This document shows positions 1-64,000 of a stretch of 64,000 bases of DNA, one piece after another. The stretch comes from Escherichia coli (GTDB taxonomy: Bacteria; Pseudomonadota; Gammaproteobacteria; Enterobacterales; Enterobacteriaceae). Location: assembly GCF_001677475.2 (NCBI RefSeq), contig NZ_CP015229.1. One strand, given 5' to 3'. The number at the start of each line of letters is the position of its first letter. Positions within the stretch are counted from its first letter, which is position 1. The notes below the pieces were generated by a model. It was not told the origin of the DNA and did not search any database. It worked only from the letters and a program-made list of their open reading frames with translations. The translations under genes and the position numbers were made by a program.

Positions 1-684
1 GATCCACTGACCGTCGCGCAATACGGTAACTTCATCACATAACTGGAAGATTTCTTCCATTTTATGCGAGATATAAACAATACCGCAGCCGCGCTCTTTT
101 AATTTACGAATAATAGTGAACAGATGATTGACCTCTTTTTCGGTTAACGAAGAAGTCGGTTCATCCATAATCACAATTTTCGCGTTATAGGAAAACGCTT
201 TGGCGATTTCGATCATCTGCATTTGCGAAACGGATAATGTGCCGACGCGCGCACGCGGATCGATATCAATATCCAGTTCGTCAAAAATCGCTTTGGTTTC
301 GCGGTACATTTTGTCCTGATCGACAAACATGCCTTTGGTGGGATATCGCCCCAGCCACATGTTATCCATCACCGAACGTTGTAATACCAGGTTTAACTCC
401 TGGTGTACCATCGAAATACCATTTTCCAGGGCTTCTTTTGCAGAATGGAAATCGATCTCTTTACCCTGGAATAAAATGGTGCCGGAGTCTTTTTGATAAA
501 TACCAAACAGGCATTTTAATAATGTTGATTTTCCTGCGCCGTTTTCCCCCATTAATGCATGGATAGAATGTGGCCGGACTTTTAAATTAACGTTATCAAG
601 TGCCTTAACACCAGGAAAGGACTTGTTGATACCGCTCATTTCCAACAAGTATTCCCCGGAAGACGGAGTCGTTGAGCTGACCAT
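1..684 (-). CDS. mglA: Galactose/methyl-galactoside ABC transporter ATP-binding protein, N-terminal part only (3' end lies beyond window start)
   Basis: Minus-strand translation from ATG at 684 reads [32 protein letters not shown]...GENGAGKST (Walker A); sits immediately downstream of mglB. Confidence 0.9.
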
Positions 685-744
685 ATAATTTTACCTTGTT
701 GGCCATACAATAAGGGCGCAGTAAACGACTGCGCCCAATCAGTC

Positions 745-1743
745 TTATTTCTTGCTGAATTCAGCCAGGTTGTCTTTATCTACGCCAACATAAGGTACGC
801 GGACCACTTTGTTGTCGATTTTCCAGTTGGTGCCATCAGCCGCACCTTTGCCATCGGCCAGGTTTTTGGCCAGATCAAAGGTCGCTTTCGCCTGGTTGTT
901 AGCATCGTTCAGTACGGTGCCCGCCAGTGCACCGGATTTCACCAGCGCCAGCGCTTCTGGCAGCGCATCGACGCCAAACACCGGAATGCTGGACTTGTTG
1001 TGTGCTTTCAGTGCTTCTACCGCGCCCATTGCCATCGCATCGTTGTTGGCGATAACCACTTCGATTTTGTTGGCGTTCGGGCCAGACAGCCAGGCGTCCA
1101 TCTTATCTTTCGCCTGAGCGGTATCCCACATAGCGGTATCTAACTGTAACTGTTCAGTTTTAATGCCTTTGTCGTTCAGCTCTTTAATCACGTAAGTAGT
1201 ACGCGCTTCTGCATCCGGATGGCCCGGTTCACCTTTCAGCAGTACGAATTGAATCTGACCGTCTTTGTTAAGATCCCAACCCTGATTCGCCGCCCAGTGT
1301 TTAGCAATCAAATCGCCCTGAATAATGCCGGACTCTTTGGAGTCAGTGCCAACGTAGTAGGCTTTGTCGTAGCTATCCAGCGCCTTACGAGACGGTTCTT
1401 TGTTAAAGAAAACCACCGGCACGTTTTGCCCACGCGCTTTCTCAATCACCGTACCCGCAGCTGCCGGGTCAACCAGGTTGATTGCCAGTGCCTTCACCCC
1501 TTTCGCCAGCAATACGTCGATCTGATCGTTCTGCTTGGACTGGTCATTCTGAGAATCATTCATCAGCAGCTGAACATCTGGCGCGGCTTTCGCATCTTGC
1601 TCAATAGCCTTGCGCACTACAGACATAAAGTTATCGTCGTACTTATAGATTGTTACACCAATGCGAGTATCAGCAGCGTGTGCAGCGGCACCGAATAACA
1701 TGCTGGCCATCACAGCAGATAGGGTTAACACCTTCTTATTCAT
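745..1743 (-). CDS. mglB: D-galactose/glucose-binding periplasmic protein
   Basis: 332-aa ORF with signal peptide [23 protein letters not shown] followed by the mature GBP sequence [16 protein letters not shown]. Confidence 0.95.
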
Positions 1744-1994
1744 GGTATCTCCGGTTTTTCTTATGCAGGGTAGTGCTTGAGATAAATGCTCGGCGGGGCA
1801 GTAGAGTTAATGAAGTGTTACTGAACGCCGAAGCTCACTTTTTAAAATTCGTTCTTCCATGCCCGGTAACGCTCCAGAAAACGGCTTTAATTGTTGTTAT
1901 GACGCTATTACCTCGGTGAAAGTGATTATTCACTGTTACATACGGGTTACAACGTTAAAACGGTGCAATCATAGCTATCACATTGTTAAGATAC

Positions 1995-2026
1995 TGTGAA
2001 ATCACTCACAGATTGAAAGCGGTTAC
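1995..2026. promoter_or_regulatory. Candidate CRP site (TGTGAaatcacTCACA) adjacent to a GalR/GalS-type operator half-palindrome (TGAAAGCGGTTACA) upstream of mglB
   Basis: Near-perfect TGTGA-N6-TCACA at 1995-2010 and gal-operator-like palindrome at 2013-2026, overlapping the galS stop codon. Confidence 0.5.
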
Positions 2027-3063
2027 ATCGCCAGATTTGTTGAGTTAGTGATCGCCGCCGCATTCTGGCGCGTTGCGACAGAATGGCGACGCACTAACGT
2101 CGGCATAAAACAGTGGCTGGCACGAGGATCAATATTTCCTGCTGCCCCCTGCAAGGCCAGTTCGGTGGCTAATTTAGCCATTGAAGCAATGGGATAACGC
2201 ACGGTCGTTAATTGCGGGTCGGTGTAACGAGCGATGGGAATATCATCGAAACCGATGATTGAGAGATGTAACGGAATCGCAATGCCATTATCTTTTAATG
2301 CTGTCAGTGCGCCAGCGGCCATATTGTCGTTATAAGCAAATACAGCGGTAAGTTGTAGATTGCGCCCCAGCAGTTCAACCATCGCCGCCTCACCGCCCGG
2401 CATGTCCGGCGTGCCAGTGCCAATCCAGCTTTCCGGCGGAATAATATCCTGCTCTTTCAACGCACTCATCCAGCCTGCTTTACGCATGGCGTCATCTTCA
2501 ATGCCGTGGCTGGAAGAAAGATAACCAATACGTTGATGACCGTTATTCAGCAACATGCGCGTCGCCATTCGGGCACCGCTGAGATTATCCAGGCAAACGC
2601 AACGATGAGCGTACCCCGGCACAACGCGGTTGATTAACACCATACCGGGAATGTTATCCATAAATTGTGCCAGTTCATCGTCACTCAATGCTTTTGAGTG
2701 AACAATCAACGCATTACAACGTTGGCGAATTAACACCTCAATAGCGTGACGCTCTTTTGCCGCTTCATGATAGCTATTGCCGATTAGCACGTATTTCTGA
2801 TGCTGCTGGGCGACCAGATCCACCGCTTTTACCAGCGCGCCGAAAAACGCATCAGAAACGTCCATCACCACCACGCCAATGGTGTCGCTAACCTGAGTTG
2901 CCAGCGCCTGGGCATTGGCGTTTGGCCGATAATCCAGCTCACTCACGGCTTTCATTACTGCTTCACGCGTGTCGGCACTGACCAGCGTGCTGTTATTGAG
3001 CACCCGGGAAACCGTTGCCACAGAGACGCCAGCCTGACGCGCTACATCACGAATGGTGATCAT
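2023..3063 (-). CDS. galS: LacI/GalR-family repressor of the mgl operon
   Basis: ORF begins [25 protein letters not shown] (HTH) followed by a periplasmic-binding-like sugar-sensing domain; the ORF track adds two upstream codons. Confidence 0.9.
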
Positions 3064-3204
3064 ATTCACTACCTGTTATGAGATTGCAGTAAATGACTGC
3101 TTGCTGGCGGCTATTTTGTCAGCACTGAATACAGGACTTCGTGAATCGAGTCACAGCAATGGAAACGGTTACAGCCGTTTTGTTAACGAATGTGATCCAG
3201 ATCG

Positions 3205-4362
3205 TTATCTTGATGTTTTAGATATTGCCGGTCCGGCAGCACGCAAAGTTAACTGACGCCAGAGCCATTCCACCGGCCCCTGGCGGAAGTAACGCAGCCA
3301 GATAACAGAGAAGAGGATATTCGCCAGCCATACCGGAATAACAAACGCCAGCAGCTCCAGGCGGTCAAAATGCATAAACAAACCGAGGTGGTAAAAAAGC
3401 GTGGTACAAATCAGCGTTTGCAATAGATAGTTGGTCAGCGCCATCCGTCCGACGCAGGCGATCGCAAGCACCAGCTTAAAGCGGCTCAATTGCGGCCAGA
3501 AGCCATAAAACAGCGACGCATAGCCAATCGCCTGAAACGGCGCACTCAGTTCCCGCGGCATTTGAAGTAAGAAGGCACACCAGCGATACGCCCAGTCCAG
3601 CTGCCATTGCAGGGCGATGGCAGGAAGGTTAATGATCACCCCAATCGCCACCAGCACAAAACCAGTACGACGATAGTGACGTAAGCTGAACTGCCCTTTC
3701 AGCCAGCCGCTGCGCATCAGCGCCGCACCAATGAGCATCATCCCTGCCAGTTGCCAGCCATACTGTGCGCCCAGTGCCAGTAAACTGTTCCCAACACCAT
3801 CGGCACGATTACTGATCGCTTCAACACCACCATGAAGTTTCCAGTATTTTTCATACAAAATAGTCGACGCATCAGGCGTCCAGGCACGGCTGGTCTGGCT
3901 GTCGGAAATCAGCCCCAATAACAGCAAAACGCCAAGCCCCACCAGATAAAGCATGACGCCGGTATTAAACAGGCTTTTTACCGATGGCGCATCGCGCACC
4001 AGCCGCCAGCAGATTAAGCCCACCAGCCCGTAAGCCAGCAGAATATCGCCGTCCCAGAACAATAAACCGTGAATAAAGCCCAGCAAGACTAACAGCGTTA
4101 ACCGCGACTGGATCCAGCGTCTGCCACGGGGCAGCAACATTTGCAGGCCCGCACCAAACAGCAGCGCAAAAAGCGTGAGGAATTTCACCTGGCCGATGAG
4201 ATCGAGAAATGCCCAGGTCCATGCATCCTGTGGCGTAATAGCGCCATACCAGGCGGGATTAAGATAAGCCGCCTTTGGTAGCCCAAAGGCGCTGATGTTT
4301 AATAGCAGGATCCCCAGAATGGCGACGCCGCGAACAAAATCGAGCGTGACGTTGCGCTCCAT
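3205..4362 (-). CDS. yeiB: Inner-membrane protein (DUF418 family)
   Basis: 385-aa hydrophobic multi-TM ORF; conserved position between galS and folE. Confidence 0.8.
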   Translation of the reverse strand: MERNVTLDFVRGVAILGILLLNISAFGLPKAAYLNPAWYGAITPQDAWTWAFLDLIGQVKFLTLFALLFGAGLQMLLPRGRRWIQSRLTLLVLLGFIHGLLFWDGDILLAYGLVGLICWRLVRDAPSVKSLFNTGVMLYLVGLGVLLLLGLISDSQTSRAWTPDASTILYEKYWKLHGGVEAISNRADGVGNSLLALGAQYGWQLAGMMLIGAALMRSGWLKGQFSLRHYRRTGFVLVAIGVIINLPAIALQWQLDWAYRWCAFLLQMPRELSAPFQAIGYASLFYGFWPQLSRFKLVLAIACVGRMALTNYLLQTLICTTLFYHLGLFMHFDRLELLAFVIPVWLANILFSVIWLRYFRQGPVEWLWRQLTLRAAGPAISKTSR

Positions 4363-4378
4363 GGTTCCTGCCTTTTAA

Positions 4379-5047
4379 TCAGTTGTGATGACGCACAGCG
4401 CGCAGAAACTCGTGGCGCGTATTCTGACTGGATTTGAACAATCCACCAAGAGAGGTCGTTGTCGTGGCACTGGTTGCATCGCGGATGCCGCGCGCTTTCA
4501 CGCAGTAATGCACCGCGTCGATAGAGACAGCCACGTTATTGGTGCCCAGCAGCGTTTGTAGCGCAATGAGAATTTGCTGGGTCAGACGTTCCTGTACCTG
4601 TGGGCGCTGGGCAAAGAACTGCACGATGCGGTTAATTTTTGACAGACCGATCACCGAATCTTTCGGGATATAAGCCACCGTCGCTTTGCCATCGATGGTA
4701 ACAAAATGGTGTTCACAGGTGCTGGTCAGGGTGATATCGCGCACGGTGACCATTTCATCGACCTTCATTTTGTTTTCAATGAGGGTGATTTTCGGGAAAT
4801 TGGCGTAATCCAGACCGGAGAAAATTTCATCGACATACATTTTAGCGATGCGATGCGGCGTTTCCATCAAACTGTCATCAGCCAGGTCGAGATTCAGCAG
4901 CTGCATGATTTCGGTCATATGACCAGCAATAAGGCTTTTGCGCGTTTCGTTATCCATTTCATGCACGGGCGGGCGCAGCGGTGTTTCCAGTCCTCGCGCA
5001 ACTAACGCTTCATGAACCAGGGCCGCTTCTTTACTGAGTGATGGCAT
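4379..5047 (-). CDS. folE: GTP cyclohydrolase I
   Basis: 222-aa [27 protein letters not shown]... containing the STCEHH motif. Confidence 0.95.
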
Positions 5048-5271
5048 TTATGATTTCTCCTGCAGGTGTGACGCCTCCGCCCTGCGTGGGGGCAAAGTTA
5101 TTAAGCTGATTTACAGCCTGATTATTGTGCGTGAGGCGGCGCACATAATCCAGTATTCACAGCGATAATTATTGTAATTGCCGCTGCCTTTCATCAGCAG
5201 ATGTTAAAACATCGTTATGCAAATACGGAAGTGAAAGTTACTCACAGCACATTGAATAAACGGTATGATGA

Positions 5272-6141
<870 letters not shown>

Positions 6142-6172
6142 AAGTCCGCCCGGTTCGCCGGGCATCTTCTCA

Positions 6173-8152
6173 TCAGAAGCGATAATCCACTGCCATAAAG
6201 TAACGACGTCCGTCTTCGTTATAGCTGTAGTCATCACGACTGAGATCCTTGTCGCCAAGGTTCAGCACGCCTGCGCGCAGTTTGACGTCTTTAGTTACCT
6301 GCCAGGCCGCGCCGGTATTCCAGATGGTATAACCGCCCGGTGTTTTAGCCGTAGCGCTGTCGGCTCGTTTCTGCCCGGTATAGTGCCCAGAAACATAGAA
6401 TGACCAGTCTTCCAGCGCCAGCGGTTTCCAGTCCAGCGTACCGTTAGCGGTATGGAACGGCAGATCGGATAGCGGTTTGTTTTCGCCGTTGCTGACATCA
6501 CGACCATCGTTGTAGGTGTAGTTGAGTGACAGTTTCCATTCATCGTTGAACGGAATTTTCAGTTCGGTTTCCACGCCCTGAATACGAGCTTTGTTAACGT
6601 TGTAGTAGCTAAATACCGGCACACCGTTCGCTGTAAAACCAACAAAGTTTTGGTAGCCCGGTGCAGCATTGACGTCAGACGTACGGCTGATGCTGATACG
6701 ATCTTTCACATCGTTACGGAAAACGGTAACGCTGGATTCAACCCCTTCCAGCCAGCCTTCTTCACCCATGTAGTAAAGCCCCAGCTCCCAACTTTCGCTG
6801 GTTTCTGGTTTCAGATCCGGGCTACCCACAATCTTACATGCGCCACGGCAGGAATTGCTCGTCCAGTCAGGGCTAAGTTGCAACAGAGAAGGTGCTTTAA
6901 AAGCTGTCGCCCAGCCCCCTTTCACCGTTACGGTGTCGGTGGCGTTATAAACCAGGTAGGCACGCGGACTCCAGTGTTCACCGTAGGTTTCGTGATCGTC
7001 CATACGCACGCCGGTCGTCAGCGCCAGCGGCTCGAAGATCCGCCATTCATCTTCCACAAATAGCGCGTACTGGCTGGCAGACGTTTTGGAGCTGGTTCCC
7101 CCGGTCAGGTTCACCGCATCACTAAGTTTGTCGTGACGCCATTCACCGCCAACCGTGAGAAACTGATTAATCGCCGTCAGCGGCAACGTGTATTTGCCGT
7201 CGACCGTATTGCTTTCGGAAGTTATCGGACTGCTGTTGCCAGGGTTTTTATTCTCGACTTTCTCACCGTAGTATTTCAGTTCGCTGGTGCCGTAATCCCA
7301 ACGCCCATTATGGCTGACGGAGTAGTTCTGGCGTTCCAGGCGGTTTTTGTCCAGCGAGTCGGAATCACGATCCTGACGGTCGAAACCGTATCCGGCAGTA
7401 AAATCGTGATTTTGATTCGGTGTCCAGGCAAATTCGACATTGCCGTCGCGGCTGGAGAATCCTTCAATACGCGGCGTTTCTCCGGTATCGGTTGTCGTTG
7501 AGTTTTGCGGGTCATCCTTTTCACGTTTTGCCAGGCTGCCGTAAGCTTTCATTCCCAGCACACCGTCAATTAATGGTCCGCTGGTAAAGAACTGACCGTT
7601 ATAGGTATCACCGCGATCGCGATGTTCCTGAATGGTGGTATCGACGGTAACGGTACCCGACCATTTCTGACCGATTTTTTTGGTGATGATATTCACTACA
7701 CCGCCGAGCGCATCGGAACCGTACAGCGACGACATCGGGCCACGAACCACTTCAATACGTTCGATGGAATCGACCGGGATCCAGTTCAGATCGAAATCAT
7801 TGTGGCGGAAGACGGCATTGCGGGAGTTAACGCGTTTACCGTCGACAAGAATCAGGGTATAGCTGCTGTCCAGACCACGAATACTAACGCCCTTACGGTT
7901 ATCCCCTTCGTTCGTCAGTTGTACGCCAGGCACTTCTTTGAGGACATCCTTCAGATTCTGTACCGGTTTTCGCTGTAGGTCTTCCTGGGTAATGACGCTG
8001 ATACTGGCGGGAGCATCTTTAAGGTTTTGTTCAACGGAAGATGCAGTGACAACCATCGTTTCGCCATCATCATCGACCGCTAACACAGGCCATGCACAAG
8101 AAATAGCGGACAAACACAGCCCGACCCGTACGAAAGGGTTCAACCTAAACAT
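6173..8152 (-). CDS. cirA: TonB-dependent catecholate siderophore / colicin I receptor
   Basis: 659-aa ORF with signal peptide, TonB box (ETMVVTAS), plug and beta-barrel ending in aromatic F. Confidence 0.95.
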
Positions 8153-8321
8153 TCCATATCTCCATGAGGTAACTACGAAAATAAAATGGGTTATCGCTCA
8201 CATCTTCTTCACGTCCCCTTGCGTACGGCAGCATCGCGGTGGACTTATTTATATGCAGGTGATCATCCCAGAAAGCCGGAACAGCCTCTGATTTGTCAGC
8301 CTTTTTTGATTGCGGCGTAAC

Positions 8322-8350
8322 GATAATGCAAACGATAACAATTATCAATC
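8322..8350 (-). promoter_or_regulatory. Fur box in the cirA promoter
   Basis: Minus-strand reads GATTGATAATTGTTATCGTTTGCATTATC, matching the GATAATGATAATCATTATC consensus about 170 bp upstream of the cirA start. Confidence 0.6.
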
Positions 8351-8443
8351 CAAATGTTAAATTTTATATCCGCATGATTTGTCAGGGAAATGGAATTGAA
8401 AAAGCCCTCTCGGTTGAGAGGGCTTAGCAAGGAAGGGAGAAAC

Positions 8444-9913
8444 TTATTTCTTATCGTTCTGCGGGAACTTCATTTCGCTGTAGCGTACGAAGTGAGTTCC
8501 TTTAATCAGCTTGTAGCCGAACCAAATAATCAGGAACAGCGGGATACCAATATACGTTGCCGCTACGCCGCCCCAGTCAATGGTATCTTTCAGGAATGCT
8601 TCGTAGTTCTGGCCCAAAGTGATAATCAGACACAGAATGAATGCGAAGATCGGCCCCAGTGGGAAGAAACCTGAACGGTACGGCAGATCGTTAATGTCGT
8701 GTCCCTGCAATACGTAACCGCGACGGAAGCGATAGTGGCTAATGGCAATCCCCAGCCAGGCGATAAAACCCGTCATCCCGGAGGTGTTCAGCAGCCACAG
8801 GTATACCGTCTGATTGCCAAACATGGAGGTCAGGAAGCACAGACCGGCAATCACCGTCGTCGCATACAGCGCATTACGCGGCACGCCACCACGCGACAGT
8901 TTAGCGAAAATGCGCGGCGCTTTACCGTCACACGCCAGGGTGTACAGCATACGAGTAGACGCATACATACCGGAGTTACCCGCTGACAGCACCGCCGTCA
9001 GAATAACTGCGTTCATCACCGCCGCCGCAGAGAGCAGACCCGCGTGCTGGAACACCAGGGTGAACGGACTGACGCTGATGTCTTTAACATCGTTACGCAG
9101 CAGGCTCGGATCGGTGTACGGAATAATCAGGCTGATAATCAGGATCGCGAACACATAGAACAACAGGATTCGCCAGAACACCTGACGTACCGCGCGTGGA
9201 ATGTTTTTCGCCGGATCTTCGGACTCGCCTGCAGCAATACCGATCAGCTCGGTTCCCTGGAAAGAGAAGCCGACAATCATAGCTACGCCGATCATCGCCG
9301 CAAAACCACCAGCAAACGGCGCTTCGCCGATTGTCCAGTTGCTCCAGCCCGCAGGCTGCGCGCCTTTGAAGATACCGATAATCATCAGCACGCCAACGAT
9401 GATAAAGACAATAACTGTCGTGACTTTGATCAGTGAGAACCAGTATTCCGCTTCACCAAAGCCACGAACTGAGATGTAGTTCAGCAGGAAGATAACGCCG
9501 AGGAACAGCGCACTCCAGATCCAGCCCGGTGTATCCGGGAACCACCAGCTCATGACCAGCTGAGCTGCAACCAGGTCAACGGCGATAGTCACCGCCCAGT
9601 TGTACCAGTAGTTCCAGCCCAGCGCGAAGCCAAAGCCTTCTTCAACATAGTTCTGACCATAAGTGGCAAACGAACCGGAAACCGGCATATATGCAGCCAG
9701 TTCACCGAGACTGGTCATCAGGAAGTAAACCATCAGGCCAATCAACATATACGAGAGCAATGCCCCGCCCGGACCTGCCTGAGAAATCGTTGCGCCAGAG
9801 GCAACAAAAAGACCTGTACCGATGGAACCGCCAATGGCAATCATCGTCAGGTGACGCGCCTTTAATTCACGGAGTAAGCCCGGCGCTTCTGTGGTTTTAG
9901 TTTCGGAAACCAT
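8444..9913 (-). CDS. lysP: Lysine-specific permease (APC family)
   Basis: 489-aa 12-TM amino-acid permease ORF, MVSETKTTEAPGLLRELKARHLTMIAIGGSIGTGLF. Confidence 0.95.
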   Translation of the reverse strand: MVSETKTTEAPGLLRELKARHLTMIAIGGSIGTGLFVASGATISQAGPGGALLSYMLIGLMVYFLMTSLGELAAYMPVSGSFATYGQNYVEEGFGFALGWNYWYNWAVTIAVDLVAAQLVMSWWFPDTPGWIWSALFLGVIFLLNYISVRGFGEAEYWFSLIKVTTVIVFIIVGVLMIIGIFKGAQPAGWSNWTIGEAPFAGGFAAMIGVAMIVGFSFQGTELIGIAAGESEDPAKNIPRAVRQVFWRILLFYVFAILIISLIIPYTDPSLLRNDVKDISVSPFTLVFQHAGLLSAAAVMNAVILTAVLSAGNSGMYASTRMLYTLACDGKAPRIFAKLSRGGVPRNALYATTVIAGLCFLTSMFGNQTVYLWLLNTSGMTGFIAWLGIAISHYRFRRGYVLQGHDINDLPYRSGFFPLGPIFAFILCLIITLGQNYEAFLKDTIDWGGVAATYIGIPLFLIIWFGYKLIKGTHFVRYSEMKFPQNDKK

Positions 9914-10117
9914 ACAAAAATGCTATCCATCTTAAAAATGAGGCGCGATTGTAGCAGACGATTGGCAATCCTTCCGGCAGAAATACACGGTTATAAGACA
10001 CCTTCATGATCGCCCAGGGATTATAAGTAAAGCAGCCAATCTCTTTTCTGGCGAATGCATGCTGAGGGCGCTGCGTCACGAAATCGACACAGCACCAGCA
10101 TGTTCTTGTACAGCAAC

Positions 10118-10999
10118 TTAACGCGGTACATTCGCGGGATCGCAATAGTCCAGAAAGCGCCGTAGCGCGTTGGAAAGGTGTTTTTGCCGATGATGTATAC
10201 GCCACAACGTACGCATCAGGCGCGGCAGAGGGACCGCAACTTCACTTAATGTGCCTGCCTGCAATTGATCTTCAATCACCCGTCGCGACAGGCAACTAAT
10301 TCCCAACCCATGACGCACCGCATGTTTGATTGCCTCGGAGTTACCTAATTCCATCGCCATCTCAAACTTCGGTAAATGTGACAGCAACAGATAATCGACA
10401 ATCTCCCGCGTGCCGGAGCCGCGTTCACGCAGGATCCACGGCGCAGCGGCCAGCTGTTCTAAGGTGACCGGACCACGAGCCAATGGCGAAGTCGGCGCGG
10501 CGAAAACCACCAGCTCGTCTTCCAGCCACGGTTCAGAAATGATTTCAGTGCTGTGGCACGGTCCTTCAATAAAGCCAATATCAACGCGGAAATCCAGCAC
10601 CGCTTGCATCACGTCCTGGCTGTTCCCAACGCTAAGTTCAATCGGCAACTGCGGATAATCATGGCGATAACGGGCGATAACTGCAGGCAGAATGTAGTTA
10701 CCGATGGTACTACTGGCATAGATACGAATCGCGCCGTTGTCTTCGCGAAACAGTTGTTCGATTTCAACCGCCTGTTCAAGTAGTGCCAACGCACGCGGAT
10801 AGAGCAGCCGCCCGTGTTCATTAACAACTAGTCTTTTACCCACGCGATCAAACAATTGCACGCCAAGCTGCCCTTCCAGGTCGGTCAAGGCTGCGCTCAC
10901 TGCTGATTGCGACAACGCCAGCATCACCGACGCCTGGGTGGTTGATCCACTTTTCAATACTTCTGCAAAAACTTCCAACTGCCGGAGGGTGATGTGCAT
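10118..10999 (-). CDS. yeiE: LysR-type transcriptional regulator
   Basis: 293-aa ORF with N-terminal HTH ([24 protein letters not shown]) and LysR substrate domain; divergent from yeiH. Confidence 0.9.
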
Positions 11000-11097
11000 A
11001 GTCGCTTACCACTTATAAAGATTAATTATAAATATATAATCAATTTTATTTTTAAACCAGTTAGTCGTAACCTTATGCCCGGTTAAAGGAGAGGGTT

Positions 11098-12147
11098 ATG
11101 ACGAATATCACCTTACAGAAACAACATCGTACACTGTGGCATTTTATTCCGGGGTTAGCCCTGAGTGCAGTTATCACCGGGGTCGCCCTGTGGGGTGGTT
11201 CCATTCCCGCGGTTGCGGGTGCCGGGTTTAGTGCCCTCACCCTCGCAATCTTGTTGGGGATGGTTTTAGGCAACACCATCTATCCGCACATCTGGAAAAG
11301 CTGTGACGGTGGTGTGCTGTTTGCCAAGCAATATTTATTACGTCTGGGTATCATTCTTTATGGCTTCCGTCTGACGTTCTCGCAAATTGCCGATGTCGGT
11401 ATCAGTGGGATCATCATTGACGTGCTGACGCTGTCCAGTACCTTCCTGCTGGCTTGCTTCCTGGGGCAGAAAGTGTTTGGTCTGGATAAGCACACCAGCT
11501 GGTTGATCGGTGCCGGTAGCAGTATCTGTGGCGCTGCCGCGGTACTGGCGACTGAGCCGGTAGTGAAAGCGGAAGCCAGTAAAGTAACCGTGGCTGTTGC
11601 AACCGTTGTTATCTTCGGGACCGTCGCGATTTTCCTCTACCCGGCGATATATCCGCTGATGTCTCAATGGTTTAGTCCGGAAACTTTCGGTATCTACATT
11701 GGTTCTACTGTGCACGAAGTGGCGCAGGTGGTGGCGGCAGGTCATGCCATCAGCCCGGATGCAGAAAACGCAGCAGTTATTTCCAAAATGCTGCGCGTGA
11801 TGATGCTGGCTCCGTTCCTCATCCTGCTGGCGGCGCGTGTTAAACAGCTGTCTGGGGCGAACAGCGGCGAGAAAAGCAAAATCACTATTCCGTGGTTTGC
11901 CATCTTGTTCATCGTAGTTGCCATCTTTAACTCGTTCCACCTGTTACCGCAGAGTGTGGTGAACATGCTGGTAACGCTGGATACCTTCCTGCTGGCAATG
12001 GCGATGGCGGCGCTGGGTCTGACCACTCACGTCAGCGCGCTGAAAAAAGCCGGGGCGAAACCTCTGCTGATGGCACTGGTACTGTTTGCCTGGCTGATTG
12101 TTGGTGGTGGTGCGATTAACTATGTGATTCAAAGCGTCATCGCATAA
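11098..12147 (+). CDS. yeiH: UPF0324 inner-membrane protein
   Basis: 349-aa polytopic membrane ORF divergent from yeiE. Confidence 0.85.
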
Positions 12148-12220
12148 ACCACTACATCTTGCTCCTGTTAACCCGCTATCATTACCGTTTTCCTCCAGCG
12201 GGTTTAACAGGAGTCCTCGC

Positions 12221-13078
12221 ATGAAATACATTGGAGCGCACGTTAGTGCTGCTGGCGGTCTGGCAAATGCCGCAATTCGCGCCGCCGAAATCGACGCAAC
12301 CGCGTTTGCCTTGTTCACCAAAAACCAACGTCAGTGGCGTGCCGCACCGCTCACGACGCAAACCATCGATGAATTCAAAGCCGCCTGTGAAAAATATCAC
12401 TACACATCGGCGCAAATTCTTCCCCACGACAGTTATCTGATTAACCTCGGACATCCGGTCACTGAAGCTCTGGAAAAATCGCGCGATGCCTTTATAGATG
12501 AAATGCAGCGTTGCGAACAGCTGGGGCTTTCTTTGCTCAACTTCCACCCTGGCAGCCATCTGATGCAGATTTCAGAAGAGGATTGCCTTGCGCGTATTGC
12601 CGAATCCATCAACATTGCGCTGGATAAAACTCAAGGTGTAACAGCGGTGATTGAAAACACCGCCGGTCAGGGCAGCAATTTAGGGTTTAAATTCGAACAT
12701 CTCGCGGCGATTATCGATGGCGTGGAAGATAAATCCCGCGTCGGCGTCTGCATTGATACCTGCCATGCTTTCGCTGCCGGGTATGATTTGCGTACTCCAG
12801 CCGAATGCGAGAAAACGTTCGCTGATTTTGCCCGTATTGTTGGCTTTAAGTATCTGCGTGGGATGCACCTTAACGATGCGAAAAGCACCTTTGGCAGCCG
12901 CGTTGACCGCCATCATAGCCTCGGTGAAGGCAATATCGGTCATGATGCGTTCCGCTGGATCATGCAAGACGACCGTTTCGACGGCATTCCGCTGATCCTT
13001 GAAACCATCAACCCGGATATCTGGGCAGAAGAGATCGCCTGGCTGAAAGCGCAACAAACTGAAAAAGCGGTAGCCTGA
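12221..13078 (+). CDS. nfo: Endonuclease IV (AP endonuclease)
   Basis: 285-aa [28 protein letters not shown]... of the xylose-isomerase-like TIM-barrel AP endonuclease 2 family. Confidence 0.95.
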
Positions 13079-13080
13079 AG

Positions 13081-14169
13081 ATGAATAACCGGGAAAAGGA
13101 GATCCTTGCAATTTTACGGCGTAACCCGCTGATTCAGCAGAACGAAATTGCGGACATGCTGCAAATCAGTCGTTCGCGCGTTGCGGCGCATATTATGGAT
13201 TTAATGCGTAAAGGGCGGATTAAAGGCAAAGGTTACATTCTCACTGAGCAGGAATACTGCGTAGTGGTGGGGACAATCAATATGGATATTCGCGGGATGG
13301 CGGATATCCGTTACCCGCAAGCGGCTTCTCATCCCGGAACAATTCATTGCTCGGCGGGCGGCGTTGGACGCAATATCGCCCACAATCTGGCGCTGTTAGG
13401 CCGCGACGTCCATTTGCTTTCAGTGATTGGCGATGACTTTTATGGCGAAATGCTCCTGGAAGAAACGCGCCGTGCCGGCGTGAATGTCTCCGGCTGCGTT
13501 CGTTTACATGGCCGAAGCACATCGACGTATCTGGCAATTGCCAATCGAGACGATGAAACCGTGCTGGCGATTAACGATACCCATCTGCTGGAACAGTTAT
13601 CGCCGCAATTATTGAACGGGTCGCGCGATTTACTTCGTCATGCGGGCGTGGTACTGGCTGATTGCAACCTGACAGCCGAGGCGCTGGAGTGGGTCTTTAC
13701 CCTCGCTGATGAAATCCCGGTGTTTGTCGATACCGTTTCAGAATTCAAAGCGGGCAAAATCAAACACTGGCTGGCGCATATTCACACCCTGAAACCCACT
13801 TTACCGGAGCTGGAAATTATATGGGGACAGGCGATCACCAGCGATGCTGACCGTAATGCCGCAGTGAATGCATTGCATCAGCAAGGTGTTCAGCATCTGT
13901 TTGTTTATTTGCCCGATGAGTCAGTTTATTGCAGCGAAAAGGATGGAGAACAATTTTTGCTGACCGCGCCAGCGCATACGACAGTAGACAGTTTTGGTGC
14001 TGACGATGGTTTTATGGCGGGCCTGGTATATAGCTTTCTGGAGGGAAACAATTTCCGTGACAGCGCCCGTTTTGCGATGGCCTGCGCGGCAATTTCACGC
14101 GCCAGCGGCAGCTTAAACAACCCTACCCTGTCTGCCGATAACGCGCTTTCATTAGTGCCAATGGTGTAA
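13081..14169 (+). CDS. yeiI: PfkB-family sugar/nucleoside kinase with N-terminal HTH
   Basis: 362-aa ORF; N-terminal winged-HTH then ribokinase-like fold with GAGD motif near the C-terminus. Confidence 0.85.
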   Translation: MNNREKEILAILRRNPLIQQNEIADMLQISRSRVAAHIMDLMRKGRIKGKGYILTEQEYCVVVGTINMDIRGMADIRYPQAASHPGTIHCSAGGVGRNIAHNLALLGRDVHLLSVIGDDFYGEMLLEETRRAGVNVSGCVRLHGRSTSTYLAIANRDDETVLAINDTHLLEQLSPQLLNGSRDLLRHAGVVLADCNLTAEALEWVFTLADEIPVFVDTVSEFKAGKIKHWLAHIHTLKPTLPELEIIWGQAITSDADRNAAVNALHQQGVQHLFVYLPDESVYCSEKDGEQFLLTAPAHTTVDSFGADDGFMAGLVYSFLEGNNFRDSARFAMACAAISRASGSLNNPTLSADNALSLVPMV

Positions 14170-14224
14170 CAATGTTGCCGGATTCGACGCTTGACCGCAT
14201 CTTATCCGGCTCATAAATCGCGCA

Positions 14225-15475
14225 CTACGCTAAGCCAATAAAGAATCCTGCAATGGTGGCACTCATCAGGTTAGAAAGTGTCGCCGCCGCCAGCGCGCGT
14301 AAACCAAGCTGGGCGATTTCCGGCGCACGGTGTGGCGCAACCGCAGAAAACGCCCCCACCACCACCCCGATAGAACCAAAGTTAGCGAAACCGCACAACG
14401 CGAAGGAAATAATCGCCACGGTTTTAGCATCCAGAGTGCAAGCCGTTTGCAGATAGGGTGAGAAATTGAGATAAGCGACAAATTCATTTATTGCCAGTTT
14501 CTGTCCAATCAAACTCCCGGCAAGATTCGCATCACTCCAGTCAACACCCATCACCCACGCTAGTGGGGCCAGCAGGTAACCTAAAATGGACTCCAGCGAG
14601 GCATGTTCAAAACCAAACCAGCCGCCAACGCCGCCGATAATACCGTTAATTAACGCAATGATAGCGACAAATGCCATCACCACTGTCGCCACACCTGCGG
14701 CGATTTTCAGCCCGGTCATTGCCCCTGTCGCAGCGGCTTCAATAATGCTTTTTGGCGGTGTTTCGGTGAAAGAGAGGTTATTAAAGGAAACCTGCGAAGA
14801 TTCCGTTGCCGGGCTTAACAGGCGGGCAAACAAGATCCCGCCGGGGATCGCCATTAACGATGCCGCCAGCAGATATTCCACAGGCACGCCCAGTGCGGCG
14901 TAACCAATCATTGTCGAACCAGCAATCGAGGCCATCCCGCTACAAATCGCTGTAAATAGTTCATTGCGATTCAGACGATCGATAAAGGGTTTGACGATTG
15001 CCGGAATTTCGTTTTGCCCGAGGAAAATGGTAGTGACCGCGACGAATGACTCAATCTTGCTGATATTTAATGCTTTCTGGAATATACCGCCGAGAATGCG
15101 AATTAAGATCCCCATCACACCGATGTAGTAGAGAATACTCACCAGTGCTGTAACGAAGATAATTGCCGGTAATACCCTGAAGCCAAAGATAAATCCTGCG
15201 CCATCAAATAAGGTGTCCATTTTCGGTCCGACCAGAGAACCGAAGATAAAAGCGCTACCTGCATCGCTGTACGCCATCACTTTATGCACGCCAAAAGCGA
15301 CTTTTTCAGCGACCCAACGCCCTGGAGGTAACCAAAGCATAATCCCGCCAATCACGACCTGTAATACCAGCGCCGCACCGACAGTACGCAGGCTGATCTT
15401 CTTCTTGTTTACTGACAGTAAAAATGCAATTGCCAGCAGTACCACCATTCCCAGAACACTTCTCATGACATCCAT
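14225..15475 (-). CDS. nupX: Nucleoside permease (CNT/NupC family)
   Basis: 416-aa ORF, paralogous to the psuT ORF at 17412-18662 (near-identical N- and C-termini). Confidence 0.9.
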   Translation of the reverse strand: MDVMRSVLGMVVLLAIAFLLSVNKKKISLRTVGAALVLQVVIGGIMLWLPPGRWVAEKVAFGVHKVMAYSDAGSAFIFGSLVGPKMDTLFDGAGFIFGFRVLPAIIFVTALVSILYYIGVMGILIRILGGIFQKALNISKIESFVAVTTIFLGQNEIPAIVKPFIDRLNRNELFTAICSGMASIAGSTMIGYAALGVPVEYLLAASLMAIPGGILFARLLSPATESSQVSFNNLSFTETPPKSIIEAAATGAMTGLKIAAGVATVVMAFVAIIALINGIIGGVGGWFGFEHASLESILGYLLAPLAWVMGVDWSDANLAGSLIGQKLAINEFVAYLNFSPYLQTACTLDAKTVAIISFALCGFANFGSIGVVVGAFSAVAPHRAPEIAQLGLRALAAATLSNLMSATIAGFFIGLA

Positions 15476-15574
15476 AGTTATTATCTCTTCATGTCATTTT
15501 GGGCGACGGCTTTCTGCCCATCAGAAATAGCCGGGCCTGCATCTTGCGATACTGACCCGGCTTGTTATCAACAC

Positions 15575-16516
15575 TTAATGGGTTTTGATATAGCCGCGCA
15601 CGCACTCTTCGACTAATCCCCAGAACCAGTCGGTATCAATAGTGATGCCGACTTTGGTATTAGCGGGCTTGCCAAGAACGCCCAGCTCGTCGCAGACAGT
15701 ACGCCCATAGCAAGGTCCACTGTTGACGTCCACTTCGACGTACATCTCCTGGGTTTTAATGCCATCAGGGTTAATCAGATAACCGATGCAGGTGGCGTCA
15801 TGCACCGGGCCGCCAGCCAGGCCGTAGTTTTCGAACTGGGTTTTGAGAGTGAAGTTCATGATGTCGCTGAACAGCTCTCCGGCAGGGCCGCCTGCCCTTT
15901 CCATTCGTGCAATCACGTCCGGGGTGCAAACGGTCTGGTTGGTGAGATCGAGGCCCATCATTACTAATGGAACGCCGGAGGTGAACACCACACGTGCCGC
16001 TTCCGGGTCAGCAAAGATGTTGAACTCGGCAGATGGGGTGAAGTTGCCAGTACCGTAAGCGCCGCCCATTAGCACTATTTCACGGATTTTCGGCAGGATT
16101 GCTGGTTGCATACGCATTGCCACCGCGATATTTGAAAGCGGACCAACCGGCACCAAAGTGATATCGCCATCGCTTGCCATCAGGGTATCAATGATATATT
16201 TCACCGCATGAGTGCTTTCTGCCTGGCGGGTCAGCGGCTCGAATACCGGGCCATCCAGTCCGGTTTCACCGTGAATATTATCGGCAACGATTTGTTGCCG
16301 CATAATGGGCTGTGGCATCCCCGCATAAACCGGAACATTAATCTCCAGTTTCTGGCAAACATTCAGACCATTAATTAATGTTTTATCGAGGGTTTGATTA
16401 CCCGCTACAATGGTGATACCTAATAAATCAATCGCCGGATGTTTCGCTGCCATCATCATTGCAATAGCATCATCATGACCCGGATCACAATCCAGAATAA
16501 TTTTTCTCTTTTCCAT
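15575..16516 (-). CDS. rihB: Pyrimidine-specific ribonucleoside hydrolase
   Basis: 313-aa ORF with N-terminal DCDPGHDDA nucleoside-hydrolase signature. Confidence 0.9.
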
Positions 16517-16684
16517 TGTTTATTTCCTCTGTTTCCAGTTGCGTTATTTTTTCTACAGCAAAGAAAATTCGACCGGGCCGATGATTGAATCTTAACAACA
16601 GCGTACGTATGCTAAATATGAGAAATCTCATAGCGGATAAACATCGTGAAAGAAATCCACAATAATGATCTTAAGCAGCAATTG

Positions 16685-17344
16685 ATGAGTGAATCCGCGT
16701 TTAAGGATTGCTTTTCAACGGATATTTCAGCCGATACGCGGCTGTTTCATTTTTTAGCGCGTGACTACATTGTGCAGGAAGGGCAACAGCCATCCTGGCT
16801 GTTTTACTTGACGCGAGGCCGCGCCAGGCTTTACGCCACGCTTGCTAATGGTCGCGTGTCGCTGATCGATTTCTTTGCCGCGCCCTGTTTTATTGGCGAG
16901 ATTGAGTTAATCGATAAAGACCATGAACCGCGTGCGGTGCAGGCTATTGAAGAGTGTTGGTGTCTTGCGCTCCCTATGAAACATTACCGCCCGCTGTTAT
17001 TAAACGACACGCTATTTTTACGAAAACTCTGCGTCACCTTAAGTCATAAAAATTACCGTAATATTGTTTCTTTAACTCAGAATCAATCATTTCCGTTAGT
17101 GAATCGCCTGGCAGCTTTTATATTACTCTCGCAGGAGGGTGATCTTTATCACGAAAAACATACCCAGGCAGCAGAGTATTTAGGTGTTACTTATCGTCAC
17201 TTGCTATATGTGATCGCTCAACTCATTCACGACGGTTTATTAATTAAAAGTAAGAAAGGGTATTTAATTAAAAACAGAAAGCAGTTGTCAGGACTGGCGC
17301 TGGAGATGGACCCGGAGAATAAATTCTCCGGGATGATGCAGTAA
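16685..17344 (+). CDS. yeiL: CRP/FNR-family transcriptional regulator
   Basis: cNMP-binding-like domain plus C-terminal HTH; start taken at MSESAFKD (the ORF track extends 13 codons upstream to 16646). Confidence 0.8.
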
Positions 17345-17411
17345 AAAATAATCTGCAATAGCGCGATTGCCGGATGCAACGCTTAATAAGGCGTACATCC
17401 GGCAATGAAAC

Positions 17412-18662
17412 TCAAGCTAAACCAATAAAGAACCCGGCGATGGTCGCGCTCATCAGGTTGGAAAGCGTTGCTGCTGCCAGCGCCCGTAAACCAAGCTGGG
17501 CGATTTCCGGCGCGCGTTTTGGCGAAATAGCCGAAAATGCGCCAACGACAACACCGATAGAACCAAAGTTAGCAAAACCACAAAGCGCAAAGGAGATAAT
17601 CGCCACGGTTTTCACTTCCAGCGTGCCGCCCGTTTGCAGGTATGGGGAGAAACTCAGGTAAGCGACGAATTCGTTAATCGCCAGTTTCTGCCCAATCAGG
17701 CTACCCGCAAGGTTGGCATCACTCCAGTCCACGCCCATAATCCACGCCAGCGGTGCCAGCACATAGCCAAAAATACTTTCCAGAGAGGCATTGGCGAAAC
17801 CAAACCAGCCGCCAATTCCGCCGATAATGCCGTTGATCAGCGCAATAATTGCGACAAACGCCATTACCACCGTCGCCACACCGGCGGCGATTTTCAACCC
17901 GGTCATCGCACCGCTCGCCGCTGCTTCGATAAAGCTTTTTGGCGGCGTTTCGCTGAACGACAGATTTTCAAATGTCACCTGCGAAGGCTCGGTTGCCGGG
18001 CTAAGAATACGTGCAAACAAAATACCGCCAGGGATCGCCATCAGCGATGCCGCTAACAGGTAGTCAATTGGTACGCCCATTCCGGCATAACCAATCATCA
18101 TCGAACCAGCAATGGACGCCATCCCGCTACAAATTGCGGTAAACAACTCGTTGCGATTCATACGTTCGATAAACGGTTTAACGATCGCAGGGATCTCATT
18201 TTGCCCGAGGAAAATAGTAGTAACCGCAACAAAAGATTCGATTTTGCTGATGTTGAGGGCTTTCTGGAAAATGCTGCCAAGGATGCGAATCAGCAGCCCC
18301 ATCACGCCAATGTAGTACAGCAGACTGATGAGCGCAGTAACGAAAATAATCGCCGGAAGTACGCGAAAGGCGAAGATAAAACCCGCACCGTCAAACAGGA
18401 CATCCATTTTCGGCCCAACCAGCGAACCAAAAATGAAGGCGCTACCGGCATCACTGTAAGACATCACTTTATGAACGCCTAATGCCGCCTGTTCTACTGC
18501 CCATTTTCCCGGTGGGAAGTAGAGCATGATGCCACCAATAGCGATTTGCAGCAGCAGTGCGGCTCCAACCGTGCGCAAACTGATGCCCTTTTTATTCACT
18601 GACAACAGAAATGCTATTGCCAGTAACACCACCATCCCCACAACACTTCTCATTATATCCAT
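17412..18662 (-). CDS. psuT: Pseudouridine/nucleoside transporter (NupC family)
   Basis: 416-aa ORF paralogous to nupX; heads the psuT-psuG-psuK gene string. Confidence 0.85.
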   Translation of the reverse strand: MDIMRSVVGMVVLLAIAFLLSVNKKGISLRTVGAALLLQIAIGGIMLYFPPGKWAVEQAALGVHKVMSYSDAGSAFIFGSLVGPKMDVLFDGAGFIFAFRVLPAIIFVTALISLLYYIGVMGLLIRILGSIFQKALNISKIESFVAVTTIFLGQNEIPAIVKPFIERMNRNELFTAICSGMASIAGSMMIGYAGMGVPIDYLLAASLMAIPGGILFARILSPATEPSQVTFENLSFSETPPKSFIEAAASGAMTGLKIAAGVATVVMAFVAIIALINGIIGGIGGWFGFANASLESIFGYVLAPLAWIMGVDWSDANLAGSLIGQKLAINEFVAYLSFSPYLQTGGTLEVKTVAIISFALCGFANFGSIGVVVGAFSAISPKRAPEIAQLGLRALAAATLSNLMSATIAGFFIGLA

Positions 18663-18755
18663 AATGATTTTCCCTTCATGCCAGTAAACCCGGCGGCAGC
18701 GCCAGGTTTTGGTATGTTTGATGAGTACGGGCGACGGCTTTCTGCCCGTCAGAAA

Positions 18756-19694
18756 TTAACCCGCGAGACGCTGGTATTCTTTGGCAATTTCACTCGCCAG
18801 AATGGCGTTGTTGAACACCAGTTGGATGTTGGATTTCAGGCTGTCACCGCCGGTCAGTTCAGCAACGCGCGCCAGCAGGAATGGCGTACTTTCTTTACCA
18901 ATAACACCCTGCGCTTCAGCTTCAGCTACCGCCTGATCGATCGCCGCATTGATAGTGTGTTCCGGCATAGCAAACTGTTCCGGGATCGGGTTCGCTACCA
19001 CGAGGCCACCGTTCAGCCCGCTTTGCCATTTCACCGCCATTGCACGGGCAATTTCGCTGGCGCTGTCGAGACGAATGCTGACGTCAAACGGGCTGGTGCG
19101 GCAGAAAAACGCAGGCAGCGCTTTTGTCTGATAGCCAATTAACGGCACACCAAAGGTTTCTAAATACTCAGTGGTTAATCCTAAATCGAGAATAGATTTC
19201 GCCCCGGCACAAACAACGGTGACATTAGTATTTGCCAGTTCTTGCAAATCGGCAGAAATATCGAAGGTATGTTCCGCCCCGCGATGCACACCACCAATTC
19301 CCCCGGTGGCAAATACTTTAATTCCGGCAAGCGCCGCAATAATCATCGTTGAAGCCACAGTGGTTGCGCCATTTTTTCCGGCGGCAACAACAAAAGGTAA
19401 ATCGCGACGACTAACTTTGGTCACGTTATGCCCTTCACGACCCAGTAATTCAATTTCTTCTTTGCTTAAACCCACTTTCATCACGCCGCCAATAATGGCG
19501 ATAGTGGCAGGTACTGCGCCCTGTTTACGAATAGTTTCTTCTACTTCAATTGCGGTCTTGGCATTTTGTGGGAACGGCATCCCGTGAGAAATAATGGTTG
19601 ATTCCAGCGCCACAACCGGTTTTTTGTTTTTTAAAGCGTCCTGCACTTCCGGGGAAATTTGTAATAATTCAGGGGAAATTTTTAATTCAGACAT
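18756..19694 (-). CDS. psuG: Pseudouridine-5'-phosphate glycosidase
   Basis: 312-aa ORF of the indigoidine-synthase-A-like family; overlaps the psuK stop. Confidence 0.85.
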   Translation of the reverse strand: MSELKISPELLQISPEVQDALKNKKPVVALESTIISHGMPFPQNAKTAIEVEETIRKQGAVPATIAIIGGVMKVGLSKEEIELLGREGHNVTKVSRRDLPFVVAAGKNGATTVASTMIIAALAGIKVFATGGIGGVHRGAEHTFDISADLQELANTNVTVVCAGAKSILDLGLTTEYLETFGVPLIGYQTKALPAFFCRTSPFDVSIRLDSASEIARAMAVKWQSGLNGGLVVANPIPEQFAMPEHTINAAIDQAVAEAEAQGVIGKESTPFLLARVAELTGGDSLKSNIQLVFNNAILASEIAKEYQRLAG

Positions 19695-20623
19695 TCTGCG
19701 TTCTCCACTAACGATATAACGTTGGCAATCGATAAATCGGGGTTATTGGTGTATTCACAGGAGAGCGCCATTGACGAACATCCCTGTGCGAAACGAACAG
19801 ATTCGGCAAACGGCATTCCGTCTACCCAACACGAAGCAAGTCCCGCCATCATGGCATCGCCCGCTCCGGTAACATTAATAACATTGGTTTTGATCGGGGC
19901 AGACCAGCCACTTTCACCGCTGATATCACTGTAATAAACGCCATCGCCGCCCATGCTCAATACCAGTCGGTTCAGGCCATGTTGATGGAACCAGGCAGCA
20001 ACTTTTGCCACATCTTCACGCCCTGACAGCGCAATCCCACTCAGGGTTTCCGCTTCAAGGCGGTTTGGCTTCAGAGTGTGGATCTGATTTAGACGGTCGC
20101 GCACTTTGACACATTTCCACGCTGAAACCGGATCGACAAATACGGGTACGTTGGCGGCATTATCCAGAATCCATGCCAGTGCCTCTTCACTGATATTACA
20201 GTCCGCGACAATGACCTTTGCCCTCTGAATAAATTCACGGTGCTGTGCGAGATATTCAGCTGTAATAGCGTTGCTAATATTCATGTCATTTATAGCAACC
20301 AGCATTTCACCGGTATTATCGAGTAATGATAAATAACTCGACGTATTTTCTCCCGGCACAATCAGGCATTTATCGACATAAACGCCAGATTGATTGGTTT
20401 GCGTTAGCAGCGATTGACCATAAAAATCACTGCCTACGGCGCTCAGTAGCCAGGCTTTGTTACCCAGCAACGCCAGGTTTTGTGCAATATTGCGCCCTAC
20501 TCCACCAGGCGTAAATTTTATTTTACCTGGATTTGAATCCGCATAATTTAATGATTCATGTGAATATCCGGCGACATCAATATTCGCCGAACCTATAATT
20601 ACGACATAATCCTTTTCGCGCAT
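19682..20623 (-). CDS. psuK: Pseudouridine kinase (PfkB family)
   Basis: 313-aa ribokinase-like ORF with GAGD motif. Confidence 0.85.
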   Translation of the reverse strand: MREKDYVVIIGSANIDVAGYSHESLNYADSNPGKIKFTPGGVGRNIAQNLALLGNKAWLLSAVGSDFYGQSLLTQTNQSGVYVDKCLIVPGENTSSYLSLLDNTGEMLVAINDMNISNAITAEYLAQHREFIQRAKVIVADCNISEEALAWILDNAANVPVFVDPVSAWKCVKVRDRLNQIHTLKPNRLEAETLSGIALSGREDVAKVAAWFHQHGLNRLVLSMGGDGVYYSDISGESGWSAPIKTNVINVTGAGDAMMAGLASCWVDGMPFAESVRFAQGCSSMALSCEYTNNPDLSIANVISLVENAECLN

Positions 20624-21046
20624 AGCACGTCCTCTGGTAAAAAATTACCAACCCTGTCAATCCACAAGAATATAGATACTGCAAAGACGGTTTAAACATG
20701 TGTTCATATTTAAACATGTGCTCATAGTATGCATGTTTTACGTAAAGTAAATTACCGCCAGAGAGGCAAAATGGGCAGATTTGAGCAGGCTCACAAAATG
20801 CGATTAAATGCCTGAATTACAAAAGCGAGGAATTTGTGACGGGATGCACAGAACATGAACACTAAAAAAGGGCAGAAAATAATCTGCCCTTGAGGAAATA
20901 ACCTTAGTGTTTGATGAACGTTTCAGGTTTCTACTGAAAGATAAAACCATTTAAATTCATAAAATTACATTCACAAACCGGTCATTCTCTTTGCGCTCAT
21001 CCAATGATACAGGGCAGGAAATTTCTGCCCTGTAACACACCTTTTA

Positions 21047-22738
21047 TTACGCTGCTTTCGCTACTGCGTCCACTTCCGGACGTTTCAGGAAGGCATAGGC
21101 CAAACCCGCCACCAGCGTACCGGCAATAATTGCTACCAGGTAACCCAGTACCGGCGTAATGGCGCCTGGGATCAGCAGAACAAACAGACCACCGTGTGGT
21201 GCCATCAGTTTCGCACCAATCGCCATTGAGATTGCACCAGTCAGCGCCCCACCCACGATACAGCACGGCAGCACTCGCATCGGATCACGGGCGGCAAACG
21301 GAATTGCACCTTCCGAAATAAAGCACAGACCAAGAACCAGAGCGGCTTTGCCACCTTCCTGCTGCGCTTTGTCGAATTTGCGACGCGCCACCATTGTTGC
21401 CAGGCCCATTGCCAGCGGTGGCACCATACCTGCCGCCATAATCGCCGCCATCGGGCCATAGGTTTGAGTACTCAGCAGACCCACACCGAACGCGTACGCT
21501 GCTTTGTTTACCGGACCGCCCATGTCAGTACACATCATGCCACCGAGGATCGCCCCCAGCAGAACCGCATTCGCAGTCCCCATGGTCTGCAGCCAGTGAG
21601 TCAACCCTTCGAGAATGCCAGCAACCGGTTTACCGATCAGGTAGATCATCGCCAGACCGACCACCAGACTGGAAATTAGCGGAATGATCAGGATCGGTTT
21701 CAGCGCCTCCATACTCTGTGGCAGTTTCAGTTGCGTACTGATTAACTTCGCAATGTAACCAGCCAGGAAGCCCGCAATAATACCGCCAATGAAGCCAGAA
21801 CCGGTGCTGACAGCCAGCATACCGCCAATCAGACCCGGCGTGAGGCCCGGACGATCGGCAATGGAGAAGGCAATATAACCTGCCAGTACCGGCACCATCA
21901 GCGCAAAGGCTGAACCACCACCAATCTGCATCAGCGCCGCTGCCAACGTACCCGGCTCTTTAAACGCTTCGATACCAAAAGCAAAAGAAAGCGCGATACA
22001 CAGACCACCTGCAACGACCATCGGCAGCATGTAAGAAACGCCCGTCAGCAAGTGACGGTAAGCGCCCGCACTCTCTTTCTTACCTTCAGTAGTCGCCGTT
22101 TGAGCTTTGCCCGCCGGTTCATACGGCGTTGCTTCAGCAACCGCTTTATCCAGTTCCTGCGCGGTTTTCTTCAGCGCCAGACCGGTAGAGGTGCGATACA
22201 TCGGTTTACCAGCAAATTTCGCCAGATCCACTTCAATATCTGCCGCCACAATCACCAGATCCGCTGCGGCTACTTCTTCGGGAGTGATTGCATTACCCGC
22301 GCCAACAGAACCACGGGTTTCAACTTTCACCCACCAGCCACGTTTTTTCGCTTCGGTTTCAATGGCTTCAGCCGCCATAAAGGTGTGTGCTACGCCAGTC
22401 GGGCAAGCAGTCACCGCAACTACGCGTTTCGGACCGCTGGCGGCAACCGGTGCTGTCGCAGCGACCGGCGCAGTGTAAGGTTTCGCATGGCCTTTGGCTT
22501 CACTCAGGAACAGCTCAGGGTGCGCAACTGCCCGGGAAATATCGCCCAGCCAGACATTTTTACCGTTCAGCGCGCTGTCGTTCGGGATGGAGTCACCGAG
22601 AACAATCGCCATTTCAGCGTCGTTCGGATTGTCGATGATTTCCAGTTTTGCTTTTCGCGCCGCCGCGCCCAGCAGGGTCTTCGCCATATAGGCGCGTGCC
22701 TGACCGAGATTAGCGTCAATAATCAGCAGCGTTTTCAT
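21047..22738 (-). CDS. fruA: PTS fructose-specific EIIB'BC component
   Basis: 563-aa ORF with duplicated IIB domain and IIC membrane domain. Confidence 0.95.
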   Translation of the reverse strand: MKTLLIIDANLGQARAYMAKTLLGAAARKAKLEIIDNPNDAEMAIVLGDSIPNDSALNGKNVWLGDISRAVAHPELFLSEAKGHAKPYTAPVAATAPVAASGPKRVVAVTACPTGVAHTFMAAEAIETEAKKRGWWVKVETRGSVGAGNAITPEEVAAADLVIVAADIEVDLAKFAGKPMYRTSTGLALKKTAQELDKAVAEATPYEPAGKAQTATTEGKKESAGAYRHLLTGVSYMLPMVVAGGLCIALSFAFGIEAFKEPGTLAAALMQIGGGSAFALMVPVLAGYIAFSIADRPGLTPGLIGGMLAVSTGSGFIGGIIAGFLAGYIAKLISTQLKLPQSMEALKPILIIPLISSLVVGLAMIYLIGKPVAGILEGLTHWLQTMGTANAVLLGAILGGMMCTDMGGPVNKAAYAFGVGLLSTQTYGPMAAIMAAGMVPPLAMGLATMVARRKFDKAQQEGGKAALVLGLCFISEGAIPFAARDPMRVLPCCIVGGALTGAISMAIGAKLMAPHGGLFVLLIPGAITPVLGYLVAIIAGTLVAGLAYAFLKRPEVDAVAKAA

Positions 22739-22754
22739 TATGCCTCTCCTGCTG

Positions 22755-23693
22755 TCAGTTAAAAGGTTGTAAGTCGACGCGCGCCATCATTGCGGCCAAC
22801 TGCGGACGATCGGTAATACCCACATTGCTTTGACTTACCGCCAGGGCTGCAACAGCTGTCGCCAGACGCAGTGTGTGTTCACTGGATTCACGCATCAGCA
22901 AGCCATAAATCAGGCCACCAACCATAGAATCCCCTGCGCCAACGGTGCTTACGACATCGACTGACGGTGGTTTGGCGATCCATTCGCCGGAGGCATTAAC
23001 CCAAAGCGCGCCTTCGGCACCCAGTGAAATAACGACATGCGCGATACCTTGTTCACGCAGCGCATGCGCAGCTTCAATCACATCTTTCATTTCAGGCAGT
23101 TTACGGCCCGCCCAGATTTCCAGCTCGCGGCGGTTAGGTTTCACCAGCCACGGTGCCGCTTTCAAACCTGCCACTAACGCTTCACGGCTACTATCAAAGA
23201 TAATGCAAGGACACTGACTACGCAGGCGAGTCATCCAGTCGGTGAACGCTTCCGGGCTGACGCCTGACGGTAAGCTTCCGCTGACACAGACCATATCGAA
23301 CTGACCGAGCCAGCTCAGAGAATCAGTCACAAAGCGTTCCCAGTCAGCGGGGGTGACTTCAAAACCCGAGAAGTTGAAGTCGGTCACTTCGCCGTCTTTT
23401 TCCGTCAGCTTAACGTTAATTCGGGTGCGCCCCTGTACAACCTGGAAACGGTTGGCAATGCCCAGCTCGCTGAACAGTTGCTGAAAACCATCCTGATTGT
23501 CTTTACCGAGGAAGCCGCCAACGGTGACATCAATTCCCAGGTCTTTTAATACTTTGGCCACGTTGATGCCTTTACCCGCCGCATGCAGACCGGTGGTTTT
23601 CACCAGGTTCACTTCGCCGCGTTCAATTTCCGGGCAGAAACCAACAAGGTCATAAGCCGGATTAAGGGTAATCGTAGCAACACGTCTGCTCAT
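22755..23693 (-). CDS. fruK: 1-phosphofructokinase
   Basis: 312-aa PfkB-family ORF between fruB and fruA. Confidence 0.95.
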   Translation of the reverse strand: MSRRVATITLNPAYDLVGFCPEIERGEVNLVKTTGLHAAGKGINVAKVLKDLGIDVTVGGFLGKDNQDGFQQLFSELGIANRFQVVQGRTRINVKLTEKDGEVTDFNFSGFEVTPADWERFVTDSLSWLGQFDMVCVSGSLPSGVSPEAFTDWMTRLRSQCPCIIFDSSREALVAGLKAAPWLVKPNRRELEIWAGRKLPEMKDVIEAAHALREQGIAHVVISLGAEGALWVNASGEWIAKPPSVDVVSTVGAGDSMVGGLIYGLLMRESSEHTLRLATAVAALAVSQSNVGITDRPQLAAMMARVDLQPFN

Positions 23694-24823
23694 TATGCGC
23701 CCTCCCCAAGACCAGCAGCGATAGCGTCGCCGATTGCTTTCAGCGCCTGTTCAGCATCTGCACCCTGGGCGGTAAAGCGTAGGCGATGACCTTTCTTAAC
23801 GCCAAGTGCCACAACTTTCATCAGACTACGTCCGTTTGCCGGTTTGCCGGTGCCATCAAGGTTTGTCACGGTAATATCACTGTTAAATTGTTTAATGGTA
23901 TTGACCAGCATGGTACCTGGACGAGCATGCAGGCCGTGTTCATTGCGCACCACAAACTCCGCGCTTAACACGTCGTCGGTCGGCGCATCATCGCTGGTCA
24001 GCAGCGCCAGCAACGTTGCCGCATCCGCTTTCAGCAAGCGGTCAGCTTTATTGTCGAGTAACAAATCAGCGAGACGCTTTAGAACCGCAATGGGCTGATC
24101 GTCATTCATCGCCACACTCACCAGCATGGCTGCCGTTTCGCCGTCCACATCAAAAGTATTTGCCGCACGGCTTACCGCAATCGCGCTACGCAGATTGCCT
24201 TCGGCGCTATCGCTCAGCCAGATACCCTGTCCGAGGTTCAGCGGTTGTTCATTGATGGCTTTGGTGACGAAAGTGGCGTCAACTGCCCCCGCCTCTTTCA
24301 GACGCGCAGCGTTCAGCGCCTGAAGAGTCAGCAGATCGCTGGTGACGATATCCAGCGTCAGCATTTCGTTGTCGAGCTTCAGCTGCTCACTCTGCTTTTC
24401 GCCCATCAGCAATGCGCGAAGTTCTTCTGCTGTTGTTGCTGACTTCAGTTGTTCAGCAACGGAATCATCGCTCAGTACGTGGGTCAGCTGGCGTAGCAGG
24501 CCCAGATGCTCATCCGAGCTGGCAGCAATACCGATCGCTACGTACGCTACCTGACCGTCACCCCAAGTGACGCCTTCCGGGAACTGAAATACCTGAACGC
24601 CGGTTTTCAGCACCTGATCGCGGGTGTCGGTAGTGCCGTGTGGAATAGCAATACCATTGCCGAGGAACGTTGAGGTTTGCTGTTCGCGCGCCAGCATGCC
24701 ATTGACGTAGCCTTCTGCTACATTACCGGCCTGCACCAGCGCCGCAGCGACCTGGCGAATCGCCTCTTCTTTGTCTCCGGCCTTTTCGCCCGGATGGATG
24801 TCCTGTACGGATAACTGGAACAT
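23693..24823 (-). CDS. fruB: PTS fructose-specific EIIA / FPr multiphosphoryl transfer protein
   Basis: 376-aa ORF with IIA(Fru) domain and C-terminal HPr-like domain. Confidence 0.95.
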
Positions 24824-24837
24824 AGTTCTCCTCTCTT

Positions 24838-24923
24838 GCTGAATTGAAACGATTCAGCTTCTATGAGAAAAAAAGCGCCAACCTGGCTTAGGGTTAAAGA
24901 CAAGATCGCGCTGAAACGTTTCA
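24838..24923. promoter_or_regulatory. Two Cra (FruR) operator-like sites in the fruBKA promoter region
   Basis: GCTGAATTGAAACGATTCAGC at 24838-24858 and GCTGAAACGTTTCA at 24910-24923, both matching the Cra consensus. Confidence 0.6.
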
Positions 24924-25190
24924 AGAAAGCATAATACTTCTGTTTCAGCACGCAAGGAAAGCCGTAAAGTTATGAGCAAAAGTTTGATGTGCTGCACAAT
25001 TTTTTGTCATTTTTCCTAATTGCTGATGGGAAAATCCGTTATCAGCAATTTCATTTCAGCAGCGTCAGCAGCCAATCAGCAACAGTGAAATGGCATTTTG
25101 ATTATTCGTGGCGCTTTTGATTTCGCTGCCTGTTTATTTTCTGACAAGCAGCGTAAACTCCGCGTCTTCCTCTTCCAGTGATCGACCAGC

Positions 25191-26372
25191 ATGCATAACT
25201 CCCCCGCAGTCTCCAGCGCGAAATCGTTTGATCTGACCTCGACGGCGTTTTTAATCGTTGCCTTTCTCACCGGTATTGCGGGCGCTCTGCAAACCCCGAC
25301 ACTCAGTATTTTTCTTACTGATGAAGTACATGCCCGTCCGGCGATGGTGGGATTCTTCTTTACCGGCAGCGCTGTCATTGGGATTCTGGTAAGTCAGTTT
25401 CTCGCCGGGCGCTCTGATAAGCGCGGCGATCGCAAATCGCTGATTGTCTTTTGCTGCCTGTTAGGCGTGCTGGCCTGCACCCTTTTTGCCTGGAATCGCA
25501 ACTACTTTGTTTTGCTATTCGTTGGCGTCTTTCTTAGCAGCTTTGGCTCGACCGCTAACCCGCAAATGTTTGCCCTTGCCCGTGAACATGCCGACAAAAC
25601 CGGACGTGAGGCGGTGATGTTCAGCTCTTTTTTACGTGCTCAGGTTTCACTGGCATGGGTCATTGGCCCACCGCTGGCTTATGCCTTAGCGATGGGTTTC
25701 AGCTTTACGGTAATGTATCTGAGCGCAGCGGTAGCATTTATTGTTTGCGGCGTGATGGTGTGGCTGTTTTTACCGTCGATGCAAAAAGAGCTTCCGCTGG
25801 CGACCGGCACGGTTGAAGCGCCGCGCCGTAACCGTCGCGATACGCTGCTGCTGTTTGTCATTTGTACATTGATGTGGGGCTCGAACAGCCTGTACATCAT
25901 CAACATGCCGCTATTTATTATCAACGAACTGCATCTTCCCGAGAAACTGGCCGGTGTGATGATGGGGACCGCCGCCGGGCTGGAAATCCCGACGATGTTG
26001 ATTGCCGGATATTTTGCCAAACGTCTGGGTAAGCGTTTCTTAATGCGCGTTGCCGCCGTGGGTGGCGTCTGTTTTTACGCAGGTATGCTGATGGCGCATT
26101 CACCTGTCATTCTGTTGGGCTTGCAACTGCTAAATGCTATTTTTATTGGCATTCTGGGCGGCATCGGGATGCTCTATTTTCAGGATTTGATGCCCGGTCA
26201 GGCAGGTTCAGCCACCACGCTCTATACCAACACGTCGCGCGTGGGCTGGATCATCGCAGGATCAGTGGCGGGCATCGTCGCCGAGATCTGGAATTATCAC
26301 GCTGTGTTCTGGTTTGCGATGGTGATGATTATCGCCACTCTGTTTTGCTTACTGCGGATTAAAGATGTTTAA
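25191..26372 (+). CDS. setB: Sugar efflux transporter (MFS)
   Basis: 393-aa 12-TM ORF. Confidence 0.9.
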
Positions 26373-26623
26373 GGCGCGGTCAGGATTTCCAGATCGATAA
26401 GCCAGGTCATTGCCTGCTGACGCGAGTTACCGCACATTTCAGCGCTGGCTTGTAAGCCTGCACAGACTTTCGGTCGCAGTGGCGAGGTGAAAATTTTACA
26501 GCGTTGCTGTTCATCAAGCTGAATGCAGGGCGTATTGGCGGGCTTGCCATCTGGCATACCGGGAATAGGGCTGGAAATTGAAGGGGCAGTGCAACACGCC
26601 CCGCAACCCGGACGGCATTCCAT
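26369..26623 (-). CDS. yeiW: UPF0153 cysteine-rich small protein
   Basis: Start taken at [14 protein letters not shown]; the ORF track extends further upstream; convergent with and overlapping the setB stop. Confidence 0.7.
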
Positions 26624-26777
26624 ACGTTGTTCTCTTAAGGTTAACCACCGGATTGATGAGCGCGCACAGTACCACCTTTTTTGCACCAGCAAAAGTGCGA
26701 ATACCACTTGCCCGAAAGGCCCGTCGCGAGTACTTTGTCGCGATATTTTTGACATTTTCGACTACAGGAATTTTTCG

Positions 26778-27350
26778 ATGCCAAGAGCGAACGAAATTAA
26801 AAAAGGTATGGTACTGAATTACAACGGCAAACTGCTGCTGGTTAAGGATATTGATATTCAGTCGCCCACTGCCCGCGGTGCCGCTACGCTGTACAAAATG
26901 CGTTTTTCTGATGTCCGTACCGGGCTGAAAGTAGAAGAGCGTTTCAAAGGTGATGATATCGTTGACACCGTGACGCTGACCCGCCGTTACGTTGACTTCT
27001 CCTATGTCGATGGCAACGAATATGTCTTTATGGATAAAGAAGACTATACCCCGTATACCTTCACCAAAGATCAGATTGAAGAAGAGTTGCTGTTTATGCC
27101 AGAGGGCGGCATGCCGGACATGCAGGTGCTGACCTGGGACGGTCAACTGCTGGCGCTTGAGCTGCCGCAGACCGTTGATCTGGAAATCGTTGAAACCGCA
27201 CCAGGCATCAAAGGGGCATCTGCCAGCGCCCGTAACAAACCGGCGACATTGAGCACTGGTCTGGTGATTCAGGTACCAGAATACTTAAGCCCGGGCGAAA
27301 AAATTCGTATCCATATCGAAGAACGCCGTTATATGGGGCGTGCTGACTAA
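26778..27350 (+). CDS. yeiP: Elongation factor P-like protein
   Basis: 190-aa EF-P paralogue starting [22 protein letters not shown]; the ORF track's upstream extension was rejected. Confidence 0.9.
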
Positions 27351-27563
27351 CTTCAGCCGCATGCAGAAAAGGGATAGCTCAGGCTGTCCCTTTTTTAATT
27401 TATTATACCAATCTTCTATTTTGCGCTTCCTGAACACCTTACACCCGCAATTTTCACTCGTGGATTGATCGCCCTCACACTTCATCGCATTAACAATCCA
27501 GACCAATTTCAATTGCTGTCATATAACTTTACACTGTCATTGTTAATTAATCGTTACTAAGAC

Positions 27564-29039
27564 GTGACCCCTATGAATACAATCGCCTCCGTTACGCTCC
27601 CGCATCATGTACACGCTCCACGCTACGATCGCCAGCAGTTGCAATCACGTATCGTTCATTTTGGCTTTGGAGCCTTTCACCGCGCACATCAGGCGTTACT
27701 GACCGATCGTGTGCTGAATGCCCAGGGCGGTGACTGGGGGATCTGTGAAATCAGCTTGTTCAGCGGTGATCAACTGATGAGCCAGCTCCGCGCACAGAAC
27801 CATTTATATACCGTGCTGGAGAAAGGTGCGGACGGCAATCAGGCGATAATTGTCGGTGCCGTTCACGAATGTCTGAATGCAAAACTGGATTCCTTAGCGG
27901 CAATTATTGAGAAATTTTGCGAGCCACAGGTGGCAATTGTTTCCCTGACGATTACCGAAAAAGGCTATTGTATTGACCCGGCCACCGGTGCACTCGACAC
28001 CAGCAATCCGCGGATTATTCACGATCTACAAAACCCTGAAGAACCTCACTCCGCGCCAGGTATTCTCGTCGAAGCACTGAAACGCCGCCGTGAGCGCGGC
28101 CTTACACCGTTTACCGTGCTCTCCTGCGACAATATTCCCGACAATGGCCATGTGGTGAAAAACGCGGTGCTGGGAATGGCAGAAAAACGTTCGCCAGAAC
28201 TCGCCGGGTGGATAAAAGAACACGTCAGTTTTCCGGGAACCATGGTCGACCGCATTGTTCCGGCTGCAACCGACGAATCACTGGCAGAAATCAGCCAGCA
28301 TCTGGGGGTAAATGATCCCTGCGCGATTAGCTGCGAACCGTTTATCCAGTGGGTGGTGGAAGATAACTTCGTCGCTGGGCGTCCTGCCTGGGAAGTCGCA
28401 GGTGTACAAATGGTGAATGATGTCCTGCCATGGGAAGAAATGAAACTGCGGATGCTTAATGGCAGCCACTCTTTTCTCGCTTATCTGGGTTACCTCTCAG
28501 GATTCGCCCATATCAGTGATTGCATGCAGGATCGCGCATTTCGCCATGCCGCCAGAACATTAATGCTGGATGAGCAAGCGCCGACACTGCGGATTAAAGA
28601 TGTCGATTTAACACAATATGCGGATAAGTTAATTGCACGTTTTGCTAATCCGGCGCTGAAACATAAGACCTGGCAAATCGCAATGGATGGTAGCCAGAAA
28701 TTACCGCAACGTATGCTGGCAGGTATTCGCATACATCTGGGGCGCGAAACGGACTGGTCGTTGCTGGCATTAGGCGTTGCAGGCTGGATGCGTTACGTCA
28801 GCGGCGTTGATGATGCCGGAAATGCCATTGATGTTCGCGATCCGCTTAGCGATAAAATTCGCGATCTTGTTGCGGGCAGCAGCAGTGAGCAACGCGTCAC
28901 CGCCCTGCTTTCCCTGCGTGAAGTTTTCGGTGATGATCTGCCAGATAACCCGCATTTTGAGCAGGCCATCGAACAAGCCTGGCAACAAATCTCACAATTC
29001 GGCGCGCATCAGGCGCTATTAAACACCCTCAAAATTTAA
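27564..29039 (+). CDS. yeiQ: Mannitol-dehydrogenase-family NAD-dependent oxidoreductase
   Basis: 491-aa ORF with N-terminal Rossmann GFGAFHRAH motif. Confidence 0.85.
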   Translation: MTPMNTIASVTLPHHVHAPRYDRQQLQSRIVHFGFGAFHRAHQALLTDRVLNAQGGDWGICEISLFSGDQLMSQLRAQNHLYTVLEKGADGNQAIIVGAVHECLNAKLDSLAAIIEKFCEPQVAIVSLTITEKGYCIDPATGALDTSNPRIIHDLQNPEEPHSAPGILVEALKRRRERGLTPFTVLSCDNIPDNGHVVKNAVLGMAEKRSPELAGWIKEHVSFPGTMVDRIVPAATDESLAEISQHLGVNDPCAISCEPFIQWVVEDNFVAGRPAWEVAGVQMVNDVLPWEEMKLRMLNGSHSFLAYLGYLSGFAHISDCMQDRAFRHAARTLMLDEQAPTLRIKDVDLTQYADKLIARFANPALKHKTWQIAMDGSQKLPQRMLAGIRIHLGRETDWSLLALGVAGWMRYVSGVDDAGNAIDVRDPLSDKIRDLVAGSSSEQRVTALLSLREVFGDDLPDNPHFEQAIEQAWQQISQFGAHQALLNTLKI

Positions 29040-29156
29040 CGATTTCTGCGGTTAAAGCGGATGAAGCTCGCCTTCGTCCGCTCTCCCCTTCTCTTTTCTG
29101 CCATTTTTAGCCAGGATTAACGCTCAGTTAACTTACCAGTGTATTGCGGAGCCGTT

Positions 29157-30143
29157 GTGACCAGGACCAACCTCATCACCGGTTTTCTCGGCAGCGGGAA
29201 AACTACGTCGATTCTTCATCTGTTAGCCCATAAAGATCCCAACGAAAAATGGGCGGTACTGGTTAATGAATTTGGGGAAGTCGGAATTGATGGTGCTTTG
29301 CTCGCCGATAGCGGCGCACTGCTGAAAGAGATCCCCGGCGGCTGCATGTGCTGCGTTAATGGTTTACCCATGCAGGTAGGGTTGAATACCTTACTGCGTC
29401 AGGGAAAACCAGACCGCTTGTTGATAGAGCCGACCGGGCTGGGCCATCCGAAACAGATCCTCGATCTCTTAACCGCACCAGTCTATGAACCGTGGATAGA
29501 TCTGCGCGCCACGTTGTGCATTCTCGATCCACGCCTGCTGCTGGACGAAAAAAGCGCCAGCAATGAAAACTTCCGTGACCAGCTGGCTGCCGCAGACATT
29601 ATTGTCGCCAATAAATCCGACCGTGCGACGCCCGAAAGTGAGCAAGCGCTACAGCGCTGGTGGCAGCAAAATGGTGGCGATCGGCAATTAATTCACAGTG
29701 AGCATGGGAAAGTTGACGGTCATCTTCTGGATTTGCCGCGTCGCAATTTAGCCGAGTTGCCCGCCAGCGCCGCGCATTCTCATCAGCATGGCGTGAAAAA
29801 AGGGTTAGCAGCGTTAAGCCTGCCAGAGCATCAACGCTGGCGTCGCAGTCTGAACAGCGGGCAAGGATATCAGGCCTGCGGCTGGATATTCGACGCTGAT
29901 ACGGTATTCGACACCATTGGCATTCTGGAATGGGCGCGACTTGCACCGGTGGAACGCGTCAAAGGCGTGCTGCGTATTCCCGAAGGGCTGGTGCGAATCA
30001 ACCGTCAGGGCGATGACCTGCACATTGAAACGCAAAACGTTGCGCCACCGGACAGTCGTATTGAGCTGATTTCCGGCAGCGAAGCTGACTGGAATGCCTT
30101 GCAGAGCGCGCTGTTGAAGCTTCGTTTAGCGACTACCGCGTAA
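29157..30143 (+). CDS. yeiR: COG0523 (CobW-like) metal-chaperone GTPase
   Basis: GTG start preceded by GGAG; P-loop GFLGSGKTT and CxCC motif (GGCMCCV). Confidence 0.85.
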   Translation: MTRTNLITGFLGSGKTTSILHLLAHKDPNEKWAVLVNEFGEVGIDGALLADSGALLKEIPGGCMCCVNGLPMQVGLNTLLRQGKPDRLLIEPTGLGHPKQILDLLTAPVYEPWIDLRATLCILDPRLLLDEKSASNENFRDQLAAADIIVANKSDRATPESEQALQRWWQQNGGDRQLIHSEHGKVDGHLLDLPRRNLAELPASAAHSHQHGVKKGLAALSLPEHQRWRRSLNSGQGYQACGWIFDADTVFDTIGILEWARLAPVERVKGVLRIPEGLVRINRQGDDLHIETQNVAPPDSRIELISGSEADWNALQSALLKLRLATTA

Positions 30144-30181
30144 GGTTGCCTGCGTTTTTCAGTAAGATAATTAGAGAAAAT

Positions 30182-30895
30182 ATGATTAAAAATTTGCCGC
30201 AAATAGTGTTGTTGAATATTGTCGGCCTCGCGCTGTTTCTTTCCTGGTATATTCCCGTTAATCATGGATTCTGGTTGCCGATTGATGCGGATATTTTTTA
30301 TTTCTTTAATCAGAAACTGGTCGAAAGTAAGGCCTTTTTGTGGCTGGTTGCATTGACCAACAATCGCGCTTTCGACGGTTGTTCACTGCTGGCGATGGGA
30401 ATGTTGATGCTGAGTTTCTGGCTGAAAGAAAACTCCCCTGGCAGGCGACGTATCGTGATCATTGGTCTGGTCATGCTATTAACTGCAGTGGTATTAAACC
30501 AGCTGGGTCAGGCATTAATTCCTGTAAAACGGGCCAGCCCAACATTGACTTTTACCGATATTAACCGCGTTAGCGAACTGCTCTCTGTTCCCACGAAAGA
30601 TGCCTCACGAGATAGCTTTCCCGGCGATCACGGCATGATGCTGCTTATTTTTTCGGCATTCATATGGCGTTATTTCGGCAAAGTTGCAGGCCTTATCGCC
30701 CTTATTATTTTTGTGGTTTTTGCATTTCCCAGAGTAATGATTGGCGCACACTGGTTTACTGACATCATTGTCGGTTCGATGACCGTGATATTGATCGGTT
30801 TGCCCTGGGTGTTGCTGACGCCATTAAGTGATCGATTAATCACCTTTTTTGACAAATCACTACCGGGAAAAAACAAACATTTCCAAAACAAATAA
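30182..30895 (+). CDS. lpxT: Lipid A 1-diphosphate synthase (PAP2 family)
   Basis: Start taken at MIKNLPQIVLLNIVGLALF; multi-TM PAP2-like ORF. Confidence 0.85.
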   Translation: MIKNLPQIVLLNIVGLALFLSWYIPVNHGFWLPIDADIFYFFNQKLVESKAFLWLVALTNNRAFDGCSLLAMGMLMLSFWLKENSPGRRRIVIIGLVMLLTAVVLNQLGQALIPVKRASPTLTFTDINRVSELLSVPTKDASRDSFPGDHGMMLLIFSAFIWRYFGKVAGLIALIIFVVFAFPRVMIGAHWFTDIIVGSMTVILIGLPWVLLTPLSDRLITFFDKSLPGKNKHFQNK

Positions 30896-31306
30896 CTCAC
30901 AGTAATTAACATCATCAGGGTTATTTTTATAGTGAGGATAATCCTGATGATGCGCGTCGTGCTTTCATCCATCGAACGCAAAAATCATTCTCTAAGTAAA
31001 TGAATGGATTGCATGCGTTACACTCAATCGTACTTTAATTGACCAATCCCGCTTATTAACTTTCTGTATCACTTTTTCTTATAAAAAATCATGTAAAACC
31101 GCTCGCCAAGACCGCACCAATCGGGTAATCTCGAACTCGTTTTGCCTCGGCGGTAGATTATCCTCACAGCATATAATTTTGTGCGTTAGTCCACAGATTT
31201 GGCCTTAAGGAATTGTTTCAACATGCCCAGGTAATTAGTCTCGTGTCGCTTGGCATTTTTTTATAACGATATTTGTCGTTAAGGACTTCAAGGGAAAACA
31301 AACAAC

Positions 31307-31873
31307 ATGGTCAAATCTCAACCGATTTTGAGATATATCTTGCGCGGGATCCCCGCGATTGCAGTAGCGGTTCTGCTTTCTGCATGTAGTGCAAATAACA
31401 CCGCAAAGAATATGCATCCTGAGACACGTGCAGTGGGTAGTGAAACATCATCACTGCAAGCTTCTCAGGATGAATTTGAAAACCTGGTTCGTAATGTCGA
31501 CGTAAAATCGCGAATTATGGATCAGTATGCTGACTGGAAAGGCGTACGTTATCGTCTGGGCGGCAGCACTAAAAAAGGTATCGATTGTTCTGGTTTCGTA
31601 CAGCGTACATTCCGTGAGCAATTTGGCTTAGAACTTCCGCGTTCGACTTACGAACAGCAGGAAATGGGTAAATCTGTTTCCCGCAGTAATTTGCGTACAG
31701 GTGATTTAGTTCTGTTCCGTGCCGGTTCAACGGGACGCCATGTCGGTATTTATATCGGCAACAATCAGTTTGTCCATGCTTCCACCAGCAGTGGTGTTAT
31801 TATTTCCAGCATGAATGAACCGTACTGGAAGAAGCGTTACAACGAAGCACGCCGGGTTCTCAGCCGCAGCTAA
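31307..31873 (+). CDS. mepS: NlpC/P60 peptidoglycan DD-endopeptidase lipoprotein
   Basis: 188-aa ORF with lipobox (LLSAC) and NlpC/P60 catalytic Cys (GIDCSGFV). Confidence 0.95.
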
Positions 31874-32053
31874 TAAACCGTTTGGATGCAATCCCTTGGC
31901 TATCCTGACGAGTTAACTGAAAGCACTGCTTAGGCAGTGCTTTTTTGTTTTCATTCATCAGAGAAAATGATGTTTCCGCGTCTTGATCCAGGCTATAGTC
32001 CGGTCATTGTTATCTTTTAAATGTTGTCGTAATTTCAGGAAATTAACGGAATC

Positions 32054-33610
32054 ATGTTCATACGCGCTCCCAATTCTGGACGTAAGCTCCTGCTTACCTG
32101 CATTGTTGCAGGCGTGATGATTGCGATACTGGTGAGCTGCCTTCAGTTTTTAGTGGCCTGGCATAAGCACGAAGTCAAATACGACACACTGATTACCGAC
32201 GTACAAAAGTATCTCGATACCTATTTTGCCGACCTGAAATCCACTACTGACCGGCTCCAGCCGCTGACCTTAGATACCTGCCAGCAGGCTAACCCCGAAC
32301 TGACCGCCCGCGCGGCGTTTAGCATGAATGTCCGAACGTTTGTGCTGGTGAAAGATAAAAAAACATTCTGCTCATCTGCGACCGGTGAGATGGACATTCC
32401 ACTCAATGAATTGATTCCGGCGCTCGACATTAATAAAAACGTCGATATGGCGATCTTACCCGGCACGCCGATGGTGCCGAACAAACCCGCAATCGTCATC
32501 TGGTATCGCAACCCTTTGCTGAAAAATAGCGGCGTCTTTGCCGCTCTGAATCTCAACCTGACGCCTTCTCTCTATTATAGTTCAAGGCAGGAAGATTACG
32601 ATGGCGTCGCCCTCATTATTGGTAATACTGCGCTATCTACCTTTTCTTCACGTTTGATGAACGTTAATGAATTAACCGACTTGCCGGTCCGTGAAACTAA
32701 AATTGCGGGCATTCCTCTGACCGTTCGGCTTTATGCAGATGACTGGACATGGAACGATGTGTGGTACGCATTTTTACTGGGCGGCATGAGTGGAACTGTC
32801 GTTGGCCTGCTCTGCTATTACCTGATGAGCGTACGTATGCGCCCCGGCAGAGAAATCATGACCGCCATCAAGCGCGAACAATTTTACGTGGCGTATCAAC
32901 CGGTGGTGGATACACAAGCTTTGCGAGTAACGGGCCTGGAAGTACTGCTACGCTGGCGGCATCCTGTCGCGGGAGAAATTCCCCCGGATGCCTTCATTAA
33001 CTTTGCCGAATCGCAAAAGATGATTGTGCCGCTGACTCAGCACCTGTTTGAGTTGATTGCCCGCGATGCCGCAGAATTAGAAAAAGTGCTGCCGGTAGGC
33101 GTCAAATTTGGTATTAACATTGCGCCGGACCATCTGCACAGCGAAAGCTTTAAAGCAGATATCCAGAAACTGCTCACTTCCCTGCCCTCACACCATTTCC
33201 AGATTGTGCTGGAAATTACCGAGCGCGATATGCTGAAAGAGCAAGAAGCCACACAACTCTTCGCCTGGCTACACTCGGTCGGCGTAGAAATTGCTATTGA
33301 TGACTTCGGTACCGGGCACAGCGCGCTTATCTACCTTGAGCGTTTTACGCTCGATTATCTGAAAATTGACCGTGGATTTATCAACGCCATCGGTACGGAA
33401 ACGATCACTTCACCCGTACTTGACGCGGTGCTGACGCTGGCGAAACGTCTCAATATGCTGACGGTTGCTGAAGGGGTCGAAACGCCGGAACAGGCGCGAT
33501 GGCTAAGCGAACGCGGCGTTAATTTCATGCAAGGCTACTGGATTAGTCGCCCGTTACCGCTGGACGATTTTGTTCGCTGGCTGAAGAATCCGTATACGCC
33601 GCAGTGGTAA
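32054..33610 (+). CDS. rtn: EAL-domain membrane protein (c-di-GMP phosphodiesterase-like)
   Basis: 518-aa ORF with N-terminal TM/periplasmic region and C-terminal EAL domain (EVLLRW). Confidence 0.9.
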   Translation: MFIRAPNSGRKLLLTCIVAGVMIAILVSCLQFLVAWHKHEVKYDTLITDVQKYLDTYFADLKSTTDRLQPLTLDTCQQANPELTARAAFSMNVRTFVLVKDKKTFCSSATGEMDIPLNELIPALDINKNVDMAILPGTPMVPNKPAIVIWYRNPLLKNSGVFAALNLNLTPSLYYSSRQEDYDGVALIIGNTALSTFSSRLMNVNELTDLPVRETKIAGIPLTVRLYADDWTWNDVWYAFLLGGMSGTVVGLLCYYLMSVRMRPGREIMTAIKREQFYVAYQPVVDTQALRVTGLEVLLRWRHPVAGEIPPDAFINFAESQKMIVPLTQHLFELIARDAAELEKVLPVGVKFGINIAPDHLHSESFKADIQKLLTSLPSHHFQIVLEITERDMLKEQEATQLFAWLHSVGVEIAIDDFGTGHSALIYLERFTLDYLKIDRGFINAIGTETITSPVLDAVLTLAKRLNMLTVAEGVETPEQARWLSERGVNFMQGYWISRPLPLDDFVRWLKNPYTPQW

Positions 33611-33691
33611 GGTGTGCTTACGTCCCTTATTATTCATAGTGAAAGCATGCCGGATTGCGGCTAATGATGAGTAAAAGGAAATCCGTTGCAG

Positions 33692-35506
33692 ATGATTGTG
33701 CGCATACTGCTGCTGTTTATCGCTCTGTTCACCTTTGGTGCGCAGGCGCAGGCTATCAAGGAAAGCTATGCCTTTGCCGTGCTGGGCGAACCCCGGTACG
33801 CGTTTAATTTCAACCATTTTGATTATGTGAACCCCGCCGCGCCAAAAGGTGGGCAGATAACGTTGTCAGCCCTCGGCACCTTCGATAATTTCAACCGCTA
33901 TGCACTGCGCGGCAACCCGGGCGCACGCACCGAGCAGCTGTACGACACGCTATTTACGACTTCCGATGACGAACCAGGCAGTTATTACCCGCTGATTGCT
34001 GAAAGCGCACGCTATGCTGACGATTATTCCTGGGTGGAGGTCGCTATTAATCCGCGCGCCCGTTTTCATGATGGTTCGCCCATTACTGCCCGCGATGTAG
34101 AGTTTACTTTTCAAAAATTTATGACCGAAGGCGTGCCGCAATTTCGTCTGGTCTACAAAGGCACCACCGTCAAAGCCATTGCGCCGTTAACCGTGCGCAT
34201 TGAGTTATCTAAACCCGGCAAAGAAGATATGCTGAGTCTGTTTTCGCTGCCGGTATTTCCAGAAAAGTACTGGAAAGATCACAAACTTAGCGACCCGCTC
34301 GCCACGCCTCCGCTTGCCAGTGGTCCGTACCGCATTACGTCCTGGAAAATGGGACAAAATATTGTCTATTCTCGCGTGAAAGATTACTGGGCAGCAAACT
34401 TACCGGTAAACCGTGGACGCTGGAATTTCGACACCATTCGCTACGATTATTACCTCGATGATAATGTCGCCTTTGAAGCGTTTAAAGCAGGTGCCTTTGA
34501 TTTGCGTATGGAAAACGACGCTAAAAACTGGGCCACGCGCTATACCGGTAAAAATTTCGATAAAAAATACATCATCAAAGATGAGCAAAAGAACGAATCA
34601 GCCCAGGATACGCGCTGGCTGGCGTTTAATATCCAACGTCCGGTATTCAGCGATCGCCGGGTGCGGGAAGCAATCACCCTCGCCTTTGACTTTGAATGGA
34701 TGAACAAGGCGTTGTTTTACAACGCCTGGAGTCGCACGAACAGTTATTTTCAGAATACCGAATACGCGGCCAGAAATTACCCCGACGCCGCGGAGTTGGT
34801 GCTTCTGGCACCAATGAAAAAAGATCTACCGCCAGAAGTCTTCACGCAAATCTACCAGCCGCCGGTATCCAAAGGCGATGGCTACGATCGTGACAACCTG
34901 TTAAAAGCCGACAAACTTCTCAACGAAGCGGGCTGGGTGCTGAAGGGTCAGCAACGCGTAAATGCCACAACGGGTCAGCCACTCAGCTTTGAATTATTGC
35001 TTCCCGCAAGCAGCAATAGTCAGTGGGTATTGCCGTTCCAGCACAGCCTGCAACGGCTGGGTATCAACATGGACATTCGCAAGGTGGATAACTCGCAAAT
35101 CACCAACCGCATGCGCAGTCGCGACTATGACATGATGCCGCGCGTATGGCGGGCGATGCCGTGGCCCAGTTCCGATTTACAGATTTCCTGGTCATCGGAA
35201 TATATCAATTCCACTTATAATGCCCCCGGCGTGCAAAGCCCGGTTATCGACTCGCTGATCAACCAAATTATTGCCGCGCAGGGAAATAAAGAAAAATTAC
35301 TGCCGTTAGGGCGAGCACTGGATCGCGTATTAACGTGGAATTATTACATGCTGCCAATGTGGTACATGGCGGAAGACCGTCTCGCCTGGTGGGATAAATT
35401 CTCCCAACCCGCTGTGCGCCCTGTTTACAGCCTGGGTATCGATACCTGGTGGTATGATGTTAATAAAGCGGCCAAACTGCCGTCAGCCAGACAACAGGGA
35501 GAGTAG
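33692..35506 (+). CDS. yejA: Periplasmic oligopeptide/microcin C-binding protein of the YejABEF ABC transporter
   Basis: ATG start at [21 protein letters not shown] (signal peptide); family 5 solute-binding protein. Confidence 0.9.
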
Positions 35507-36601
35507 ATGGGCGCTTATCTGATTCGCCGACTGTTGCTGGTGATCCCAACGTTATGGGCGATTATCACTATCAACTTTTTCATCGTGCAAATTGCGCCTG
35601 GCGGTCCGGTCGACCAGGCCATCGCCGCCATTGAGTTTGGTAATGCCGGAGTATTACCCGGCGCAGGCGGTGAAGGTGTTCGCGCCAGCCATGCGCAAAC
35701 GGGCGTCGGCAATATCAGCGACAGTAATTACCGTGGTGGACGCGGATTAGATCCAGAAGTGATCGCCGAGATCACTCATCGCTACGGTTTCGATAAGCCG
35801 ATCCACGAACGTTACTTCAAAATGCTCTGGGACTATATCCGCTTTGATTTTGGTGATAGCCTTTTTCGCAGCGCCTCGGTGCTGACGCTGATTAAAGACA
35901 GTCTGCCGGTTTCCATCACCCTCGGATTATGGAGCACGCTGATTATCTATCTGGTGTCGATTCCGTTAGGCATTCGCAAAGCTGTTTATAATGGTAGTCG
36001 CTTTGACGTCTGGAGTAGCGCATTTATCATCATCGGCTACGCCATTCCGGCCTTTTTGTTTGCCATCCTGCTGATTGTCTTCTTCGCAGGCGGCAGCTAT
36101 TTCGACCTGTTCCCTCTACGCGGCCTTGTTTCCGCTAACTTTGATTCGCTGCCGTGGTATCAGAAAATTACCGATTATCTGTGGCATATCACGCTGCCGG
36201 TGCTGGCGACAGTGATTGGCGGCTTTGCGGCGCTGACCATGCTGACAAAAAACTCATTCCTTGATGAAGTGCGCAAGCAATACGTGGTGACCGCCCGTGC
36301 GAAAGGGGTAAGTGAAAAAAATATTCTCTGGAAACATGTGTTCCGCAACGCCATGCTGCTGGTGATTGCCGGTTTTCCGGCGACGTTTATCAGCATGTTT
36401 TTTACCGGCTCGCTGCTGATTGAGGTGATGTTTTCACTCAATGGTCTTGGCTTACTGGGCTACGAAGCGACCGTCTCGCGCGATTATCCTGTAATGTTTG
36501 GTACCTTGTATATTTTCACCCTGATTGGCCTGCTGCTGAATATTGTTAGTGATATCAGCTATACGCTGGTCGATCCGCGTATAGATTTTGAGGGACGTTA
36601 A
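35507..36601 (+). CDS. yejB: ABC transporter permease
   Basis: 364-aa permease ORF translationally coupled to yejA and yejE. Confidence 0.9.
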
Positions 36602-37626
36602 TGTCGCGACTCAGCCCCGTCAATCAGGCCCGTTGGGCGCGTTTTCGTCATAACCGTCGCGGTTACTGGTCGTTATGGATTTTCCTCGTCTTGTTTGGTT
36701 TGAGTTTGTGTTCTGAACTTATCGCCAACGATAAACCGTTGCTGGTGCGTTATGACGGCAGCTGGTATTTCCCGTTGCTGAAAAACTACAGCGAAAGCGA
36801 TTTTGGCGGCCCGCTGGCAAGCCAGGCTGATTATCAGGACCCGTGGCTGAAACAGCGGTTGGAAAATAACGGCTGGGTACTGTGGGCACCGATTCGCTTT
36901 GGCGCTACCAGTATCAACTTTTCTACTGACAAGCCCTTCCCCTCCCCACCCTCCCGGCAAAACTGGCTGGGAACGGATGCCAATGGCGGCGATGTGCTGG
37001 CGCGCATTCTCTATGGCACGCGGATCTCAGTTCTGTTTGGCCTGATGCTGACCCTCTGCTCCAGCGTGATGGGCGTGCTGGCGGGGGCGCTACAAGGCTA
37101 TTACGGCGGTAAAGTCGATCTCTGGGGGCAACGTTTTATTGAAGTATGGTCGGGGATGCCGACGCTGTTTTTGATTATTTTACTTTCCAGCGTCGTACAG
37201 CCTAACTTCTGGTGGCTGTTGGCAATTACCGTCTTGTTTGGCTGGATGAGTCTGGTCGGTGTGGTGCGGGCGGAGTTTTTACGTACCCGTAATTTCGACT
37301 ACATCCGCGCGGCGCAGGCGCTTGGCGTCAGCGATCGCAGTATCATCCTGCGTCATATGTTGCCAAATGCCATGGTCGCTACCCTCACCTTTTTACCGTT
37401 TATTTTATGTAGTTCGATCACCACCCTGACCTCACTCGATTTCCTCGGCTTCGGTCTGCCGCTCGGTTCACCGTCACTCGGCGAACTGCTGTTACAAGGG
37501 AAAAATAACCTTCAGGCCCCGTGGCTTGGGATCACCGCCTTCTTGTCGGTGGCGATATTGTTGTCTTTGCTGATCTTTATTGGTGAAGCCGTCCGCGACG
37601 CATTTGATCCTAATAAGGCGGTGTAG
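36601..37626 (+). CDS. yejE: ABC transporter permease
   Basis: 341-aa permease ORF. Confidence 0.9.
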   Translation: MSRLSPVNQARWARFRHNRRGYWSLWIFLVLFGLSLCSELIANDKPLLVRYDGSWYFPLLKNYSESDFGGPLASQADYQDPWLKQRLENNGWVLWAPIRFGATSINFSTDKPFPSPPSRQNWLGTDANGGDVLARILYGTRISVLFGLMLTLCSSVMGVLAGALQGYYGGKVDLWGQRFIEVWSGMPTLFLIILLSSVVQPNFWWLLAITVLFGWMSLVGVVRAEFLRTRNFDYIRAAQALGVSDRSIILRHMLPNAMVATLTFLPFILCSSITTLTSLDFLGFGLPLGSPSLGELLLQGKNNLQAPWLGITAFLSVAILLSLLIFIGEAVRDAFDPNKAV

Positions 37627-37627
37627 C

Positions 37628-39217
37628 ATGACGCAAACTCTGTTAGCGATTGAAAATTTGTCGGTGGGTTTTCGCCATCAACAAACCGTACGTACAGTAG
37701 TCAATGATGTTTCACTACAGATTGAGGCTGGCGAAACGCTGGCGCTGGTGGGTGAGTCTGGTTCTGGCAAAAGCGTTACCGCGCTGTCAATTTTACGCCT
37801 GCTCCCTTCCCCGCCGGTTGAATATCTCTCCGGCGATATTCGTTTTCATGACGAATCGCTGCTTCATGCCAGCGACCAAACGTTGCGCGGTGTACGCGGT
37901 AATAAGATCGCCATGATTTTTCAGGAGCCGATGGTGTCATTAAATCCATTGCATACCCTGGAAAAACAGCTTTATGAAGTGCTTTCACTCCACCGCGGGA
38001 TGCGTCGGGAAGCGGCTCGTGGCGAAATTCTTAACTGCCTTGATCGCGTCGGTATCCGCCAGGCGGCAAAACGGCTGACAGATTATCCGCATCAGCTCTC
38101 CGGCGGCGAACGCCAGCGGGTGATGATTGCGATGGCGCTGTTAACGCGACCGGAATTATTAATTGCCGATGAACCGACCACCGCGCTGGACGTCTCTGTC
38201 CAGGCGCAGATTTTACAGCTGTTGCGCGAACTGCAAGGCGAGCTGAATATGGGTATGCTGTTTATTACTCATAACCTCAGCATTGTCAGAAAACTGGCCC
38301 ACCGCGTGGCGGTAATGCAAAACGGTCGCTGTGTCGAGCAAAATAACGCCGCTACGCTATTTGCCTCACCCACACATCCTTACACAAAAAAGCTACTCAA
38401 CAGTGAACCGTCAGGCGACCCGGTGCCATTGCCAGAACCTGCCTCAACGTTGCTAGATGTTGAACAGCTTCAGGTTGCCTTCCCCATTCGTAAAGGGATC
38501 TTGAAGCGCATTGTGGATCATAATGTGGTGGTGAAAAACATCAGTTTTACGCTACAGGCGGGTGAAACACTGGGTTTAGTAGGCGAGTCAGGTTCCGGGA
38601 AAAGCACGACGGGACTGGCGCTGCTGAGACTGATTAACTCTCAGGGCAGCATTATCTTTGACGGTCAGCCACTGCAAAATTTAAATCGCCGCCAGCTGTT
38701 ACCTATTCGTCATCGCATTCAGGTGGTATTTCAGGATCCAAACTCCTCGCTCAACCCACGACTCAACGTTTTGCAGATTATTGAGGAAGGCTTACGGGTT
38801 CACCAGCCGACGCTTTCTGCCGCACAACGCGAACAACAAGTGATAGCCGTGATGCATGAAGTGGGATTAGATCCTGAAACACGCCACCGTTATCCGGCGG
38901 AGTTCTCTGGTGGTCAGCGGCAACGTATTGCGATTGCCAGGGCGTTAATTCTTAAGCCCTCGCTGATCATTCTTGATGAACCAACATCATCGCTCGACAA
39001 AACGGTACAGGCGCAAATATTGACGCTATTGAAATCATTGCAACAAAAGCATCAATTGGCCTATTTGTTTATCAGTCACGATTTGCACGTTGTCCGCGCG
39101 TTATGTCATCAGGTTATCGTACTGCGACAAGGGGAAGTAGTGGAACAAGGACCGTGCGCGCGCGTGTTTGCCGCACCGCAGCAGGAGTATACGCGTCAGC
39201 TACTGGCGTTGAGCTGA
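37628..39217 (+). CDS. yejF: ABC transporter ATP-binding protein with two ABC domains
   Basis: Start at [15 protein letters not shown]; two Walker A motifs (GESGSGKS twice) and LSGGQRQR signature. Confidence 0.9.
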
Positions 39218-39220
39218 CGC

Positions 39221-39565
39221 TTAAAAAGGATTGTAGTTTGAGAAGGGTTCGGCAATTGCCACACCAAAATTTTTCAATCGGCATGTTGCAGCAAACTCGT
39301 CCTGGCGATTTACAAACAGGCACGGCTCACCTTCACACTCCAGTACCGAGCATGGAACTTCGATGTCGCTTAACGCCTGGCTTAGTTTGTACATCACCGA
39401 CCATGCATTATCACCATCCGGGCTAAGCAATTTAAGCGCCACCAGGCTGTTGTCACCGCACGGTCCATTTTGCGGAATCGGTTCAACCTTCGAACCTGCG
39501 AAACCAGCAGACCAGCGATAGTTCTGCGGCAGTCGATGGACGATTGAGAGTTGTAATGAAGTCAC
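39221..39565 (-). CDS. yejG: Uncharacterised small protein
   Basis: 114-aa ORF conserved between yejF and bcr. Confidence 0.75.
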
Positions 39566-39897
39566 TTATTTTCCCCGGAAGCACATTTACTTCACAATTT
39601 GTTTACATCAATTTTAACACATCATCAACAATCCGTCTTTATACAGATCGTAAAGATTGATGCCTCGCCAGCGTGGCCTCTATGGCTCTGATTTAAATAA
39701 TATCTGCGGGCGTGGTCACGTTTGCGGGGCTATATGTACCCGTTTCTGCGATCTAACTCAACCTTTTTAACTACAATGATGTGACTTTTTACACAAATTG
39801 ATTTTACATAAAATAAACATATATCGGGGGAATGATGGATTTGTGGTTGACATGCATCAACAAAGGAAGCCTTTTAGCTTCCTCGTTGTGCAATAGA

Positions 39898-41088
39898 TCA
39901 CCGTTTTTTCGGCCGACTGGCGTACAGACAGAAGAGAATGGAGCTGGTTGCGCAGAATGCAATTGACCAAATCATCGGCCATGCAGAATTAAAGGTCGCA
40001 AGAGAAAGCAATGCGCCAACAATTGCCCCTATGCCAAAACGGAAGGTTCCTGCCAGCGAAGATGCCGTTCCCGCCATATGGGGAAACTCATCAAGAATGA
40101 CCGCCATCGCATTAGATGACACCATCGACACGCAGCCCACAAACGCCGCAACGCCAACCACCAGCGACCAGAATCCCAGCCCCAGCAGCGCACTGATGAC
40201 CATCCACGCCGCCATAATAAACTGTATCCACAACCCCGAGCGGAACATATTTAACGCGCCAATGCGGCGAACGAAGCGGCTGTTAAAGATGGTCATCACG
40301 AACAGGAAAACAATGTTTAGCGCAAAGTAATAACCAAAGTTTTCCGGCGCGACGTGGTTAATTTCAATGTAGACAAACGGTCCGGCGCTCAGGAACGAGA
40401 ACATTCCGGCAAAGCTGAAACCGCTGGCCAGCATATAACTCAGGACACGCTTATGACGGAACAGCGCCGCAAAGTTACCAATAGTGGTACGAATGTGAAA
40501 AGGCTGGCGACGCTCCGGTGGTAAGGTTTCTTTGATCAGAAAGAAGATCATTGCCGAAGCCAGAATCGCCGCCACGGCGAGGATCCAGAAGATGTAATGC
40601 CAGCTCAGCCACACCAGCACCCAACCGCCAACTATCGGTGCCATCAGCGGTGCAATGGTCGTCACCAGCATGACAAACGACATCATCCGGGAGAACTCTT
40701 CTTTCGGGTAGATATCACGCATTAAAGCGTTGATAACCACGCTGGCCGCAGCCGCAGCCAGACCGTGGAAGAAACGCATCACAATCAGCTGATCGATGGT
40801 TTGTGCCAGCGCACACGCCACCGCGGCGGCGGCAAACACCAGCGTACCGCCAAGAACCACCGGCTTACGCCCGAAGCTGTCTGCCATCGGCCCGTAGATT
40901 AACTGCCCCAACGCAAAGCCCAGAATATAAGTACTGAGGGTCATCTGCGTACTGCCCGCCGATACGCCAAATTGCGCTGAAATTACCGGTAGCGCGGGCA
41001 GATACATATCAATCGACAGCGGCATCAACATGGCCAGCAGGCCAAGGATAAAAACAATAGCAAACGACGAATGCTGTCGGGTGGTCAC
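39898..41088 (-). CDS. bcr: Bicyclomycin/multidrug efflux MFS transporter
   Basis: 396-aa 12-TM MFS ORF. Confidence 0.9.
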
Positions 41089-41115
41089 AACGGGCTCCTG
41101 AAAGTCATTGAAAAG

Positions 41116-41811
41116 TTAGACGACGCTGGCAATTTCTTCTTCAGTTAACGGACGATATTCACCGGGTGCTAAATCAGCATCCAGCGTAATGCCGCCAATA
41201 CGTTCACGATGCAGCTCAACCACGTGGTTACCCACGGCGGCGAACATGCGTTTCACCTGATGATAACGCCCTTCGCTGATGGTCAGACGAACCTGCGTTG
41301 GGGTAATCACTTCCAGCACCGCCGGCTTAGTGAGATCTTTTTCGTTATGCAGCTGCACGCCTTTAGCAAATTGCTCTGCCGTATCGTCAGCTACGGGGGA
41401 TTCCAGCGTCACCAGATAGGTCTTCTCGCAATGATGGCGCGGAGAAGTAATGCGGTGCGACCACTGACCATCATCTGTCATCAGCACCAGACCGGTGGTA
41501 TCGATATCCAGACGCCCTGCGGCGTGCAGTTTCCACGCTACCGGTTCATCCAGAAAATAGAGCACCGTTGGGTGATCCGGGTCGTCCGTGGAGCAAACAT
41601 AGCCCTGAGGCTTATTGAGCATGAAGTAACGTGGGCCGTGTTGCTGCGCCAGCGGGTTGCCATCGTAAGCGACATCATGTTCAGGAAGCAGTTTGAACGC
41701 TGCATTACGGACGATTTCGCCATCAACGGTGACACGATTGCCGCGGATTTCACGCCCGGCAATAGCACGGCTAACGCCGAGTTGCTGTGCGATAAATTTA
41801 TCAAGTCGCAT
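41116..41811 (-). CDS. rsuA: 16S rRNA pseudouridine(516) synthase
   Basis: Start taken at [15 protein letters not shown] (S4 domain) followed by pseudouridine-synthase catalytic domain; ORF-track upstream extension rejected. Confidence 0.9.
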
Positions 41812-41960
41812 GTGTGTGATTTTGCCTGTAAAAAACGGAGGTCGGGTAAAGACCCGAAAATCTGAACTGTTGTCTGCCCAGTATAGCGGTCTAATAACTT
41901 CCCTCAAGGGAAAAAGATCCGTGGCATACTATTAGCAGAATAATCTACCTACGCGAGACC

Positions 41961-43721
41961 ATGATTTTTACACTCCGTCCATATCAGCAAGAAGCCGTGG
42001 ATGCCACGCTCAACCATTTTCGTCGCCATAAAACCCCTGCCGTTATCGTGCTGCCCACCGGTGCAGGTAAAAGCCTGGTGATAGCGGAACTGGCGCGGCT
42101 GGCTCGTGGTCGCGTGCTGGTGCTGGCACACGTTAAAGAACTGGTGGCGCAAAACCATGCAAAATATCAGGCGCTGGGGCTGGAAGCCGATATTTTTGCC
42201 GCCGGGCTAAAGCGCAAAGAGAGCCACGGTAAAGTGGTATTTGGCAGCGTGCAGTCGGTCGCCCGTAATCTTGATGCCTTTCAGGGCGAATTTTCGCTGT
42301 TGATTGTCGATGAATGCCACCGTATTGGTGACGATGAAGAGAGCCAGTATCAGCAAATCCTCACTCACCTGACCAAAGTGAATCCCCACTTACGCCTGCT
42401 GGGGCTGACTGCCACGCCTTTTCGACTGGGCAAAGGCTGGATTTATCAGTTCCATTATCACGGCATGGTACGCGGGGATGAGAAAGCCCTTTTCCGTGAC
42501 TGCATTTATGAGCTGCCGCTGCGTTATATGATTAAACACGGCTATCTGACGCCGCCAGAACGGCTGGATATGCCGGTAGTGCAATACGATTTCAGCCGCT
42601 TGCAGGCACAGAGTAACGGGCTGTTCAGCGAAGCCGATCTCAACCGCGAGCTGAAAAAACAGCAACGCATTACCCCGCACATCATCAGCCAGATCATGGA
42701 GTTTGCCGCAACGCGCAAAGGAGTGATGATTTTCGCCGCCACCGTTGAACACGCCAAGGAGATAGTGGGACTGCTGCCTGCCGAAGATGCAGCACTGATT
42801 ACTGGCGACACACCCGGCGCTGAGCGCGATGTGTTGATTGAAGATTTTAAAGCCCAGCGTTTTCGCTATCTGGTCAACGTCGCGGTACTGACCACCGGAT
42901 TTGACGCCCCACACGTCGATCTTATTGCTATTCTGCGCCCTACCGAATCGGTGAGTCTTTACCAACAAATTGTCGGGCGCGGTCTGCGTCTGGCTCCAGG
43001 CAAGACTGATTGCTTAATTCTTGATTATGCGGGTAATCCTCACGATCTCTACGCGCCGGAGGTCGGTACACCAAAAGGCAAAAGTGACAACGTCCCGGTA
43101 CAGGTTTTCTGCCCTGCCTGCGGTTTTGCCAACACCTTTTGGGGGAAAACGACCGCTGACGGGACATTGATTGAACACTTTGGTCGTCGTTGTCAGGGAT
43201 GGTTTGAAGATGACGACGGTCATCGAGAACAGTGTGACTTCCGTTTCCGTTTTAAAAATTGCCCGCAATGTAACGCAGAAAATGATATTGCCGCCCGCCG
43301 CTGCCGCGAATGTGACACCATACTGGTTGATCCAGACGACATGTTAAAAGCGGCGCTACGACTGAAAGACGCGCTGGTATTACGCTGTAGCGGTATGTCT
43401 TTGCAGCATGGGCACGATGAGAAAGGCGAATGGTTGAAAATTACCTATTACGATGAAGACGGCGCGGATGTGAGTGAGCGTTTCCGTCTACAAACGCCCG
43501 CCCAGCGTACCGCCTTCGAACAACTTTTTATCCGTCCGCATACGCGCACACCGGGCATCCCTCTGCGCTGGATCACCGCTGCCGATATCCTCGCCCAGCA
43601 AGCCTTATTGCGACACCCGGATTTTGTCGTCGCCCGCATGAAAGGCCAGTACTGGCAAGTGCGTGAAAAAGTGTTCGATTACGAAGGTCGTTTTCGTCGG
43701 GCGCACGAATTACGCGGTTAA
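41961..43721 (+). CDS. radD: SF2 ATP-dependent DNA helicase RadD
   Basis: 586-aa ORF with Walker A (PTGAGKS), DECH box and C-terminal zinc-finger-like cysteines. Confidence 0.9.
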
Positions 43722-43737
43722 TGGTAGTTTTGATTGA

Positions 43738-44130
<393 letters not shown>

Positions 44131-44149
44131 TTGCTGAATAAGTTGTAAA

Positions 44150-44176
44150 AAACCCCGCTCCGGCGGGGTTTTTTGT
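44150..44176 (+). terminator. Rho-independent terminator after rplY
   Basis: AAAAACCCCGCTCCGGCGGGGTTTTTTG: GC stem plus T-run. Confidence 0.8.
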
Positions 44177-44268
44177 ATCTGCAGATTATACCTGATTACG
44201 GTATTGCTATTTTTTGCAGGCCAGATAAGGCGTTCACGCCGCATCTGGCATTCATAACACAAAACCGA

Positions 44269-45276
44269 TTAATTGCCGCCGGACGTCCGGCGCTGCAATT
44301 GATCGCGCAGGTTCGGCGGCGTGCCTTTAATGGTCAGGGTATCGGTCGCCGGATCCCAGAAGATGCGTTCACCTAAAAGCATCGCATCAAAGTTAATAGT
44401 CAAGCCACCGCCGCTACCGGCAAACTTCGTCAACTGACGCAGTGTGCTACGGTCTGCCGGGAAGCTCTCTTCCAGTTCGTAGCCTTTTTCAGCCGCAAAC
44501 TCCGTGAAGCTCACTTCGCTGACGCCTGCCAGCTCTTTCGACAGCGATTCCAGTTCAATCTCTTCACCTGCCTGCAGCTGCTCATTACAGTAGCTATAAA
44601 CCTGCTGGCGCACGTTCTGTCGCTCTGCTTTATCCAGTTGTGCTTCGGCAGTGAAATCATCGACCGCTTGCAATAGTCCACGGTTTTGCGCTTTCGCGTT
44701 CAACCCTTCGCTGGCACCGAGGAAATCCATAAAGAAATCCGCCACTTTGCGCCCTACTCGTCCTTTCAGGAAAGTGAGATAGCGGGTCGACTCTGGATTG
44801 GTTTCCCATTCGGTTAAATCGATACGCGCAACAATATCCGCATGATTGATATCAAGATAATGGGTTGGGTTGATGTCGAGATTTTCGTTAACGCGCATAC
44901 TGCTCAGGTTGCTCAGAACTGCCACCAGCAAATACTCCACCGCCAGATAGCGATAGTGGCAAAACAGCACGAATCCACCGTCAGCAAAAGGATATTTCGC
45001 TAATTCGTCACGCAGGCGACCGGTTGCCGCGCGGCTAAATGCCAGAAAGTCCTCTTCGCCCTGACGCTGTAAGCGCAGCGTCTGCGCCAGTTCACTCTCT
45101 TCGCTAAACAAGCCGTAAGCTTTATTTTTGGCGCTATAGACCCGATGCAGTTCTGCCACCATCTCAACGACGGTTTCCGTCGGTTCCAGCAATGAATCGC
45201 GCAACACCAGCTCAAGGTTCTGCTCATCACGCTTGATAAGCTGGTGCAGAGCAATCTGGTTGATATCCAGACTCAT
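44269..45276 (-). CDS. yejK: Nucleoid-associated protein NdpA
   Basis: 335-aa ORF. Confidence 0.9.
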
Positions 45277-45457
45277 GATAAACTCTCCTTTAAGACCGGG
45301 CGGTATTCAACCACCGCCGGTTAAGCGACGCAATAAAAGATGGCGGTCATTTTACAGAAGGCGGCGTAACGAGAATGATTTAACGCATAAAAAAGCAGAA
45401 AAAAAACCGTTGCTACGGTAATATGTTGCCCTTTCATCAACTAACTGATTTCGATTT

Positions 45458-45685
45458 ATGCCACAAATTTCCCGCTACAGTGATGAACAGGTTGAACAAT
45501 TGCTCGCAGAGCTGCTCAACGTACTGGAAAAACATAAGGCTCCGACCGACCTTTCCCTGATGGTGTTAGGCAACATGGTCACTAACCTTATCAACACCAG
45601 CATTGCCCCGGCCCAACGCCAGGCAATTGCCAACTCTTTTGCCCGCGCCTTACAGTCCTCTATCAACGAAGACAAAGCGCACTAA
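45458..45685 (+). CDS. yejL: UPF0352 small protein
   Basis: 75-aa ORF immediately upstream of yejM. Confidence 0.85.
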
Positions 45686-45704
45686 GGGAAACAGATAACA
45701 GGTT

Positions 45705-47465
45705 ATGGTAACTCATCGTCAGCGCTACCGTGAAAAAGTCTCCCAGATGGTCAGTTGGGGGCACTGGTTTGCACTGTTCAATATTCTGCTTTCGCTCGTC
45801 ATTGGCAGCCGTTACCTGTTTATCGCCGACTGGCCGACAACGCTTGCTGGTCGCATTTATTCCTACGTAAGCATTATCGGCCATTTCAGCTTCCTGGTGT
45901 TCGCCACCTACTTGCTGATCCTCTTCCCGCTGACCTTTATCGTCGGCTCCCAGAGGCTGATGAGGTTTTTGTCCGTCATTCTGGCAACGGCGGGAATGAC
46001 ACTATTACTGATCGATAGCGAAGTCTTTACTCGTTTCCATCTCCATCTTAATCCCATCGTCTGGCAACTGGTTATTAACCCAGACGAAAATGAGATGGCG
46101 CGCGACTGGCAGCTGATGTTCATCAGCGTGCCGGTTATTTTATTGCTTGAACTGGTGTTTGCGACGTGGAGCTGGCAAAAGCTGCGCAGCCTGACGCGTC
46201 GTCGACGCTTCGCGCGCCCGCTGGCCGCATTCTTATTTATCGCCTTTATCGCCTCGCATGTGGTGTATATCTGGGCCGATGCCAACTTCTATCGCCCGAT
46301 CACCATGCAGCGCGCTAACCTGCCGCTTTCGTACCCGATGACGGCGCGACGTTTTCTTGAGAAGCATGGTCTGCTTGATGCGCAGGAGTATCAACGCCGT
46401 CTTATTGAGCAAGGTAATCCAGACGCCGTTTCCGTTCAGTATCCGTTAAGCGAACTGCGCTATCGCGATATGGGCACCGGGCAGAATGTGCTGTTGATTA
46501 CTGTCGATGGCCTGAACTACTCACGCTTCGAGAAGCAGATGCCTGCACTGGCAGGTTTTGCTGAGCAAAATATTTCGTTCACGCGCCATATGAGCTCCGG
46601 CAACACTACAGACAACGGCATCTTTGGCCTGTTCTATGGCATCTCGCCGAGCTATATGGACGGCATTCTGTCGACCCGTACCCCTGCGGCGTTAATTACT
46701 GCGCTTAATCAGCAAGGCTATCAGCTGGGGTTATTCTCGTCGGATGGCTTTACCAGCCCGCTGTATCGCCAGGCATTGTTGTCAGATTTCTCGATGCCGA
46801 GCGTACGCACCCAATCTGACGATCAGACCGCCACGCAGTGGATCAACTGGCTGGGCCGCTACGCACAAGAAGATAACCGCTGGTTCTCGTGGGTTTCTTT
46901 CAATGGCACTAACATTGACGACAGCAATCAGCAGGCATTTGCACGGAAATATAGCCGGGCGGCAGGCAATGTCGATGACCAGATCAACCGCGTGCTCAAT
47001 GCACTGCGTGATTCTGGCAAACTGGACAATACGGTGGTGATTATCACTGCCGGTCGGGGTATTCCACTGAGCGAAGAGGAAGAAACCTTTGACTGGTCCC
47101 ACGGTCATCTGCAGGTGCCATTAGTGATTCACTGGCCAGGTACGCCGGCGCAGCGTATTAATGCTCTGACTGATCATACCGATCTGATGACGACGCTGAT
47201 GCAACGCCTGCTACATGTCAGCACACCTGCCAGCGAATATTCGCAAGGTCAGGATTTGTTCAACCCTCAACGCCGTCATTACTGGGTTACCGCCGCGGAT
47301 AACGATACGCTGGCAATTACCACCCCGAAAAAGACGCTGGTGCTGAACAATAACGGTAAATACCGTACTTACAACTTACGTGGTGAAAGAGTGAAAGATG
47401 AAAAACCACAGTTAAGTTTGTTATTGCAAGTGCTGACAGACGAGAAGCGTTTTATCGCTAACTGA
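45705..47465 (+). CDS. yejM: Inner-membrane sulfatase-fold protein (PbgA/LapC; LPS homeostasis)
   Basis: 586-aa ORF with N-terminal 5-TM domain and periplasmic alkaline-phosphatase-like domain. Confidence 0.9.
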   Translation: MVTHRQRYREKVSQMVSWGHWFALFNILLSLVIGSRYLFIADWPTTLAGRIYSYVSIIGHFSFLVFATYLLILFPLTFIVGSQRLMRFLSVILATAGMTLLLIDSEVFTRFHLHLNPIVWQLVINPDENEMARDWQLMFISVPVILLLELVFATWSWQKLRSLTRRRRFARPLAAFLFIAFIASHVVYIWADANFYRPITMQRANLPLSYPMTARRFLEKHGLLDAQEYQRRLIEQGNPDAVSVQYPLSELRYRDMGTGQNVLLITVDGLNYSRFEKQMPALAGFAEQNISFTRHMSSGNTTDNGIFGLFYGISPSYMDGILSTRTPAALITALNQQGYQLGLFSSDGFTSPLYRQALLSDFSMPSVRTQSDDQTATQWINWLGRYAQEDNRWFSWVSFNGTNIDDSNQQAFARKYSRAAGNVDDQINRVLNALRDSGKLDNTVVIITAGRGIPLSEEEETFDWSHGHLQVPLVIHWPGTPAQRINALTDHTDLMTTLMQRLLHVSTPASEYSQGQDLFNPQRRHYWVTAADNDTLAITTPKKTLVLNNNGKYRTYNLRGERVKDEKPQLSLLLQVLTDEKRFIAN

Positions 47466-47539
47466 TTAATTATAAATCAGTTAGCGAAATATCTTACTTG
47501 CAATCGGTGTGGAAAACGGTAGTATTAGCAGCCACGAGT

Positions 47540-47616
47540 CGGCACGTAGCGCAGCCTGGTAGCGCACCGTCATGGGGTGTCGGGGGTCGGAGGTTCAAAT
47601 CCTCTCGTGCCGACCA
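47540..47616 (+). tRNA. proL: tRNA-Pro (anticodon GGG)
   Basis: CGGCACGTAGCGCAGCCTGGTAGCGCACCGTCATGGGGTGTCGGGGGTCGGAGGTTCAAATCCTCTCGTGCCGACCA; cloverleaf with GGG anticodon; encoded CCA absent. Confidence 0.9.
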
Positions 47617-47618
47617 AA
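47602..47618 (+). repeat. attL core (3' end of tRNA-Pro)
   Basis: CTCTCGTGCCGACCAAA, identical to the copy at 58597-58613. Confidence 0.8.
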
Positions 47619-47652
47619 TCGCCCACCGGAAAGCACCGAATAAGACAGGGAT

Positions 47653-47686
47653 AACCCGCTAATCACTTGATTGGCGGGTTTTTTTA
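47653..47686 (+). terminator. Rho-independent terminator downstream of proL (island-borne)
   Basis: AACCCGCTAATCACTTGATTGGCGGGTTTTTTT: stem-loop plus T7 run. Confidence 0.6.
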
Positions 47687-47740
47687 TGGTTTTTAGTCAC
47701 CGAACATCACCGGATTTATAAGCTATCAGCCGGATTTTTT

Positions 47741-47790
47741 AGTTATACGTTTAGTTATACGGGCTGGCGTATAACTAAAGCCGTATAACT
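47741..47790. repeat. Candidate integrase arm-type sites: 2 x AGTTATACG followed by 2 x CGTATAACT (inverted)
   Basis: TAGTTATACGTTTAGTTATACGGGCTGGCGTATAACTAAAGCCGTATAACT just upstream of int; related GCTA(C/T)ACG pair near attR at 58515-58535. Confidence 0.5.
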
Positions 47791-47824
47791 AAAACCCTGT
47801 TTTTTCGTGTGGAATCATAGACAT

Positions 47825-49066
47825 ATGGCGAGAAAAACACCCCCATTAACCACAGTGCAGATCAAAGCAGCCAGACCAGCGCAAAAGGAGTACACCCTAC
47901 AGGACGGCGGTGGGCTTTTTCTCCTGGTAAAACCGTCCGGATCAAAACTCTGGCGATTTTCCTACTACCGACCATCGGACAAAAAAAGAATATTGCTGAG
48001 TTTTGGATCGCTTGAAGATGTTTCCCTGGCTGATGCCAGAAAACGCCGTAGCGAGTACAGGACGTTAATCAGTGCCGGAACTGACCCGCAGGACCATGAG
48101 AAGAAAAAACGAGAGGCAGAGGCCCGAAGACAAGGGAACACGTTCGAAAATGTGGCGGCGGCATGGTACCAGGTGAAAATCAGCCAGAATCTGGCCCCCA
48201 ACACGATTAAAGACATCTGGCGTTCGCTGGATAAATATGTATTCCCGTTCATCGGCAACACGCCAATAGATACCCTCACCGCTCGCCGCTTTGTTGAGAT
48301 ACTCACACCCATTAAAGCACGCGGCAACCTGGAAACTCTGAAACGCGTTTTACAACGCATCAATGAAGTGATGGATTTTGCTGCCAACAGTGGGCTGATT
48401 GACATCAACACCGCCGCGAACGTCCGCAAGGCATTCCCTTCCCCCACTAAAAAGCATATGCCAACCATCCGACCGGAACAGCTACCGCAGCTAATGCACG
48501 ATTTATCGGTCGCCAGCATAGAACGGCAAACCAGATTGCTAATCGAGTGGCAACTGCTGACCGTAGCACGCCCAGCCGAAGCAGCCGCCGCACGCTGGGA
48601 AGAAATAGATCTCGATGCCGAAACATGGACGATTCCAGCCGGACGCATGAAGATGCGCCGTGACCATGTGATCCCTCTTTGCGGTCAGGCGATAGCTGTA
48701 CTGGAAACAATGAAGCCAATCAGCGCACACAGGGAACATGTTTTTCCCAGCCTTAAAAATCCAATGCTGCCAATGAGCAGCCAGACCGCTAACGCTGCAT
48801 TGCGCCGGATGGGATACGCTGGTGTGCTGGTGTCTCACGGATTACGCGCCATATTCAGTACAGCAGCGAACGAGGAAGGATTCGAGCCGGACGTAATCGA
48901 GGCCGCACTCGCACACGTGGACACGAACGAGGTAAGGCGAGCATATAACCGAAGTAACTACCTGGAAAAGCGCGTGGTGCTTATGCGCTGGTGGGGGGAA
49001 TTTGTAGAGGCCGCAGCTACCGGAGTGACCATAGCCAGTGGTAAAAGGGGTATCCGTGCCGTGTAA
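47825..49066 (+). CDS. int: Tyrosine recombinase / integrase, P4-like (N-terminal DUF4102-type arm-binding domain)
   Basis: MARKTPPLTTVQIKAARPAQKEYTLQDGGGLFLLVKPSGSKLWRFSYY... with C-terminal catalytic region (HGLRA...RAYNRSNY); adjacent to tRNA. The GTG at 47807 is an alternative start. Confidence 0.85.
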   Translation: MARKTPPLTTVQIKAARPAQKEYTLQDGGGLFLLVKPSGSKLWRFSYYRPSDKKRILLSFGSLEDVSLADARKRRSEYRTLISAGTDPQDHEKKKREAEARRQGNTFENVAAAWYQVKISQNLAPNTIKDIWRSLDKYVFPFIGNTPIDTLTARRFVEILTPIKARGNLETLKRVLQRINEVMDFAANSGLIDINTAANVRKAFPSPTKKHMPTIRPEQLPQLMHDLSVASIERQTRLLIEWQLLTVARPAEAAAARWEEIDLDAETWTIPAGRMKMRRDHVIPLCGQAIAVLETMKPISAHREHVFPSLKNPMLPMSSQTANAALRRMGYAGVLVSHGLRAIFSTAANEEGFEPDVIEAALAHVDTNEVRRAYNRSNYLEKRVVLMRWWGEFVEAAATGVTIASGKRGIRAV

Positions 49067-49164
49067 CTGTACAAAAAACCAGTAAAAGCGATGCAAACCA
49101 TGCCAAACCATCGTATAATTGCCACAAATTTAACGACAAGGCCGGAGTATATGAAAATTCTATT

Positions 49165-49395
49165 ATGCAAAATACCACCGCCTACGGCGAAGGGCTGCAA
49201 CTGGCGTTAATGGCAAATCGTGAATTCTGGTCAACATACGATCCGGAAGACAAATCAACAGCCCCCACAAAACACGAGGTAGTCAGTTTTTTGCGCTCGC
49301 GTGGTGCATCGAAAAATCTGGCTGAAAGCATCGACAAGGTGCTGAGGCCCACCAGCCTTAAATGCGGTGGGCGACCTAAGAAGTGGAAACGGTAA
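49165..49395 (+). CDS. Hypothetical small protein (76 aa) followed by a terminator-like hairpin
   Basis: ORF with basic C-terminus (GGRPKKWKR); hairpin ATAGCGGCCCTTTGCGGTCGCTATTTTTTT at 49401-49430. Confidence 0.35.
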   Translation: MQNTTAYGEGLQLALMANREFWSTYDPEDKSTAPTKHEVVSFLRSRGASKNLAESIDKVLRPTSLKCGGRPKKWKR

Positions 49396-49565
49396 TCACA
49401 ATAGCGGCCCTTTGCGGTCGCTATTTTTTTGCAGAAAGAAAAGCGTAATCAATGAGATAAAAAACAGTGGGTACCGTTTTAAAACGGTGGGTACTGTTTT
49501 TCCCGCCCTGCCCTGTTTTACCGTATTTATCACCGGAATACGCCGGATTAACGAGGTAAAACATA

Positions 49566-49772
49566 GTGGAAACAATCAGAAAAATACTTACCCGTCAGGA
49601 AGTAAAAAATATTCTGCGCATCAAGGCAGACAGTTCGCTACAGGACATGATCAACGCCGGAAAATTCCCGAAAGGCTTCAAAATCGGTCTGCGTCGTGTT
49701 GGCTGGTATGAAGATGAAGTGCTGGCCTGGCTGAAAGAGCGCGAGGAAGAAGCGCGCGGAACGGCTGCGTAA
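49566..49772 (+). CDS. alpA: AlpA-family (HTH_17) transcriptional regulator / excisionase-like protein
   Basis: GTG start with GAGG SD; 68 aa, LTRQEVKNILRIKADSSLQDMINAGKFPKGFKIGLRRVGWYEDEVLAWL matches the AlpA/prophage CP4-57 regulator pattern. Confidence 0.8.
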   Translation: METIRKILTRQEVKNILRIKADSSLQDMINAGKFPKGFKIGLRRVGWYEDEVLAWLKEREEEARGTAA

Positions 49773-50054
49773 TGGTGTGAGGCGTAACGCGATGAACATA
49801 ACAAAAAGCGCCCCGTTGCCGGAGCGCCCTTGCGAACAATTAACCTACTGCGCAAAAAATGAATCAGTGCAGTGGGATTATATCAACCGTGTAGCGAAGC
49901 GCCACAATTGCCGGATAACAGGCAAAACAAAGGCCACCCGCTACGGTGGCCCTTCGACACAAGCTACACGTTATCCCCAACGCATAAGCGCTGATTACTA
50001 TGCCGTGATTACATCCGGTTGGCAATGTGATCAGTGCGCTGGCTTGCTGGTGGG

Positions 50055-50234
50055 CTATTCCTGCTCTTTGGCCTTGCGTCGCTGGCGGCGTTTGATCTCG
50101 CCTTGCATTGACGCAATGATGAATTGTGATGTGCTTTCGCCTGATTCTTTCACTGATTCCATGGCGTTTACTATTTCGTGTGGTACACGAGCCTTTAGAG
50201 CTTGTGATTTTGCGTTTGTTGTACCCGTTGCCAT
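50055..50234 (-). CDS. Ribbon-helix-helix (Arc/CopG-like) DNA-binding protein; candidate island repressor
   Basis: 59 aa MATGTTNAKSQALKARVPHEIVNAMESVKESGESTSQFIIASMQGEIKRRQRRKAKEQE; GAGGA SD 6 nt upstream; terminator-like hairpin GGCCACCCGCTACGGTGGCC at 49932-49952 with T-rich tail on the minus strand. Confidence 0.6.
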   Translation of the reverse strand: MATGTTNAKSQALKARVPHEIVNAMESVKESGESTSQFIIASMQGEIKRRQRRKAKEQE

Positions 50235-50298
50235 TTCTATTCCTCTGTTGGATTGGTGGGGGACAGTATACACAGAAAAAGCACAAATAAAACTCTTA

Positions 50299-50335
50299 AT
50301 GTGGACCACACCTAGAGCATATAGTGGGCCACACC
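50299..50335. promoter_or_regulatory. Two palindromic operator-like sites (TGTGGACCACACCT and GTGGGCCACACCT) in the divergent promoter region
   Basis: GTGG-N-CCAC palindromes 24 bp apart between the RHH gene and the rightward small-gene operon. Confidence 0.45.
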
Positions 50336-50433
50336 TTGAGGTTATCAAGGTGCATAAATGCAAAGCCCCGCAAGTGTCGTTACCACTCGCAGGGCTTCTA
50401 ACCACCAACGATAGCAGAAGTATCGAGGTAGCT

Positions 50434-50640
50434 ATGTTAAATCATACCACACACCCGCAAGGGCGGGACTCGCACAACCTGAATAAATACATCTGGCGTT
50501 TTATCGCTCTGAGCACGGCACAACCGCGCGTGATTACCATTGAGGCCACCAGCGAACAGGAAGCACGTCAGCAATCTCCTGATGGCTGCGTGATGGTATT
50601 CGCCGCCCGTATTCGTCAGGAGGTGCGCCATGTGCAATAA
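50434..50640 (+). CDS. Hypothetical protein (69 aa), first gene of the rightward operon
   Basis: ATG with GAGGT SD; stop overlaps the next start (ATG at 50630). Confidence 0.4.
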   Translation: MLNHTTHPQGRDSHNLNKYIWRFIALSTAQPRVITIEATSEQEARQQSPDGCVMVFAARIRQEVRHVQ

Positions 50641-50866
50641 CACCCGTCCGGACGCAGCCGCCGAGGCTATCAGAACGCTGATGGACGCGCTGATTGATAT
50701 TTCTGTTATCGCAGACAAGGCGCATAAGCACGCCACCAGCGAAACAGAATATGCCGGGGCTTTCGTTCCTCACTCACTGGCTGTTATGCAATTTAGTGCT
50801 GATATGGCGCTGAATGAGGCCAGCAAAATTATCATGGCTGATATGGAGGTGGTGAGCCATGAATAA
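50630..50866 (+). CDS. Hypothetical protein (78 aa)
   Basis: Strong AGGAGG SD 5 nt upstream; translational coupling on both sides. Confidence 0.5.
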   Translation: MCNNTRPDAAAEAIRTLMDALIDISVIADKAHKHATSETEYAGAFVPHSLAVMQFSADMALNEASKIIMADMEVVSHE

Positions 50867-51107
50867 TCATGATTATGCGGGGGCGATTATGCGAAATAAA
50901 CGTGATATTGAAGACCTGGCATTTGAAGCCCTGCACTCTGCGAAAAAGATCAGGGAAGTCGTCAATATGTGGATGAACAGCCTTAGCACCGATAAATCCG
51001 ATAGCAGAGAGGAAATTCTTATTTCTTTGTTGTTAGACCTGGCAAATACACAGGTTTCTCTGACATCTGATATTGAACTCGCCGCTAAAAAGCTGCCTCT
51101 GGAGTAA
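50859..51107 (+). CDS. Hypothetical protein (82 aa)
   Basis: GGAGGTG SD; overlaps the previous stop. Confidence 0.5.
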   Translation: MNNHDYAGAIMRNKRDIEDLAFEALHSAKKIREVVNMWMNSLSTDKSDSREEILISLLLDLANTQVSLTSDIELAAKKLPLE

Positions 51108-51113
51108 AAAAAC

Positions 51114-51413
51114 ATGAAAAAGAAAAATTCTGGCTTTACTGCCAGTGGTCTCCCTCGGCCTGAAATCCGCCCCGGCGATATTTTCCGGGATAACTACGGC
51201 GGCACGGTAACGATTAAAAGTATTGCCGGACGGTGCGTTACTTACCGCCGTGATGGGTACAGCTACGACTGCGTGATGCCTGTTTATCAGTTCCGGCGTG
51301 ATTTTTCACTGATACAGGCCACACCACGCAAACAGCCCACCAGCAACGCAAAGGCACGGGCAAATATTCAGAAAATGAAAAACATGATTAACGCATTCAG
51401 GGGCACAAAATGA
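51114..51413 (+). CDS. Hypothetical protein (99 aa)
   Basis: GGAG SD; stop overlaps the pri start (ATGA). Confidence 0.45.
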   Translation: MKKKNSGFTASGLPRPEIRPGDIFRDNYGGTVTIKSIAGRCVTYRRDGYSYDCVMPVYQFRRDFSLIQATPRKQPTSNAKARANIQKMKNMINAFRGTK

Positions 51414-53215
51414 AACTGGCACCGAACTTAAAAAAACAGCCACACGACAAAATGACCGAAGTCATTATTTTTGCAGGTAGTGATGCCTGGGCGCACGCGA
51501 AACAGTGGCAGGAACAGGACGGGCGACTTGCTGGCGACAACGTGCCACCTGTATGGCTGGGAGACAGCCAGCTTGACGAACTGGCAGACCTGAAAATTAT
51601 CGACGATGGTCGCTATTGTGTCCGGCTGTACAAGGCAGGCCACATCAAGCCGTCAAATATTAATGCCATCGGGCAAAAGCTGGCGGCGGCAGGTGTACGG
51701 GATGCGAGATATTACCCTGAGGGAATGCACAGCCAGAAGCGGGAGGAGTGGCGCGAATATCTGGAGCGTGCGCGCCAGAATCTTTCTGATGGTCTGGTTA
51801 TTCAGCTTCCTGTTAAGAAAAAAACAGAAGACAGCGCCGCACCACTGGCGCTTAACCAGATGGGAGCAAGCCAGCGCGGCGAAGTTCTCCTGGCACGTTA
51901 TGGCGGCGAACTGGCAATTAATGCGGACTCTGACACCGTTCACCACTACAACGGCGTTGTATGGGAGCCGGTACAGGATAAAGAGTTACAGCGGGCTATG
52001 GCACAGATTTTTATTGATGCGGAGATCAGTTATTCGCAGAACGCCATCAAATCGGCGGTCGATACCATGAAGTTAAGTTTGCCCGTAATGGGGAATACCG
52101 CCCGTAACCTGATTGGATTCAGTAACGGTGTTTTTGATACCCGGACAGGCGATTTTCGGGAGCATGACAAAAACGACTGGCTGTTAATTGCCAGTGAATT
52201 ACCGTTCAGCCCGCCAGCAGAGGGGGAAACGCTGGCAACGCATGCGCCGAATTTCTGGAAATGGTTGCGCCGTTCGGTGGCAGAGAATGGCCGTAAAGCG
52301 GATCGCGTACTGGCGGCGTTATTCATGGTGCTGGCGAACCGATACGACTGGCAGTTATTTCTTGAGGTAACGGGGCCGGGTGGAAGCGGTAAAAGCGTAA
52401 TGGCGGAGATTTGCACCATGCTGGCGGGTAAGGCCAACACGGTATCGGCAAGCATGAAGGCGCTGGAAGATGCCAGGGAACGCGCGTTAGTGGTTGGCTT
52501 TTCGCTGATTATCATGCCGGATATGACCCGCTACGCTGGTGATGGTGCAGGTATTAAGGCCATTACAGGCGGTGACAAAGTGGCAATCGACCCGAAACAT
52601 AAAGCTCCCTACTCAACACGCATTCAGGCGGTCGTGCTGGCGGTGAACAATAACGCCATGTCATTCAGTGACCGCAGTGGGGGGATCTCACGTCGTCGGG
52701 TGATATTCAATTTTTCGGAGGTTGTACCGGAGAACGAACGCGACCCCATGCTGGCAGAAAAAATAGAAGGAGAGCTGGCGGTTGTGATTCGCCACCTGCT
52801 TACTCGTTTTTCTGACCAGGACAAAGCTAAACGCCTGCTGTATGAGCAGCAGAAATCAGAAGAAGCTCTGGTGATAAAACGCGAGGGCGATTCGCTGGTG
52901 GACTTCTGCGGCTATCTCATGTCGTCGGTAATGTGTGATGGTCTGTTAGTGGGTAATGCCGAAATTATTCCGTTCAGTCCGCGCAGATATCTTTATCACG
53001 CCTATCTGGCATATATGAGGGCACACGGATTCGGTAAACCTGTAACACTGACGCGCTTCGGTAAAGATATGCCGGGGGCAATGGCGGAATATGGCAGGGA
53101 GTATATGAAACGGAAAACGAAGCACGGTTTGCGTTCAAATGTGACCCTGACAGAGGATTCAGAAGACTGGATGCCATCATGTACATCGGTCACAAATGAC
53201 GATGGAAAAAATTAA
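51410..53215 (+). CDS. Replication protein: primase C-terminal-like / SF3-type helicase P-loop NTPase (satellite Pri-Rep)
   Basis: 601-aa ORF with Walker A TGPGGSGKS and a hydrophobic stretch ending in D (Walker B-like, VVGFSLIIMPD); immediately followed by an iteron-rich origin. Confidence 0.75.
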   Translation: MKLAPNLKKQPHDKMTEVIIFAGSDAWAHAKQWQEQDGRLAGDNVPPVWLGDSQLDELADLKIIDDGRYCVRLYKAGHIKPSNINAIGQKLAAAGVRDARYYPEGMHSQKREEWREYLERARQNLSDGLVIQLPVKKKTEDSAAPLALNQMGASQRGEVLLARYGGELAINADSDTVHHYNGVVWEPVQDKELQRAMAQIFIDAEISYSQNAIKSAVDTMKLSLPVMGNTARNLIGFSNGVFDTRTGDFREHDKNDWLLIASELPFSPPAEGETLATHAPNFWKWLRRSVAENGRKADRVLAALFMVLANRYDWQLFLEVTGPGGSGKSVMAEICTMLAGKANTVSASMKALEDARERALVVGFSLIIMPDMTRYAGDGAGIKAITGGDKVAIDPKHKAPYSTRIQAVVLAVNNNAMSFSDRSGGISRRRVIFNFSEVVPENERDPMLAEKIEGELAVVIRHLLTRFSDQDKAKRLLYEQQKSEEALVIKREGDSLVDFCGYLMSSVMCDGLLVGNAEIIPFSPRRYLYHAYLAYMRAHGFGKPVTLTRFGKDMPGAMAEYGREYMKRKTKHGLRSNVTLTEDSEDWMPSCTSVTNDDGKN

Positions 53216-53227
53216 ACTTATGGAATA

Positions 53228-53459
53228 ACTGTTCACCACTGTTCACCCTGTCATAAATGTCTTTTATATCAGTACATTATAGGGTGAACAGTTATTTGTG
53301 AACTGTTCACCAAACTATTCACTGTTCACCTTTTTGATTATTTATTGAGCTTTAAGGGTGAACAGTGGTGAACAGTTGGTGAATAGTTTTTGTGAAACTG
53401 TTCACCCCTTAACATCATGAATAAAAAGGGAAAATAGCAAAAGGTGAACAGGTGAAGAG
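53228..53459. repeat. Iteron-type replication origin: about 10 copies of ACTGTTCACC / GGTGAACAG in both orientations with AT-rich spacers
   Basis: CACTGTTCACCACTGTTCACC, GGGTGAACAGTT, GTGAACTGTTCACC, TTCACTGTTCACC, GGGTGAACAGTGGTGAACAGTTGGTGAATAG, GAAACTGTTCACC, AAGGTGAACAGGTGAAGAG. Confidence 0.75.
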
Positions 53460-53502
53460 TTAAAATGCAAAAATTTTATTTTATTGCTGTGAGGTAAAGC
53501 CT

Positions 53503-53748
53503 GTGACAACGAAGCACGCAAAAAAACCACAATCACACGCCCTTGATTTGACAGAACACTGGCTGAGGGTGGCGATAAAAATCATCGACCGCAACGCGGG
53601 AGAAGGATACGCGAAAGCGCATCCCGAACTGATAAGCGCATTCATGACCACGGCGGCGGCAAATTTTGCCACACTGACAGAACGGGAGATTGCCGAAGCG
53701 GAACAGGTGACAACCATCAACGTTAAAACCGGAGAGCAGACAGCATGA
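53503..53748 (+). CDS. Hypothetical protein (81 aa)
   Basis: GTG start with GAGGT SD; overlaps the start of the next ORF. Confidence 0.4.
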   Translation: MTTKHAKKPQSHALDLTEHWLRVAIKIIDRNAGEGYAKAHPELISAFMTTAAANFATLTEREIAEAEQVTTINVKTGEQTA

Positions 53749-54044
53749 CAGCACAGATAGCGGCTTGCGGGCGGCTGGTGGCTGACCCGCAGTTAAAGAC
53801 CACCAGCAAAGGGACACAAATGGCGATGGCGAGTATGGCGGTTCCCCTGCCGTGCAGCCAGGCAGATGACGGAACGGCGACGATGTGGTTATCTGTCCTG
53901 GCGTTTGGCAGACAGGCCGACGCACTGGCAAAACACCACAAAGGCGAACTCCTGAGCGTGGCGGGTAACATGCAGGTGAGCCAGTGGACAGGCCAGAACG
54001 GCGCGACCGGGCGGCAAAAAAGGTCAACAGGGCCAGGCCACTGA
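53745..54044 (+). CDS. SSB-like OB-fold single-stranded DNA-binding protein (short form)
   Basis: IAACGRLVADPQLKTT...WLSVLAFGRQADALAKHHKGELLSVAGNMQVSQWTGQNG follows the SSB OB-fold pattern (GxL..DPEL... W..V.xFG ... KG..V.V.G.L....W). Confidence 0.55.
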   Translation: MTAQIAACGRLVADPQLKTTSKGTQMAMASMAVPLPCSQADDGTATMWLSVLAFGRQADALAKHHKGELLSVAGNMQVSQWTGQNGATGRQKRSTGPGH

Positions 54045-54322
54045 CGCACTGAACAGGGCAAAACAACAGTCAGGGAATGATGAACCGTACGGCGATAATA
54101 TACCGTTTTAAATTCTGCAAACAAAAAGATGCCGGAAAAAAATAGATTTTCCGGCATGCTACATAAATCCCGACCAAAGGAAGTAAATACATTAACACGA
54201 ATTATCAGCACTGAAGTTGTCACGGCATATTTTATACAACATTGCACTTGGTTGCATGTATTCGCATAGCAGACATCGGTAATAGAATATATTCACAATT
54301 ATTTGTAATGAATGTAAAGAGG

Positions 54323-55369
54323 ATGAGTATGGTTGATTTATATTCGCCTACACAGCTTGTGCAGGTGGCTAATGCTGAAGATGTGCAAAAAAAATTAAAT
54401 GCGTTGTTTACCAGTTTGTTTTTCACTCGCTCGGTAATGTTTGAATCGAGAGACATTATTCTTGATACGATCGACGATCCAAATATCCCGATCGCGGCGT
54501 TTTGCTCTCCTATGGTGGGCAGTAAAGTTTCACGAGATGAGGGATACGAATCAAAAACAATTCGCCCTGGCTATATGAAACCGAAAAGCAGTATTGATCC
54601 AAATAAGTTAGCTGTGCGCCCTGCTGGTGTATCACCTGAGCAATACAATGCTTTTGGGGCGCGTAATATTAAAGTTAAACAGGCGATTGTAAATCAGGCT
54701 AAAGCTATTCGTGCACGTATTGAATGGCTTGCTGTTCAGGCAATCACAACGGGGAAAAATATCATTGAGGGCGATGGTATTGAACGTTATGAGCTGGACT
54801 GGAATATAAAACCACAAAATATCATCACTCAGTCTGGCGGTACTGAGTGGTCAGGTAAGGATAAAGAAACTTTTGATCCAAATGATGATATTGAGAGCTA
54901 CGCAGAATTTAGTGAGGGCGTCACTAATATCATCATTATGGGTGGTAATGTATGGAAGAAATACCGTTCATTCAGAGCGATAAAAGAGGCTTTGGATACC
55001 CGTCGTGGTTCTAATTCCGAACTGGAAACGGCCCTTAAAGACCTTGGTGATTCGGTGAGTTTTAAAGGGTATATGGGCGATGTTGCGATTGTTGTTTACA
55101 GCGGGCGTTATACCGACGAGGACGGAACAGAAAAACATTTCCTTGATCCTGATTTGATGGTGCTTGGCAATACGGCTCTTCAGGGGATTGTCGCCTATGG
55201 CGGTATTCAGGATCCGGAGCTAATCCGAATGGGGCTGACTAAAGCCGAACTTGCACCGAAAAACTATATTGTGCCTGGTGATCCGGCTATTGAATATGTG
55301 CAGACACATTCAGCACCACAGCCAATACCGGCCCGCATCAATCGTTTTGTTACCGTTCGCATTGGCTAA
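54323..55369 (+). CDS. Major capsid protein, lambda gpE family
   Basis: MSMVDLYSPTQL... with NITQSGGTEWSGKDKETFDPNDDIESYA, DTRRGSNSELETALKDLGDSVSFKG and GDVAIVVYSG, matching lambda E as recalled from memory (start may be the ATG at 54329). Confidence 0.8.
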   Translation: MSMVDLYSPTQLVQVANAEDVQKKLNALFTSLFFTRSVMFESRDIILDTIDDPNIPIAAFCSPMVGSKVSRDEGYESKTIRPGYMKPKSSIDPNKLAVRPAGVSPEQYNAFGARNIKVKQAIVNQAKAIRARIEWLAVQAITTGKNIIEGDGIERYELDWNIKPQNIITQSGGTEWSGKDKETFDPNDDIESYAEFSEGVTNIIIMGGNVWKKYRSFRAIKEALDTRRGSNSELETALKDLGDSVSFKGYMGDVAIVVYSGRYTDEDGTEKHFLDPDLMVLGNTALQGIVAYGGIQDPELIRMGLTKAELAPKNYIVPGDPAIEYVQTHSAPQPIPARINRFVTVRIG

Positions 55370-55378
55370 GGGGGAGCA

Positions 55379-55720
55379 ATGGCTACTCATTACACTGAAC
55401 TCATGTCTGGCACTGAAGCACTGGTTACTACGCTGGGGATATTTTCAGCCAATAAAGGGGTAATACCTGCGTTTACGCCACTGATGCAGGAAGATGCAAC
55501 TGGTGCGCTAGTGGTATGGGATGGAACGAGCGCAGGCAAAGCGGTTTATGTTTCCGCTGTACAAATCGACACAGCGAAAAAAACACAGGCACAGGTTTAT
55601 AAGACAGGTGTTTTAAATGTTGATGCTCTGAACTGGCCTGAGTCTGTAAAAGAACTGTCGGCAAAGGTTGCCGCGTTTGTTGGCTCAGGTATTTCTGTTC
55701 AGCCGCTGGCTCGTGTGTAA
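55379..55720 (+). CDS. Head decoration protein, lambda gpD family
   Basis: 113 aa; TPLMQEDATGALVVWDGTSAGKAV...YKTGVLNVDALNWPE...AAFVGSGISV parallels lambda D as recalled from memory. Confidence 0.75.
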   Translation: MATHYTELMSGTEALVTTLGIFSANKGVIPAFTPLMQEDATGALVVWDGTSAGKAVYVSAVQIDTAKKTQAQVYKTGVLNVDALNWPESVKELSAKVAAFVGSGISVQPLARV

Positions 55721-55731
55721 AGGGGGATACA

Positions 55732-56115
55732 ATGCAGAATCATTACAATGACCTTAAGCCAATTGCCGAAATGATGTATCCGGATCCAGCAGTAGAGGAA
55801 TTAAAGGCTATTGCTGACAAAATGCGTTTAAGTGAACGCCTTGTTGATATGAATCAGGTGATGGAACTTACTACCCTTAGCCGTCGCACATTGCTAAACC
55901 TTGAGGCTCGCGGAGAGTTCCCCGAACGCGTACAGGTTACGGAAGGGCGTAAGGCCTGGTATTTAAGTGAAGTGATCGACTGGATAAACAATATTCCTCG
56001 AGCTTCTGAATATTGCCGCGTACCTGTCCCAAAAAAGCCAGATGCGGCGCTATGCCTCAAGATTGAGCGTGTACGTCGCAATGCACGGGATGGTCGCTAT
56101 AAGTTGATTGGTTGA
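55732..56115 (+). CDS. AlpA/HTH_17-family DNA-binding protein with N-terminal extension
   Basis: LVDMNQVMELTTLSRRTLLNLEARGEFPERVQVTEGRKAWYLSEVIDWINN matches the AlpA-type HTH pattern; lies directly upstream of cos. Confidence 0.55.
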   Translation: MQNHYNDLKPIAEMMYPDPAVEELKAIADKMRLSERLVDMNQVMELTTLSRRTLLNLEARGEFPERVQVTEGRKAWYLSEVIDWINNIPRASEYCRVPVPKKPDAALCLKIERVRRNARDGRYKLIG

Positions 56116-56140
56116 TGAAATTAGGGCCCGTTCTGGCTGG

Positions 56141-56215
56141 CGGGTCCTTTCCGGCGATCCGGTAGGCTACGGGGCGGCGACCTTGCGGATTTTCGCTATT
56201 TATGAGCCTTTTCGG
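56141..56215 (+). other. Lambda-type cos site (cosQ-cosN plus conserved flank)
   Basis: CGGGTCCTTTCCGGCGATCCGGTAGGCTACG|GGGCGGCGACCT|TGCGGATTTTCGCTATTTATGA; the 12-nt GGGCGGCGACCT (56172-56183) equals the lambda cohesive end as recalled from memory. Confidence 0.75.
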
Positions 56216-56316
56216 GTTGGTGGTGGTGGTTTTGTTTTTCGCTCTATCTCTATGAATAAAAAGGGAAAGATAACACCAACACACCAACCTGAAACCTTAA
56301 CTAAGTGGGGATATTG

Positions 56317-56859
56317 ATGAAATCGCACCTGATGAACAAAAAAACTATGGCGCAAAGCTGCCGCGTAAGTGCGACAGCGTTCGACAAGTGGGGAGTAACT
56401 CCCGTTGAGCGTAAAGGCCGTGAGGCGTTTTATGATGTTGCCAGCGTGATAGACAATAGGGTTAACAATGCAATTAACCAGCTTACAAACGACAAAGGCG
56501 AGATTGATGATGATGAACTTTTACGCGTAAGAATCAGATTAATGACGGCCCAGGCGGAAGCGCAGGAACTTAAAAACGAGCGCGAACGCGGCGAGGTGAT
56601 TGATACAAAGTTTTGCATCTACGCGATTTCAAAACTGGCGAGTCAGATTTCATCAATCATGGACAGCCTCCCGCTCACAATGCAAAGGCGCTTTCCCGAT
56701 ATAAGGCCGTATATGCTGGATGAACTAAAAAGGGAAATAGCCAAAGCATGTAACGCATGTGCAAGACTTGACGAAAACCTGCCACAGATACTGGCTGATT
56801 ACCTGATGGAAACTACCGGAAGCGCGCCTGAGAAGTTGCTACAGAACAAAGGCGAGTAA
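56317..56859 (+). CDS. Terminase small subunit, lambda Nu1 family (no large subunit gene follows)
   Basis: RLMTAQAEAQELKNERERGEVIDTKFCIYAISKLASQISSIMDSLPLTMQRRFPD and C-terminal LKREIAKACNACARLDENLPQILADYL match lambda Nu1 as recalled from memory; gene sits about 135 bp downstream of cosN. Confidence 0.75.
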   Translation: MKSHLMNKKTMAQSCRVSATAFDKWGVTPVERKGREAFYDVASVIDNRVNNAINQLTNDKGEIDDDELLRVRIRLMTAQAEAQELKNERERGEVIDTKFCIYAISKLASQISSIMDSLPLTMQRRFPDIRPYMLDELKREIAKACNACARLDENLPQILADYLMETTGSAPEKLLQNKGE

Positions 56860-56932
56860 CCGCCGCCCCGTAACGGGCCATAATTCCAGGAGGGACCCGA
56901 CGACACCAGGCTATCAGAGCGATGGGGGCACA

Positions 56933-57214
56933 ATGACAGAAGCCGAAATACTGCGATTAATCCGCCGCGTTACCGGAATCAGCCAGCAGGCTGACGAACA
57001 GGCCACGCAGCCGGACAGCGTGACCGCTGAAAATTATGTGCGTGTTGTTGCTGAGGTGATGCGCCGTGATGGTATTGAGCTTAACGGCGTGGATATGCGC
57101 AACATACGAACAAGAGTCCTTGAGTTGCTGGCATACCGTCGCCGGATACAGACGTACAGGGAAAAAGCCAAAATAACGTACCAGTGGAAGAAGCCGGAGC
57201 GGTTACGGCGGTAA
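56933..57214 (+). CDS. Hypothetical protein (93 aa)
   Basis: ATG ORF downstream of terS-like gene; Arg-rich C-terminus; no recognised motif. Confidence 0.4.
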   Translation: MTEAEILRLIRRVTGISQQADEQATQPDSVTAENYVRVVAEVMRRDGIELNGVDMRNIRTRVLELLAYRRRIQTYREKAKITYQWKKPERLRR

Positions 57215-57235
57215 CTTGCTGAACTTAAAGCATAA

Positions 57236-57333
57236 TGGAAATTTGCACTCTGGCCTAACCCGTTAATATTTCAGCAAAGTGCAAATTTGCGTTCTGTAGC
57301 TGGTGGCTGGCAGAATGTAAATTTACATTCTGG
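57236..57333. repeat. Three related palindromic sites sharing an AAATTT core and ending in TTCTG or CTCTG
   Basis: GGAAATTTGCACTCTGG (57236), GTGCAAATTTGCGTTCTG (57279), CAGAATGTAAATTTACATTCTGG (57311; 20-bp perfect palindrome). Confidence 0.6.
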
Positions 57334-57337
57334 TGAT

Positions 57338-57637
57338 TTAATCATCTGATTTACCCAGCCCGTACCGGATTACCGTACAGTGAGCGCCATCGCTACCGAT
57401 ACGCACATCAAAGCGGGGTTCGCGCACTTTCACGCGGTACAGGATCCCATCATTTACCATAGCGTTTAACGTTCGTCGGGTTGCCTCTATGTGGTATCGC
57501 TGATATTCGGAACCATAGAGCAGCAATGTAACACCACGAACATCAAATGGTGGTTCTCCAGCCTCCACCCGCACCCAATCGCGATACTCAGGTTTGTAAA
57601 GTTCAAGAATCTGTTTTTTGTGCCTGGTCATTCTCAT
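57338..57637 (-). CDS. Hypothetical protein (99 aa), reverse-oriented accessory gene
   Basis: ATG preceded by AGGA SD 7 nt upstream; MRMTRHKKQILELYKPEYRDWVRVEAG...; no recognisable family. Confidence 0.5.
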   Translation of the reverse strand: MRMTRHKKQILELYKPEYRDWVRVEAGEPPFDVRGVTLLLYGSEYQRYHIEATRRTLNAMVNDGILYRVKVREPRFDVRIGSDGAHCTVIRYGLGKSDD

Positions 57638-57680
57638 GTGTGATTCCTTATTGTGGGACAGTACTGTCATACAATAAGCT

Positions 57681-64000: not shown

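Follow-up and report, generated by a model that had tools for sequence, protein, structure and literature searches.

The origin of Gram-negative PICIs is located directly 3′ of the gene for the replication initiator, and its iterons flank AT-rich DNA (Fillol-Salom et al. 2018, ISME J; PMC6092414). A temperature-sensitive plasmid carrying the rep-ori segment of EcCICFT073 formed colonies at 44 °C; deletion of rep left no colonies and deletion of ori significantly fewer (PMC6092414). A further origin treated in that study follows the same logic and placement, with a Rep family and iterons that differ according to the paper (PMC6092414).

The second relevant system is that of satellite phage P4. 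The 'ori type 1 repeat' annotated in its ori (9310-9413) and in its crr (4291-4590) is TGTTCACC (NC_001609). The crr lies directly 3′ of the alpha gene, and ori and crr are 4.5 kb apart in the same record. Type 1 repeats are presumably bound by the alpha protein. Such binding is also named in the title of Ziegelin et al. 1993, as that title is cited in PMC8628076, and the entry PDB 1KA8 corresponds to Yeo et al. 2002, as cited in PMC2777425.

Here we analyzed a stretch of 64,000 nucleotides of Escherichia coli DNA (GCF_001677475.2, NZ_CP015229.1), referred to as the window, with positions counted from its first letter. An initial annotation of this sequence had described a dense array of short repeats next to a primase-helicase gene and had proposed the array as the origin of a PICI-type island. 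In our reading, the array is probably the origin from which an 11-kb Gram-negative PICI replicates vegetatively (probability roughly 0.8). This kind of origin has already been described and one member has been validated; what stands out in this case is the P4 octamer and the layout of the repeats.

The island and its initiator protein

The insert is preceded on the chromosome by yejK, yejL, yejM and tRNA-Pro(GGG) and followed by the gene for the yejO autotransporter, narP and the ccm genes. Copies of a 17-bp direct repeat are found at 47602-47618 and 58597-58613, and the island therefore spans 47619-58613, about 11.0 kb (Table 1). All of its genes are on the plus strand. Those up to the array encode a tyrosine integrase, an AlpA-like regulator, an Icd-like protein, small ORFs, a DUF4222-type protein and a 601-aa Rep, while those 3′ of the array encode an 81-aa protein, an SSB fragment, a lambda gpE-like major capsid protein and a gpD-like decoration protein. 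The right part of the island contributes a second AlpA-like protein, the small terminase subunit (TerS, 56305-56859) and a PerC-like activator. PHROG annotation of all island ORFs identified none as sid, psu, delta or epsilon.

The island is a Gram-negative PICI of the EcCICFT073/EcCIATCC25922 type. Its gene set and order are those of the Gram-negative PICIs of Fillol-Salom et al. 2018 (PMC6092414), and Table S1 of that study places EcCIATCC25922, EcCIED1a.1, SdCI1012 and SbCISb227 at the yejM site and gives PICI sizes of 10.5-11.4 kb, which the length found here matches. The ATCC 25922 island has the same gene order as the window island, with 90% identity in Int and 86% in TerS. LR881103, deposited as an induced-prophage genome, is a relative that has the same array and a Rep with 75% identity. 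The PICI-type assignment of the initial annotation is thus borne out by the gene set, the single coding strand, the size of ~11 kb, the 17-bp direct repeat at tRNA-Pro and the yejM site.

Table 1 Features of the island, the rep gene and the iteron array in the window. A plus iteron is TGTTCACC read on the plus strand, and iteron positions are the starts of the core octamers.
Feature	Position	Strand	Basis or remark
attL, 17-bp direct repeat CTCTCGTGCCGACCAAA	47602..47618	+	3′ end of tRNA-Pro(GGG); tRNA 47540-47616
attR, second copy of the 17-bp repeat	58597..58613	+	
rep ('pri-rep'), 601 aa, P4 alpha/D5 family initiator-helicase	51410..53215	+	Pfam, PHROG, P4 alpha identity
Rep N-terminal domain, aa 1-133, TOPRIM-like fold	51410..51808	+	Probably vestigial primase
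Rep D5_N and SF3 helicase P-loop core, aa 158-492	51881..52885	+	7OLA primase-helicase match, P4 alpha, Pfam
Rep C-terminal winged-helix origin-binding domain, aa 493-589	52886..53176	+	PDB 1KA8
Iteron array, proposed ori	53229..53459	.	12 copies of (C)TGTTCACC, both orientations
Plus iterons, exact	53230, 53240, 53304, 53323, 53399	+	
Minus iterons, exact	53283, 53357, 53367, 53443	-	
Degenerate iteron TATTCACT	53316	+	Position conserved in relatives
Iteron GGTGAATA	53378	-	
Iteron GGTGAAGA	53451	-	
Unit 1	53229..53290	.	Rightward 53230, 53240; AT-rich spacer 53248-53282; leftward 53283
Unit 2	53303..53385	.	Rightward 53304, 53316 (degenerate), 53323; spacer 53331-53356; leftward 53357, 53367, 53378
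Unit 3	53398..53459	.	Rightward 53399; AT-rich spacer 53407-53442; leftward 53443, 53451
P4 ori core match, iteron for iteron	53357..53459	.	Orientations identical
AT-rich right flank TTAAAATGCAAAAATTTTATTTTAT	53460..53490	.	Least stable 25-mer of the region; candidate unwinding element
First post-origin gene, 81 aa, phrog_1231	53503..53748	+	Bounds the non-coding gap on the right
Exchangeable replicon cassette (helicase, binding domain, array)	51822..53538	+	DNA similarity
RM13514 (NZ_CP006027.1), PICI TGTTCACC array and P4 ori core	4535054-4535300 and 4564617-4564767		

Several other features of the island were noted. The SSB-like ORF (53745-54044) has 99 aa compared with 136-149 aa in the CFT073, ATCC25922 and RM13514 islands and therefore looks C-terminally truncated, and an AT-rich gap (54045-54400, GC about 0.35) lies between it and the capsid gene. 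Within 54242-55720 the gpE-like capsid gene precedes the gpD-like decoration gene, the reverse of their order in lambda; the EcCICFT073 homologues c1499 and c1500 were each dispensable for interference in the 2018 study (PMC6092414). The perC gene is 3′ of ssb in CFT073 and is located at 57681-58052 here. A run of about 12 GGCT tetranucleotides, which could be slippage-prone, occurs upstream of attR at about 58163-58210. For the 287-aa ORF at 49777-50640, the match to a known family (phrog_6196, Icd-like/'repressor') is confined to the last 83 aa, and RefSeq annotates fragments and pseudogenes at its counterpart in relatives; the real gene within this interval is probably short. Direct and inverted repeats of the TTAGTTATACG type are found beside int (47736-47795) and near attR (about 58535-58560). 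They resemble the 'att site core' listed for PICIs at the yejM site and are probably integrase arm-type sites, and the repeat at which crossover actually occurs seems to be the tRNA-Pro 3′ end.

Rep matches phrog_864 with an E value of 4e-190 and contains the Pfam domains D5_N, DUF5906 (P-loop) and Pox_D5 C-terminal, and its residues 134-596 are 49% identical to residues 313-776 of P4 alpha. Residues 493-589 match PDB 1KA8, the origin-binding domain of P4 alpha, with an E value of 2.4e-24. A wing hairpin, KRKT-KH-GLRS, is predicted at residues 567-576; an AF2 model of the binding domain (pLDDT 50), which was used for topology only, has the order H-H-H-beta-beta, and what the wing contributes in domains of this kind is described in PMC2777425. 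The description of the protein as a primase-helicase in the initial annotation holds in part. The helicase and origin-binding domains are clear, whereas the P4-type N-terminal DnaG-type primase domain is absent from Rep, and its N-terminal 133 aa look like a TOPRIM remnant that lacks the catalytic Glu. Because of the missing Glu, Rep itself probably does not prime, and the 'DNA primase' annotation that has been widely propagated for these Reps is probably wrong for catalytic function.

An iteron array 3′ of rep

Between 53229 and 53459 the window contains nine exact TGTTCACC octamers, two copies with one mismatch and one degenerate copy, in both orientations (six rightward and six leftward when the degenerate copy is included). 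With the pattern CTGTTCACC and up to one mismatch, 11 sites fall in this interval, nine of them exact. Across the whole window the same pattern has 41 matches against 11.9 ± 3.7 expected, a count that none of 100 shuffles reached. TGTTCACC itself occurs 15 times in the 64 kb, compared with 1.9 expected, and nine of the 15 are within 53230-53450. Coordinates, motif, copy number and the presence of both orientations had all been given correctly in the initial annotation, whose 10-mer (ACTGTTCACC / GGTGAACAGT) extends to full length in eight copies.

The 601-aa ORF ends at 53215, which places the first iteron 14 bp past the rep stop codon and thus directly 3′ of the gene, as had been described. 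The array is also non-coding as claimed, in that no ORF of at least 60 aa occurs between the end of rep and 53503, the sole overlapping ORF being one of 44 aa on the minus strand. Iterons within the clusters are phased at 10-11 bp. A tandem-repeat finder reported periods of 10-11 bp in just 2.5-3 copies, on which a CRISPR array was rejected, in agreement with the initial annotation.

The AT-rich tracts that had been noted between the repeats are reflected in a GC content of 0.30-0.37, against about 0.5-0.6 on either side. Among the 25-mers of the window, those of the three spacers and of the right flank (53460-53484) are at the 98.8th-99.9th percentile of lowest stability (top 0.1-1.2%), with the spacer of unit 1 (53257-53281) at the 99.8th and the right flank at the 99.9th. 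Four tracts are candidates for melting: 53248-53282, 53331-53356, 53407-53442 and 53460-53490. DnaA boxes, IHF sites, GATC and oriC 13-mers are absent from the array region, where a single Fis-like match was found. A scan of the gap predicted neither a plus-strand promoter nor a terminator, and operon transcription therefore probably crosses the origin.

From these features we infer how binding, melting, helicase loading and dependence on host primase might be arranged. Following island induction, Rep would be made from the rightward operon, and its C-terminal winged-helix domain would bind the TGTTCACC iterons, with the bound sites phased at 10-11 bp within clusters and facing inward across the three AT-rich spacers. 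The bound protomers may then assemble the SF3 helicase ring, which would open a very unstable AT tract, either one of the spacers or the flank at 53460-53490, and host primase and Pol III would subsequently carry out theta replication.

Correspondence with the origins of EcCICFT073 and P4

The layout of the array is that of the EcCICFT073 origin (6997-7270 of the EcCICFT073 locus, L003). In both, two rightward iterons are followed by an AT spacer, one leftward iteron, three rightward iterons, a second spacer, leftward iterons and lastly a leftward pair, and the first AT spacer contains the same TCAGTACATTA. The iteron is TGTCTACC in EcCICFT073 and TGTTCACC in the window, and identity between the two Reps is 69% for residues 1-133 but falls to 45% in the helicase and to 33% in the C-terminal binding domain. 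The whole block of helicase, binding domain and ori is a different cassette. As described for the origins of Gram-negative PICIs, the repeats are found 3′ of rep in a PICI and are short iterons flanking AT-rich DNA, and the placement that the initial annotation had called usual for a PICI ori is the one published for the class (PMC6092414). The plasmid maintenance experiment that had been proposed with it has already been done in this sister island, since maintenance by rep and ori is published for EcCICFT073.

The right half of the array can be superimposed on the P4 ori core. Its iterons start at offsets 0, 10, 21, 42, 86 and 94 in 53357-53459, compared with 0, 10, 21, 43, 86 and 96 in P4 9310-9413, and this six-iteron core has the arrangement of three iterons, one inverted iteron, an AT stretch and two further iterons. 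About 125 bp can be aligned between the window and P4 ori, the AT-rich right flank included. The iteron is the type 1 repeat of P4 and not specific to PICIs, and half of the array reproduces the P4 ori core position by position. As judged from sequence, the origin in the window condenses the P4 replicon into a single site, placed where P4 has crr.

Since the P4 region directly 3′ of alpha is crr, a cis element that P4 requires, and not the mapped ori, position alone does not prove that initiation takes place at the array. It could instead be a crr-like cis-acting replication enhancer, to which Rep binds, as P4 alpha does to crr, while DNA synthesis starts elsewhere in the island. The array is exactly at the P4 crr position, directly 3′ of the initiator gene, and units 1 and 2 resemble the crr unit, which has an AT stretch between two iterons and two inverted ones. 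We nevertheless consider an enhancer of this type unlikely, because the array corresponds in its right half to the P4 ori core and not only to crr, and because rep and the adjacent ori of EcCICFT073 are by themselves enough for plasmid maintenance (PMC6092414). In addition, scans with TGTTCACC and CTGTTCACC found no second iteron cluster in the island or in the 64-kb window, the other island copy of TGTTCACC being a single one inside the rep coding sequence. Many relatives have this lone copy (52642-52649, minus strand) as well; because it falls on codons of the helicase motif AVNNN, it is probably a coding coincidence.

Plasmid iteron arrays commonly serve both replication and regulatory or copy-control roles. 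In the unidirectional operon of the island, the array separates rep from the genes further downstream, and with no terminator predicted, transcription must cross it. It might accordingly be mainly an operator or copy-control site, through which Rep represses or insulates the ssb/capsid operon or at which origins are paired ('handcuffing'), with initiation as a secondary function. This seems unlikely to us: there is no plus-strand promoter-like site in or beside the array, its architecture and unstable AT-rich tracts are origin-like, and the homologous P4 and EcCICFT073 sites are replication elements. Such a role could also coexist with origin function instead of replacing it.

Iteron type, cassette exchange and relation to known replicons

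The proposal that the array is the origin of the island is supported both by the layout shared with EcCICFT073 and by the association of iteron type with the DNA-binding domain of Rep. EcCIATCC25922 occupies the att site of the window island and resembles it in Int (90%) and TerS (86%), yet has a TGTCTACC array and a CFT073-type Rep. EcCIRM13514, by contrast, has a different att site and Int and no terS or capsid genes, and carries nine TGTTCACC copies together with a Rep that is 86% identical to that of the window (89% in the binding domain). Among other elements, EcCI042 combines a RepA-type helicase with AAAGTGAG repeats, and in the Serratia phage Scapp, a true phage, a distant alpha-family gene is followed by an inverted AAAAGTGCAA array. 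In Pasteurella Pmp7 the intergenic region is short, and a few GTGAA-type half-sites were all that was found in it. Across the islands compared, the iteron sequence goes with the DNA-binding domain of Rep and not with the integrase or TerS.

The same comparison bears on whether the repeats are binding sites for TerS in packaging or for the integrase or AlpA, as arm-type or excision sites. The island does encode its own TerS, Int and two AlpA-like proteins, and packaging and recombination sites are often repeat-rich. However, this is highly improbable, and pac or arm sites were rejected on the two-by-two comparison of EcCIATCC25922, with similar Int and TerS and different iterons, and EcCIRM13514, with a different Int, no TerS and the same iterons; moreover, different repeats (TTAGTTATACG) adjoin int. 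A structured non-coding RNA was likewise rejected and can be dismissed, since the long hairpins formed by the inverted repeats gave only spurious Rfam matches in cmscan, to eukaryotic miRNA precursor families and far under gathering scores (19-32 bits vs 53-249), as expected for any palindromic DNA, and since the conserved units are 8-bp motifs in both orientations with freely varying spacers and not paired stems.

Comparison of the DNA indicates how the replicon is exchanged. The window shows 76-82% similarity to the islands of CFT073 and ATCC25922 as far as 51822 (about Rep residue 137); the similarity is then lost and resumes at about 53538. With the RM13514 island, by contrast, all of 51408-53558 is 82% similar. 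From the break between 51822 and about 53538 it follows that helicase, binding domain and array move together. The left junction of this cassette is inside rep, at the boundary of the N-terminal domain and D5_N, and the right junction is just past the array. Islands sharing one att site carry different cassettes.

A natural variant of the iteron was found in the contig IMGVR_UViG_2784132061_000002 (L083, 4700-4945). Its Rep is 89% identical to that of the window, whereas each of the roughly ten iterons keeps its position but has the sequence TGTTCAT(T/C/A). Six changes separate the two binding domains, which are 94% identical, and five of these fall together, converting KRKTKHGL to KKRTTAGV. 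The low-confidence model would place these substitutions on the beta-hairpin after three helices, the expected location of the wing. An array of the L083 type was not found in E. coli genomes or phage records, and a further IMG/VR scan gave no other member; the specificity switch, known from a single contig, is therefore an n = 1 observation. The natural iteron and wing variants TGTTCACC, TGTTCAT and TGTCTACC constitute a ready-made small system for the recognition code of this family of winged-helix initiators, for which TGTTCACC, TGTCTACC and TGTTCATT form a candidate set of probes.

The positions of the nine exact copies are shared by 80 related loci. The wing KRKTK[H/N]G always occurs with 8.6-9 TGTTCACC copies on average, in about 160 locus entries of which many are the same contigs fetched twice. 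Common polymorphisms affect one of 96 iteron columns compared with 23 of 142 spacer columns among 61 distinct sequences (Fisher p = 4e-5), and when the iteron mask was shifted circularly, an equally low variability was reached in only 3 of 237 cases. A Mann-Whitney test of per-column variability over all columns was not significant (p = 0.21), so that support for selection on the iterons comes from the common-variant and circular-shift tests only, applied to sequences that are phylogenetically related.

At 90% identity or more, the array is present in 593 of 5426 complete E. coli genomes (about 11%), and the P4 ori core is present in 1005 of the same 5426. An identical array together with an identical Rep was also found in IMG/VR (L004). 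In RM13514, the TGTTCACC PICI array and a 100% identical P4 ori core are about 30 kb apart (Table 1). Some E. coli genomes have up to six copies of the array, such as NZ_CP148493.1 with four places, and several islands with the same Rep specificity can thus reside in one cell.

The shared octamer, the six-iteron spacing and the homologous binding domains, in which the wing KR[K/H]TK-x-G is conserved between the window Rep and P4 alpha, raise the question of whether P4 and PICI satellites recognize each other's origins. On sequence grounds this is possible, although we hold it only tentatively and think it somewhat doubtful. If so, P4 alpha could fire or titrate the PICI ori, and the PICI Rep could bind P4 ori and crr, resulting in replication cross-talk or incompatibility between satellite families that are regarded as independent. 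L083, with its TGTTCAT iterons and five wing substitutions, would then represent an escape from cross-talk through a switch in specificity.

The analysis adds an origin annotation for a PICI subtype that is common in E. coli and confirms the published rule that iterons are found 3′ of rep. In the searchable literature, where Fig. 2a of PMC6092414 gives the iteron sequences as an image only, we found no statement that this PICI subtype has the P4 iteron and the layout of the P4 ori core. The 'distant homology' by which Pri-Rep and alpha are described in PMC6092414 understates the relationship for this subtype, a point that we also did not find in the searchable literature. The replicon of helicase, binding domain and iterons is a swappable cassette that would share its specificity with satellite phage P4, which speaks against a merely distant relationship of the P4 and PICI replication modules.

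Compared with P4, the window Rep is 50% identical to alpha in the helicase and 48% in the binding domain and is therefore nearer to alpha in both than to the EcCICFT073 Rep (45% and 33%). An iteron region is directly 3′ of the initiator gene in both systems, but P4 splits the equivalent iteron units between ori and crr, whereas those of the window are contiguous in one compact cluster. P4 type 2 repeats are absent next to the origin: CAYTTAAAG with up to one mismatch has 27 matches against 29 expected, and only one of them is in the array. P4 alpha has an N-terminal primase domain of about 310 aa that the window Rep lacks, and P4 has sid, psu, delta and epsilon where the island has lambda-type capsid, decoration and terS genes and perC. 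The origins of the plasmids pSC101, R6K, RK2 and F likewise have repeated initiator sites by an AT-rich unwinding element, with possible copy control. Their iterons, however, are direct repeats of 17-22 bp, compared with the inverted repeats of 8-10 bp found here, and RepA-type winged-helix initiators of plasmids recruit host DnaB, usually with DnaA boxes, whereas the initiator in the window is itself an SF3 helicase and its origin has no DnaA boxes.

Follow-up and report, generated by a model that had tools for sequence, protein, structure and literature searches.

A 99-codon ssb open reading frame in an EcCICFT073-type PICI of Escherichia coli is probably a truncated, frameshifted allele of the island SSB gene

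Introduction

Does the short SSB-like open reading frame at positions 53745-54044 of the window, a stretch of Escherichia coli DNA 64,000 nucleotides in length, encode a naturally short single-stranded DNA-binding protein (SSB), or is it what is left of a longer one? A preliminary description of this DNA had noted that the ORF follows the sequence pattern of an SSB OB fold and lacks the long Gly/Pro-rich tail and acidic tip of the host SSB, and had proposed that the product might be a satellite-specific ssDNA-binding factor or a decoy for helper or host replication proteins. From the analysis reported here we consider it probable that the ORF is a truncated and frameshifted allele of a PICI ssb gene rather than a new kind of protein, and that its product is null or nearly so, because its OB barrel is left unclosed and the tip through which partners are recruited is absent.

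Results

Anatomy and profile matches of the ssb open reading frame

The ORF is present exactly as first described, with 99 codons on the + strand running from ATG to TGA. A GGAGAG motif lies 8 nt 5' of the ATG at 53745, and the start overlaps, as ATGA, the stop of a conserved 81-aa ORF (53503-53748, + strand) which matches PHROG 1231, a family of unknown function, and for which the NCBIfam search returned no match. This 81-aa ORF always lies directly before ssb in relatives and, judged by the ATGA overlap, the two genes are translationally coupled.

In Pfam the 99-aa product matched the SSB family PF00436 at 51.5 bits (cut-off 26; E = 1.1e-13), and in PHROG its match was to family 44, 'single strand DNA binding protein', at E = 2e-27; these scores place the ORF, as far as profiles can, in the SSB family far beyond chance. 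The sequence pattern seen in the preliminary description is thus borne out, but the PF00436 alignment covers only positions 3-91 of the 104 in the profile. In NCBIfam the SSB matches were sub-threshold only, TIGR00621 giving 42 bits, under its cut-off of 53.95. Trp54, Phe60 and Trp88 of E. coli SSB are aromatic residues that contact ssDNA, and these align with W48, F54 and W82 of the window protein, which are retained. The product therefore has the profile signature (PF00436) and the aromatic residues of an SSB, and has neither a complete OB barrel nor an in-frame linker and D-x-IPF tip.

Read in its own frame, the ORF ends ...RQKRSTGPGH*, with no linker and no acidic or IPF tip. The earlier statement that tail and tip are missing holds for this frame, but not for the DNA as a whole: an out-of-frame remnant of the ancestral 3' end, comprising linker and tip (RPGGKKGQQGQATDALNRAKQQSGNDEPYGDNIPF) and the original TAA stop, is still encoded at 54004-54111 (+ strand), and the last codon of the DEPYGDNIPF tip, at 54106-54108, can be read solely in the +1 frame.

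A 56-bp deletion in an otherwise 140-aa gene

When positions 53400-54300 were compared by megablast with 5,426 complete E. coli genomes, matches were found in 1,720 of them, and every full-length match came in two pieces, with 56-57 extra bases in the subject, and with the gene annotated 'single-stranded DNA-binding protein'. A DNA alignment of the window with two intact E. coli alleles contained a single gap of 56 columns and had a mean column identity of 94% elsewhere. At the equivalent place in close E. coli relatives the intact gene encodes a protein of 140 aa, MTAQIAAYGRLV...QWTGQNGETRQGWQVIADSVISARAARPGGKKGQQGQATDALNRAKQQSGNDEPYGDNIPF, ending ...NDEPYGDNIPF. The 56-bp deletion removes residues 87-104 (ETRQGWQVIADSVISARA) and shifts the downstream frame, and 13 unrelated residues finish the window product; residues 1-86 of the 99 are ancestral OB-fold sequence (beta1-beta4 and the helix), while residues 87-99 (ATGRQKRSTGPGH) are out-of-frame junk.

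Alignment placed the deletion junction at 53992-54003, which is the sole surviving copy of the direct repeat GCCAGAACGGCG. In intact alleles that encode ...SARTARP..., such as that at locus L002, perfect copies of this 12-nt repeat, 56 nt apart, bound the segment that is deleted in the window; in the intact allele at locus L001 the repeat at the deletion ends is CGGCG only. The deletion most plausibly originated by slippage between two short direct repeats, 12 nt long in some alleles, a slipped-strand mechanism that we infer because the deletion anatomy shows bounding direct repeats, the classic substrate for such events.

The 3' half of ssb is rich in short repeats and appears deletion-prone. 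Rare in-frame ssb deletion alleles of 116-123 aa (P0115, P0135 and P0141) were also seen in related E. coli islands, and these have lost beta5 and kept the ...PYGDNIPF tip.

Structure and conservation of the family

The AF2 model of the intact 140-aa protein, computed from an alignment of 76 diverse relatives, has a mean pLDDT of 88, with values of at least 95 over residues 1-100. It contains strands at residues 3-11, 16-19, 25-36, 44-54, 69-82 and 88-100 and a helix at 55-62, followed by a low-confidence tail, and it can be superposed on the OB domains of bacterial SSBs of solved structure (Foldseek E ~1e-9; TM ~0.8, target-normalised); sequence searches of the PDB aligned the intact protein to SSBs through residue 99-112. 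In this model the whole of the last beta strand (88-100) falls inside the deleted residues 87-104. The corresponding AF2 model of the 99-aa product has beta1-beta4 at high pLDDT, with an OB-like sheet over residues 1-82, and a pLDDT over residues 88-99 that falls from 59 to 44. As evidence on stability this second model was set aside and used neither way, the prediction being driven by the alignment.

Among 118 close homologues, with modal lengths of 140-141 aa, the beta5 motif is kept in 114 and the D-x-IPF ending is found in 107. Distant relatives, of which there were 7,201 at E < 1e-3 in a 50%-identity library, conserve both the block RE..Q..ADS..SARTVRPGG, which is the one missing in the window, and a terminal FDDxxPF. 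In the satellite family the SSB normally runs to 136-149 aa, its linker is short and its D-x-IPF tip is conserved. The suggestion that the shortness of the window protein is a satellite-specific design does not hold, since the window copy owes its length to the frameshift caused by the 56-bp deletion and has lost its last strand.

The host island

The ssb gene sits in the replication module of what is, on its gene content, an EcCICFT073-type PICI of ~11 kb at tRNA-Pro(ggg), located between yejM and yejO/narP. The tRNA gene (47540-47616) carries at its 3' end an attL-like repeat (47598-47625) which, together with an attR-like repeat at 58593-58620 containing the 17-nt exact core CTCTCGTGCCGACCAAA, bounds the island. 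An integrase ORF (47807-49066) adjoins the tRNA gene and is followed by an AlpA-type regulator, small ORFs and a DUF4222 protein. In the centre of the island are the replication initiator, a P4-family primase/D5-type helicase of 601 aa (51410-53215, + strand; D5_N, DUF5906 and Pox_D5 matches), an iteron field, the 81-aa ORF and ssb, and in the right part a capsid gene, a decoration protein, a second AlpA-like protein, a Nu1-type small terminase and a PerC-like protein. The iteron field (53224-53452) lies directly 3' of the primase-helicase gene, is AT-rich and holds at least 10 copies of ACTGTTCACC / GGTGAACAGT in both orientations; on this organization it is very probably the island replication origin.

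In the work of Fillol-Salom et al. 2018 (PMC6092414), a PICI is recognized by an AlpA-type regulator and by a primase/rep gene with an iteron origin behind it, the origin is placed just 3' of the initiator gene, and homologues of capsid (c1499) and decoration (c1500) proteins are described in EcCICFT073. In the window we found an integrase at one end and flanking direct repeats, AlpA domains together with the primase-helicase and the iteron field, and a gene order in common with the prototype, including homologues of c1499 and c1500, which Pfam identifies as a lambda-E-type major capsid protein (346 aa) and a lambda-D-type head decoration protein (113 aa) at 54329-55720 (+ strand). The remaining island genes have lengths equal to those in intact relatives. 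The preliminary description placed the ORF in a satellite's replication module, and this is upheld for a phage satellite, the order DUF4222, P4-type primase, ori, small ORF, ssb, capsid and head-decoration genes being that of EcCICFT073 itself.

In other E. coli islands the cassette of small ORF and ssb is also found after RepA/AAA_25 helicases and after DUF927 initiators. The cassette is thereby common to islands with three unrelated initiators, a P4-type primase, a RepA/AAA_25 helicase and DUF927 (L009-L013, at 7998-9911, L014, L017 and L018), and in one PICI backbone a 637-aa ClpP-protease/capsid fusion replaces the E/D-type capsid pair. Read from gene content, these swaps of cassette and capsid show that E. 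coli PICIs undergo modular shuffling. The full-text literature that we searched contained no discussion of the PICI SSB gene, its sole 'single-stranded DNA' match being to salmon-sperm carrier DNA.

Occurrence and origin of the deletion allele

The exact 99-aa protein occurs on about 20-22 public E. coli contigs, where it is named 'single-stranded DNA-binding protein [Escherichia coli]', and its UniRef label is 'Plasmid-derived single-stranded DNA-binding protein'; a sister 99-aa allele (P0003) is present on at least 24 contigs. Both the sequence and its family name are therefore already in public databases, and only the recognition that it is a deletion/frameshift allele is new. Ten loci, of differing strains, integration sites and island backbones, were fetched from 46 contigs (NCBI, ENA and Logan assemblies), and the junction 26-mer CAGGCCAGAACGGCGCGACCGGGCGG was identical in all ten of these deletion loci (L004-L013) and absent from intact loci. 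A 44-nt query that matches only across the junction found it in none of the 5,426 complete E. coli genomes; an earlier 81-nt junction query had given an ambiguous result against the same genomes, as BLAST joined two pieces. The intact sequence of a single strain, Z1323CEC0013, is alone found on 526 contigs. The deletion allele is real and heritable, but rare.

The window-type allele (class A) is marked by a unique Cys8, which supports a single origin within that class, as far as can be read from sequence. It was found at a locus with 99.86% identity to the window across island and flanks (L004), at another chromosomal site with a different integrase module and 99.2% identity over the right-hand 7 kb (L005), and in a more diverged island (L007). 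The P0003 class occupies a different PICI backbone, having a RepA helicase and the ClpP-capsid fusion, at two sites. The two deletion classes differ at 14 of 367 sites, with only one differing site in alignment columns 89-344; the ends of each class resemble intact alleles of its own backbone, and the new C-terminus reads GPGH in one class and GAGY in the other. This pattern would fit one origin followed by recombination and, equally, recurrent slippage at the 12-nt repeat, the two being indistinguishable for classes A and B. A linked CC marker (Val to Leu, ELLSV) was considered as a sign of single origin and rejected, as many intact alleles also have ELLSV.

Discussion

Comparison with known SSB systems

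One point of comparison is the prototype island itself, which has been studied by experiment. The SSB of EcCICFT073 (E. coli CFT073, C_RS06995 / WP_000126698.1, 136 aa) shares 69% identity with the intact 140-aa allele and ends ...DDPYGDDIPF; its gene is intact, whereas the window copy is without 56 bp and so has lost beta5, linker and tip. The chromosomal SSB of E. coli (178 aa) has the OB fold in common with the PICI protein, at 26% identity over ~100 residues and with the aromatics aligned, and ends ...DFDDDIPF, to which the IPF tip of the intact PICI protein is similar. Its Gly/Gln/Pro-rich linker is ~65 residues long, compared with ~35 in the PICI family, and the window allele has no linker, no tip and an incomplete barrel.

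Naturally short SSBs are represented by the SsbB proteins of Bacillus subtilis and Staphylococcus aureus (PDB 3vdy and 5yyu), which are ~105-115 aa long and ranked high in the structural search with the intact model. These proteins have no acidic tip. However, the SsbB barrel is complete and five-stranded, whereas the window protein is short through a cut barrel. A protein of the SsbB type would have a complete OB fold, would lack the tail by design and would come from an ORF whose end is conserved; here the barrel is incomplete and the ends differ by class, and the gene is better classed with defective alleles of the PICI SSB than with natural short SSBs of the SsbB kind. Plasmid-encoded SSBs, of which F-plasmid Ssb is an example, resemble the PICI case in that a mobile element carries its own SSB beside replication or transfer functions. 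Unlike the plasmid SSBs, the PICI SSB family is a distinct short-linker clade on chromosomal islands, and of more than 2,200 matches in E. coli genomes only 2-3 were plasmid-borne.

A truncated allele and the alternatives

On the reading that we favour, the ancestral gene encodes a protein of ~140 aa in which a complete SSB OB fold is followed by a linker of ~35 residues and a ...PYGDNIPF tip resembling the one by which bacterial SSBs bind their partners. Codons 87-104, encoding the last barrel strand, were removed by the 56-bp deletion, most plausibly through direct-repeat slippage, and the frame shift left a 99-aa product with four of the five strands and 13 nonsense residues, and with neither linker nor tip. 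A barrel without its closing strand would be unable to fold or oligomerise normally, and a product without linker and IPF tip would be unable to recruit SSB-interacting proteins; the island would tolerate the loss since host SSB could coat its ssDNA during replication. The demonstrated steps in this scheme are the deletion, its position, the residues removed and the heritability and spread of the allele, and from the sequence we infer a loss of function. As counterpoints to such a loss, the aromatics W48, F54 and W82 are retained, and the allele persists at two chromosomal sites in its Cys8 form and in a second PICI backbone. Since the allele has persisted across sites and backbones, its truncated product does no strong harm, and it might retain some activity or have gained a new one. 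The same persistence, across island variants and integration sites, suggests that ssb is dispensable for island maintenance, and perhaps also for transfer.

We think it unlikely that the 99-aa protein is instead a functional, selected short OB-fold factor, whether as a weak ssDNA binder, as a poison subunit of SSB oligomers or as an advantageous loss-of-function (evading, for example, host sensing of a foreign SSB). The first 86 codons are open and unmutated in two classes that differ at 14/367 sites, the allele is found in two PICI backbones and at least three integration sites, and the counterparts of the aromatics with which E. coli SSB contacts DNA are kept, as this explanation would lead one to expect. 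However, the allele originated by a frameshifting deletion that left an unconserved C-terminus (GPGH or GAGY), the barrel strand that it lost is conserved across thousands of relatives, and it is rare, being present on tens of contigs compared with hundreds to thousands for intact alleles and in 0 of 5,426 complete genomes; moreover, its spread is explicable without selection, by recurrent slippage at the 12-nt repeat or by recombination hitch-hiking. A broader version, in which the deletion allele circulates as a selected variant, either as a tip-bearing, DNA-blind 121-aa slippage decoy or as an advantageous satellite-SSB knock-out that escapes, for example, host or helper sensing of a foreign SSB, would explain its presence in two PICI backbones and several integration sites, and we regard it as very unlikely.

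The earlier suggestion of a decoy for helper or host replication proteins finds no support in the ORF as it stands, because the truncated ORF is without the tip through which SSBs contact their partners. A tip could be regained only by reading into the +1 frame. The A6-GG run at 54016-54023 (+ strand), read CAA-AAA-AGG in the truncated frame (54015-54023), is a speculative +1 slip site at a rare AGG, and low-level ribosomal slippage there would give a 121-aa protein with an IPF tip and no beta5, possibly a decoy for SSB-interacting proteins. The tRNA-Lys in the P site is able to pair again with the overlapping AAA, and the A-site AGG is rare and slowly decoded; a re-pairable P-site codon next to a slow AGG promotes +1 shifts at Ty1 CUU-AGG-C and E. 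coli AGG_AGG (PMC5009743). The +1 frame is open from the slip site to DNIPF*, and the natural in-frame alleles P0115, P0135 and P0141 have a like architecture. Nevertheless, intact alleles already have the A-run, in frame, so that it is ancestral and falls just after the junction by coincidence; there is a single AGG, with no stimulatory Shine-Dalgarno or structure found around it, and the in-frame beta5-less alleles are singletons, all of which makes productive slippage highly improbable. That the deletion arose only in sequencing or assembly, the gene being really intact, has a negligible chance of being true, for although the junction is in 0/5,426 complete RefSeq E. coli genomes, it is identical in ten loci from differing strains, sites, backbones and independent assemblies.

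With a truncated and frameshifted PICI ssb as the preferred reading, the SSB family, the satellite module and the tail-less ORF of the preliminary description stand, and damage takes the place of designed shortness. The attractive notion of a 'designed mini-SSB or decoy' gives way to a routine slippage deletion in an accessory replication gene, which taken alone carries little weight. It does draw attention to a conserved short-linker SSB with an IPF tip that EcCICFT073-type PICIs carry irrespective of whether a P4-type primase, a RepA helicase or DUF927 is the initiator, and to natural, apparently knock-out ssb alleles, the window's included, that persist at several chromosomal sites in islands with no other damage. 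The window allele could serve as a ready-made natural mutant for probing what the PICI SSB contributes.

Other features of the island and its flanks

A terminator-like hairpin with an 11-bp stem followed by a T-run lies at 54129-54157 (- strand), between ssb and the capsid gene, with no minus-strand gene nearby; a promoter/terminator scan around ssb gave counts not above those for shuffled sequence. An exact 17-nt repeat, ATGAATAAAAAGGGAAA, occurs at 53417-53433, 5' of the pair formed by the 81-aa ORF and ssb, and again at 56252-56268, 5' of the small-terminase-like gene, which raises the possibility of a control site common to both. A perfect (GGCT)n tetranucleotide tract of ~13 units (58156-58217) lies just within attR, close to the island's right end, and could be phase-variable or slippage-prone.

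The chromosomal flank at 58500-63900 (yejO, narP, ccmH and dsbE) has at most 97.9% identity to any of the 5,426 complete E. coli genomes, and the host lineage therefore seems to be poorly represented among them. Over 47500-58500, which takes in the island and its near flanks, the draft assembly GCA_016118665.1 is a 99.86% match.

In the left module, a 287-aa ORF with a GTG start (49777-50640) matches a PHROG 'transcriptional repressor' family (Icd-like region) over its last ~80 residues only. Relatives have several short genes in its place, and the ORF is therefore probably over-extended; the module around it is the most variable portion of the island.

Follow-up and report, generated by a model that had tools for sequence, protein, structure and literature searches.

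Lambda-type capsid and decoration genes of a satellite lineage in a cos-type PICI of Escherichia coli

Genes for E- and D-type head proteins entered the PICI literature when Fillol-Salom et al. 2018 (PMC6092414) reported c1499 (capsid) and c1500 (head decoration) in EcCICFT073. They are mentioned again by Dokland 2019 (PMC6893505) and by Mageeney et al. 2023 (PMC10111431), who list a capsid gene in 21 of 29 reference Gram-negative PICIs, where it is the commonest late gene; a literature search for subsequent studies of what the E/D genes of PICIs do returned nothing beyond these 2018, 2019 and 2023 papers. The occurrence of the gene pair in E. coli PICIs is already published and annotated in RefSeq and adds nothing new, and the possible novelty that the original prediction had raised for cos-type E. 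coli islands is removed by the 2018 description of c1499 and c1500.

In the published experiments, where the helper was lambda, phi80 or CFT073 phage 4, the DNA packaged for EcCICFT073 was entirely phage-sized, islands with a deletion of c1499 or c1500 or with c1499::cat were transferred at levels equal to or above the parent, and deletion of either gene neither relieved interference nor restored plaques (PMC6092414). When post-ori genes of the island were cloned singly, the accessible part of the source names c1503 as the only one that affected lambda plaque formation. The named marked islands carry their insertion inside the head module itself (c1501::tetA, c1501 being scaffold-like, or c1499::cat), and the c1499 product that was tested is 55% identical to the capsid protein described here. 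Since the EcCICFT073 DNA is phage-sized and the deletions transfer normally, the proposal that islands of this kind make small or remodelled capsids has no support so far, with the reservation that it was tested on this 55% identical protein; normal transfer of a deletion mutant, one arm of what the prediction itself had named as counting against it, is what was published for the c1499 and c1500 deletions.

A PICI at tRNA-Pro and its packaging module

The stretch of DNA analysed here (64 kb, hereafter the window) holds an 11-kb cos-type Gram-negative PICI at the 3' end of a tRNA-Pro gene, with 10,995 bp between its att repeats and int adjoining attL, and the region under study is the head and packaging module of this island (Table 1). 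The island lies within the 10-15 kb range of PICIs, has att repeats and an integrase at one end, and carries alpA, a primase/replicase with downstream iterons as putative ori, and a helper-type cosQ-cosN combined with an island-specific cosB. As predicted, the element is a cos-type satellite, with int, alpA and pri, iterons and att repeats, and cos and TerS. The iterons are a likely origin of replication, because their position agrees with that of the ori described for Gram-negative PICIs.

Table 1. Features of the tRNA-Pro island, with positions in the 64-kb window
Feature	Position	Strand	Evidence or remark
tRNA-Pro (GGG) gene	47540-47616	+	With attL, feature 47540-47625; ARAGORN and Rfam tRNA
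attL repeat copy	47598-47625	+	Direct repeat D5 with 58593-58620, spacing 10,995 nt
Tyrosine integrase, P4-type (int)	47807-49066	+	PHROG 1 integrase, 2e-71; RefSeq relative annotated integrase
alpA-type HTH regulator	49566-49772	+	PHROG 66 and 2790; also in related islands L001 and L002
Icd-like cell-division inhibitor gene	50386-50640	+	NCBIfam NF033153, 1.6e-19
DUF4222 gene	51114-51413	+	PHROG 285
D5-type primase/replicase (pri)	51410-53215	+	PHROG 864 DNA primase, 4e-190
Iterons, AACTGTTCACC repeats	53227-53410		3' of pri; repeat families D2 and D6
ssb gene, disrupted	53745-54111	+	PHROG 44
Major capsid E gene, gpE family, satellite lineage	54329-55369	+	Alternative start 54323
Head decoration D gene, gpD/SHP family, satellite lineage	55379-55720	+	Pfam, PHROG and PDB searches
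Second AlpA/excisionase-like HTH gene	55732-56115	+	PHROG 2790, 1.8e-48
cos site, lambda-type	56142-56218	+	cosN GGGCGGCGACCT at 56172-56183, exact match
Nu1-type small terminase (TerS), full-length	56317-56859	+	Longest ORF start 56305
Conserved 93-aa gene, function unassigned	56933-57214	+	PHROG 1561
Accessory PerC/ANR-like transcriptional activator gene	57681-58052	+	PHROG 994, 10396 and 1324
attR	58593-58620	+	Repeat of tRNA-Pro 3' end; D5, 86% over 28 nt, 17-nt exact core

Aligned to the ssb of L001, which is intact and 423 nt long, the window copy proves to be frameshifted by a 56-nt deletion, while the segment with the PerC/ANR-like gene is missing from L001. The product of the 93-aa gene is 84% identical to that of the gene following rppA in EcCICFT073, and searches with this and an 81-aa small conserved ORF gave no informative matches. 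An Rfam scan of the island returned only the tRNA (microRNA and snoRNA matches fell far under their gathering scores), neither the promoter-like sites close to E nor a hairpin at 54129-54157 that resembles a terminator rose above chance, and no NCBIfam model matched E, D, the HTH protein encoded 3' of D or TerS.

The cos site follows that of lambda at 26 of 30 nt in the left flank, 12 of 12 in cosN and 29 of 35 in the right flank, and departs from it at +48 onward, in the cosB zone. Where an EcCICFT073-like PICI has Rpp downstream of cos, the window island has a Nu1 homologue: the 180-aa TerS matches Pfam Phage_Nu1 (2e-22) and PHROG 57 (6e-53) and aligns with lambda Nu1 over its whole length (residues 3-180) at 37% identity; a PDB sequence search gave no match at E<0.01. 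An assignment of this gene as Rpp was rejected, the protein being a full-length Nu1 homologue that lacks similarity to CFT073 RppA. The island belongs to the TerS-bearing subgroup of PICIs mentioned by Fillol-Salom et al. 2018 (PMC6092414). APEC17 and PEC199 are among the strains with a TerS-type island of this sort.

When the whole 64-kb window was searched by tblastn, lambda A, W, B, C, Nu3, FI and FII and EcCICFT073 c1501 all went without a match, and on this result the earlier statement that no portal, protease or scaffold gene accompanies E and D stands and extends to the large terminase. The tblastn searches with lambda head genes revealed no helper in the window, and no tail gene lies on the island; portal, TerL and tail, none of which it encodes, would thus need to be borrowed from a helper, as had been proposed. 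Among the island ORFs there were likewise no PHROG or Pfam matches to the portal, protease, connector, TerL and HNH functions of capsid-forming PICIs (cf-PICIs), or to the Sid, Psu and Delta PHROG families of P4-like satellites.

Capsid and decoration proteins of a satellite lineage

Both ORFs were found intact on the + strand. Of the two ATG codons available to E, at 54323 and 54329, the latter is better spaced, 3' of AAAGAGG, and is the start chosen by RefSeq in relatives; D begins nine bases past the E stop behind its own ribosome-binding site, GGGGGAG. The first ORF is confirmed by family as a full-length lambda gpE-type major capsid protein. It matches Pfam Phage_cap_E (PF03864, 3.4e-41, with residues 14-345 aligned to positions 4-327 of the 329-position model) and PHROG 29 major head protein (2e-89), and in a PDB sequence search 3BQW (the CFT073 'putative capsid protein of prophage', 1e-121) and lambda gpE 7VI9 (9e-78, residues 7-347). 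Its AlphaFold model (pTM 0.83) superposes in Foldseek on 3BQW with a TM-score of 0.90 and on lambda gpE 7SJ5 with 0.87, and the protein is 100% identical to NCBI cluster P0001, 'major capsid protein [Escherichia coli]'. The second ORF is confirmed by family as a gpD/SHP-type decoration protein through Pfam HDPD (PF02924, 2.7e-15), PHROG 49 head decoration (1e-26), phage 21 SHP 1TD0 (2.8e-16) and lambda gpD (1.3e-12, both by PDB sequence search).

The profile searches that the original prediction had proposed thus place both ORFs in the gpE and gpD families by Pfam, PHROG and PDB matches, and the proposed structure prediction, run for E, agrees through the Foldseek match to lambda gpE. The motifs on which that assignment had been built need one correction: DTRRGSNSELETA, GDVAIVVYSG, TPLM, WDGT, YKTG and WPE all occur in the window, whereas NITQSGGTEWS is the lambda version of the first E motif, which here reads NIITQSGGTEWS. 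Recent recombination with a phage was considered as a source of these lambda-like E motifs and rejected, because the motif patches are columns conserved throughout the family and exact nucleotide identity with lambda E never runs beyond 16 nt. Scaffold L012 has a junction that may represent either a natural phage-satellite E recombinant or an assembly chimera.

A search spanning 5.8 billion proteins separated the relatives of E into two clean clusters, one of satellites and one of phages. The closest of 50,697 phage records to the window protein is lambda E itself, at 42.5%, while for the 44 sequences of the satellite clade identity is 50-100% with the window protein and 40-47% with lambda E. 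No satellite E exceeds 47% identity to a phage E, the E proteins of the satellites' own helpers included; against the helper's own protein the value is ~45% and at most 46% (CFT073 and an Edwardsiella helper-embedded PICI). All 12 genomic contexts examined for the satellite clade, from Escherichia, Salmonella, Serratia, Edwardsiella and Lelliottia (one of them, L014, a Logan read-run assembly), are int-alpA-replicase-E-D islands. E and D always travel together, and E precedes D in each of the 12 islands, the reverse of the order in phages.

Within this conserved plan, the slot that lies between ssb and cosN and houses the capsid genes is swappable and has been exchanged among otherwise identical islands. 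The second HTH gene moves with E-D as a single cassette, being present 3' of D in L001, L009, L010 and L003 and missing from L002 and L006. The Lelliottia island has a gene for a gpC-like S49 protease 3' of E-D, and in EcCICFT073 c1501 is similar to the gpC of the helper in the latter's scaffold-like C-terminus.

E aligns with lambda gpE end to end, with 53 columns at least 95% conserved and common to both clades and an aromatic residue (W or Y) at the position of lambda W308 in all sequences. Two segments, residues ~130-150 and 314-346, are conserved in the satellite clade yet unlike phages, and we take them, by the HK97-fold convention, to be P-domain. Satellite D proteins in turn share N- and C-terminal motifs that are not found in phage D proteins, and the satellite-specific motif of the N-terminal arm suggests a cognate binding site on the shell. 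With dN/dS values of 0.06-0.09 for E and 0.06 for D, at dS up to 1.3, both genes are under strong purifying selection and maintained rather than decaying. This selection and the aromatic residue retained at the W308 position are indirect evidence for assembly of E into an icosahedral shell. Of 5,426 complete E. coli genomes, about 365 contain intact ORFs, which also occur across several genera; a second E-family gene was present in 4 of 8 sampled genomes with the window allele, and any E-family gene in 54% of genomes, so that the allele shows no obvious enrichment alongside lambda-type prophages. Judged by these comparisons, satellite E/D represent an old, satellite-only lineage across Enterobacterales and not a recent capture from a helper.

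Proposed working shell proteins and the alternatives

The puzzle is that hundreds of genomes retain old, satellite-only E/D genes under purifying selection, though their deletion from the model island has no visible effect. Most likely, with a probability of roughly 45%, the island proteins function in the shell but duplicate those of the helper under laboratory conditions; they would look dispensable there because the helper's own E and D can do the same job. Upon helper induction, the island would excise, replicate and express E and D, and its E, by itself or together with helper E, would assemble on the helper portal with the help of the helper's scaffold and protease, giving lambda-size T=7 shells. 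The island Nu1-like TerS would bind the island-specific cosB and recruit helper TerL to the lambda-type cosN, so that a concatemer of about four island copies could fill the head (4 x 10,995 = 43,980 bp, or 91% of the lambda genome), and trimers of the cognate D would finally lock the expanded shell. A conditional advantage in nature would be enough for selection to keep the pair. In lambda biology, a cement protein is useful only on an expanded, DNA-filled shell. The phage-sized packaged DNA of EcCICFT073 fits T=7 heads. Joint assembly with the helper's E, scaffold and portal is an assumption of this model, given an identity of 42-45%.

Further observations speak against shell building by the island: no scaffold homologue of its own was recovered by tblastn, the c1499 and c1500 deletions of EcCICFT073 were without phenotype, no singly cloned post-ori gene but c1503 affected lambda plaques, and lambda-type prophages are not evidently enriched in genomes with the window allele.

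A stronger version of the model, which we regard as possible though clearly less probable, is that satellite E/D, with or without a scaffold- or gpC-like gene as in its relatives, build a shell belonging to the satellite on a portal taken from the helper, possibly of another capsid size when the natural helper is present. The published results without phenotype would then reflect the insertions within the head module (c1501::tetA or c1499::cat) together with the laboratory redundancy of helper E/D, and, if true, the satellite E/D lineage would mark a stage between classical and capsid-forming PICIs.

Redirection of capsid size, an idea of the original prediction, is a somewhat more doubtful explanation. 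Island E, acting with D, would bias assembly on the helper portal toward small shells that take one or two island copies and shut out the helper genome, much as Ccm, a capsid-protein homologue, makes small capsids (PMC6893505) and as PmCI172, which encodes a capsid homologue, also has small capsids (PMC6092414, PMC6893505). The window allele is just 55% identical to the tested c1499, no E. coli PICI of the TerS type has ever been characterised alongside a helper that works for it, and the named EcCICFT073 constructs have their marker within the head module. Against this, EcCICFT073 with lambda gave phage-sized DNA only (PMC6092414, PMC6893505), interference persisted after deletion of c1499 or c1500 (PMC6092414), and no size determinant is evident in the sequence; by T-number scaling arithmetic, moreover, a single 11.0-kb copy would under-fill a lambda-like head with T=4, whose capacity is roughly 17-21 kb.

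Rather unlikely, too, is a role in interference, in which divergent E/D would act as decoys that poison capsid assembly of non-helper lambdoid phages or would interact with capsid-sensing host systems, and so protect the host or the island. Phage interference is common among PICIs (PMC6092414), and the deep divergence from phage E could render mixed lattices defective. A poison, however, needs neither a co-evolving cement protein nor full-length conservation, the deletions of c1499 and c1500 did not bring plaques back (PMC6092414), and cloned post-ori EcCICFT073 genes other than c1503 left lambda plating unreduced.

Mageeney et al. 2023 (PMC10111431) proposed that such genes are captured backup copies of helper late genes, mainly for helper-embedded PICIs that interrupt head genes. 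Islands of this type exist, mostly inserted in E, B, C or A (PMC10111431), and L004 is one that lies inside a portal gene, but we consider this origin improbable here: the identity of at most 46% to the E of a co-resident helper, the inverted gene order and a clade that spans genera all argue against recent capture, and the window island sits at a tRNA gene and not within a prophage. That the pair is a relic without function, left by a phage or by an ancestral capsid-forming PICI, as the EcCICFT073 deletions without phenotype (PMC6092414) and the already broken ssb of the window copy might suggest, is very improbable given dN/dS of 0.06-0.09, intact ORFs in several genera and, within E. coli, in about 365 of the 5,426 complete genomes, and the conserved pairing and order of E and D.

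Three leads emerge: a lineage that is not a recent helper capture, a capsid slot beside cos that is exchanged, and null results that come from interrupted head modules. Classical PICIs could therefore still prove to contribute shell proteins to particles.

Comparison with known systems

P4-like satellites share only the integrase type and a D5-like primase with the window island. The capsid-forming PICIs (EcCIEDL933; Alqurainy et al.) resemble it in combining a PICI backbone with a capsid protein of their own; they additionally encode portal, protease, connectors, HNH, TerS and TerL and make small capsids, whereas the window island has only TerS. SaPIbov5 Ccm and PmCI172 also provide a satellite-encoded homologue of the helper major capsid protein. 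Ccm, ~23% identical to the capsid protein of its helper, demonstrably makes small capsids (PMC6893505); unlike it, the window island adds a cognate decoration protein and shows no sign of a size change. 11capE, a helper-embedded PICI with an E-family capsid gene (Mageeney et al. 2023, PMC10111431), is comparable in gene content, yet it sits inside its helper's E gene and the window island at a chromosomal tRNA gene.

Lambda gpE and gpD and phage 21 SHP have the same Pfam families and fold as the island proteins; lambda also has the same cosQ-cosN type, and many residues are near-invariant in both E clades. Identity to lambda is nevertheless only 42% for E and 35-40% for D, the gene order is inverted, each clade has its own P-domain segments in E and its own termini in D, and the lambda B, C/Nu3, W, FI, FII and A genes are missing from the window island.

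The closest system is EcCICFT073, whose E and D belong to the same satellite clade (55% and 54% identical to the window proteins, respectively, 3BQW being c1499) and are likewise encoded in the order E-then-D directly 5' of cos, within the same plan of int, alpA, replicase, cos and conserved 93-aa gene. The two islands differ in the gene 3' of D (AlpA-like HTH in the window island, scaffold-like c1501 in EcCICFT073), in their packaging protein (full-length Nu1-type TerS versus RppA) and in their att site, which is tRNA-Pro in the window island and next to phoQ in EcCICFT073.

The E and D genes and the island that carries them

E encodes a full-length major capsid protein of the lambda gpE type: it matches the Pfam model Phage_cap_E in a profile search (3.4e-41, almost the entire model covered), PHROG 29 (2e-89) and, in a PDB sequence search, lambda gpE 7VI9 (9e-78, residues 7-347 aligned), and its AlphaFold model (pTM 0.83) superposes on the lambda gpE crystal structure with a TM of 0.87. 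The product of D is a gpD/SHP decoration protein, with matches to Pfam HDPD (2.7e-15), phage 21 SHP (2.8e-16) and lambda gpD (1.3e-12). The original prediction had placed both ORFs in these families from short motifs, which we found with one minor spelling difference, and the Pfam, PHROG and PDB matches, together with the model of E, bear the assignment out well beyond chance. Its gene inventory, in which shell subunits are accompanied by no portal, protease, scaffold or large terminase gene, was also right, since lambda A, W, B, C, Nu3, FI and FII have no tblastn match anywhere in the 64-kb window.

The pair lies in an island inserted into an E. coli-type chromosomal backbone (yejK-yejL-yejM-tRNA-Pro ... 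yejO-narP-ccmH) and flanked by two directly repeated copies of the tRNA-Pro 3' end, spaced 10,995 nt apart. A P4-type integrase, alpA, an Icd-like gene, a DUF4222 gene, a D5-type primase, iterons, a small conserved ORF and ssb are followed by E, D, a second AlpA-like HTH gene, the cos site and a Nu1-like small terminase gene, and then by a conserved 93-aa ORF and a PerC-like activator. The cosN sequence is exactly that of lambda, and its flanks agree with lambda at 26/30 nt on the left and 29/35 nt on the right, diverging where lambda cosB starts. The post-cos gene encodes 180 aa with 37% identity to lambda Nu1 end to end; we considered and rejected it as an Rpp gene, the product being a Nu1 homologue unrelated to CFT073 RppA. 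With this homologue and no Rpp, the island falls within the subgroup of E. coli PICIs with a TerS that Fillol-Salom et al. (2018) mention.

Compared with intact relatives (423 nt in L001, an E-D relative), the island ssb has a 56-nt deletion; the resulting frameshift eliminates the acidic C-terminal tail, which may impair this island copy. Near the right end, an accessory segment of ~1.2 kb, missing from L001, the closest relative, holds the gene for a PerC/ANR-like activator and, overlapping it on the minus strand, a 142-aa ORF without matches. A GGCT tetranucleotide repeat of ~13 units, which might be phase-variable, lies between the PerC-like gene and attR.

Coordinates of the features discussed, in the window unless a comparison locus is named
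Feature	Position	Strand	Remarks
E ORF	ATG 54323 or, more probably, ATG 54329, to 55369	+	ATG 54329 is better spaced from AAAGAGG and is the start used in RefSeq relatives
D ORF	55379-55720	+	Own ribosome-binding site GGGGGAG; tightly packed behind E
Direct repeat bounding the island	47598-47625 and 58593-58620
Island ssb	53745-54111
cosN	56172-56183
Accessory segment	57219-58440
GGCT repeat	58164-58217
Segment replaced in L002	54112-56168		Counterpart L002:9663-12267
Extra head genes (S49 protease, Hc1-like head-closure gene)	L013:4117-4518 and 10409-11752		Lelliottia sp. SL45
Tail assembly and Abi_C-domain genes	L014:10367-12090
137-aa ORF after c1500	L011:2084-2497		CFT073

Satellite relatives and the capsid slot

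Judged from sequence comparison, the satellite E and D genes form a lineage found only in satellites, and were not captured recently. Lambda E, at 42.5%, is the top match of the window E in 50,697 phage records, and in a search of 5.8 billion proteins the E homologues split into two clean clusters, one of lambda-like proteins and one of 44 sequences with 50-100% identity to the window E and 40-47% to lambda E. All 12 contexts read for the latter, drawn from E. coli (four att sites), Salmonella, Serratia, Edwardsiella, Lelliottia and one read-run assembly, are int-alpA-replicase-(ssb)-E-D islands. In each of them E precedes D, whereas the order is reversed in lambda, in the CFT073 and Edwardsiella helper prophages and in a lambda-like metagenome contig. 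The capsid protein of the model E. coli PICI EcCICFT073, c1499, shares 45% identity with the E protein of its proven helper, CFT073 phage 4, and the Edwardsiella satellite E shares 46% with that of the surrounding prophage.

The Edwardsiella tarda locus (L004) is a helper-embedded PICI with satellite-type E-D; the island interrupts the portal gene of its lambda-like host prophage, and satellite and helper E are 3.5 kb apart. In a metagenome scaffold of 4,432 nt (L012), a lambda-like portal-C-D-E segment with 98% identity to lambda runs into an E C-terminus of the window type, followed by satellite D and the HTH gene, a part with 96% identity to the window; the junction falls inside the conserved DTRRGSNSELETA stretch of E, and the scaffold reflects either natural recombination between phage and satellite or a chimeric assembly. 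Two database proteins of 463 and 470 aa (P0005 and P0077), each from a single short contig, combine Phage_cap_E and HDPD in one chain and are E-D read-through fusions or sequencing errors.

The capsid slot between ssb and cosN is exchangeable: L002, an island that shares the backbone and the tRNA-Pro site, is homologous to the window as far as the end of ssb, and homology resumes at 56169, three bases ahead of cosN. Where the window has E-D-HTH, L002 encodes a 637-aa ClpP-protease/major-capsid fusion. Other relatives carry additional genes. In Lelliottia sp. SL45 (L013), E-D is followed by a 447-aa gpC-like S49 peptidase with matches to scaffold and 'capsid assembly' families in its C-terminal part, and an Hc1-like head-closure gene adjoins alpA; in a PICI of the same clade (L014), the E-D module is followed by genes for a lambda I-like tail assembly protein and an Abi_C-domain protein. 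EcCICFT073 itself has, after the capsid gene, a head decoration gene (c1500), a 137-aa ORF, a 144-aa ORF (RppA) and a 93-aa ORF. The 137-aa ORF is a scaffold-C-terminus-like gene, because it matches the C-terminal part of the head maturation protease family PHROG 53 (1e-8) and residues 416-493 of the CFT073 helper gpC-like S49 peptidase (37% identity, E 2e-10).

Selection and the role of the pair

The E and D genes are intact, conserved, paired and satellite-specific, and they adjoin the island cos and TerS. Both are under strong purifying selection, with dN/dS of 0.06 for E between the window and L001, 0.085 between the window and L009, another E-D relative (dS 1.29), and 0.06 for D. They also show signs of co-evolution. 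Satellite D proteins have in common an N-terminal M..PY..L.AGT and a C-terminal SVQPL motif absent from phage D, and residues 130-150 and 314-346 of E are the most conserved within the satellite clade yet unlike those of phages. In the model these segments form the C-terminal half of the spine helix with the next hairpin, and the C-terminal strands; by the HK97-fold convention they would belong to the P-domain, near the three-fold sites. Lambda gpD binds at three-fold sites, and the segments may be linked to D binding. The 7SJ5 crystal form of lambda gpE carries a mutation at W308, a change that reportedly abolishes gpE self-association; the corresponding residue is W or Y in every case.

We tentatively favour a working shell, at a probability of about 0.45, in which E, by itself or together with helper E, would form lambda-size shells on the helper portal, using the scaffold and protease of the helper. 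Helper TerL would be brought to the island cos by the island TerS, one head would take up about four island copies (43,980 bp, 91% of the lambda genome), and the cognate D would then stabilise the expanded shell. The strongest argument for a structural role of E is that a co-evolving cement protein is always co-retained with it; to our knowledge, the only activity of a D-type cement protein in lambda is binding the expanded, DNA-filled shell.

The strongest argument against an essential role comes from EcCICFT073, in which Fillol-Salom et al. deleted c1499 and c1500 and found that lambda interference was not relieved and transfer not impaired. Since delta-c1499, delta-c1500 and c1499::cat islands transfer cleanly, the role of E and D must be conditional or quantitative. 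The text of that study gives the island used for the deletion tests as 'c1501::tetA', the other marked island being c1499::cat. From the gene numbering we infer that c1501 is the 137-aa ORF, in which case the deletions were probably tested with the scaffold-like gene interrupted, and every marked EcCICFT073 named in the text had, on that reading, a lesion inside the head module.

Redirection of capsid size, the small heads that the original prediction had considered, has precedent in Ccm and PmCI172 but is unlikely here: the sole experiments in the family, with EcCICFT073, were negative, giving no transfer defect and, according to Dokland (2019), normal-size capsids with lambda despite the capsid homologue. 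We regard a role in interference or as a decoy as somewhat less likely still, as cloned post-ori EcCICFT073 genes other than c1503 did not reduce lambda plating. Backup copies serving helper-embedded PICIs are improbable given the deep divergence from helper genes, and the dN/dS values make a functionless relic the most doubtful proposal of all.

Comparison with known PICIs

Novelty, which the original prediction had left unconfirmed, does not hold, the E/D pair having already been described in E. coli PICIs. The best PDB match of E is 3BQW, released in 2008 as 'putative capsid protein of prophage (E. coli CFT073)', and its gene, which we located in CFT073, is the capsid gene of EcCICFT073, adjoining phoQ. 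Further literature searches found no later functional study of PICI E/D genes. NCBI already lists a protein identical to the window E under the name 'major capsid protein [Escherichia coli]', within a cluster that has 643 member sequences, and E-D DNA at least 95% identical occurs in ~365 of 5,426 complete E. coli genomes, annotated there as 'major capsid protein' and 'head decoration protein'. For the specialist, the useful leads are the satellite-only lineage, the exchangeable capsid slot and the caveat on marker placement. According to Mageeney et al. (2023), a capsid gene is present in 21 of 29 reference Gram-negative PICIs and is their commonest late gene; both the E/D pair and the kind of element that carries it were thus known before.

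Follow-up and report, generated by a model that had tools for sequence, protein, structure and literature searches.

Why would a phage satellite carry a second gene for an AlpA-type DNA-binding protein, placed between its capsid genes and its packaging site? The question is raised by a window of 64,000 nucleotides of Escherichia coli DNA, in which a 127-aa protein is encoded at positions 55732-56115 of the plus strand, from an ATG start, as the last gene before cos. An earlier note on the window had placed this open reading frame exactly, and had proposed that its product acts in packaging-site recognition or late-gene control rather than in excision. Our analysis points to the capsid operon. 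The protein may be a cassette-specific activator or autoregulator of that operon, a proposal that we hold as somewhat short of probable and in which we infer both the binding and the direction of regulation.

The satellite and its second AlpA-type protein

The element in the window is an EcCICFT073-like phage satellite (PICI) of 11 kb, inserted at tRNA-Pro. Its bounds are tRNA-Pro(ggg) at 47540-47616 and, at 58597-58613, a 17-bp repeat of the tRNA 3' end (att). In order, it carries the integrase gene (int, 47807-49066), the canonical alpA (49566-49772, plus strand, 68 aa, starting 500 bp downstream of int), a leftward YlcI-like gene, Icd-like and small ORFs, a DUF4222 gene, a D5-type primase gene and ssb. 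These are followed by genes for a gpE-like capsid protein, a gpD-like decoration protein and the 127-aa protein, then by cos, a Nu1-like small terminase gene and a gene for a 93-aa protein (PHROG 1561). This is the gene content of a Gram-negative PICI: int, alpA and pri/rep are co-oriented in an element of the usual ~10-15 kb, which has its own att and a cos/terS module and lacks tail and lysis genes. The organisation is that of the Gram-negative PICI EcCICFT073 (PMC6092414), which we located in CFT073 and with which the island is colinear. A PerC gene lies at 57681-58052, within the att repeats.

The ribosome-binding site of the 127-aa gene, GGGGGA, lies 11 nt past the stop of the preceding gene. 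The protein is indeed a second AlpA-type protein beyond the one encoded next to int. It matches PF05930 (Phage_AlpA) with E 1.4e-8 and 34.9 bits, against a gathering cutoff of 21, at residues 36-85 and over profile positions 2-51 of 51; the first alpA matches the same family at E 4.5e-8. The AlpA/HTH_17-like core that had been proposed therefore stands in its first half only, since HTH_17 (PF12728) remained below threshold in the Pfam profile search (14.4 bits against a cutoff of 27, E 0.048). HTH_17 is a sister family in the same MerR-like clan and, judged by these profiles, the AlpA assignment alone holds of the two. PHROG 2790, labelled 'excisionase and transcriptional regulator', matches residues 11-109 (E 1.8e-48), and an NCBIfam search gave zero matches. 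The sole solved relative by sequence is PDB 8c3t, an AlpA-family excisionase (GIsul2; E 1.6e-10), for which a literature search found no citing paper. With the canonical AlpA of its own island the protein shares little: BLASTP aligns 25 residues only (36% identity), and identity is 22% in a multiple alignment.

The winged helix-turn-helix core (residues 36-85, positions 55837-55986, plus strand) is the best-conserved portion of the protein, a canonical DNA-binding winged helix. An AlphaFold2 model built on a 35-sequence alignment (mean pLDDT 72.8) has two low-confidence N-terminal helices, a confident winged helix at 40-86, a proline-rich linker and a basic C-terminal helix at 105-120. The two helices, beta-hairpin wing and third helix that define the winged helix-turn-helix fold are all present. 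The 40-residue N-terminal extension described before exists, although it is nearer 35 residues and variable: the N-terminal part (1-35) differs among homologues, in which the extension spans 20-35 residues, and in the E. coli allele seen most often the first 13 residues are missing. At the other end, ~40 residues (86-127) form a conserved C-terminal extension that had been missed; it comprises the linker and the basic helix predicted at 105-120.

Same-length homologues (127 aa) that are 50-75% identical occur in at least 11 genera of Enterobacteriaceae, which argues that the gene is real. We obtained 99 homologue clusters, mostly of 127 aa, and PF05930 was found in all 90 of the 90 full-length clusters. 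Among 5426 complete E. coli genomes the gene is present in ~391-394 (~7%); promoter, capsid gene, decoration gene and HTH gene occur together in 394, and HTH gene and cos in 391. A contig scan with strict peptide patterns for the gene recovered three loci only, and tblastn against 50,697 phage records found no phage homologue. Many carriers sit inside helper prophages, and the helper-embedded satellite 11capE of strain NRG857c has a copy that is 96% identical. The protein thus represents a distinct extended subfamily of AlpA/excisionase-type winged-helix DNA-binding proteins that is bound to one type of satellite head cassette. Neither this subfamily nor the promoter array discussed below is described in the literature that we searched.

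A constant head cassette and changing surroundings

Upstream of the 127-aa gene on the plus strand are a lambda gpE-like major capsid gene (54329-55369, 346 aa with the RefSeq start of a relative; PF03864, E 3.8e-41) and a lambda gpD-like head-decoration gene (55379-55720, 113 aa; PF02924, E 2.3e-15). The capsid protein is 55% identical to c1499 of EcCICFT073 and the decoration protein 54% identical to c1500. In EcCICFT073 these two genes are followed by c1501 (137 aa), cos1, RppA (c1503, 144 aa) and the same 93-aa gene. Head cassettes of these satellites come in two types. In type A, found in CFT073 and in O157:H7 SS17, a capsid protein of 351 aa and a decoration protein of 111 aa are accompanied by c1501 as the third gene; in type B, that of the window, the lengths are 346 and 113 aa and the third gene is AlpA-type. 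Capsid and decoration proteins of the two types are only ~55% identical. The type-A third gene, c1501, is similar to the Nu3 scaffold portion at the C-terminal end of the lambda gpC family (PHROG 53, E 1e-8), and neither BLASTP nor hhalign profile comparison detected homology between its product and the 127-aa protein that fills the same slot. We also considered PerC, present in type-A satellites, and the 127-aa protein as alternative regulators, and dropped the idea because the window island has a PerC gene too.

The ~34 distinct relatives come from at least 11 genera, and in all of them the 127-aa gene is third in a fixed cassette of promoter, capsid gene, decoration gene and HTH gene. The capsid(346)-decoration(113)-HTH(127) spacing is constant in E. 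coli, Salmonella, Enterobacter, Pluralibacter, Buttiauxella, Scandinavium, Kosakonia, Kluyvera and Superficieibacter, in metagenomic contigs and in 11capE. The islands around this cassette are diverse. The 127-aa protein is 69-74% conserved, while the integrases are 22-39% identical to that of the window or not detectably related to it, and type-B elements are integrated at tRNA-Pro, in a prophage capsid gene, at fis or at an rpoD-dnaG-linked site, four kinds of location in all. Replication genes and primase types also differ among type-B loci. Canonical AlpA alleles are 12-48% identical to one another, compared with 69-86% for the 127-aa protein at the same loci.

Downstream of the gene, cos is of lambda type. 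Alignment with the ends of lambda (NC_001416) and with EcCICFT073 cos1 places cosQ at 56142-56148 and cosN, with its cohesive end at 56172-56183, within a stretch that extends to 56207 on the plus strand and is conserved in relatives. The heptamer GGGTCCT, which in lambda we take to be cosQ, starts 26 nt after the stop codon of the 127-aa gene (25 bp had been given before) and aligns with lambda positions 48473-48479. The 12-nt cohesive end GGGCGGCGACCT is the same as that of lambda. Similarity to lambda runs to TATTTATGA (56207) and is lost beyond, at the start of cosB. Lambdoid prophages in 4674 of the 5426 complete E. coli genomes match this cos core. The cosB that follows (56208-56304, plus strand) is island-specific: it contains the GGTGGTGGTGG block and an inverted repeat (I17; 56210-56222 and 56282-56294), is unlike those of lambda and EcCICFT073, and is common to every TerS-carrying relative, including an O157 satellite without the HTH gene. 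Next comes the Nu1-like small terminase gene (56317-56859, plus strand, 180 aa with the RefSeq start; PF07471, E 9.3e-24; PHROG 57, E 6e-53), whose product shares 37% identity with lambda Nu1 (E 2e-35).

At least four packaging arrangements follow type-B cassettes. One is that of the window, a Nu1-like terminase with its cosB. In Pluralibacter an Rpp-like gene intervenes between the 127-aa gene and cos, with a product that shares 35% identity with RppA and matches RppC at E 1e-3; in Kluyvera there is a lambda-like cosB and no terminase, and in 11capE of NRG857c no packaging gene at all. Conversely, the O157 satellite has a type-A cassette, with the scaffold-like gene in place of the HTH gene, and yet the same Nu1-like TerS (85% identical) and cosB; that terminase and cosB therefore do not need the 127-aa protein. 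The 127-aa gene accompanies the promoter and capsid genes of the satellite rather than the packaging site, and a role as operon regulator is accordingly likelier than one as packaging factor.

A hexamer array at the capsid-operon promoter

Between the replication module and the capsid-operon promoter lies a GC-rich hairpin (54129-54157), found in a terminator scan and scored on the minus strand; relatives have at this position a hairpin with a T-run on the plus strand. It is followed on the plus strand by an array of direct hexamers at exact 10-bp spacing (54232-54267): TTATAC at 54232, TTGCAC at 54242, TTGCAT at 54252 and TCGCAT at 54262. We consider this array the candidate binding site of the 127-aa protein. 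A putative -10 element, TAGAAT, was picked up by a promoter scan at 54283-54288 (plus strand) and belongs to a block, GTGnTAGCATTAT, that is conserved in alignment; in relatives the -10 is TGnTAGCAT, an extended -10.

For 11 loci of different genera, we aligned the non-coding stretch that precedes the type-B capsid gene. The flanks have diverged around a single conserved block made up of the hairpin or terminator, the hexamers and GTGnTAGCATTAT. The consensus of the array, TTTATAC-N4-TTGCAC-N4-TTGCAY(-N4-TTGCAY), amounts to three or four direct TTRYAC/TTGCAY hexamers in 10-bp steps. The first two (TTATAC-N4-TTRYAC) are kept at 11 of 11 loci and the full array of three or four at 9 of 11; it is degenerate past the second unit in Buttiauxella and Scandinavium, the most divergent loci. 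The three-hexamer pattern is unique to the array within the 64-kb window (two overlapping matches, 0.07 expected) and occurs once per clade-1 type-B locus. Type-A satellites lack it, and so do 50 kb of a CFT073 lambdoid prophage and the helper sequences that flank embedded satellites. Among the first 120 matches listed for the pattern in a viral-contig collection, ~48 lie directly upstream of a type-B capsid gene.

Relative to the conserved -10, the array extends from about -43 to -73, with the proximal hexamer at about -43 to -38, centred near -40. At every aligned locus the proximal conserved hexamer ends 24-25 nt before the -10, and no -35 consensus is present in the capsid-operon promoter. 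A proximal unit near -40 without a -35 is the geometry of a class II activator-dependent promoter. The canonical alpA is preceded by direct repeats of another kind (GTGGGTACYGTTTT at 49467 and 49487), which are unlike the TTGCAY array, and no gene of the cassette other than that of the 127-aa protein encodes a DNA-binding protein. Two loci, L011 and L008, have canonical AlpA proteins that are 84% identical and yet differ in both the array and the clade of the 127-aa protein. The protein-DNA comparison covers two clades only: substitutions in the recognition helix and wing are suggestive, and clean covariation between the two protein clades and their arrays could not be demonstrated.

Taken together, the conserved array, its class II-like geometry and the differing alpA repeats suggest that the 127-aa protein binds the array, most likely activating its own operon. 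Several copies would bind head-to-tail on three or four helically phased TTRYAC/TTGCAY hexamers. From about -43 to -73, upstream of an extended -10 that lacks a -35, they would activate, or at least autoregulate, transcription of the capsid operon. The cassette might thereby be a module under its own control, exchangeable between satellites. Activation has a precedent within the family, as the AlpA of EcCICFT073 is a helper-induced positive autoregulator that switches on the satellite genes (PMC6092414). The late-gene control put forward in the earlier note fits these observations.

Several considerations count against a regulator of the capsid operon. The array, the capsid genes and the 127-aa gene are physically linked, and linkage alone could explain their co-occurrence; the reader of the array could also be a host response regulator or a helper factor. 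The array also contains TTGC-N6-TTGC, the consensus of lambda CII. We rejected CII as the reader and retain it only as a caveat: the motif fits, but relative to the conserved -10 the repeats lie at -43/-53 rather than -38/-28, half a turn off. Only the first two hexamers are clearly kept in Buttiauxella and Scandinavium, type-A cassettes work without a protein of the 127-aa type, and the nearest relative of solved structure is an excisionase rather than a transcription factor. Furthermore, no phenotype is known for the capsid and decoration genes of EcCICFT073 (PMC6092414), and it is not obvious what selection would gain from regulating such genes.

Proximity to cos gave rise to the suggestion of packaging-site recognition, and a packaging accessory would bind at or near cosQ, cosN or cosB and help the terminase to recognise satellite DNA or to finish cutting it. 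The gene is the last before cos, with cosQ 26-53 nt past its stop in 31 of 34 distinct downstream contexts (a terminase being present in about half), and the Rpp proteins are winged-helix proteins, evolved by satellites, that redirect cos recognition (PMC6739421). Nonetheless, we think this role unlikely. The gene co-varies with the capsid and decoration genes and not with cosB or TerS; the O157 satellite keeps the same TerS and cosB without it; its downstream partners range from a Nu1-like TerS or an Rpp-like gene to a lambda-like cosB without TerS or nothing, and in Pluralibacter the Rpp-like gene stands before cos. No conserved site was found between the stop codon and cosQ among the aligned relatives, only variable hairpins; cosQ and cosN are unchanged in phages without any homologue detectable by tblastn, and I17, a candidate TerS site, already explains cosB. 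The position beside cos follows from the cassette abutting cos and is not evidence for cos recognition. The same variation of integrase, AlpA and cosB/terminase around a constant cassette that speaks against cosB specificity also fails to support island excision, as the earlier note had anticipated. A recombination directionality factor, whether the excisionase of the island or, like EcCIMP1 alpA_1, a stand-in for that of a helper or neighbouring prophage, would agree with the PHROG 2790 label and with the precedent of a second PICI AlpA that acts on helper excision (PMC11773190). It is an improbable role for a protein that stays 69-74% conserved across unrelated integrases and four kinds of integration site, that is encoded far from int in a late operon of an island whose canonical alpA is already next to int, and that has no detectable homologue in the 50,697 phage records, unlike alpA_1 with its resemblance to a helper Xis. 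Directionality factors normally co-evolve with their integrase.

The remaining alternatives give the protein a partner other than its own promoter. It might act on the helper, binding a helper protein or helper DNA, such as late or lysogeny promoters, and so modulating helper development to the benefit of the satellite; such factors are common in this satellite region (PMC6092414, PMC6739421), the N- and C-terminal extensions could serve as protein-interaction surfaces, and many carriers are embedded in helper prophages. We give this only a small chance, as the one conserved candidate site is inside the satellite and its pattern is missing from the 50-kb CFT073 lambdoid prophage and the helper flanks. 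Interference in EcCICFT073, moreover, comes from rppA only (PMC6739421), though that island lacks the 127-aa gene. A structural role, in capsid assembly or in bridging DNA to the capsid, would have the protein replace the scaffold-like c1501 or act like lambda gpFI. It stands where type-A cassettes have the Nu3-like c1501, is strictly linked to one capsid and decoration type, and is near in size to gpFI, which comes after the capsid gene in lambdoid phages. This we find very unlikely, given that the protein is unlike c1501 in both BLASTP and profile comparison, matches neither Packaging_FI nor any scaffold family in Pfam or PHROG, and is best conserved in a canonical DNA-binding winged helix. 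One form of the idea, no less doubtful, is a gpFI-like packaging chaperone whose winged helix would hold the satellite DNA end while the C-terminal helix contacts the E-like and D-like capsid proteins. Such a chaperone would steer complexes of terminase and satellite DNA to procapsids that contain satellite subunits. It would also explain why the gene is inherited with the capsid and decoration type rather than with terminase and cosB, its FI-like place after the head genes and its adjacency to cos.

Regulation of the capsid operon therefore remains the role that we favour, at the tentative level stated at the outset. Gram-negative PICIs have been described with one AlpA master regulator, and neither a role nor a mode of regulation is known for their capsid and decoration genes. 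A second, extended AlpA-type protein that is locked to the capsid and decoration genes and accompanied by a conserved array offers a testable handle on expression of the satellite 'late' module. At cos, the two head-cassette types recombine freely with packaging modules of several kinds (TerS, Rpp, helper-type cos). This modular exchange bears on the prediction of helper range and on the engineering of delivery vehicles based on PICIs.

Comparison with known systems

The nearest counterpart is the AlpA of PICIs such as EcCICFT073, which shares the PF05930 family, the winged-helix fold, the kind of satellite and the role that we propose. The differences lie in architecture and place. PICI AlpA proteins have 62-68 aa, whereas the 127-aa protein has N- and C-terminal extensions; its gene is in the late capsid operon by cos, 6.7 kb from int, the usual place beside int being filled by the canonical alpA, and it is conserved regardless of the AlpA allele. 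Its candidate site (TTGCAY, three or four times) differs from the repeats that precede alpA. A single AlpA is the rule in typical E. coli PICIs (PMC11773190). In EcCIMP1, a second one, alpA_1, lies on the opposite strand, resembles the helper Xis (TorI-like) and can substitute for the helper excisionase (PMC11773190). Like the 127-aa gene, alpA_1 is a second AlpA-family gene at the end of an E. coli PICI opposite int, and it is dispensable for the core cycle; the 127-aa gene differs in being co-oriented, within the capsid operon and without a phage homologue. The satellite 11capE has been published as helper-embedded, in a paper that does not discuss its 127-aa gene (PMC10111431).

Rpp pairs with the helper TerS and determines cosB specificity (PMC6739421). 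In contrast, the 127-aa gene is independent of the cosB or TerS type, being found with TerS, with an Rpp-like gene or with a lambda-type cosB, and its product has no sequence similarity to RppA, RppC or the DNA-binding domain of lambda Nu1. We rejected identity with Rpp: there was no sequence match to RppA or RppC (with phmmer, none for RppC at E<=10), and the similarity of fold is generic. Also set aside was antitermination on the model of Pseudomonas aeruginosa AlpA, which has a different fold and architecture. That protein is a Q-like antiterminator built of eight helices, its residue numbers reaching at least 142, whose N-terminal ring enters the RNA exit channel and whose HTH is C-terminal (PMC9371919).

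Among excisionases, the GIsul2 protein (PDB 8c3t), RdfS, TorI and P4 Vis are about half as long as the 127-aa protein, and the 127-aa gene differs from theirs in not being linked to an integrase or att; the coupling to a cognate integrase or att that marks a directionality factor was not found. The dual excisionase-regulators P2 Cox, 186 Apl and lambda Xis act at the lysis-lysogeny switch and at att sites. The candidate array of the 127-aa protein lies instead at the promoter of a capsid operon, in a geometry that suggests activation.

Exchange between satellites and phages around cos

A complete lambdoid prophage of E. coli IGC_RcoliRes_1.1 retains, directly 5' of its own cos, a remnant of the HTH gene, the AlpA-type gene that lies last before cos in the island. 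The remnant (L015 5010-5179) comprises only the final ~170 nt of the gene, is 89% identical and is annotated as a pseudogene. The cosQ side of the prophage cos is like that of the satellite, and cosB is of the phage type. Such an arrangement is the footprint of recombination between satellite and phage at cos.

Looking across the cos regions of L005, L006, L008 and L012, the cohesive-end sequence varies by genus: Salmonella has GGGCGGCAGCGT, for instance, and Buttiauxella has GGGATGTATACC. No such variation affects cosQ or the right half, CGCTATTTAYGA. The genus-to-genus differences presumably follow the local helper phages.

Gene content of the island and its relatives

In the type-A satellites, the slot of the HTH gene is occupied by c1501 (EcCICFT073, L003 27083-27496), an uncharacterised protein. 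Because it matches the C-terminal part of a head-protease/scaffold family (PHROG 53 positions 495-567, E 1e-8), c1501 is predicted to be a lambda Nu3-like scaffold. If so, type-A satellites would encode capsid, decoration and scaffold proteins.

Compared with its nearest relative (APEC17, 140 aa), the ssb of the island (window 53745-54110) has lost 56 bp. The resulting frameshift reduces the ORF to 99 aa, and the gene is therefore probably a pseudogene. Relatives of the island that lie inside prophage capsid genes carry differing candidate defence genes in variable slots (L141 18536-20252, L142 7779-8540 and L008 1432-2154), namely HEPN + DUF262, Abi_C and putAbiC.

Repeats, motifs and the right end of the island

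The canonical alpA is closely preceded by two direct repeats of GTGGGTACYGTTTT, 20 bp apart (window 49467-49500). They form a candidate AlpA autoregulation site and are unlike the capsid-promoter array of direct hexamers. Upstream of the leftward YlcI-like gene, TTGCGGGGCTTTGC lies on the minus strand (window 50347-50360), as does an identical copy upstream of the YlcI-like gene in EcCICFT073 (L003 ~20765-20778). It fits the pattern TTGC-N6-TTGC, a lambda CII-type motif.

Towards the right end, just past the 93-aa gene, are an inverted repeat that includes AAATTTGCAC (57231-57252 / 57275-57296, 82% complementary) and a 22-bp perfect palindrome (57311-57332). The stretch that follows (window 57338-61304) spans the right boundary of the island. 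On the island side of the att repeat at 58597, it holds a regulator of the PerC family (57681-58052) as well as a repeat of 4 residues that is present in both reading strands at ~58133-58241. Just beyond the island is an autotransporter of the AIDA/pertactin type (58713-61304, minus strand).

The Nu1-like small terminase

Of the Rpp-escape mutations that PMC6739421 lists (Y50, A55, E65, D68-R70), most fall in residues ~48-66 of lambda Nu1. The satellite Nu1-like terminases (window 56317-56859) lack ~17-19 residues, those equivalent to this segment, and their DNA-binding domain is also divergent.

Follow-up and report, generated by a model that had tools for sequence, protein, structure and literature searches.

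The window, i.e., the complete 64,000-nucleotide stretch of Escherichia coli DNA that was analyzed, carries an 11.0-kb island at tRNA-Pro which is bounded by a 17-bp direct repeat. The cos-terS locus is located within this island. The gene order is integrase, small regulatory ORFs, primase, SSB, gpE-like protein, gpD-like protein, AlpA-family protein, cos, terS, and a gene for a 93-aa protein. The ends of the island and the genes upstream of cos are:

47540-47616, + strand: tRNA-Pro (GGG), the integration target (ARAGORN)
47602-47618, + strand: attL, left copy of the 17-bp repeat CTCTCGTGCCGACCAAA, which is the longest stretch repeated exactly when the tRNA 3' end is compared with the right flank
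47807-49066, + strand: tyrosine integrase (PHROG 1, 1.9e-71; NCBIfam NF007246, 1.8e-164)
51410-53215, + strand: primase-replicase, 601 aa (PHROG 864, DNA primase, 4e-190)
54329-55369, + strand: gpE-like major capsid homologue, 346 aa (PHROG 29, 4e-91)
55379-55720, + strand: gpD-like head decoration homologue (PHROG 49, 1e-26)
55732-56115, + strand: AlpA-family HTH protein, 127 aa, directly upstream of cos (Pfam PF05930, 2e-8; PHROG 2790, 1.8e-48)
58597-58613, + strand: attR, right copy of the 17-bp repeat, from the same comparison

The capsid homologue is 42% identical to full-length lambda gpE, which is its best phage match (the ORF as called mechanically begins at 54242; the gene was taken from 54329). 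The AlpA-family gene lies outside its usual int-proximal position, and the small int-proximal ORFs gave no family match. The SSB gene looks shortened, with 99 aa compared to about 140 aa in relatives.

Every ORF of the island is accounted for, and genes for TerL, portal, protease, tail, and lysis proteins are absent from it. The element was compared with the criteria for Gram-negative PICIs from Fillol-Salom 2018 and with the SatelliteFinder PICI model. It has an integrase and att repeats at its own site, an AlpA-type regulator together with a primase-replicase, and a capsid-morphogenesis gene together with terS, at a length of 11.0 kb (range about 10-15 kb), and it fits the five-component PICI layout used by SatelliteFinder (PMC10085698). 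The gene set of cf-PICIs (own TerL, portal, protease, head-tail connectors) is not found; homologues of the capsid, decoration, and TerS proteins alone are encoded. Judged by gene content and layout, the island is a canonical Gram-negative PICI-type phage satellite integrated at tRNA-Pro.

The packaging region proper consists of the following features:

56142-56148, + strand: cosQ, GGGTCCT, exact (7/7), 30 bp upstream of cosN as in lambda
56172-56183, + strand: cosN, GGGCGGCGACCT, 12/12 identical to lambda cosN
56184-56205, + strand: conserved segment TGCGGATTTTCGCTATTTATGA on the cosB side of cosN, common to lambda and Rpp-type islands
56210-56232, + strand: R3-position element TTTCGGGTTGGTGGTGGTGGTTT, the proposed TerS binding site (bp 39-61 from the start of cosN)
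56281-56294, - strand: R2-position element ACACCAACCTGAAA, inverted partner of the R3-position element
56317-56859, + strand: terS, Nu1-family small terminase, 180 aa (PHROG 57, 6e-53; Pfam PF07471, Phage_Nu1, 2e-22)
56857-56898, - strand: cos2 remnant, a second, inverted cos (cosQ-like GGGTCCC, TTACG, GGGCGGCG, then GTTA)
56933-57214, + strand: gene for the 93-aa protein (PHROG 1561, unknown function; 84% identical to c1504 of EcCICFT073)

A preliminary description of the locus had proposed a lambda-like cosN with lambda-like flanks, and this is borne out by alignment to the lambda reference, which was built by joining the two ends of the lambda record so that the junction could be compared with the window. 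Aligned on cosN without gaps, the two sequences are identical at 60 of the 71 positions from -35 to +36, including all 12 of cosN, and the spacing of cosQ is conserved. Outside this core, identity to lambda is 26-33% (160 bp on the left, 210 bp on the right), which is background. The match of the flanks as quoted in that description also holds, but its GGTTACG was wrong by one base, the window having GGCTACG. GGGCGGCGACCT occurs only once across the 64-kb window, and cosQ is unchanged in every relative aligned. In the ungapped alignment, TGCGGATTTTCGCTATTTATGA is nearly unaltered compared to lambda; TTTTCGCTATTTATGA at 56190-56205 falls inside this lambda-matching core. The sequences of cosQ and cosN and the distance between them at 56142-56183 are those of a lambda-type cos. 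On the evidence of these alignments, the island retains the lambda-type cos parts used by the large terminase, namely cosQ, cosN, and the 22-bp flank. In one relative, the 26a island, cosN is the variant GGGCGTCAGGCG, and the resident prophage harbouring it has the lambda cosN; the idea that a variant cosN tracks the resident helper is therefore unsupported in the 26a case.

Directly after the segment 56184-56205 lies the breakpoint of what we describe below as a cassette. The divergence that had been reported for the cosB side is real: in the alignment anchored on cosN, none of the lambda R sequences (R3, R2, R1) is present there. The TTTCGGGTTGGTGGTGGTGGTTT element overlaps the positions of R3 in both lambda (bp 50-65) and N15 (bp 48-60; PMC9026076). 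It contains the left arm of an inverted repeat (56210-56222 / 56282-56294; 13 nt, 92% complementary, arms 59 nt apart), and this arm continues into (GGT)n. The right arm sits where lambda has its oppositely oriented R2. It is kept in the E. coli relatives, corresponds to CACCCACC in Superficieibacter (L013) and to CACCCACT in Kosakonia (L012), and is missing in the Enterobacteriaceae contigs L009-L011. The repeats previously noted in cosB do exist, ACACCAAC being found in tandem at 56273-56288, but only the second copy is conserved in relatives. This copy falls inside the right arm, and the conserved feature of cosB is the inverted pair. Between the arms, no IHF consensus was detected at up to two mismatches, with a scan that does detect I1 of lambda. 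The layout of lambda cosB, R3-I1(IHF)-R2-R1, is not reproduced in the island, which has an inverted pair at the R3 and R2 positions and no third element.

The comparison thus points to a small-terminase binding region that has been replaced by the island's own cosB, in which (GGT)n takes the R3 position and an inverted partner lies where R2 would be. An island-specific cosB had been suggested earlier. This applies insofar as the region is distinct from that of lambda, but the region is not unique to the island: as judged from its R3 motif, it is a derivative of an N15-type R3 in which GGTGGTGG replaces GGTTGTTG.

A Nu1-family gene had been placed about 135 bp past cosN, and indeed 134 bp separate the end of cosN from the ATG at 56317. 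This is the likely start codon of terS, as RefSeq annotates the relatives (180 aa). Over its full length, the protein belongs to the Nu1 family (PF07471). Against lambda Nu1, identity is 37% over 178 aa and homology runs from end to end. Three parts make up the protein: a winged HTH of N15 type in which the helix is altered to SATAFDKW, a coiled region in the centre that is conserved, and a C-terminal region which aligns with the TerL-binding domain of lambda Nu1. The nearest phage TerS is gp1 of N15 (47.6% identity). The two proteins resemble each other most in the N-terminal domain, where 30-31 of 55 residues are identical and both the short wing and the FDKWG motif are shared. We conclude from the alignment that the DNA-binding domain is of phage N15 type and that its recognition helix is altered. 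Similarity to phage TerS proteins peaks in the central region (30-34 of 69 residues identical, with the RLTxAQAxAQELKN motif in common). In the C-terminal domain, only 17-18 of 40 residues are identical to any phage TerS examined. An attempt to name the helper from this domain did not discriminate, the TerS proteins of lambda, of phage 21-like phages, and of Escherichia prophages all scoring 17-18 of 40. Being no closer to one of the phage TerS proteins compared than to another, the domain does not point to a particular TerL partner.

An AF2 model of TerS (pLDDT 74) shows strand-helix-helix-strand-strand-helix in residues 5-56, which is the order expected of a winged HTH. Foldseek with the full-length model returned only matches resembling long helices or coiled coils, with E values above 0.5, and a phmmer search of PDB gave nothing relevant and did not reach the Nu1 domain.

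The GTTA at the end of the cos2 remnant is the stop codon of terS, and the cosB side of cos2 is deleted. Alignment to the complete inverted cos2 of RM12761, IHE3034, and EcCICFT073 places the truncation within cosN. In these relatives, the cosB side of the inverted cos2 starts like that of lambda, with GAAAATTTTCCGG. A second complete cos is not present in the window, which has just the truncated cos2. The next gene codes for the 93-aa protein and evolves at an omega of 0.14-0.40. As had been noted, this is a protein of unknown function rather than gpA, to which it has no similarity by BLASTP. That it might be an N-terminal fragment or decoy of gpA was considered and rejected, given the missing BLASTP similarity and the lack of an NCBIfam match. 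With a pLDDT of 54, its AF2 model did not qualify for a fold search. In EcCICFT073, c1504 is among the genes that do not inhibit lambda when expressed alone (PMC6739421). The absence of a large terminase, which had also been noted, extends to the window as a whole: the best match of gpA by tblastn has E = 1.5. The cognate TerL directly downstream, which is a trait of the Nu1 family, is found neither in the island nor elsewhere in the window.

A relative of this arrangement is EcCICFT073, whose right arm consists of the capsid gene c1499, the decoration gene c1500, a 137-aa ORF, cos1, the 144-aa RppA, and the 93-aa c1504. Its capsid and decoration proteins (c1499, c1500) are 54% identical to those of the window island, and its homologue of the 93-aa protein, c1504, is 84% identical. 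Both elements have a lambda-type cosQ/cosN and a non-lambda cosB directly upstream of a DNA-recognition gene. They differ in the occupant of that slot, a 144-aa Rpp in EcCICFT073 and a full-length Nu1 homologue with its C-terminal domain in the window island. The motif at the R3 position has opposite polarity, (GGT)n in the window island and CACCACCACCAC in EcCICFT073.

A TerS-type island in RM12761 occupies the same phoQ site as EcCICFT073, and the pair can be compared directly. Identity between them is 94% from the gene upstream of the capsid gene through cosN+34 and drops to 45%, the level of unrelated sequence, across cosB and terS/rppA. High similarity returns with the inverted cos2 (89% in the 93-aa gene). 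This pattern indicates that cosB and the gene for the recognition protein form one exchangeable cassette. As far as these comparisons reach, the cosB-terS cassette is allelic to cosB-rppA and bounded by two inverted cos cores.

Rpp proteins have 139-154 aa, consist of a winged HTH and dimerization helices, and are devoid of the TerL-binding region (PMC9026076). To reach TerL, they depend on bridging by the helper TerS (Fillol-Salom et al. 2019, PMC6739421; Murialdo and Feiss 2022, PMC9026076). The island TerS is not a long Rpp. It has 180 aa, a C-terminal region that aligns with that of lambda Nu1, and no similarity to RppA by BLASTP or hhalign. Unlike Rpp, it should not require the helper TerS as a bridge.

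The shared slot raises the question whether the island TerS might act in an Rpp-like manner nevertheless, by forming mixed oligomers with the helper TerS which poison helper packaging and retarget the complex, the helper TerS still being required. Such a mode would be compatible with the fact that the central oligomerization region is the most phage-like part of the protein (30-34/69, with RLTxAQAxAQELKN shared) and that terS occupies the exact slot of rppA, whose product acts by binding the helper TerS (PMC6739421). However, the region aligned to the TerL-binding domain of lambda is intact and under purifying selection in the island TerS, Rpp having no such region (PMC9026076), and neither BLASTP nor hhalign relates TerS to RppA in sequence. 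We consider mixed oligomers unlikely.

One genome per species was scanned, which resulted in 40 loci encoding an N15-like TerS. In 37 of these, the end of terS adjoins or overlaps the gene for a gpA-like TerL, and two (Kosakonia and Superficieibacter) have the satellite layout without TerL. The satellite layout without TerL is also found in Enterobacteriaceae contigs, with a TerS cluster (source name Enterobacter/Citrobacter) that is 56% identical to the island TerS. The recognition helix in all eight satellite TerS proteins follows the pattern S-C-R/K-V-S/G-A/V-T-A-F-D-K-W-G (T-type, xTAFDKWG). All eight satellites, from at least four genera, have GGTGGTGG at the R3 position and none has GGTTGTTG. 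In contrast, the TerL-linked phage TerS proteins have QAFDKWG (Q-type) without exception (38/38), and GGTTGTTG is at the R3 position in 36 of 38. A single phage relative (L044) has GGTGGTGG, and it also carries GGTTGTTG. Where it is visible, the inverted partner changes in step, being AACAACC in prophages of E. albertii and Escherichia sp. (L014, L015) and CACCAACC or CACCCACC in the satellites.

The recognition helix and the R3 motif thus appear to co-vary between satellites and phages, the T-type helix going with GGTGGTGG and the Q-type helix with GGTTGTTG. The satellite and phage TerS groups are probably two clades. Because the pairing divides these two clades, it may record one ancestral switch which was then maintained, rather than repeated covariation. 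The weight of the pairing as evidence would lie in the fact that both halves are kept across genera at 55% protein identity.

The pairing also bears on the role of the shared cos core. If the complete terminase of the helper packaged the island via this core, the island TerS would act chiefly against the helper, through titration of TerL, and would not select the island DNA. The near identity of cosQ, cosN, and the 22-bp flank to the helper type would favour such packaging, as would the lambda-like cosB start GAAAATTTTCCGG in the inverted cos2 of the relatives. Against this, lambda TerS requires R3 and R2 (PMC9026076), and the island is devoid of lambda R3, R2, and R1; the cos2 found here is truncated within cosN; and cognate recognition is favoured both by the pairing of helix and R3 motif and by the inheritance of cosB together with terS. 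We thus regard packaging by the complete helper terminase as very unlikely.

Purifying selection acts on terS, whose omega between E. coli islands is 0.10-0.27 overall and 0.03-0.24 in the DNA-binding domain. For several island pairs, synonymous divergence amounts to about 1 across the C-terminal third of terS, compared to 0.13-0.2 in the N-terminal domain. This unevenness along the gene indicates recombination inside it. In the Superficieibacter island, TerS's C-terminal half is close to the lambda/N15 type. A satellite that retains the DNA-binding half of the protein, with the TerL-binding half tracking local helpers, would fit both the divergence pattern and the C-terminus from Superficieibacter.

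The arrangement cos-terS-93aa is present in 755 of 5426 complete E. coli genomes (coverage at least 80%). Both this spread and the selection on terS are relevant to the question whether the locus is simply the decaying left end of a prophage (cos and Nu1) with no present function. The missing TerL, the SSB of 99 aa instead of about 140 aa, and the remnant state of cos2 are signs that decay would leave. They are set against a canonical satellite architecture with intact att sites, omega values well below 1, and a gene order kept in 755 E. coli genomes and in other genera. The fact that terS abuts or overlaps terL in all 37 phage loci with a gpA-like gene indicates that the TerL-free islands are a distinct, maintained lineage. 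Decay of a prophage end is, in our view, highly improbable and the least credible of the explanations discussed here.

We consider the likely role of the locus to be that of a packaging module for an 11-kb PICI, in which, as the preliminary description had suggested, the island's own cosB is read by its own TerS, which works with the large terminase of a helper. Support for this assignment comes from the occurrence of the locus in a bona fide PICI that lacks TerL, from the cosB-terS cassette, from the co-variation of helix and motif, and from purifying selection. Upon induction by a lambda-like helper, the island would excise and replicate. TerS would bind (GGT)n of the island cosB via its winged-HTH domain, together with the inverted partner where this is present. 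The C-terminal domain would then recruit the gpA-like TerL of the lambda-like helper, which would nick the island cosN (56172-56183) and package island concatemers. Four 11-kb units add up to 44 kb, which fits the lambda packaging size and would fill a lambda-size head. The cos sites of the helper, which have different R3 sequences, would not be recognized by the island TerS, and the helper TerS would not be needed, unlike in Rpp-type islands.

A hint at the type of helper is that lambda gpE is the top phage match of the island capsid gene. For EcCICFT073, packaging in the form of phage-length concatemers has been reported (PMC10111431, citing PMC6092414), and its capsid and decoration genes were dispensable for transfer (PMC6092414). 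The same paper, PMC6092414, contains the sole published test of TerS islands, in which inducing the resident prophages with mitomycin C did not lead to transfer of those of IHE3034 and 18098. Because no transfer was seen in this test, we do not name a helper for the TerS-type islands.

EcCIIHE3034 and EcCI18098 are the TerS-encoding E. coli PICIs listed by Fillol-Salom et al. 2018 (PMC6092414). They share with the window island the order int ... primase - SSB - gpE-like - gpD-like - small ORF - cos - terS (180 aa) - 93 aa. Their TerS is 86% identical to that of the window island, and cosQ, cosN, and cosB are the same. They differ in the integration site (cspD-clpS, compared to tRNA-Pro between yejM and narP for the window island) and in the ORF upstream of cos (a 137-aa hypothetical protein, compared to the 127-aa AlpA-family protein). 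In addition, the inverted cos2 is complete in IHE3034 but truncated in the window island. In the accessible text of the 2018 paper (PMC6092414), no description of the cos or cosB of TerS-encoding islands was found.

The similarity to N15 includes a G/T-rich triplet element that is equally far from cosN; cosB of N15 has a single R3 (bp 48-60). N15 differs in that its own TerL follows gp1, which has no counterpart in the window island. N15 combines the helix SVQAFDKW with the R3 GGTTGTTGTT, whereas the window island combines SATAFDKW with GGTGGTGGTGG. The cosN of N15 is GGGCGGCGTCCG rather than GGGCGGCGACCT.

A functional parallel is provided by the pac-type staphylococcal SaPIs, in which, as summarized in PMC6739421, the satellite's own TerS selects satellite DNA and uses the helper TerL. 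SaPIs differ in their headful (pac) packaging, in an unrelated TerS family, and in requiring Ppi as a block on the phage TerS; in the window island, no counterpart of Ppi was identified. PMC10085698 lists TerS among the core components of PICIs, with redirection of packaging as its role. The type of element, the finding that some E. coli PICIs encode terS, and the general concept of a satellite TerS redirecting packaging have already been published (PMC6092414, PMC10085698, PMC6739421). In the literature searched, we found no experimental work on Nu1-type TerS in cos PICIs and no report on the cos of TerS-type islands, on an N15-type origin of the TerS domain and of cosB, on the pairing of helix and site, or on allelic cassette exchange with rppA.

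Nu1-type TerS islands may represent a second route of cos hijacking, one that would be independent of the helper TerS and cassette-exchangeable with Rpp. Specificity would reside in a small switch within an N15-type pair, T replacing Q where the recognition helix begins and GGTGGTGG replacing GGTTGTTG in R3. We consider the chances of this broader proposal to be evenly balanced. If it is true, the islands would provide a natural test of whether the helper TerS merely delivers TerL in Rpp hijacking, and of where Rpp came from. The questions that become testable stem from PMC6739421 and PMC9026076, and include the Murialdo-Feiss proposal on the contribution of TerS to cos recognition.

PICIs spread virulence and defence genes, and the capture of the helper motor decides which phages move them. 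Rpp, which needs the helper TerS, is the only route that has been worked out for cos-type islands of E. coli, and TerS-type islands are found in about one-seventh of the complete E. coli genomes. For these islands, the comparisons offer a candidate binding site, a putative specificity switch of two residues and two bases, and a natural cassette swap between the two strategies.

Compared with its counterparts in the E. coli relatives L004–L007, the small terminase gene terS (56317–56859 of the window) is a mosaic. For several pairs, synonymous divergence is ~1.0 in the C-terminal third versus 0.13–0.2 in the N-terminal domain. The TerS of the Superficieibacter island (L013) has a satellite-type N-terminal domain joined to a lambda/N15-like C-terminal half.

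A second cos site is represented in the window by a remnant:

56857–56898, minus strand: inverted cos2 remnant, directly after the terS stop codon

It consists of a cosQ-like GGGTCCC, TTACG, and GGGCGGCG, followed by GTTA, which is the terS stop. A complete inverted cos2 is found at the matching place in RM12761, IHE3034, and EcCICFT073, and its cosB side starts lambda-like (GAAAATTTTCCGG). The window has lost about 185 bp here, the cosB side among them.

Variants of cosN, with the cos context otherwise conserved, occur in the strain 26a island (GGGCGTCAGGCG; L006, ~3070–3085) and in the inverted cos2 of F374 (GGGCGGGAGCAT; L007, ~3860–3960). The prophage which hosts the 26a island has a lambda-type cosN, from which the variant cosN of the island differs.

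The cos1 of EcCICFT073, an Rpp-type island, carries CACCACCACCAC at bp 54–65 (L003, 2610–2623). The reverse complement of this sequence is the (GGT)n element found in TerS-type islands (window 56216–56232), and the two are at nearly equal distance to cosN. Despite this correspondence, Rpp has no sequence similarity to TerS.

Elsewhere in the island, a homologue of SSB is encoded:

53745–54044: SSB homologue, 99 aa

The relatives have an SSB of about 140 aa (423 nt), and a truncation or frameshift in this copy is likely. A short tandem repeat with a 12-nt unit (~58130–58240) lies close to the island's right end, upstream of attR; its ORF translations on the two strands yield QPAS x4 and LAGW x4.

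The right junction of L052 (NZ_CM187527.1, 3806000–3846000) recurs in the Enterobacteriaceae contigs L009–L011. The configuration in these sequences is that of the helper-embedded PICIs already published (PMC10111431), in this case with an island that carries terS.

Follow-up and report, generated by a model that had tools for sequence, protein, structure and literature searches.

Tandem box-and-hairpin repeats at the late-operon 3′ end of Escherichia coli PICI-type phage satellites

The IHF-associated BIME-1/RIP repeats (RIB) of E. coli are extragenic elements clustered past the last gene of an operon. In them, a site with the IHF consensus stands beside imperfect palindromes whose stems show compensatory variation, and a dual role has been proposed for them, as hairpins at the 3′ end of the mRNA and as architectural sites on the DNA. 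The repeats that we describe here resemble them in each of these respects, and the BIME-1/RIP repeats are, by analogy, the closest known elements: the logic is common, while their defining sequence features are missing. The units of the present family are without the ~35-bp REP consensus and without the GTAG tetranucleotide, and their hairpins are shorter, with 8-11 bp in two tiers (12-25 nt) compared with ~15 bp. Furthermore, they stand in direct tandem, whereas REPs form inverted pairs flanking the IHF site, and they are confined to satellites, whereas REPs are dispersed in the chromosome. The IHF sites of the units are predicted ones.

EcCICFT073-type PICIs and capsid-forming PICIs (cf-PICIs) are the main experimental models of Gram-negative phage satellites. 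The DNA analysed here is a 64-kb stretch of E. coli sequence (the window), which contains at 47602-58613 an 11-kb phage satellite of the EcCICFT073 PICI family, located at tRNA-Pro between yejM and yejO. The setting in a helper-dependent island, which the original prediction had assumed, was borne out. The island begins with genes for an integrase, a P4-type primase, an SSB, a lambda gpE-like capsid protein, a gpD-like decoration protein and an AlpA-like protein, and ends with a lambda-type cosQ-cosN, a Nu1-like small terminase (TerS) gene, an ORF of 93 aa, the array of palindromes studied here, an orphan ORF and PerC. EcCICFT073 has the same layout with RppA replacing the full TerS, in the order cos1, rppA, inverted cos2, 93-aa ORF, three units of the repeat described below, and attR adjoining phoQ. 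Chi occurs 11 times in the island (~11 kb) and 12 times in the remaining 53 kb of the window. The features to which the text refers are as follows.

47602 and 58597: att cores of 17 bp (CTCTCGTGCCGACCAAA); the island integrase acts at the tRNA-Pro core.
56140-56205: lambda-type cosQ-cosN, upstream of the Nu1-like TerS gene and ~1.05 kb upstream of the array, with cosN GGGCGGCGACCT at 56172-56183.
56933-57214, + strand: 93-aa ORF, the last conserved gene of the late/packaging operon; PHROG 1561, with function unassigned there.
57207-57253, + strand: unit 1, composed of GGCGG, box TAACTTGCTGAAC (57212-57224) and a hairpin (site 1).
57231-57252: site 1, the hairpin half of unit 1, an imperfect palindrome with 8/11 positions symmetric.
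57252-57297, + strand: unit 2, composed of GGCC, box TAACCCGTTAATA (57256-57268) and a two-tier hairpin (site 2).
57275-57296: site 2, the hairpin half of unit 2, an imperfect palindrome with 8/11 positions symmetric.
57299-57306, + strand: Chi site GCTGGTGG, between sites 2 and 3.
57311-57332, no strand assigned: site 3, a perfect 22-bp palindrome with halves CAGAATGTAAA and TTTACATTCTG, giving a 9-bp stem and an AAUU loop.
57338-57640, − strand: orphan ORF of 100 aa, convergent to the 93-aa ORF; no family match.
57339-57351, + strand: exact IHF-consensus match TAATCATCTGATT, overlapping the orphan-gene stop codon just right of site 3.
57681-58052: PerC, which forms an accessory module with the orphan ORF; the module splits the usual non-coding spacer.
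58063-58100, + strand: degenerate fourth unit after the PerC stop, composed of GTGTAACCAGGCAACC and the hairpin GACTATC-TGAAA-GATAGTC.

The original prediction had described three related palindromes, spaced about 40 bp apart, in a non-coding gap between convergent genes, and this description held. A search of the 64 kb with the pattern CAGAATGYAAATTTRCATTCTG identified three dyad-symmetric 22-bp sites starting at 57231, 57275 and 57311, with 3, 3 and 0 mismatches, respectively; no further match was found elsewhere in the window, and none in 100 shuffles. A repeat search recovered the same three copies, whose starts are 44 and 36 bp apart. They are flanked by the stops of the 93-aa ORF (57214) and of the convergent orphan ORF (57338-57640, − strand). 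Their lengths had to be revised: sites previously given as 17-20 bp, with one perfect palindrome of 20 bp, are 22 bp long, and site 3 is perfect over 22 bp. A scan revealed no promoter-like site in the array and, for both strands of 57200-57340, no intrinsic terminator (a G+C-rich stem with a T run); the tail behind a stem has at most 3 T. The box upstream of sites 1 and 2, the Chi site, the IHF match at 57339 and the complementarity between sites 1 and 2, which are able to form a single long hairpin, had been overlooked earlier.

The consensus sequences of known regulators were compared by eye. The lack of a LexA fit, already stated in the original prediction, was seen again, and Fis, ArgR, the PurR/LacI family (no central CG), Lrp, FNR, marbox, TyrR (TGTAAA-N6-TTTACA, with N0 here), Tus/Ter, dif and hix did not fit either. 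The sole consensus fit among the regulators compared was that of the upstream box to IHF. A cos or cosB identity of the array was also rejected, with the real cosQ-cosN lying at 56140-56205 and with cos1 and cos2 of EcCICFT073 lying upstream of the ORF. The array does recall lambda cosB (R sites and the IHF site I1) in having IHF site(s) and short repeats near a Nu1-type small terminase gene; however, the lambda R sites are non-palindromic, and cf-PICIs with a different terminase bear the same units.

We are highly confident that the three palindromes belong to a family of tandem repeats specific to satellites, in which a box is followed by a variable hairpin. The unit is ~46 bp long and consists of a conserved box and, ~8 nt on, an imperfect two-tier palindrome. 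The box reads GGCGG or GGCC followed by TAAC-NNN-YTGATATT, and its opposite strand is the IHF consensus WATCAR-NNNN-TTR (YAANNNNYTGATW). The consensus of the 5′ part of the unit is GGCGG or GGCC, then T-A-A-C-n-n-g-y-T-G-A-t-a-t-T. Positions T0, A1, A2, T8, G9 and A10 of the box are nearly invariant, with three variable positions in between, just as in the IHF consensus, and an A/T-rich flank (ATTTT or ATTCC) lies on the WATCAR side. In the hairpin, 3-5 bp make up the outer stem and 4-7 bp the inner one; an internal loop rich in purines separates the two, and the terminal loop has 3-4 nt, the first of them A.

Compared with this anatomy, the window array is a short, partly decayed version, with two imperfect-box units, a Chi site and a third hairpin minus its box. 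The box of unit 1 has 2 mismatches to YAANNNNYTGATW, and its hairpin is slightly decayed, G57238 disrupting the inner stem that is intact (TGCAAATTTGCA) in two related loci (L029 and L058). The box of unit 2 has 1 mismatch to the IHF consensus, TTAAT for TTGAT, which alters the most conserved C of ATCAA. Site 3 is without an upstream box in the window; in a cf-PICI locus (L003), its hairpin (GAGTATAAATTTACATTC) is preceded by a full box, and the IHF match of 57339-57351 is kept there, where the orphan gene is missing. In other genomes, site 3 co-travels with the orphan gene and the PerC module. A well-scoring unit was found in another island (L006) at the place matching the degenerate fourth unit, after the PerC stop. 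The 64-kb window holds no units elsewhere, and no antisense target of the box was found within it.

Units were identified by eye in five related loci (L002-L006). Among the satellites with units behind the homologue of the 93-aa ORF are a capsid-forming PICI in yifB and, at clpS, phoQ and yejO, islands of the EcCICFT073 type. A search with an alignment of the 93-aa ORF then yielded 80 further loci from IMG/VR, giving 56 non-redundant 3′ regions, and these were searched with an nhmmer profile built from 12 hand-picked units. The profile found 146 units on the + strand, while the − strand gave 27 weak matches (E above 0.04) overlapping the palindromic parts of the + units. Units were present in 49 of the 56 regions, with 1-6 in each and always in one orientation, that of the operon; the other 7 regions were without any unit. 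In 46/56 regions, the stop codon of the ORF is part of the first unit, because the TAA of ..CGGCGGTAAC.. opens the box, and in the window the TAA stop of the ORF likewise forms the first three bases of the unit 1 box. Adjacent units are spaced 43-55 bp apart. Their copy number and order differ among close relatives, and single islands hold several unrelated hairpin types. Units occupy the first part of the untranslated spacer behind the 93-aa ORF in EcCICFT073-type PICIs, the prototype EcCICFT073 among them, and in cf-PICIs, so that the array sits at the joint of the conserved late/packaging operon and the variable accessory region running to attR.

Among 5426 complete E. coli genomes, 1241 (about a quarter) contain one particular unit type, at 1-6 places per genome and nearly always at unannotated positions, and every context that was inspected proved to be a satellite island. 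Using the window array and a six-unit array (L076) as queries, we found no unit arrays among 50,697 phage records, where the matches were limited to stretches of 27-36 nt within coding genes. A 36-nt patch inside the antirepressor gene of phage phiP27 was treated as incidental. PICI papers and literature searches by topic and by literal sequence gave no description of the units. Taken together, these results allow us to conclude with high confidence that the repeat family is undescribed so far in the searched literature and is widespread at the late-operon 3′ end of E. coli PICI-type satellites.

The hairpins vary strongly in sequence. The inner hairpins comprise 27 distinct sequences, whose centres give palindromes 12, 13 or 14 bp long, for example CCTCA-ATT-TGAGG, GCGCA-AAAT-TGCGC, TCCCCC-ATT-GGGGGA, CAGCC-AAC-GGCTG, TTCGCC-AGC-GGCGAA and TGCA-AATT-TGCA, and their loops are non-uniform (AAAU, AUU, AAUU, AAAA, AGC and AAC). 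We examined their covariation in ungapped alignments centred on the predicted hairpins, a design that inflates the percentage of paired cells and not the compensatory changes: in the odd-loop alignment (A4), 94% of the cells were paired as compared with 74% in shuffled sequences, and both sides had changed in 6 of 8 pairs, while in the even-loop alignment (A5) the values were 90% and 83%, with both-side changes in 4 of 6 pairs; a slid partner reached at most 49%. The mean folding energy of the units was -9.1 kcal/mol, compared with -4.0 kcal/mol in shuffles. Judged from these sequences, the AAATTT core is one among many interchangeable hairpin sequences, and what is conserved is the box together with foldability.

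In the original prediction, the palindromes had been read as a protein-binding array, either regulatory or partition-like, or as a recombination site. Because the palindrome sequence is variable across islands and the AAATTT core incidental, an array read through AAATTT is unsupported. Conservation in related islands, the check proposed at that time, was run, and it was found for the units (49 of the 56 regions) and not for the palindrome sequence. We give little credence to an operator-, partition- or res-like array in which one dimeric protein, encoded by the island or by the helper phage, would bind the AAATTT palindromes. Within the window, the sites do have dyad symmetry, and their six half-sites have the common consensus CA-g-A-r-t-G-y-AAA; three related dyad sites in ~100 bp recall lambda OR1-OR3 or the res site of Tn3/gamma-delta, and site 3 is a perfect palindrome travelling with the orphan gene, a possible binder gene. 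However, this half-site is common within the window only, and across the family both the sequence and the half spacing of the palindromes vary, with unrelated hairpin types coexisting in single islands. The rest of the window lacks the motif, its promoters included, and the array stands between two 3′ ends. Neither a promoter, a resolvase nor a repressor accompanies the array as in OR1-OR3 or res: no serine recombinase, ParA/ParB or repressor was seen among the island ORFs and in the annotation of the homologous island, and the partition-like role had no partition gene or cognate regulator to go with it there. The orphan protein matches no DNA-binding family, and the divergent promoter region of the orphan gene and PerC carries a different palindrome. 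The variable spacing of the units (43-55 bp) also argues against a phased, cooperative protein array. If a protein binds at all, IHF at the boxes is more likely than a dimer on the AAATTT cores.

Next to the hairpins, the boxes show a strong bias toward the IHF consensus. Among 64 distinct units, 36 match YAANNNNYTGATW exactly and 48 match it with at most 1 mismatch. The first 500 nt 3′ of the ORF contain 70 exact IHF matches in 20.7 kb (3.4 per kb), all in a single orientation, compared with 15 in 209 kb of neighbouring upstream coding DNA (given as 0.02-0.05 per kb), indicating a roughly 100-fold enrichment after the ORF. The att cores served as an internal positive control: exact matches were found beside both of them (47660 and 58567), where use of IHF by an integrase of this type is expected.

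Our preferred reading, which we regard as plausible rather than probable, is that the units form an IHF-bound, hairpin-prone boundary that separates the late operon from the accessory region and doubles as a recombination joint. IHF would bind the boxes on double-stranded DNA and bend it sharply, with snap-back palindromes adjoining each bend, and the cluster of units would form a nucleoprotein boundary closing the late operon. With its short portable homologies and the nearby Chi, the cluster would in addition serve as a joint for the exchange of accessory modules between islands. The hairpins would also be expected to form in the late transcript, because there is no terminator between the ORF and the array, and there they may protect the 3′ end. 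We infer these functions from sequence, IHF binding being predicted from the 13-bp consensus. Several features speak against the IHF model: the window boxes are imperfect, with 2 and 1 mismatches; the conserved positions C3, T14, G18 and A21 lie outside the IHF core, with G18 in the outer stem, and call for a separate explanation; and the variable unit spacing disfavours a phased, cooperative array here as well.

The IHF-consensus enrichment, together with the lack of a G-U excess (small counts), fits a DNA-level element. Other features are of a different kind. Conservation of the outer stem beyond an internal loop of mismatches is more typical of single-strand folding, in RNA or ssDNA, than of a duplex protein site or a cruciform. 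The tie of the first unit to the stop codon, the operon orientation and the lack of a promoter or terminator before the array likewise suggest single-strand folding, and the stop-codon tie together with the unit-like elements after the PerC stop fits a role in a 3′ untranslated region. It is possible, if on the unlikely side, that the units are an RNA element, that is, structured repeats in the 3′ untranslated region of the late mRNA. Their hairpins would then stop 3′-to-5′ exonucleases or exclude Rho from a long untranslated stretch, and by analogy with nut sites (boxA and boxB) the box and hairpin may be a platform for the 93-aa protein. The two-tier stems with purine-rich internal loops covary in both tiers, and the ORF and array are co-inherited in two satellite types of otherwise different packaging. 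The most conserved stretch of the 93-aa protein is its C-terminal basic tail (YRRR..YQWKKPERLRR), which recalls the arginine-rich motif of lambda N. Like the lambda nut and rrn antiterminators, the units would place a linear box and then a short hairpin in a transcript, next to a gene for a small protein with an arginine-rich, Trp-containing basic segment. In contrast to those systems, the unit box is not boxA, the loops are varied and not like the GNRA-like boxB pentaloop, and the units lie in several tandem copies at the end of the operon and not after its promoter. Furthermore, G-U cells were not significantly in excess of A-C cells (14 versus 9, p = 0.40; small counts), and the + strand gained no folding energy over the − strand (-9.13 versus -8.97 kcal/mol, p = 0.64). 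A search of the window region and six related loci gave no relevant Rfam match at E up to 5. The stems are weak as exonuclease barriers, the 93-aa protein is without a recognisable RNA-binding fold, and an RNA element leaves the ~100-fold enrichment of the IHF consensus unexplained.

The two proteins encoded on either side of the array were also examined. The family of the 93-aa protein is narrow, with 45 cluster representatives at 50% identity, and no relatives were found in Pfam, NCBIfam, PADLOC or PDB. An AlphaFold2 model (pLDDT 71) predicts three helices and the basic tail YQWKKPERLRR, with no significant Foldseek match. A homeodomain identity was considered on the basis of a weak match (E ~0.1-0.2) and was judged not credible. 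Homologues of the ORF lie at the same position in EcCICFT073 and in cf-PICIs, and when representative genomes were scanned for the ORF, the yield was limited to three distant loci (L007-L009) from the genera Edaphovirga, Pluralibacter and Buttiauxella; these retain the C-terminal YQWKKPE, and the profile detected no units near them. In EcCIEDL933, a mutant of the hypothetical gene 1792 replicates and shows poor transfer; an attempt to equate this gene with the 93-aa ORF gave no mapping. The orphan protein had no match in PHROGs, NCBIfam, PADLOC or Pfam. Judged from sequence, neither protein can be assigned as the binder of the array.

We further compared where homology between islands ends. 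More than 1000 E. coli genomes carry TerS and the ORF in common with the window at 85-96% identity, and the match stops at 57222, inside box 1. In 527 genomes, the cf-PICI TerS-TerL-ORF block was matched over most of its length, and the best matches stop at the stop codon of the ORF. The full array of the window was found in only 16 of the 5426 genomes, and others have a part of it, either unit 1 alone (57209-57272) or the stretch from 57296 onwards alone (Chi, site 3 and the orphan gene). An all-against-all comparison placed 54% of the homology breakpoints in units, which make up 18% of the sequence, an enrichment that is partly circular because repeated units yield local alignments ending at unit edges; the breakpoints cluster at the unit edges and at the box/hairpin junction. 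According to the authors of the cf-PICI work, the region past the packaging operon is variable and expected to encode immune systems, and in one island (L006) the accessory module is flanked by units. The earlier suggestion of a recombination site thereby gained circumstantial support, from the homology breaks at the units and the Chi site within the array; a serine recombinase to act on such a site was not seen among the island ORFs and in the annotation of the homologous island.

A further reading gives the units no present function: they would be what repeated recombination events, unequal or illegitimate, have left behind at the end of the operon, or else a miniature selfish repeat spreading in this spacer. 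Unit copy number and order are variable among close relatives, the window copies are decayed, 7 of the 56 regions are unit-free, and several units open with a copy of the last bases of the ORF (GGCGCGGTAAC). We consider this unlikely, since stem sequences are replaced, with compensation in both tiers, next to a box that is retained, a pattern that requires selection on sequence and structure, and since the units are confined to one place in the island and not scattered.

REP-RAYT elements, IS200/IS605 ends, attC sites and the ssi of RSF1010 all pair a conserved linear motif with a hairpin whose sequence is free. By analogy, the units might be a single-stranded DNA signal, either for priming by the P4-type primase in rolling-circle replication or as a cassette site like attC or REP-RAYT, and we hold this to be quite unlikely. 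The strictly uniform orientation agrees with such a signal, and the island has its own primase and SSB. As in attC, REP-RAYT and IS200/IS605, the short motif adjoins a free-sequence hairpin with internal mismatches, homology breakpoints coincide with the elements, and the location is a hotspot of accessory genes, with the unit-flanked L006 module as an instance. However, no cognate recombinase is annotated in the island, and no HUH/Y1 enzyme or integron-type integrase was found among the island ORFs or in the annotation of the homologous island. Most units are adjacent to one another, without an intervening gene or cassette. The complementary R′/R″ ends of attC are also missing: GCCTAAC fits R″ (RYYYAAC) in some units, while no R′ (GTTRRRY) follows the hairpin. 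In this PICI family, replication starts from an origin mapped beside the primase gene (PMC6092414). The most specific form of the cassette-site idea, in which the units would be structure-specific recombination sites letting PICI-type satellites capture and swap accessory or defence cassettes at the hotspot past the late operon, with the activity coming from the 93-aa protein, IHF and a host or helper enzyme, is by analogy conceivable and in our view very unlikely indeed.

The region past the packaging operon is where EcCICFT073-type PICIs and cf-PICIs carry their anti-phage systems, and a conserved module, the 93-aa ORF followed by non-coding repeats of a putative IHF box and a hairpin, sits exactly there. 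Whether the units work as an IHF-bound boundary and joint, as we tentatively favour, or in RNA, either reading can be put to a direct test in EcCICFT073, for which a genetic system with lambda or phi80 helpers already exists. If the units act in RNA, they would represent a new 3′ untranslated region element controlling late-operon expression. Should they be IHF-binding sites or recombination joints, this would go some way to explaining how accessory genes are exchanged among satellites, and the IHF reading, if true, would add a host factor to the satellite life cycle.

Many islands carry, distally in their non-coding DNA, a second type of repeat, CTGAAT followed by a variable hairpin, ACGCAG, N7 and AAGG, as at the following positions:

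Window 58355-58385: CTGAAT...AAGG repeat
L005 (related locus) 4290-4330: CTGAAT...AAGG repeat
L090 (the CFT073 locus) 9060-9100: CTGAAT...AAGG repeat

The stems of this repeat carry compensatory changes (GGTCATAATGACC, AATCATTATGATT, CACCATGATGGTG), and in some copies the second arm is repeated as a third segment, so that alternative pairings are possible. Moreover, in some islands, not all of which carry box-plus-hairpin units, we identified iterons in the 3′ region, CGTGAC or AGTGAC in four copies at about 11-bp spacing. This is the pattern that would be expected of an excisionase or AlpA-type binding site.

L011 (related locus) 3285-3330: CGTGAC/AGTGAC iterons
L079 (related locus) 3390-3430: CGTGAC/AGTGAC iterons

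A stretch of about 35 nt with about 90% identity to one box-plus-hairpin unit (TGATATTTTCGGAAACCTCAATTTGAGG...) was also found within antirepressor genes of the KilAC or Rha family in lambdoid prophages, and could be a patch of phage-satellite recombination.

Phage phiP27, AJ298298.1, 7998-8033: unit-like stretch
E. coli 55989, NC_011748.1, 2693761-2693795: unit-like stretch

In the accessory module, the orphan gene starts 40 bp away from the PerC ORF, and this gap is occupied by a 32-bp near-perfect palindrome (CTTATTGTGGGACAGT / ACTGTCATACAATAAG; window 57647-57678), a candidate operator of the divergent promoters. Between PerC and attR, the tetranucleotide GGCT is repeated about 12 times (window 58160-58210), forming a slippage-prone microsatellite. 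Both att cores are flanked by an exact match to the IHF consensus, and TAGTTATACG repeats, candidate integrase arm sites, adjoin attL.

Window 47660-47672: exact IHF-consensus match, about 45 bp right of the attL core
Window 58567-58579: exact IHF-consensus match, 30 bp left of the attR core

Chi sites (GCTGGTGG) are about 4-5 times denser in the satellite (window 47602-58613) than in the flanking chromosome, and a Chi site is present in the 3′ non-coding region of nearly all related islands. This richness could protect linear concatemers against RecBCD in an element without a Gam protein.

Window 48987, 50046, 52894, 53774, 57299, plus strand: Chi sites
Window 49349, 50546, 50733, 51337, 53800, 58444, minus strand: Chi sites

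Directly 3′ of the TerS stop codon lies a second cos, inverted and truncated (..CGTTACGGGGCGGCGG..; window 56860-56879, minus strand), which corresponds to the inverted and functional cos2 of EcCICFT073; the window copy, however, is cut within cosN. The interval from cosN to the TerS start codon holds an inverted repeat that is long but imperfect (window 56209-56295). This repeat is a candidate cosB site for the Nu1-like terminase of the island itself; its Rfam matches to microRNA precursors were spurious.

In the packaging module of the capsid-forming PICI EcCIEDL933, a mutant of 'hypothetical gene 1792' replicated normally and was transferred poorly (bioRxiv 10.1101/2022.09.08.507074). This gene may be a homologue of the 93-aa ORF, and if it is, the module of ORF and repeat array would be tied to transfer.
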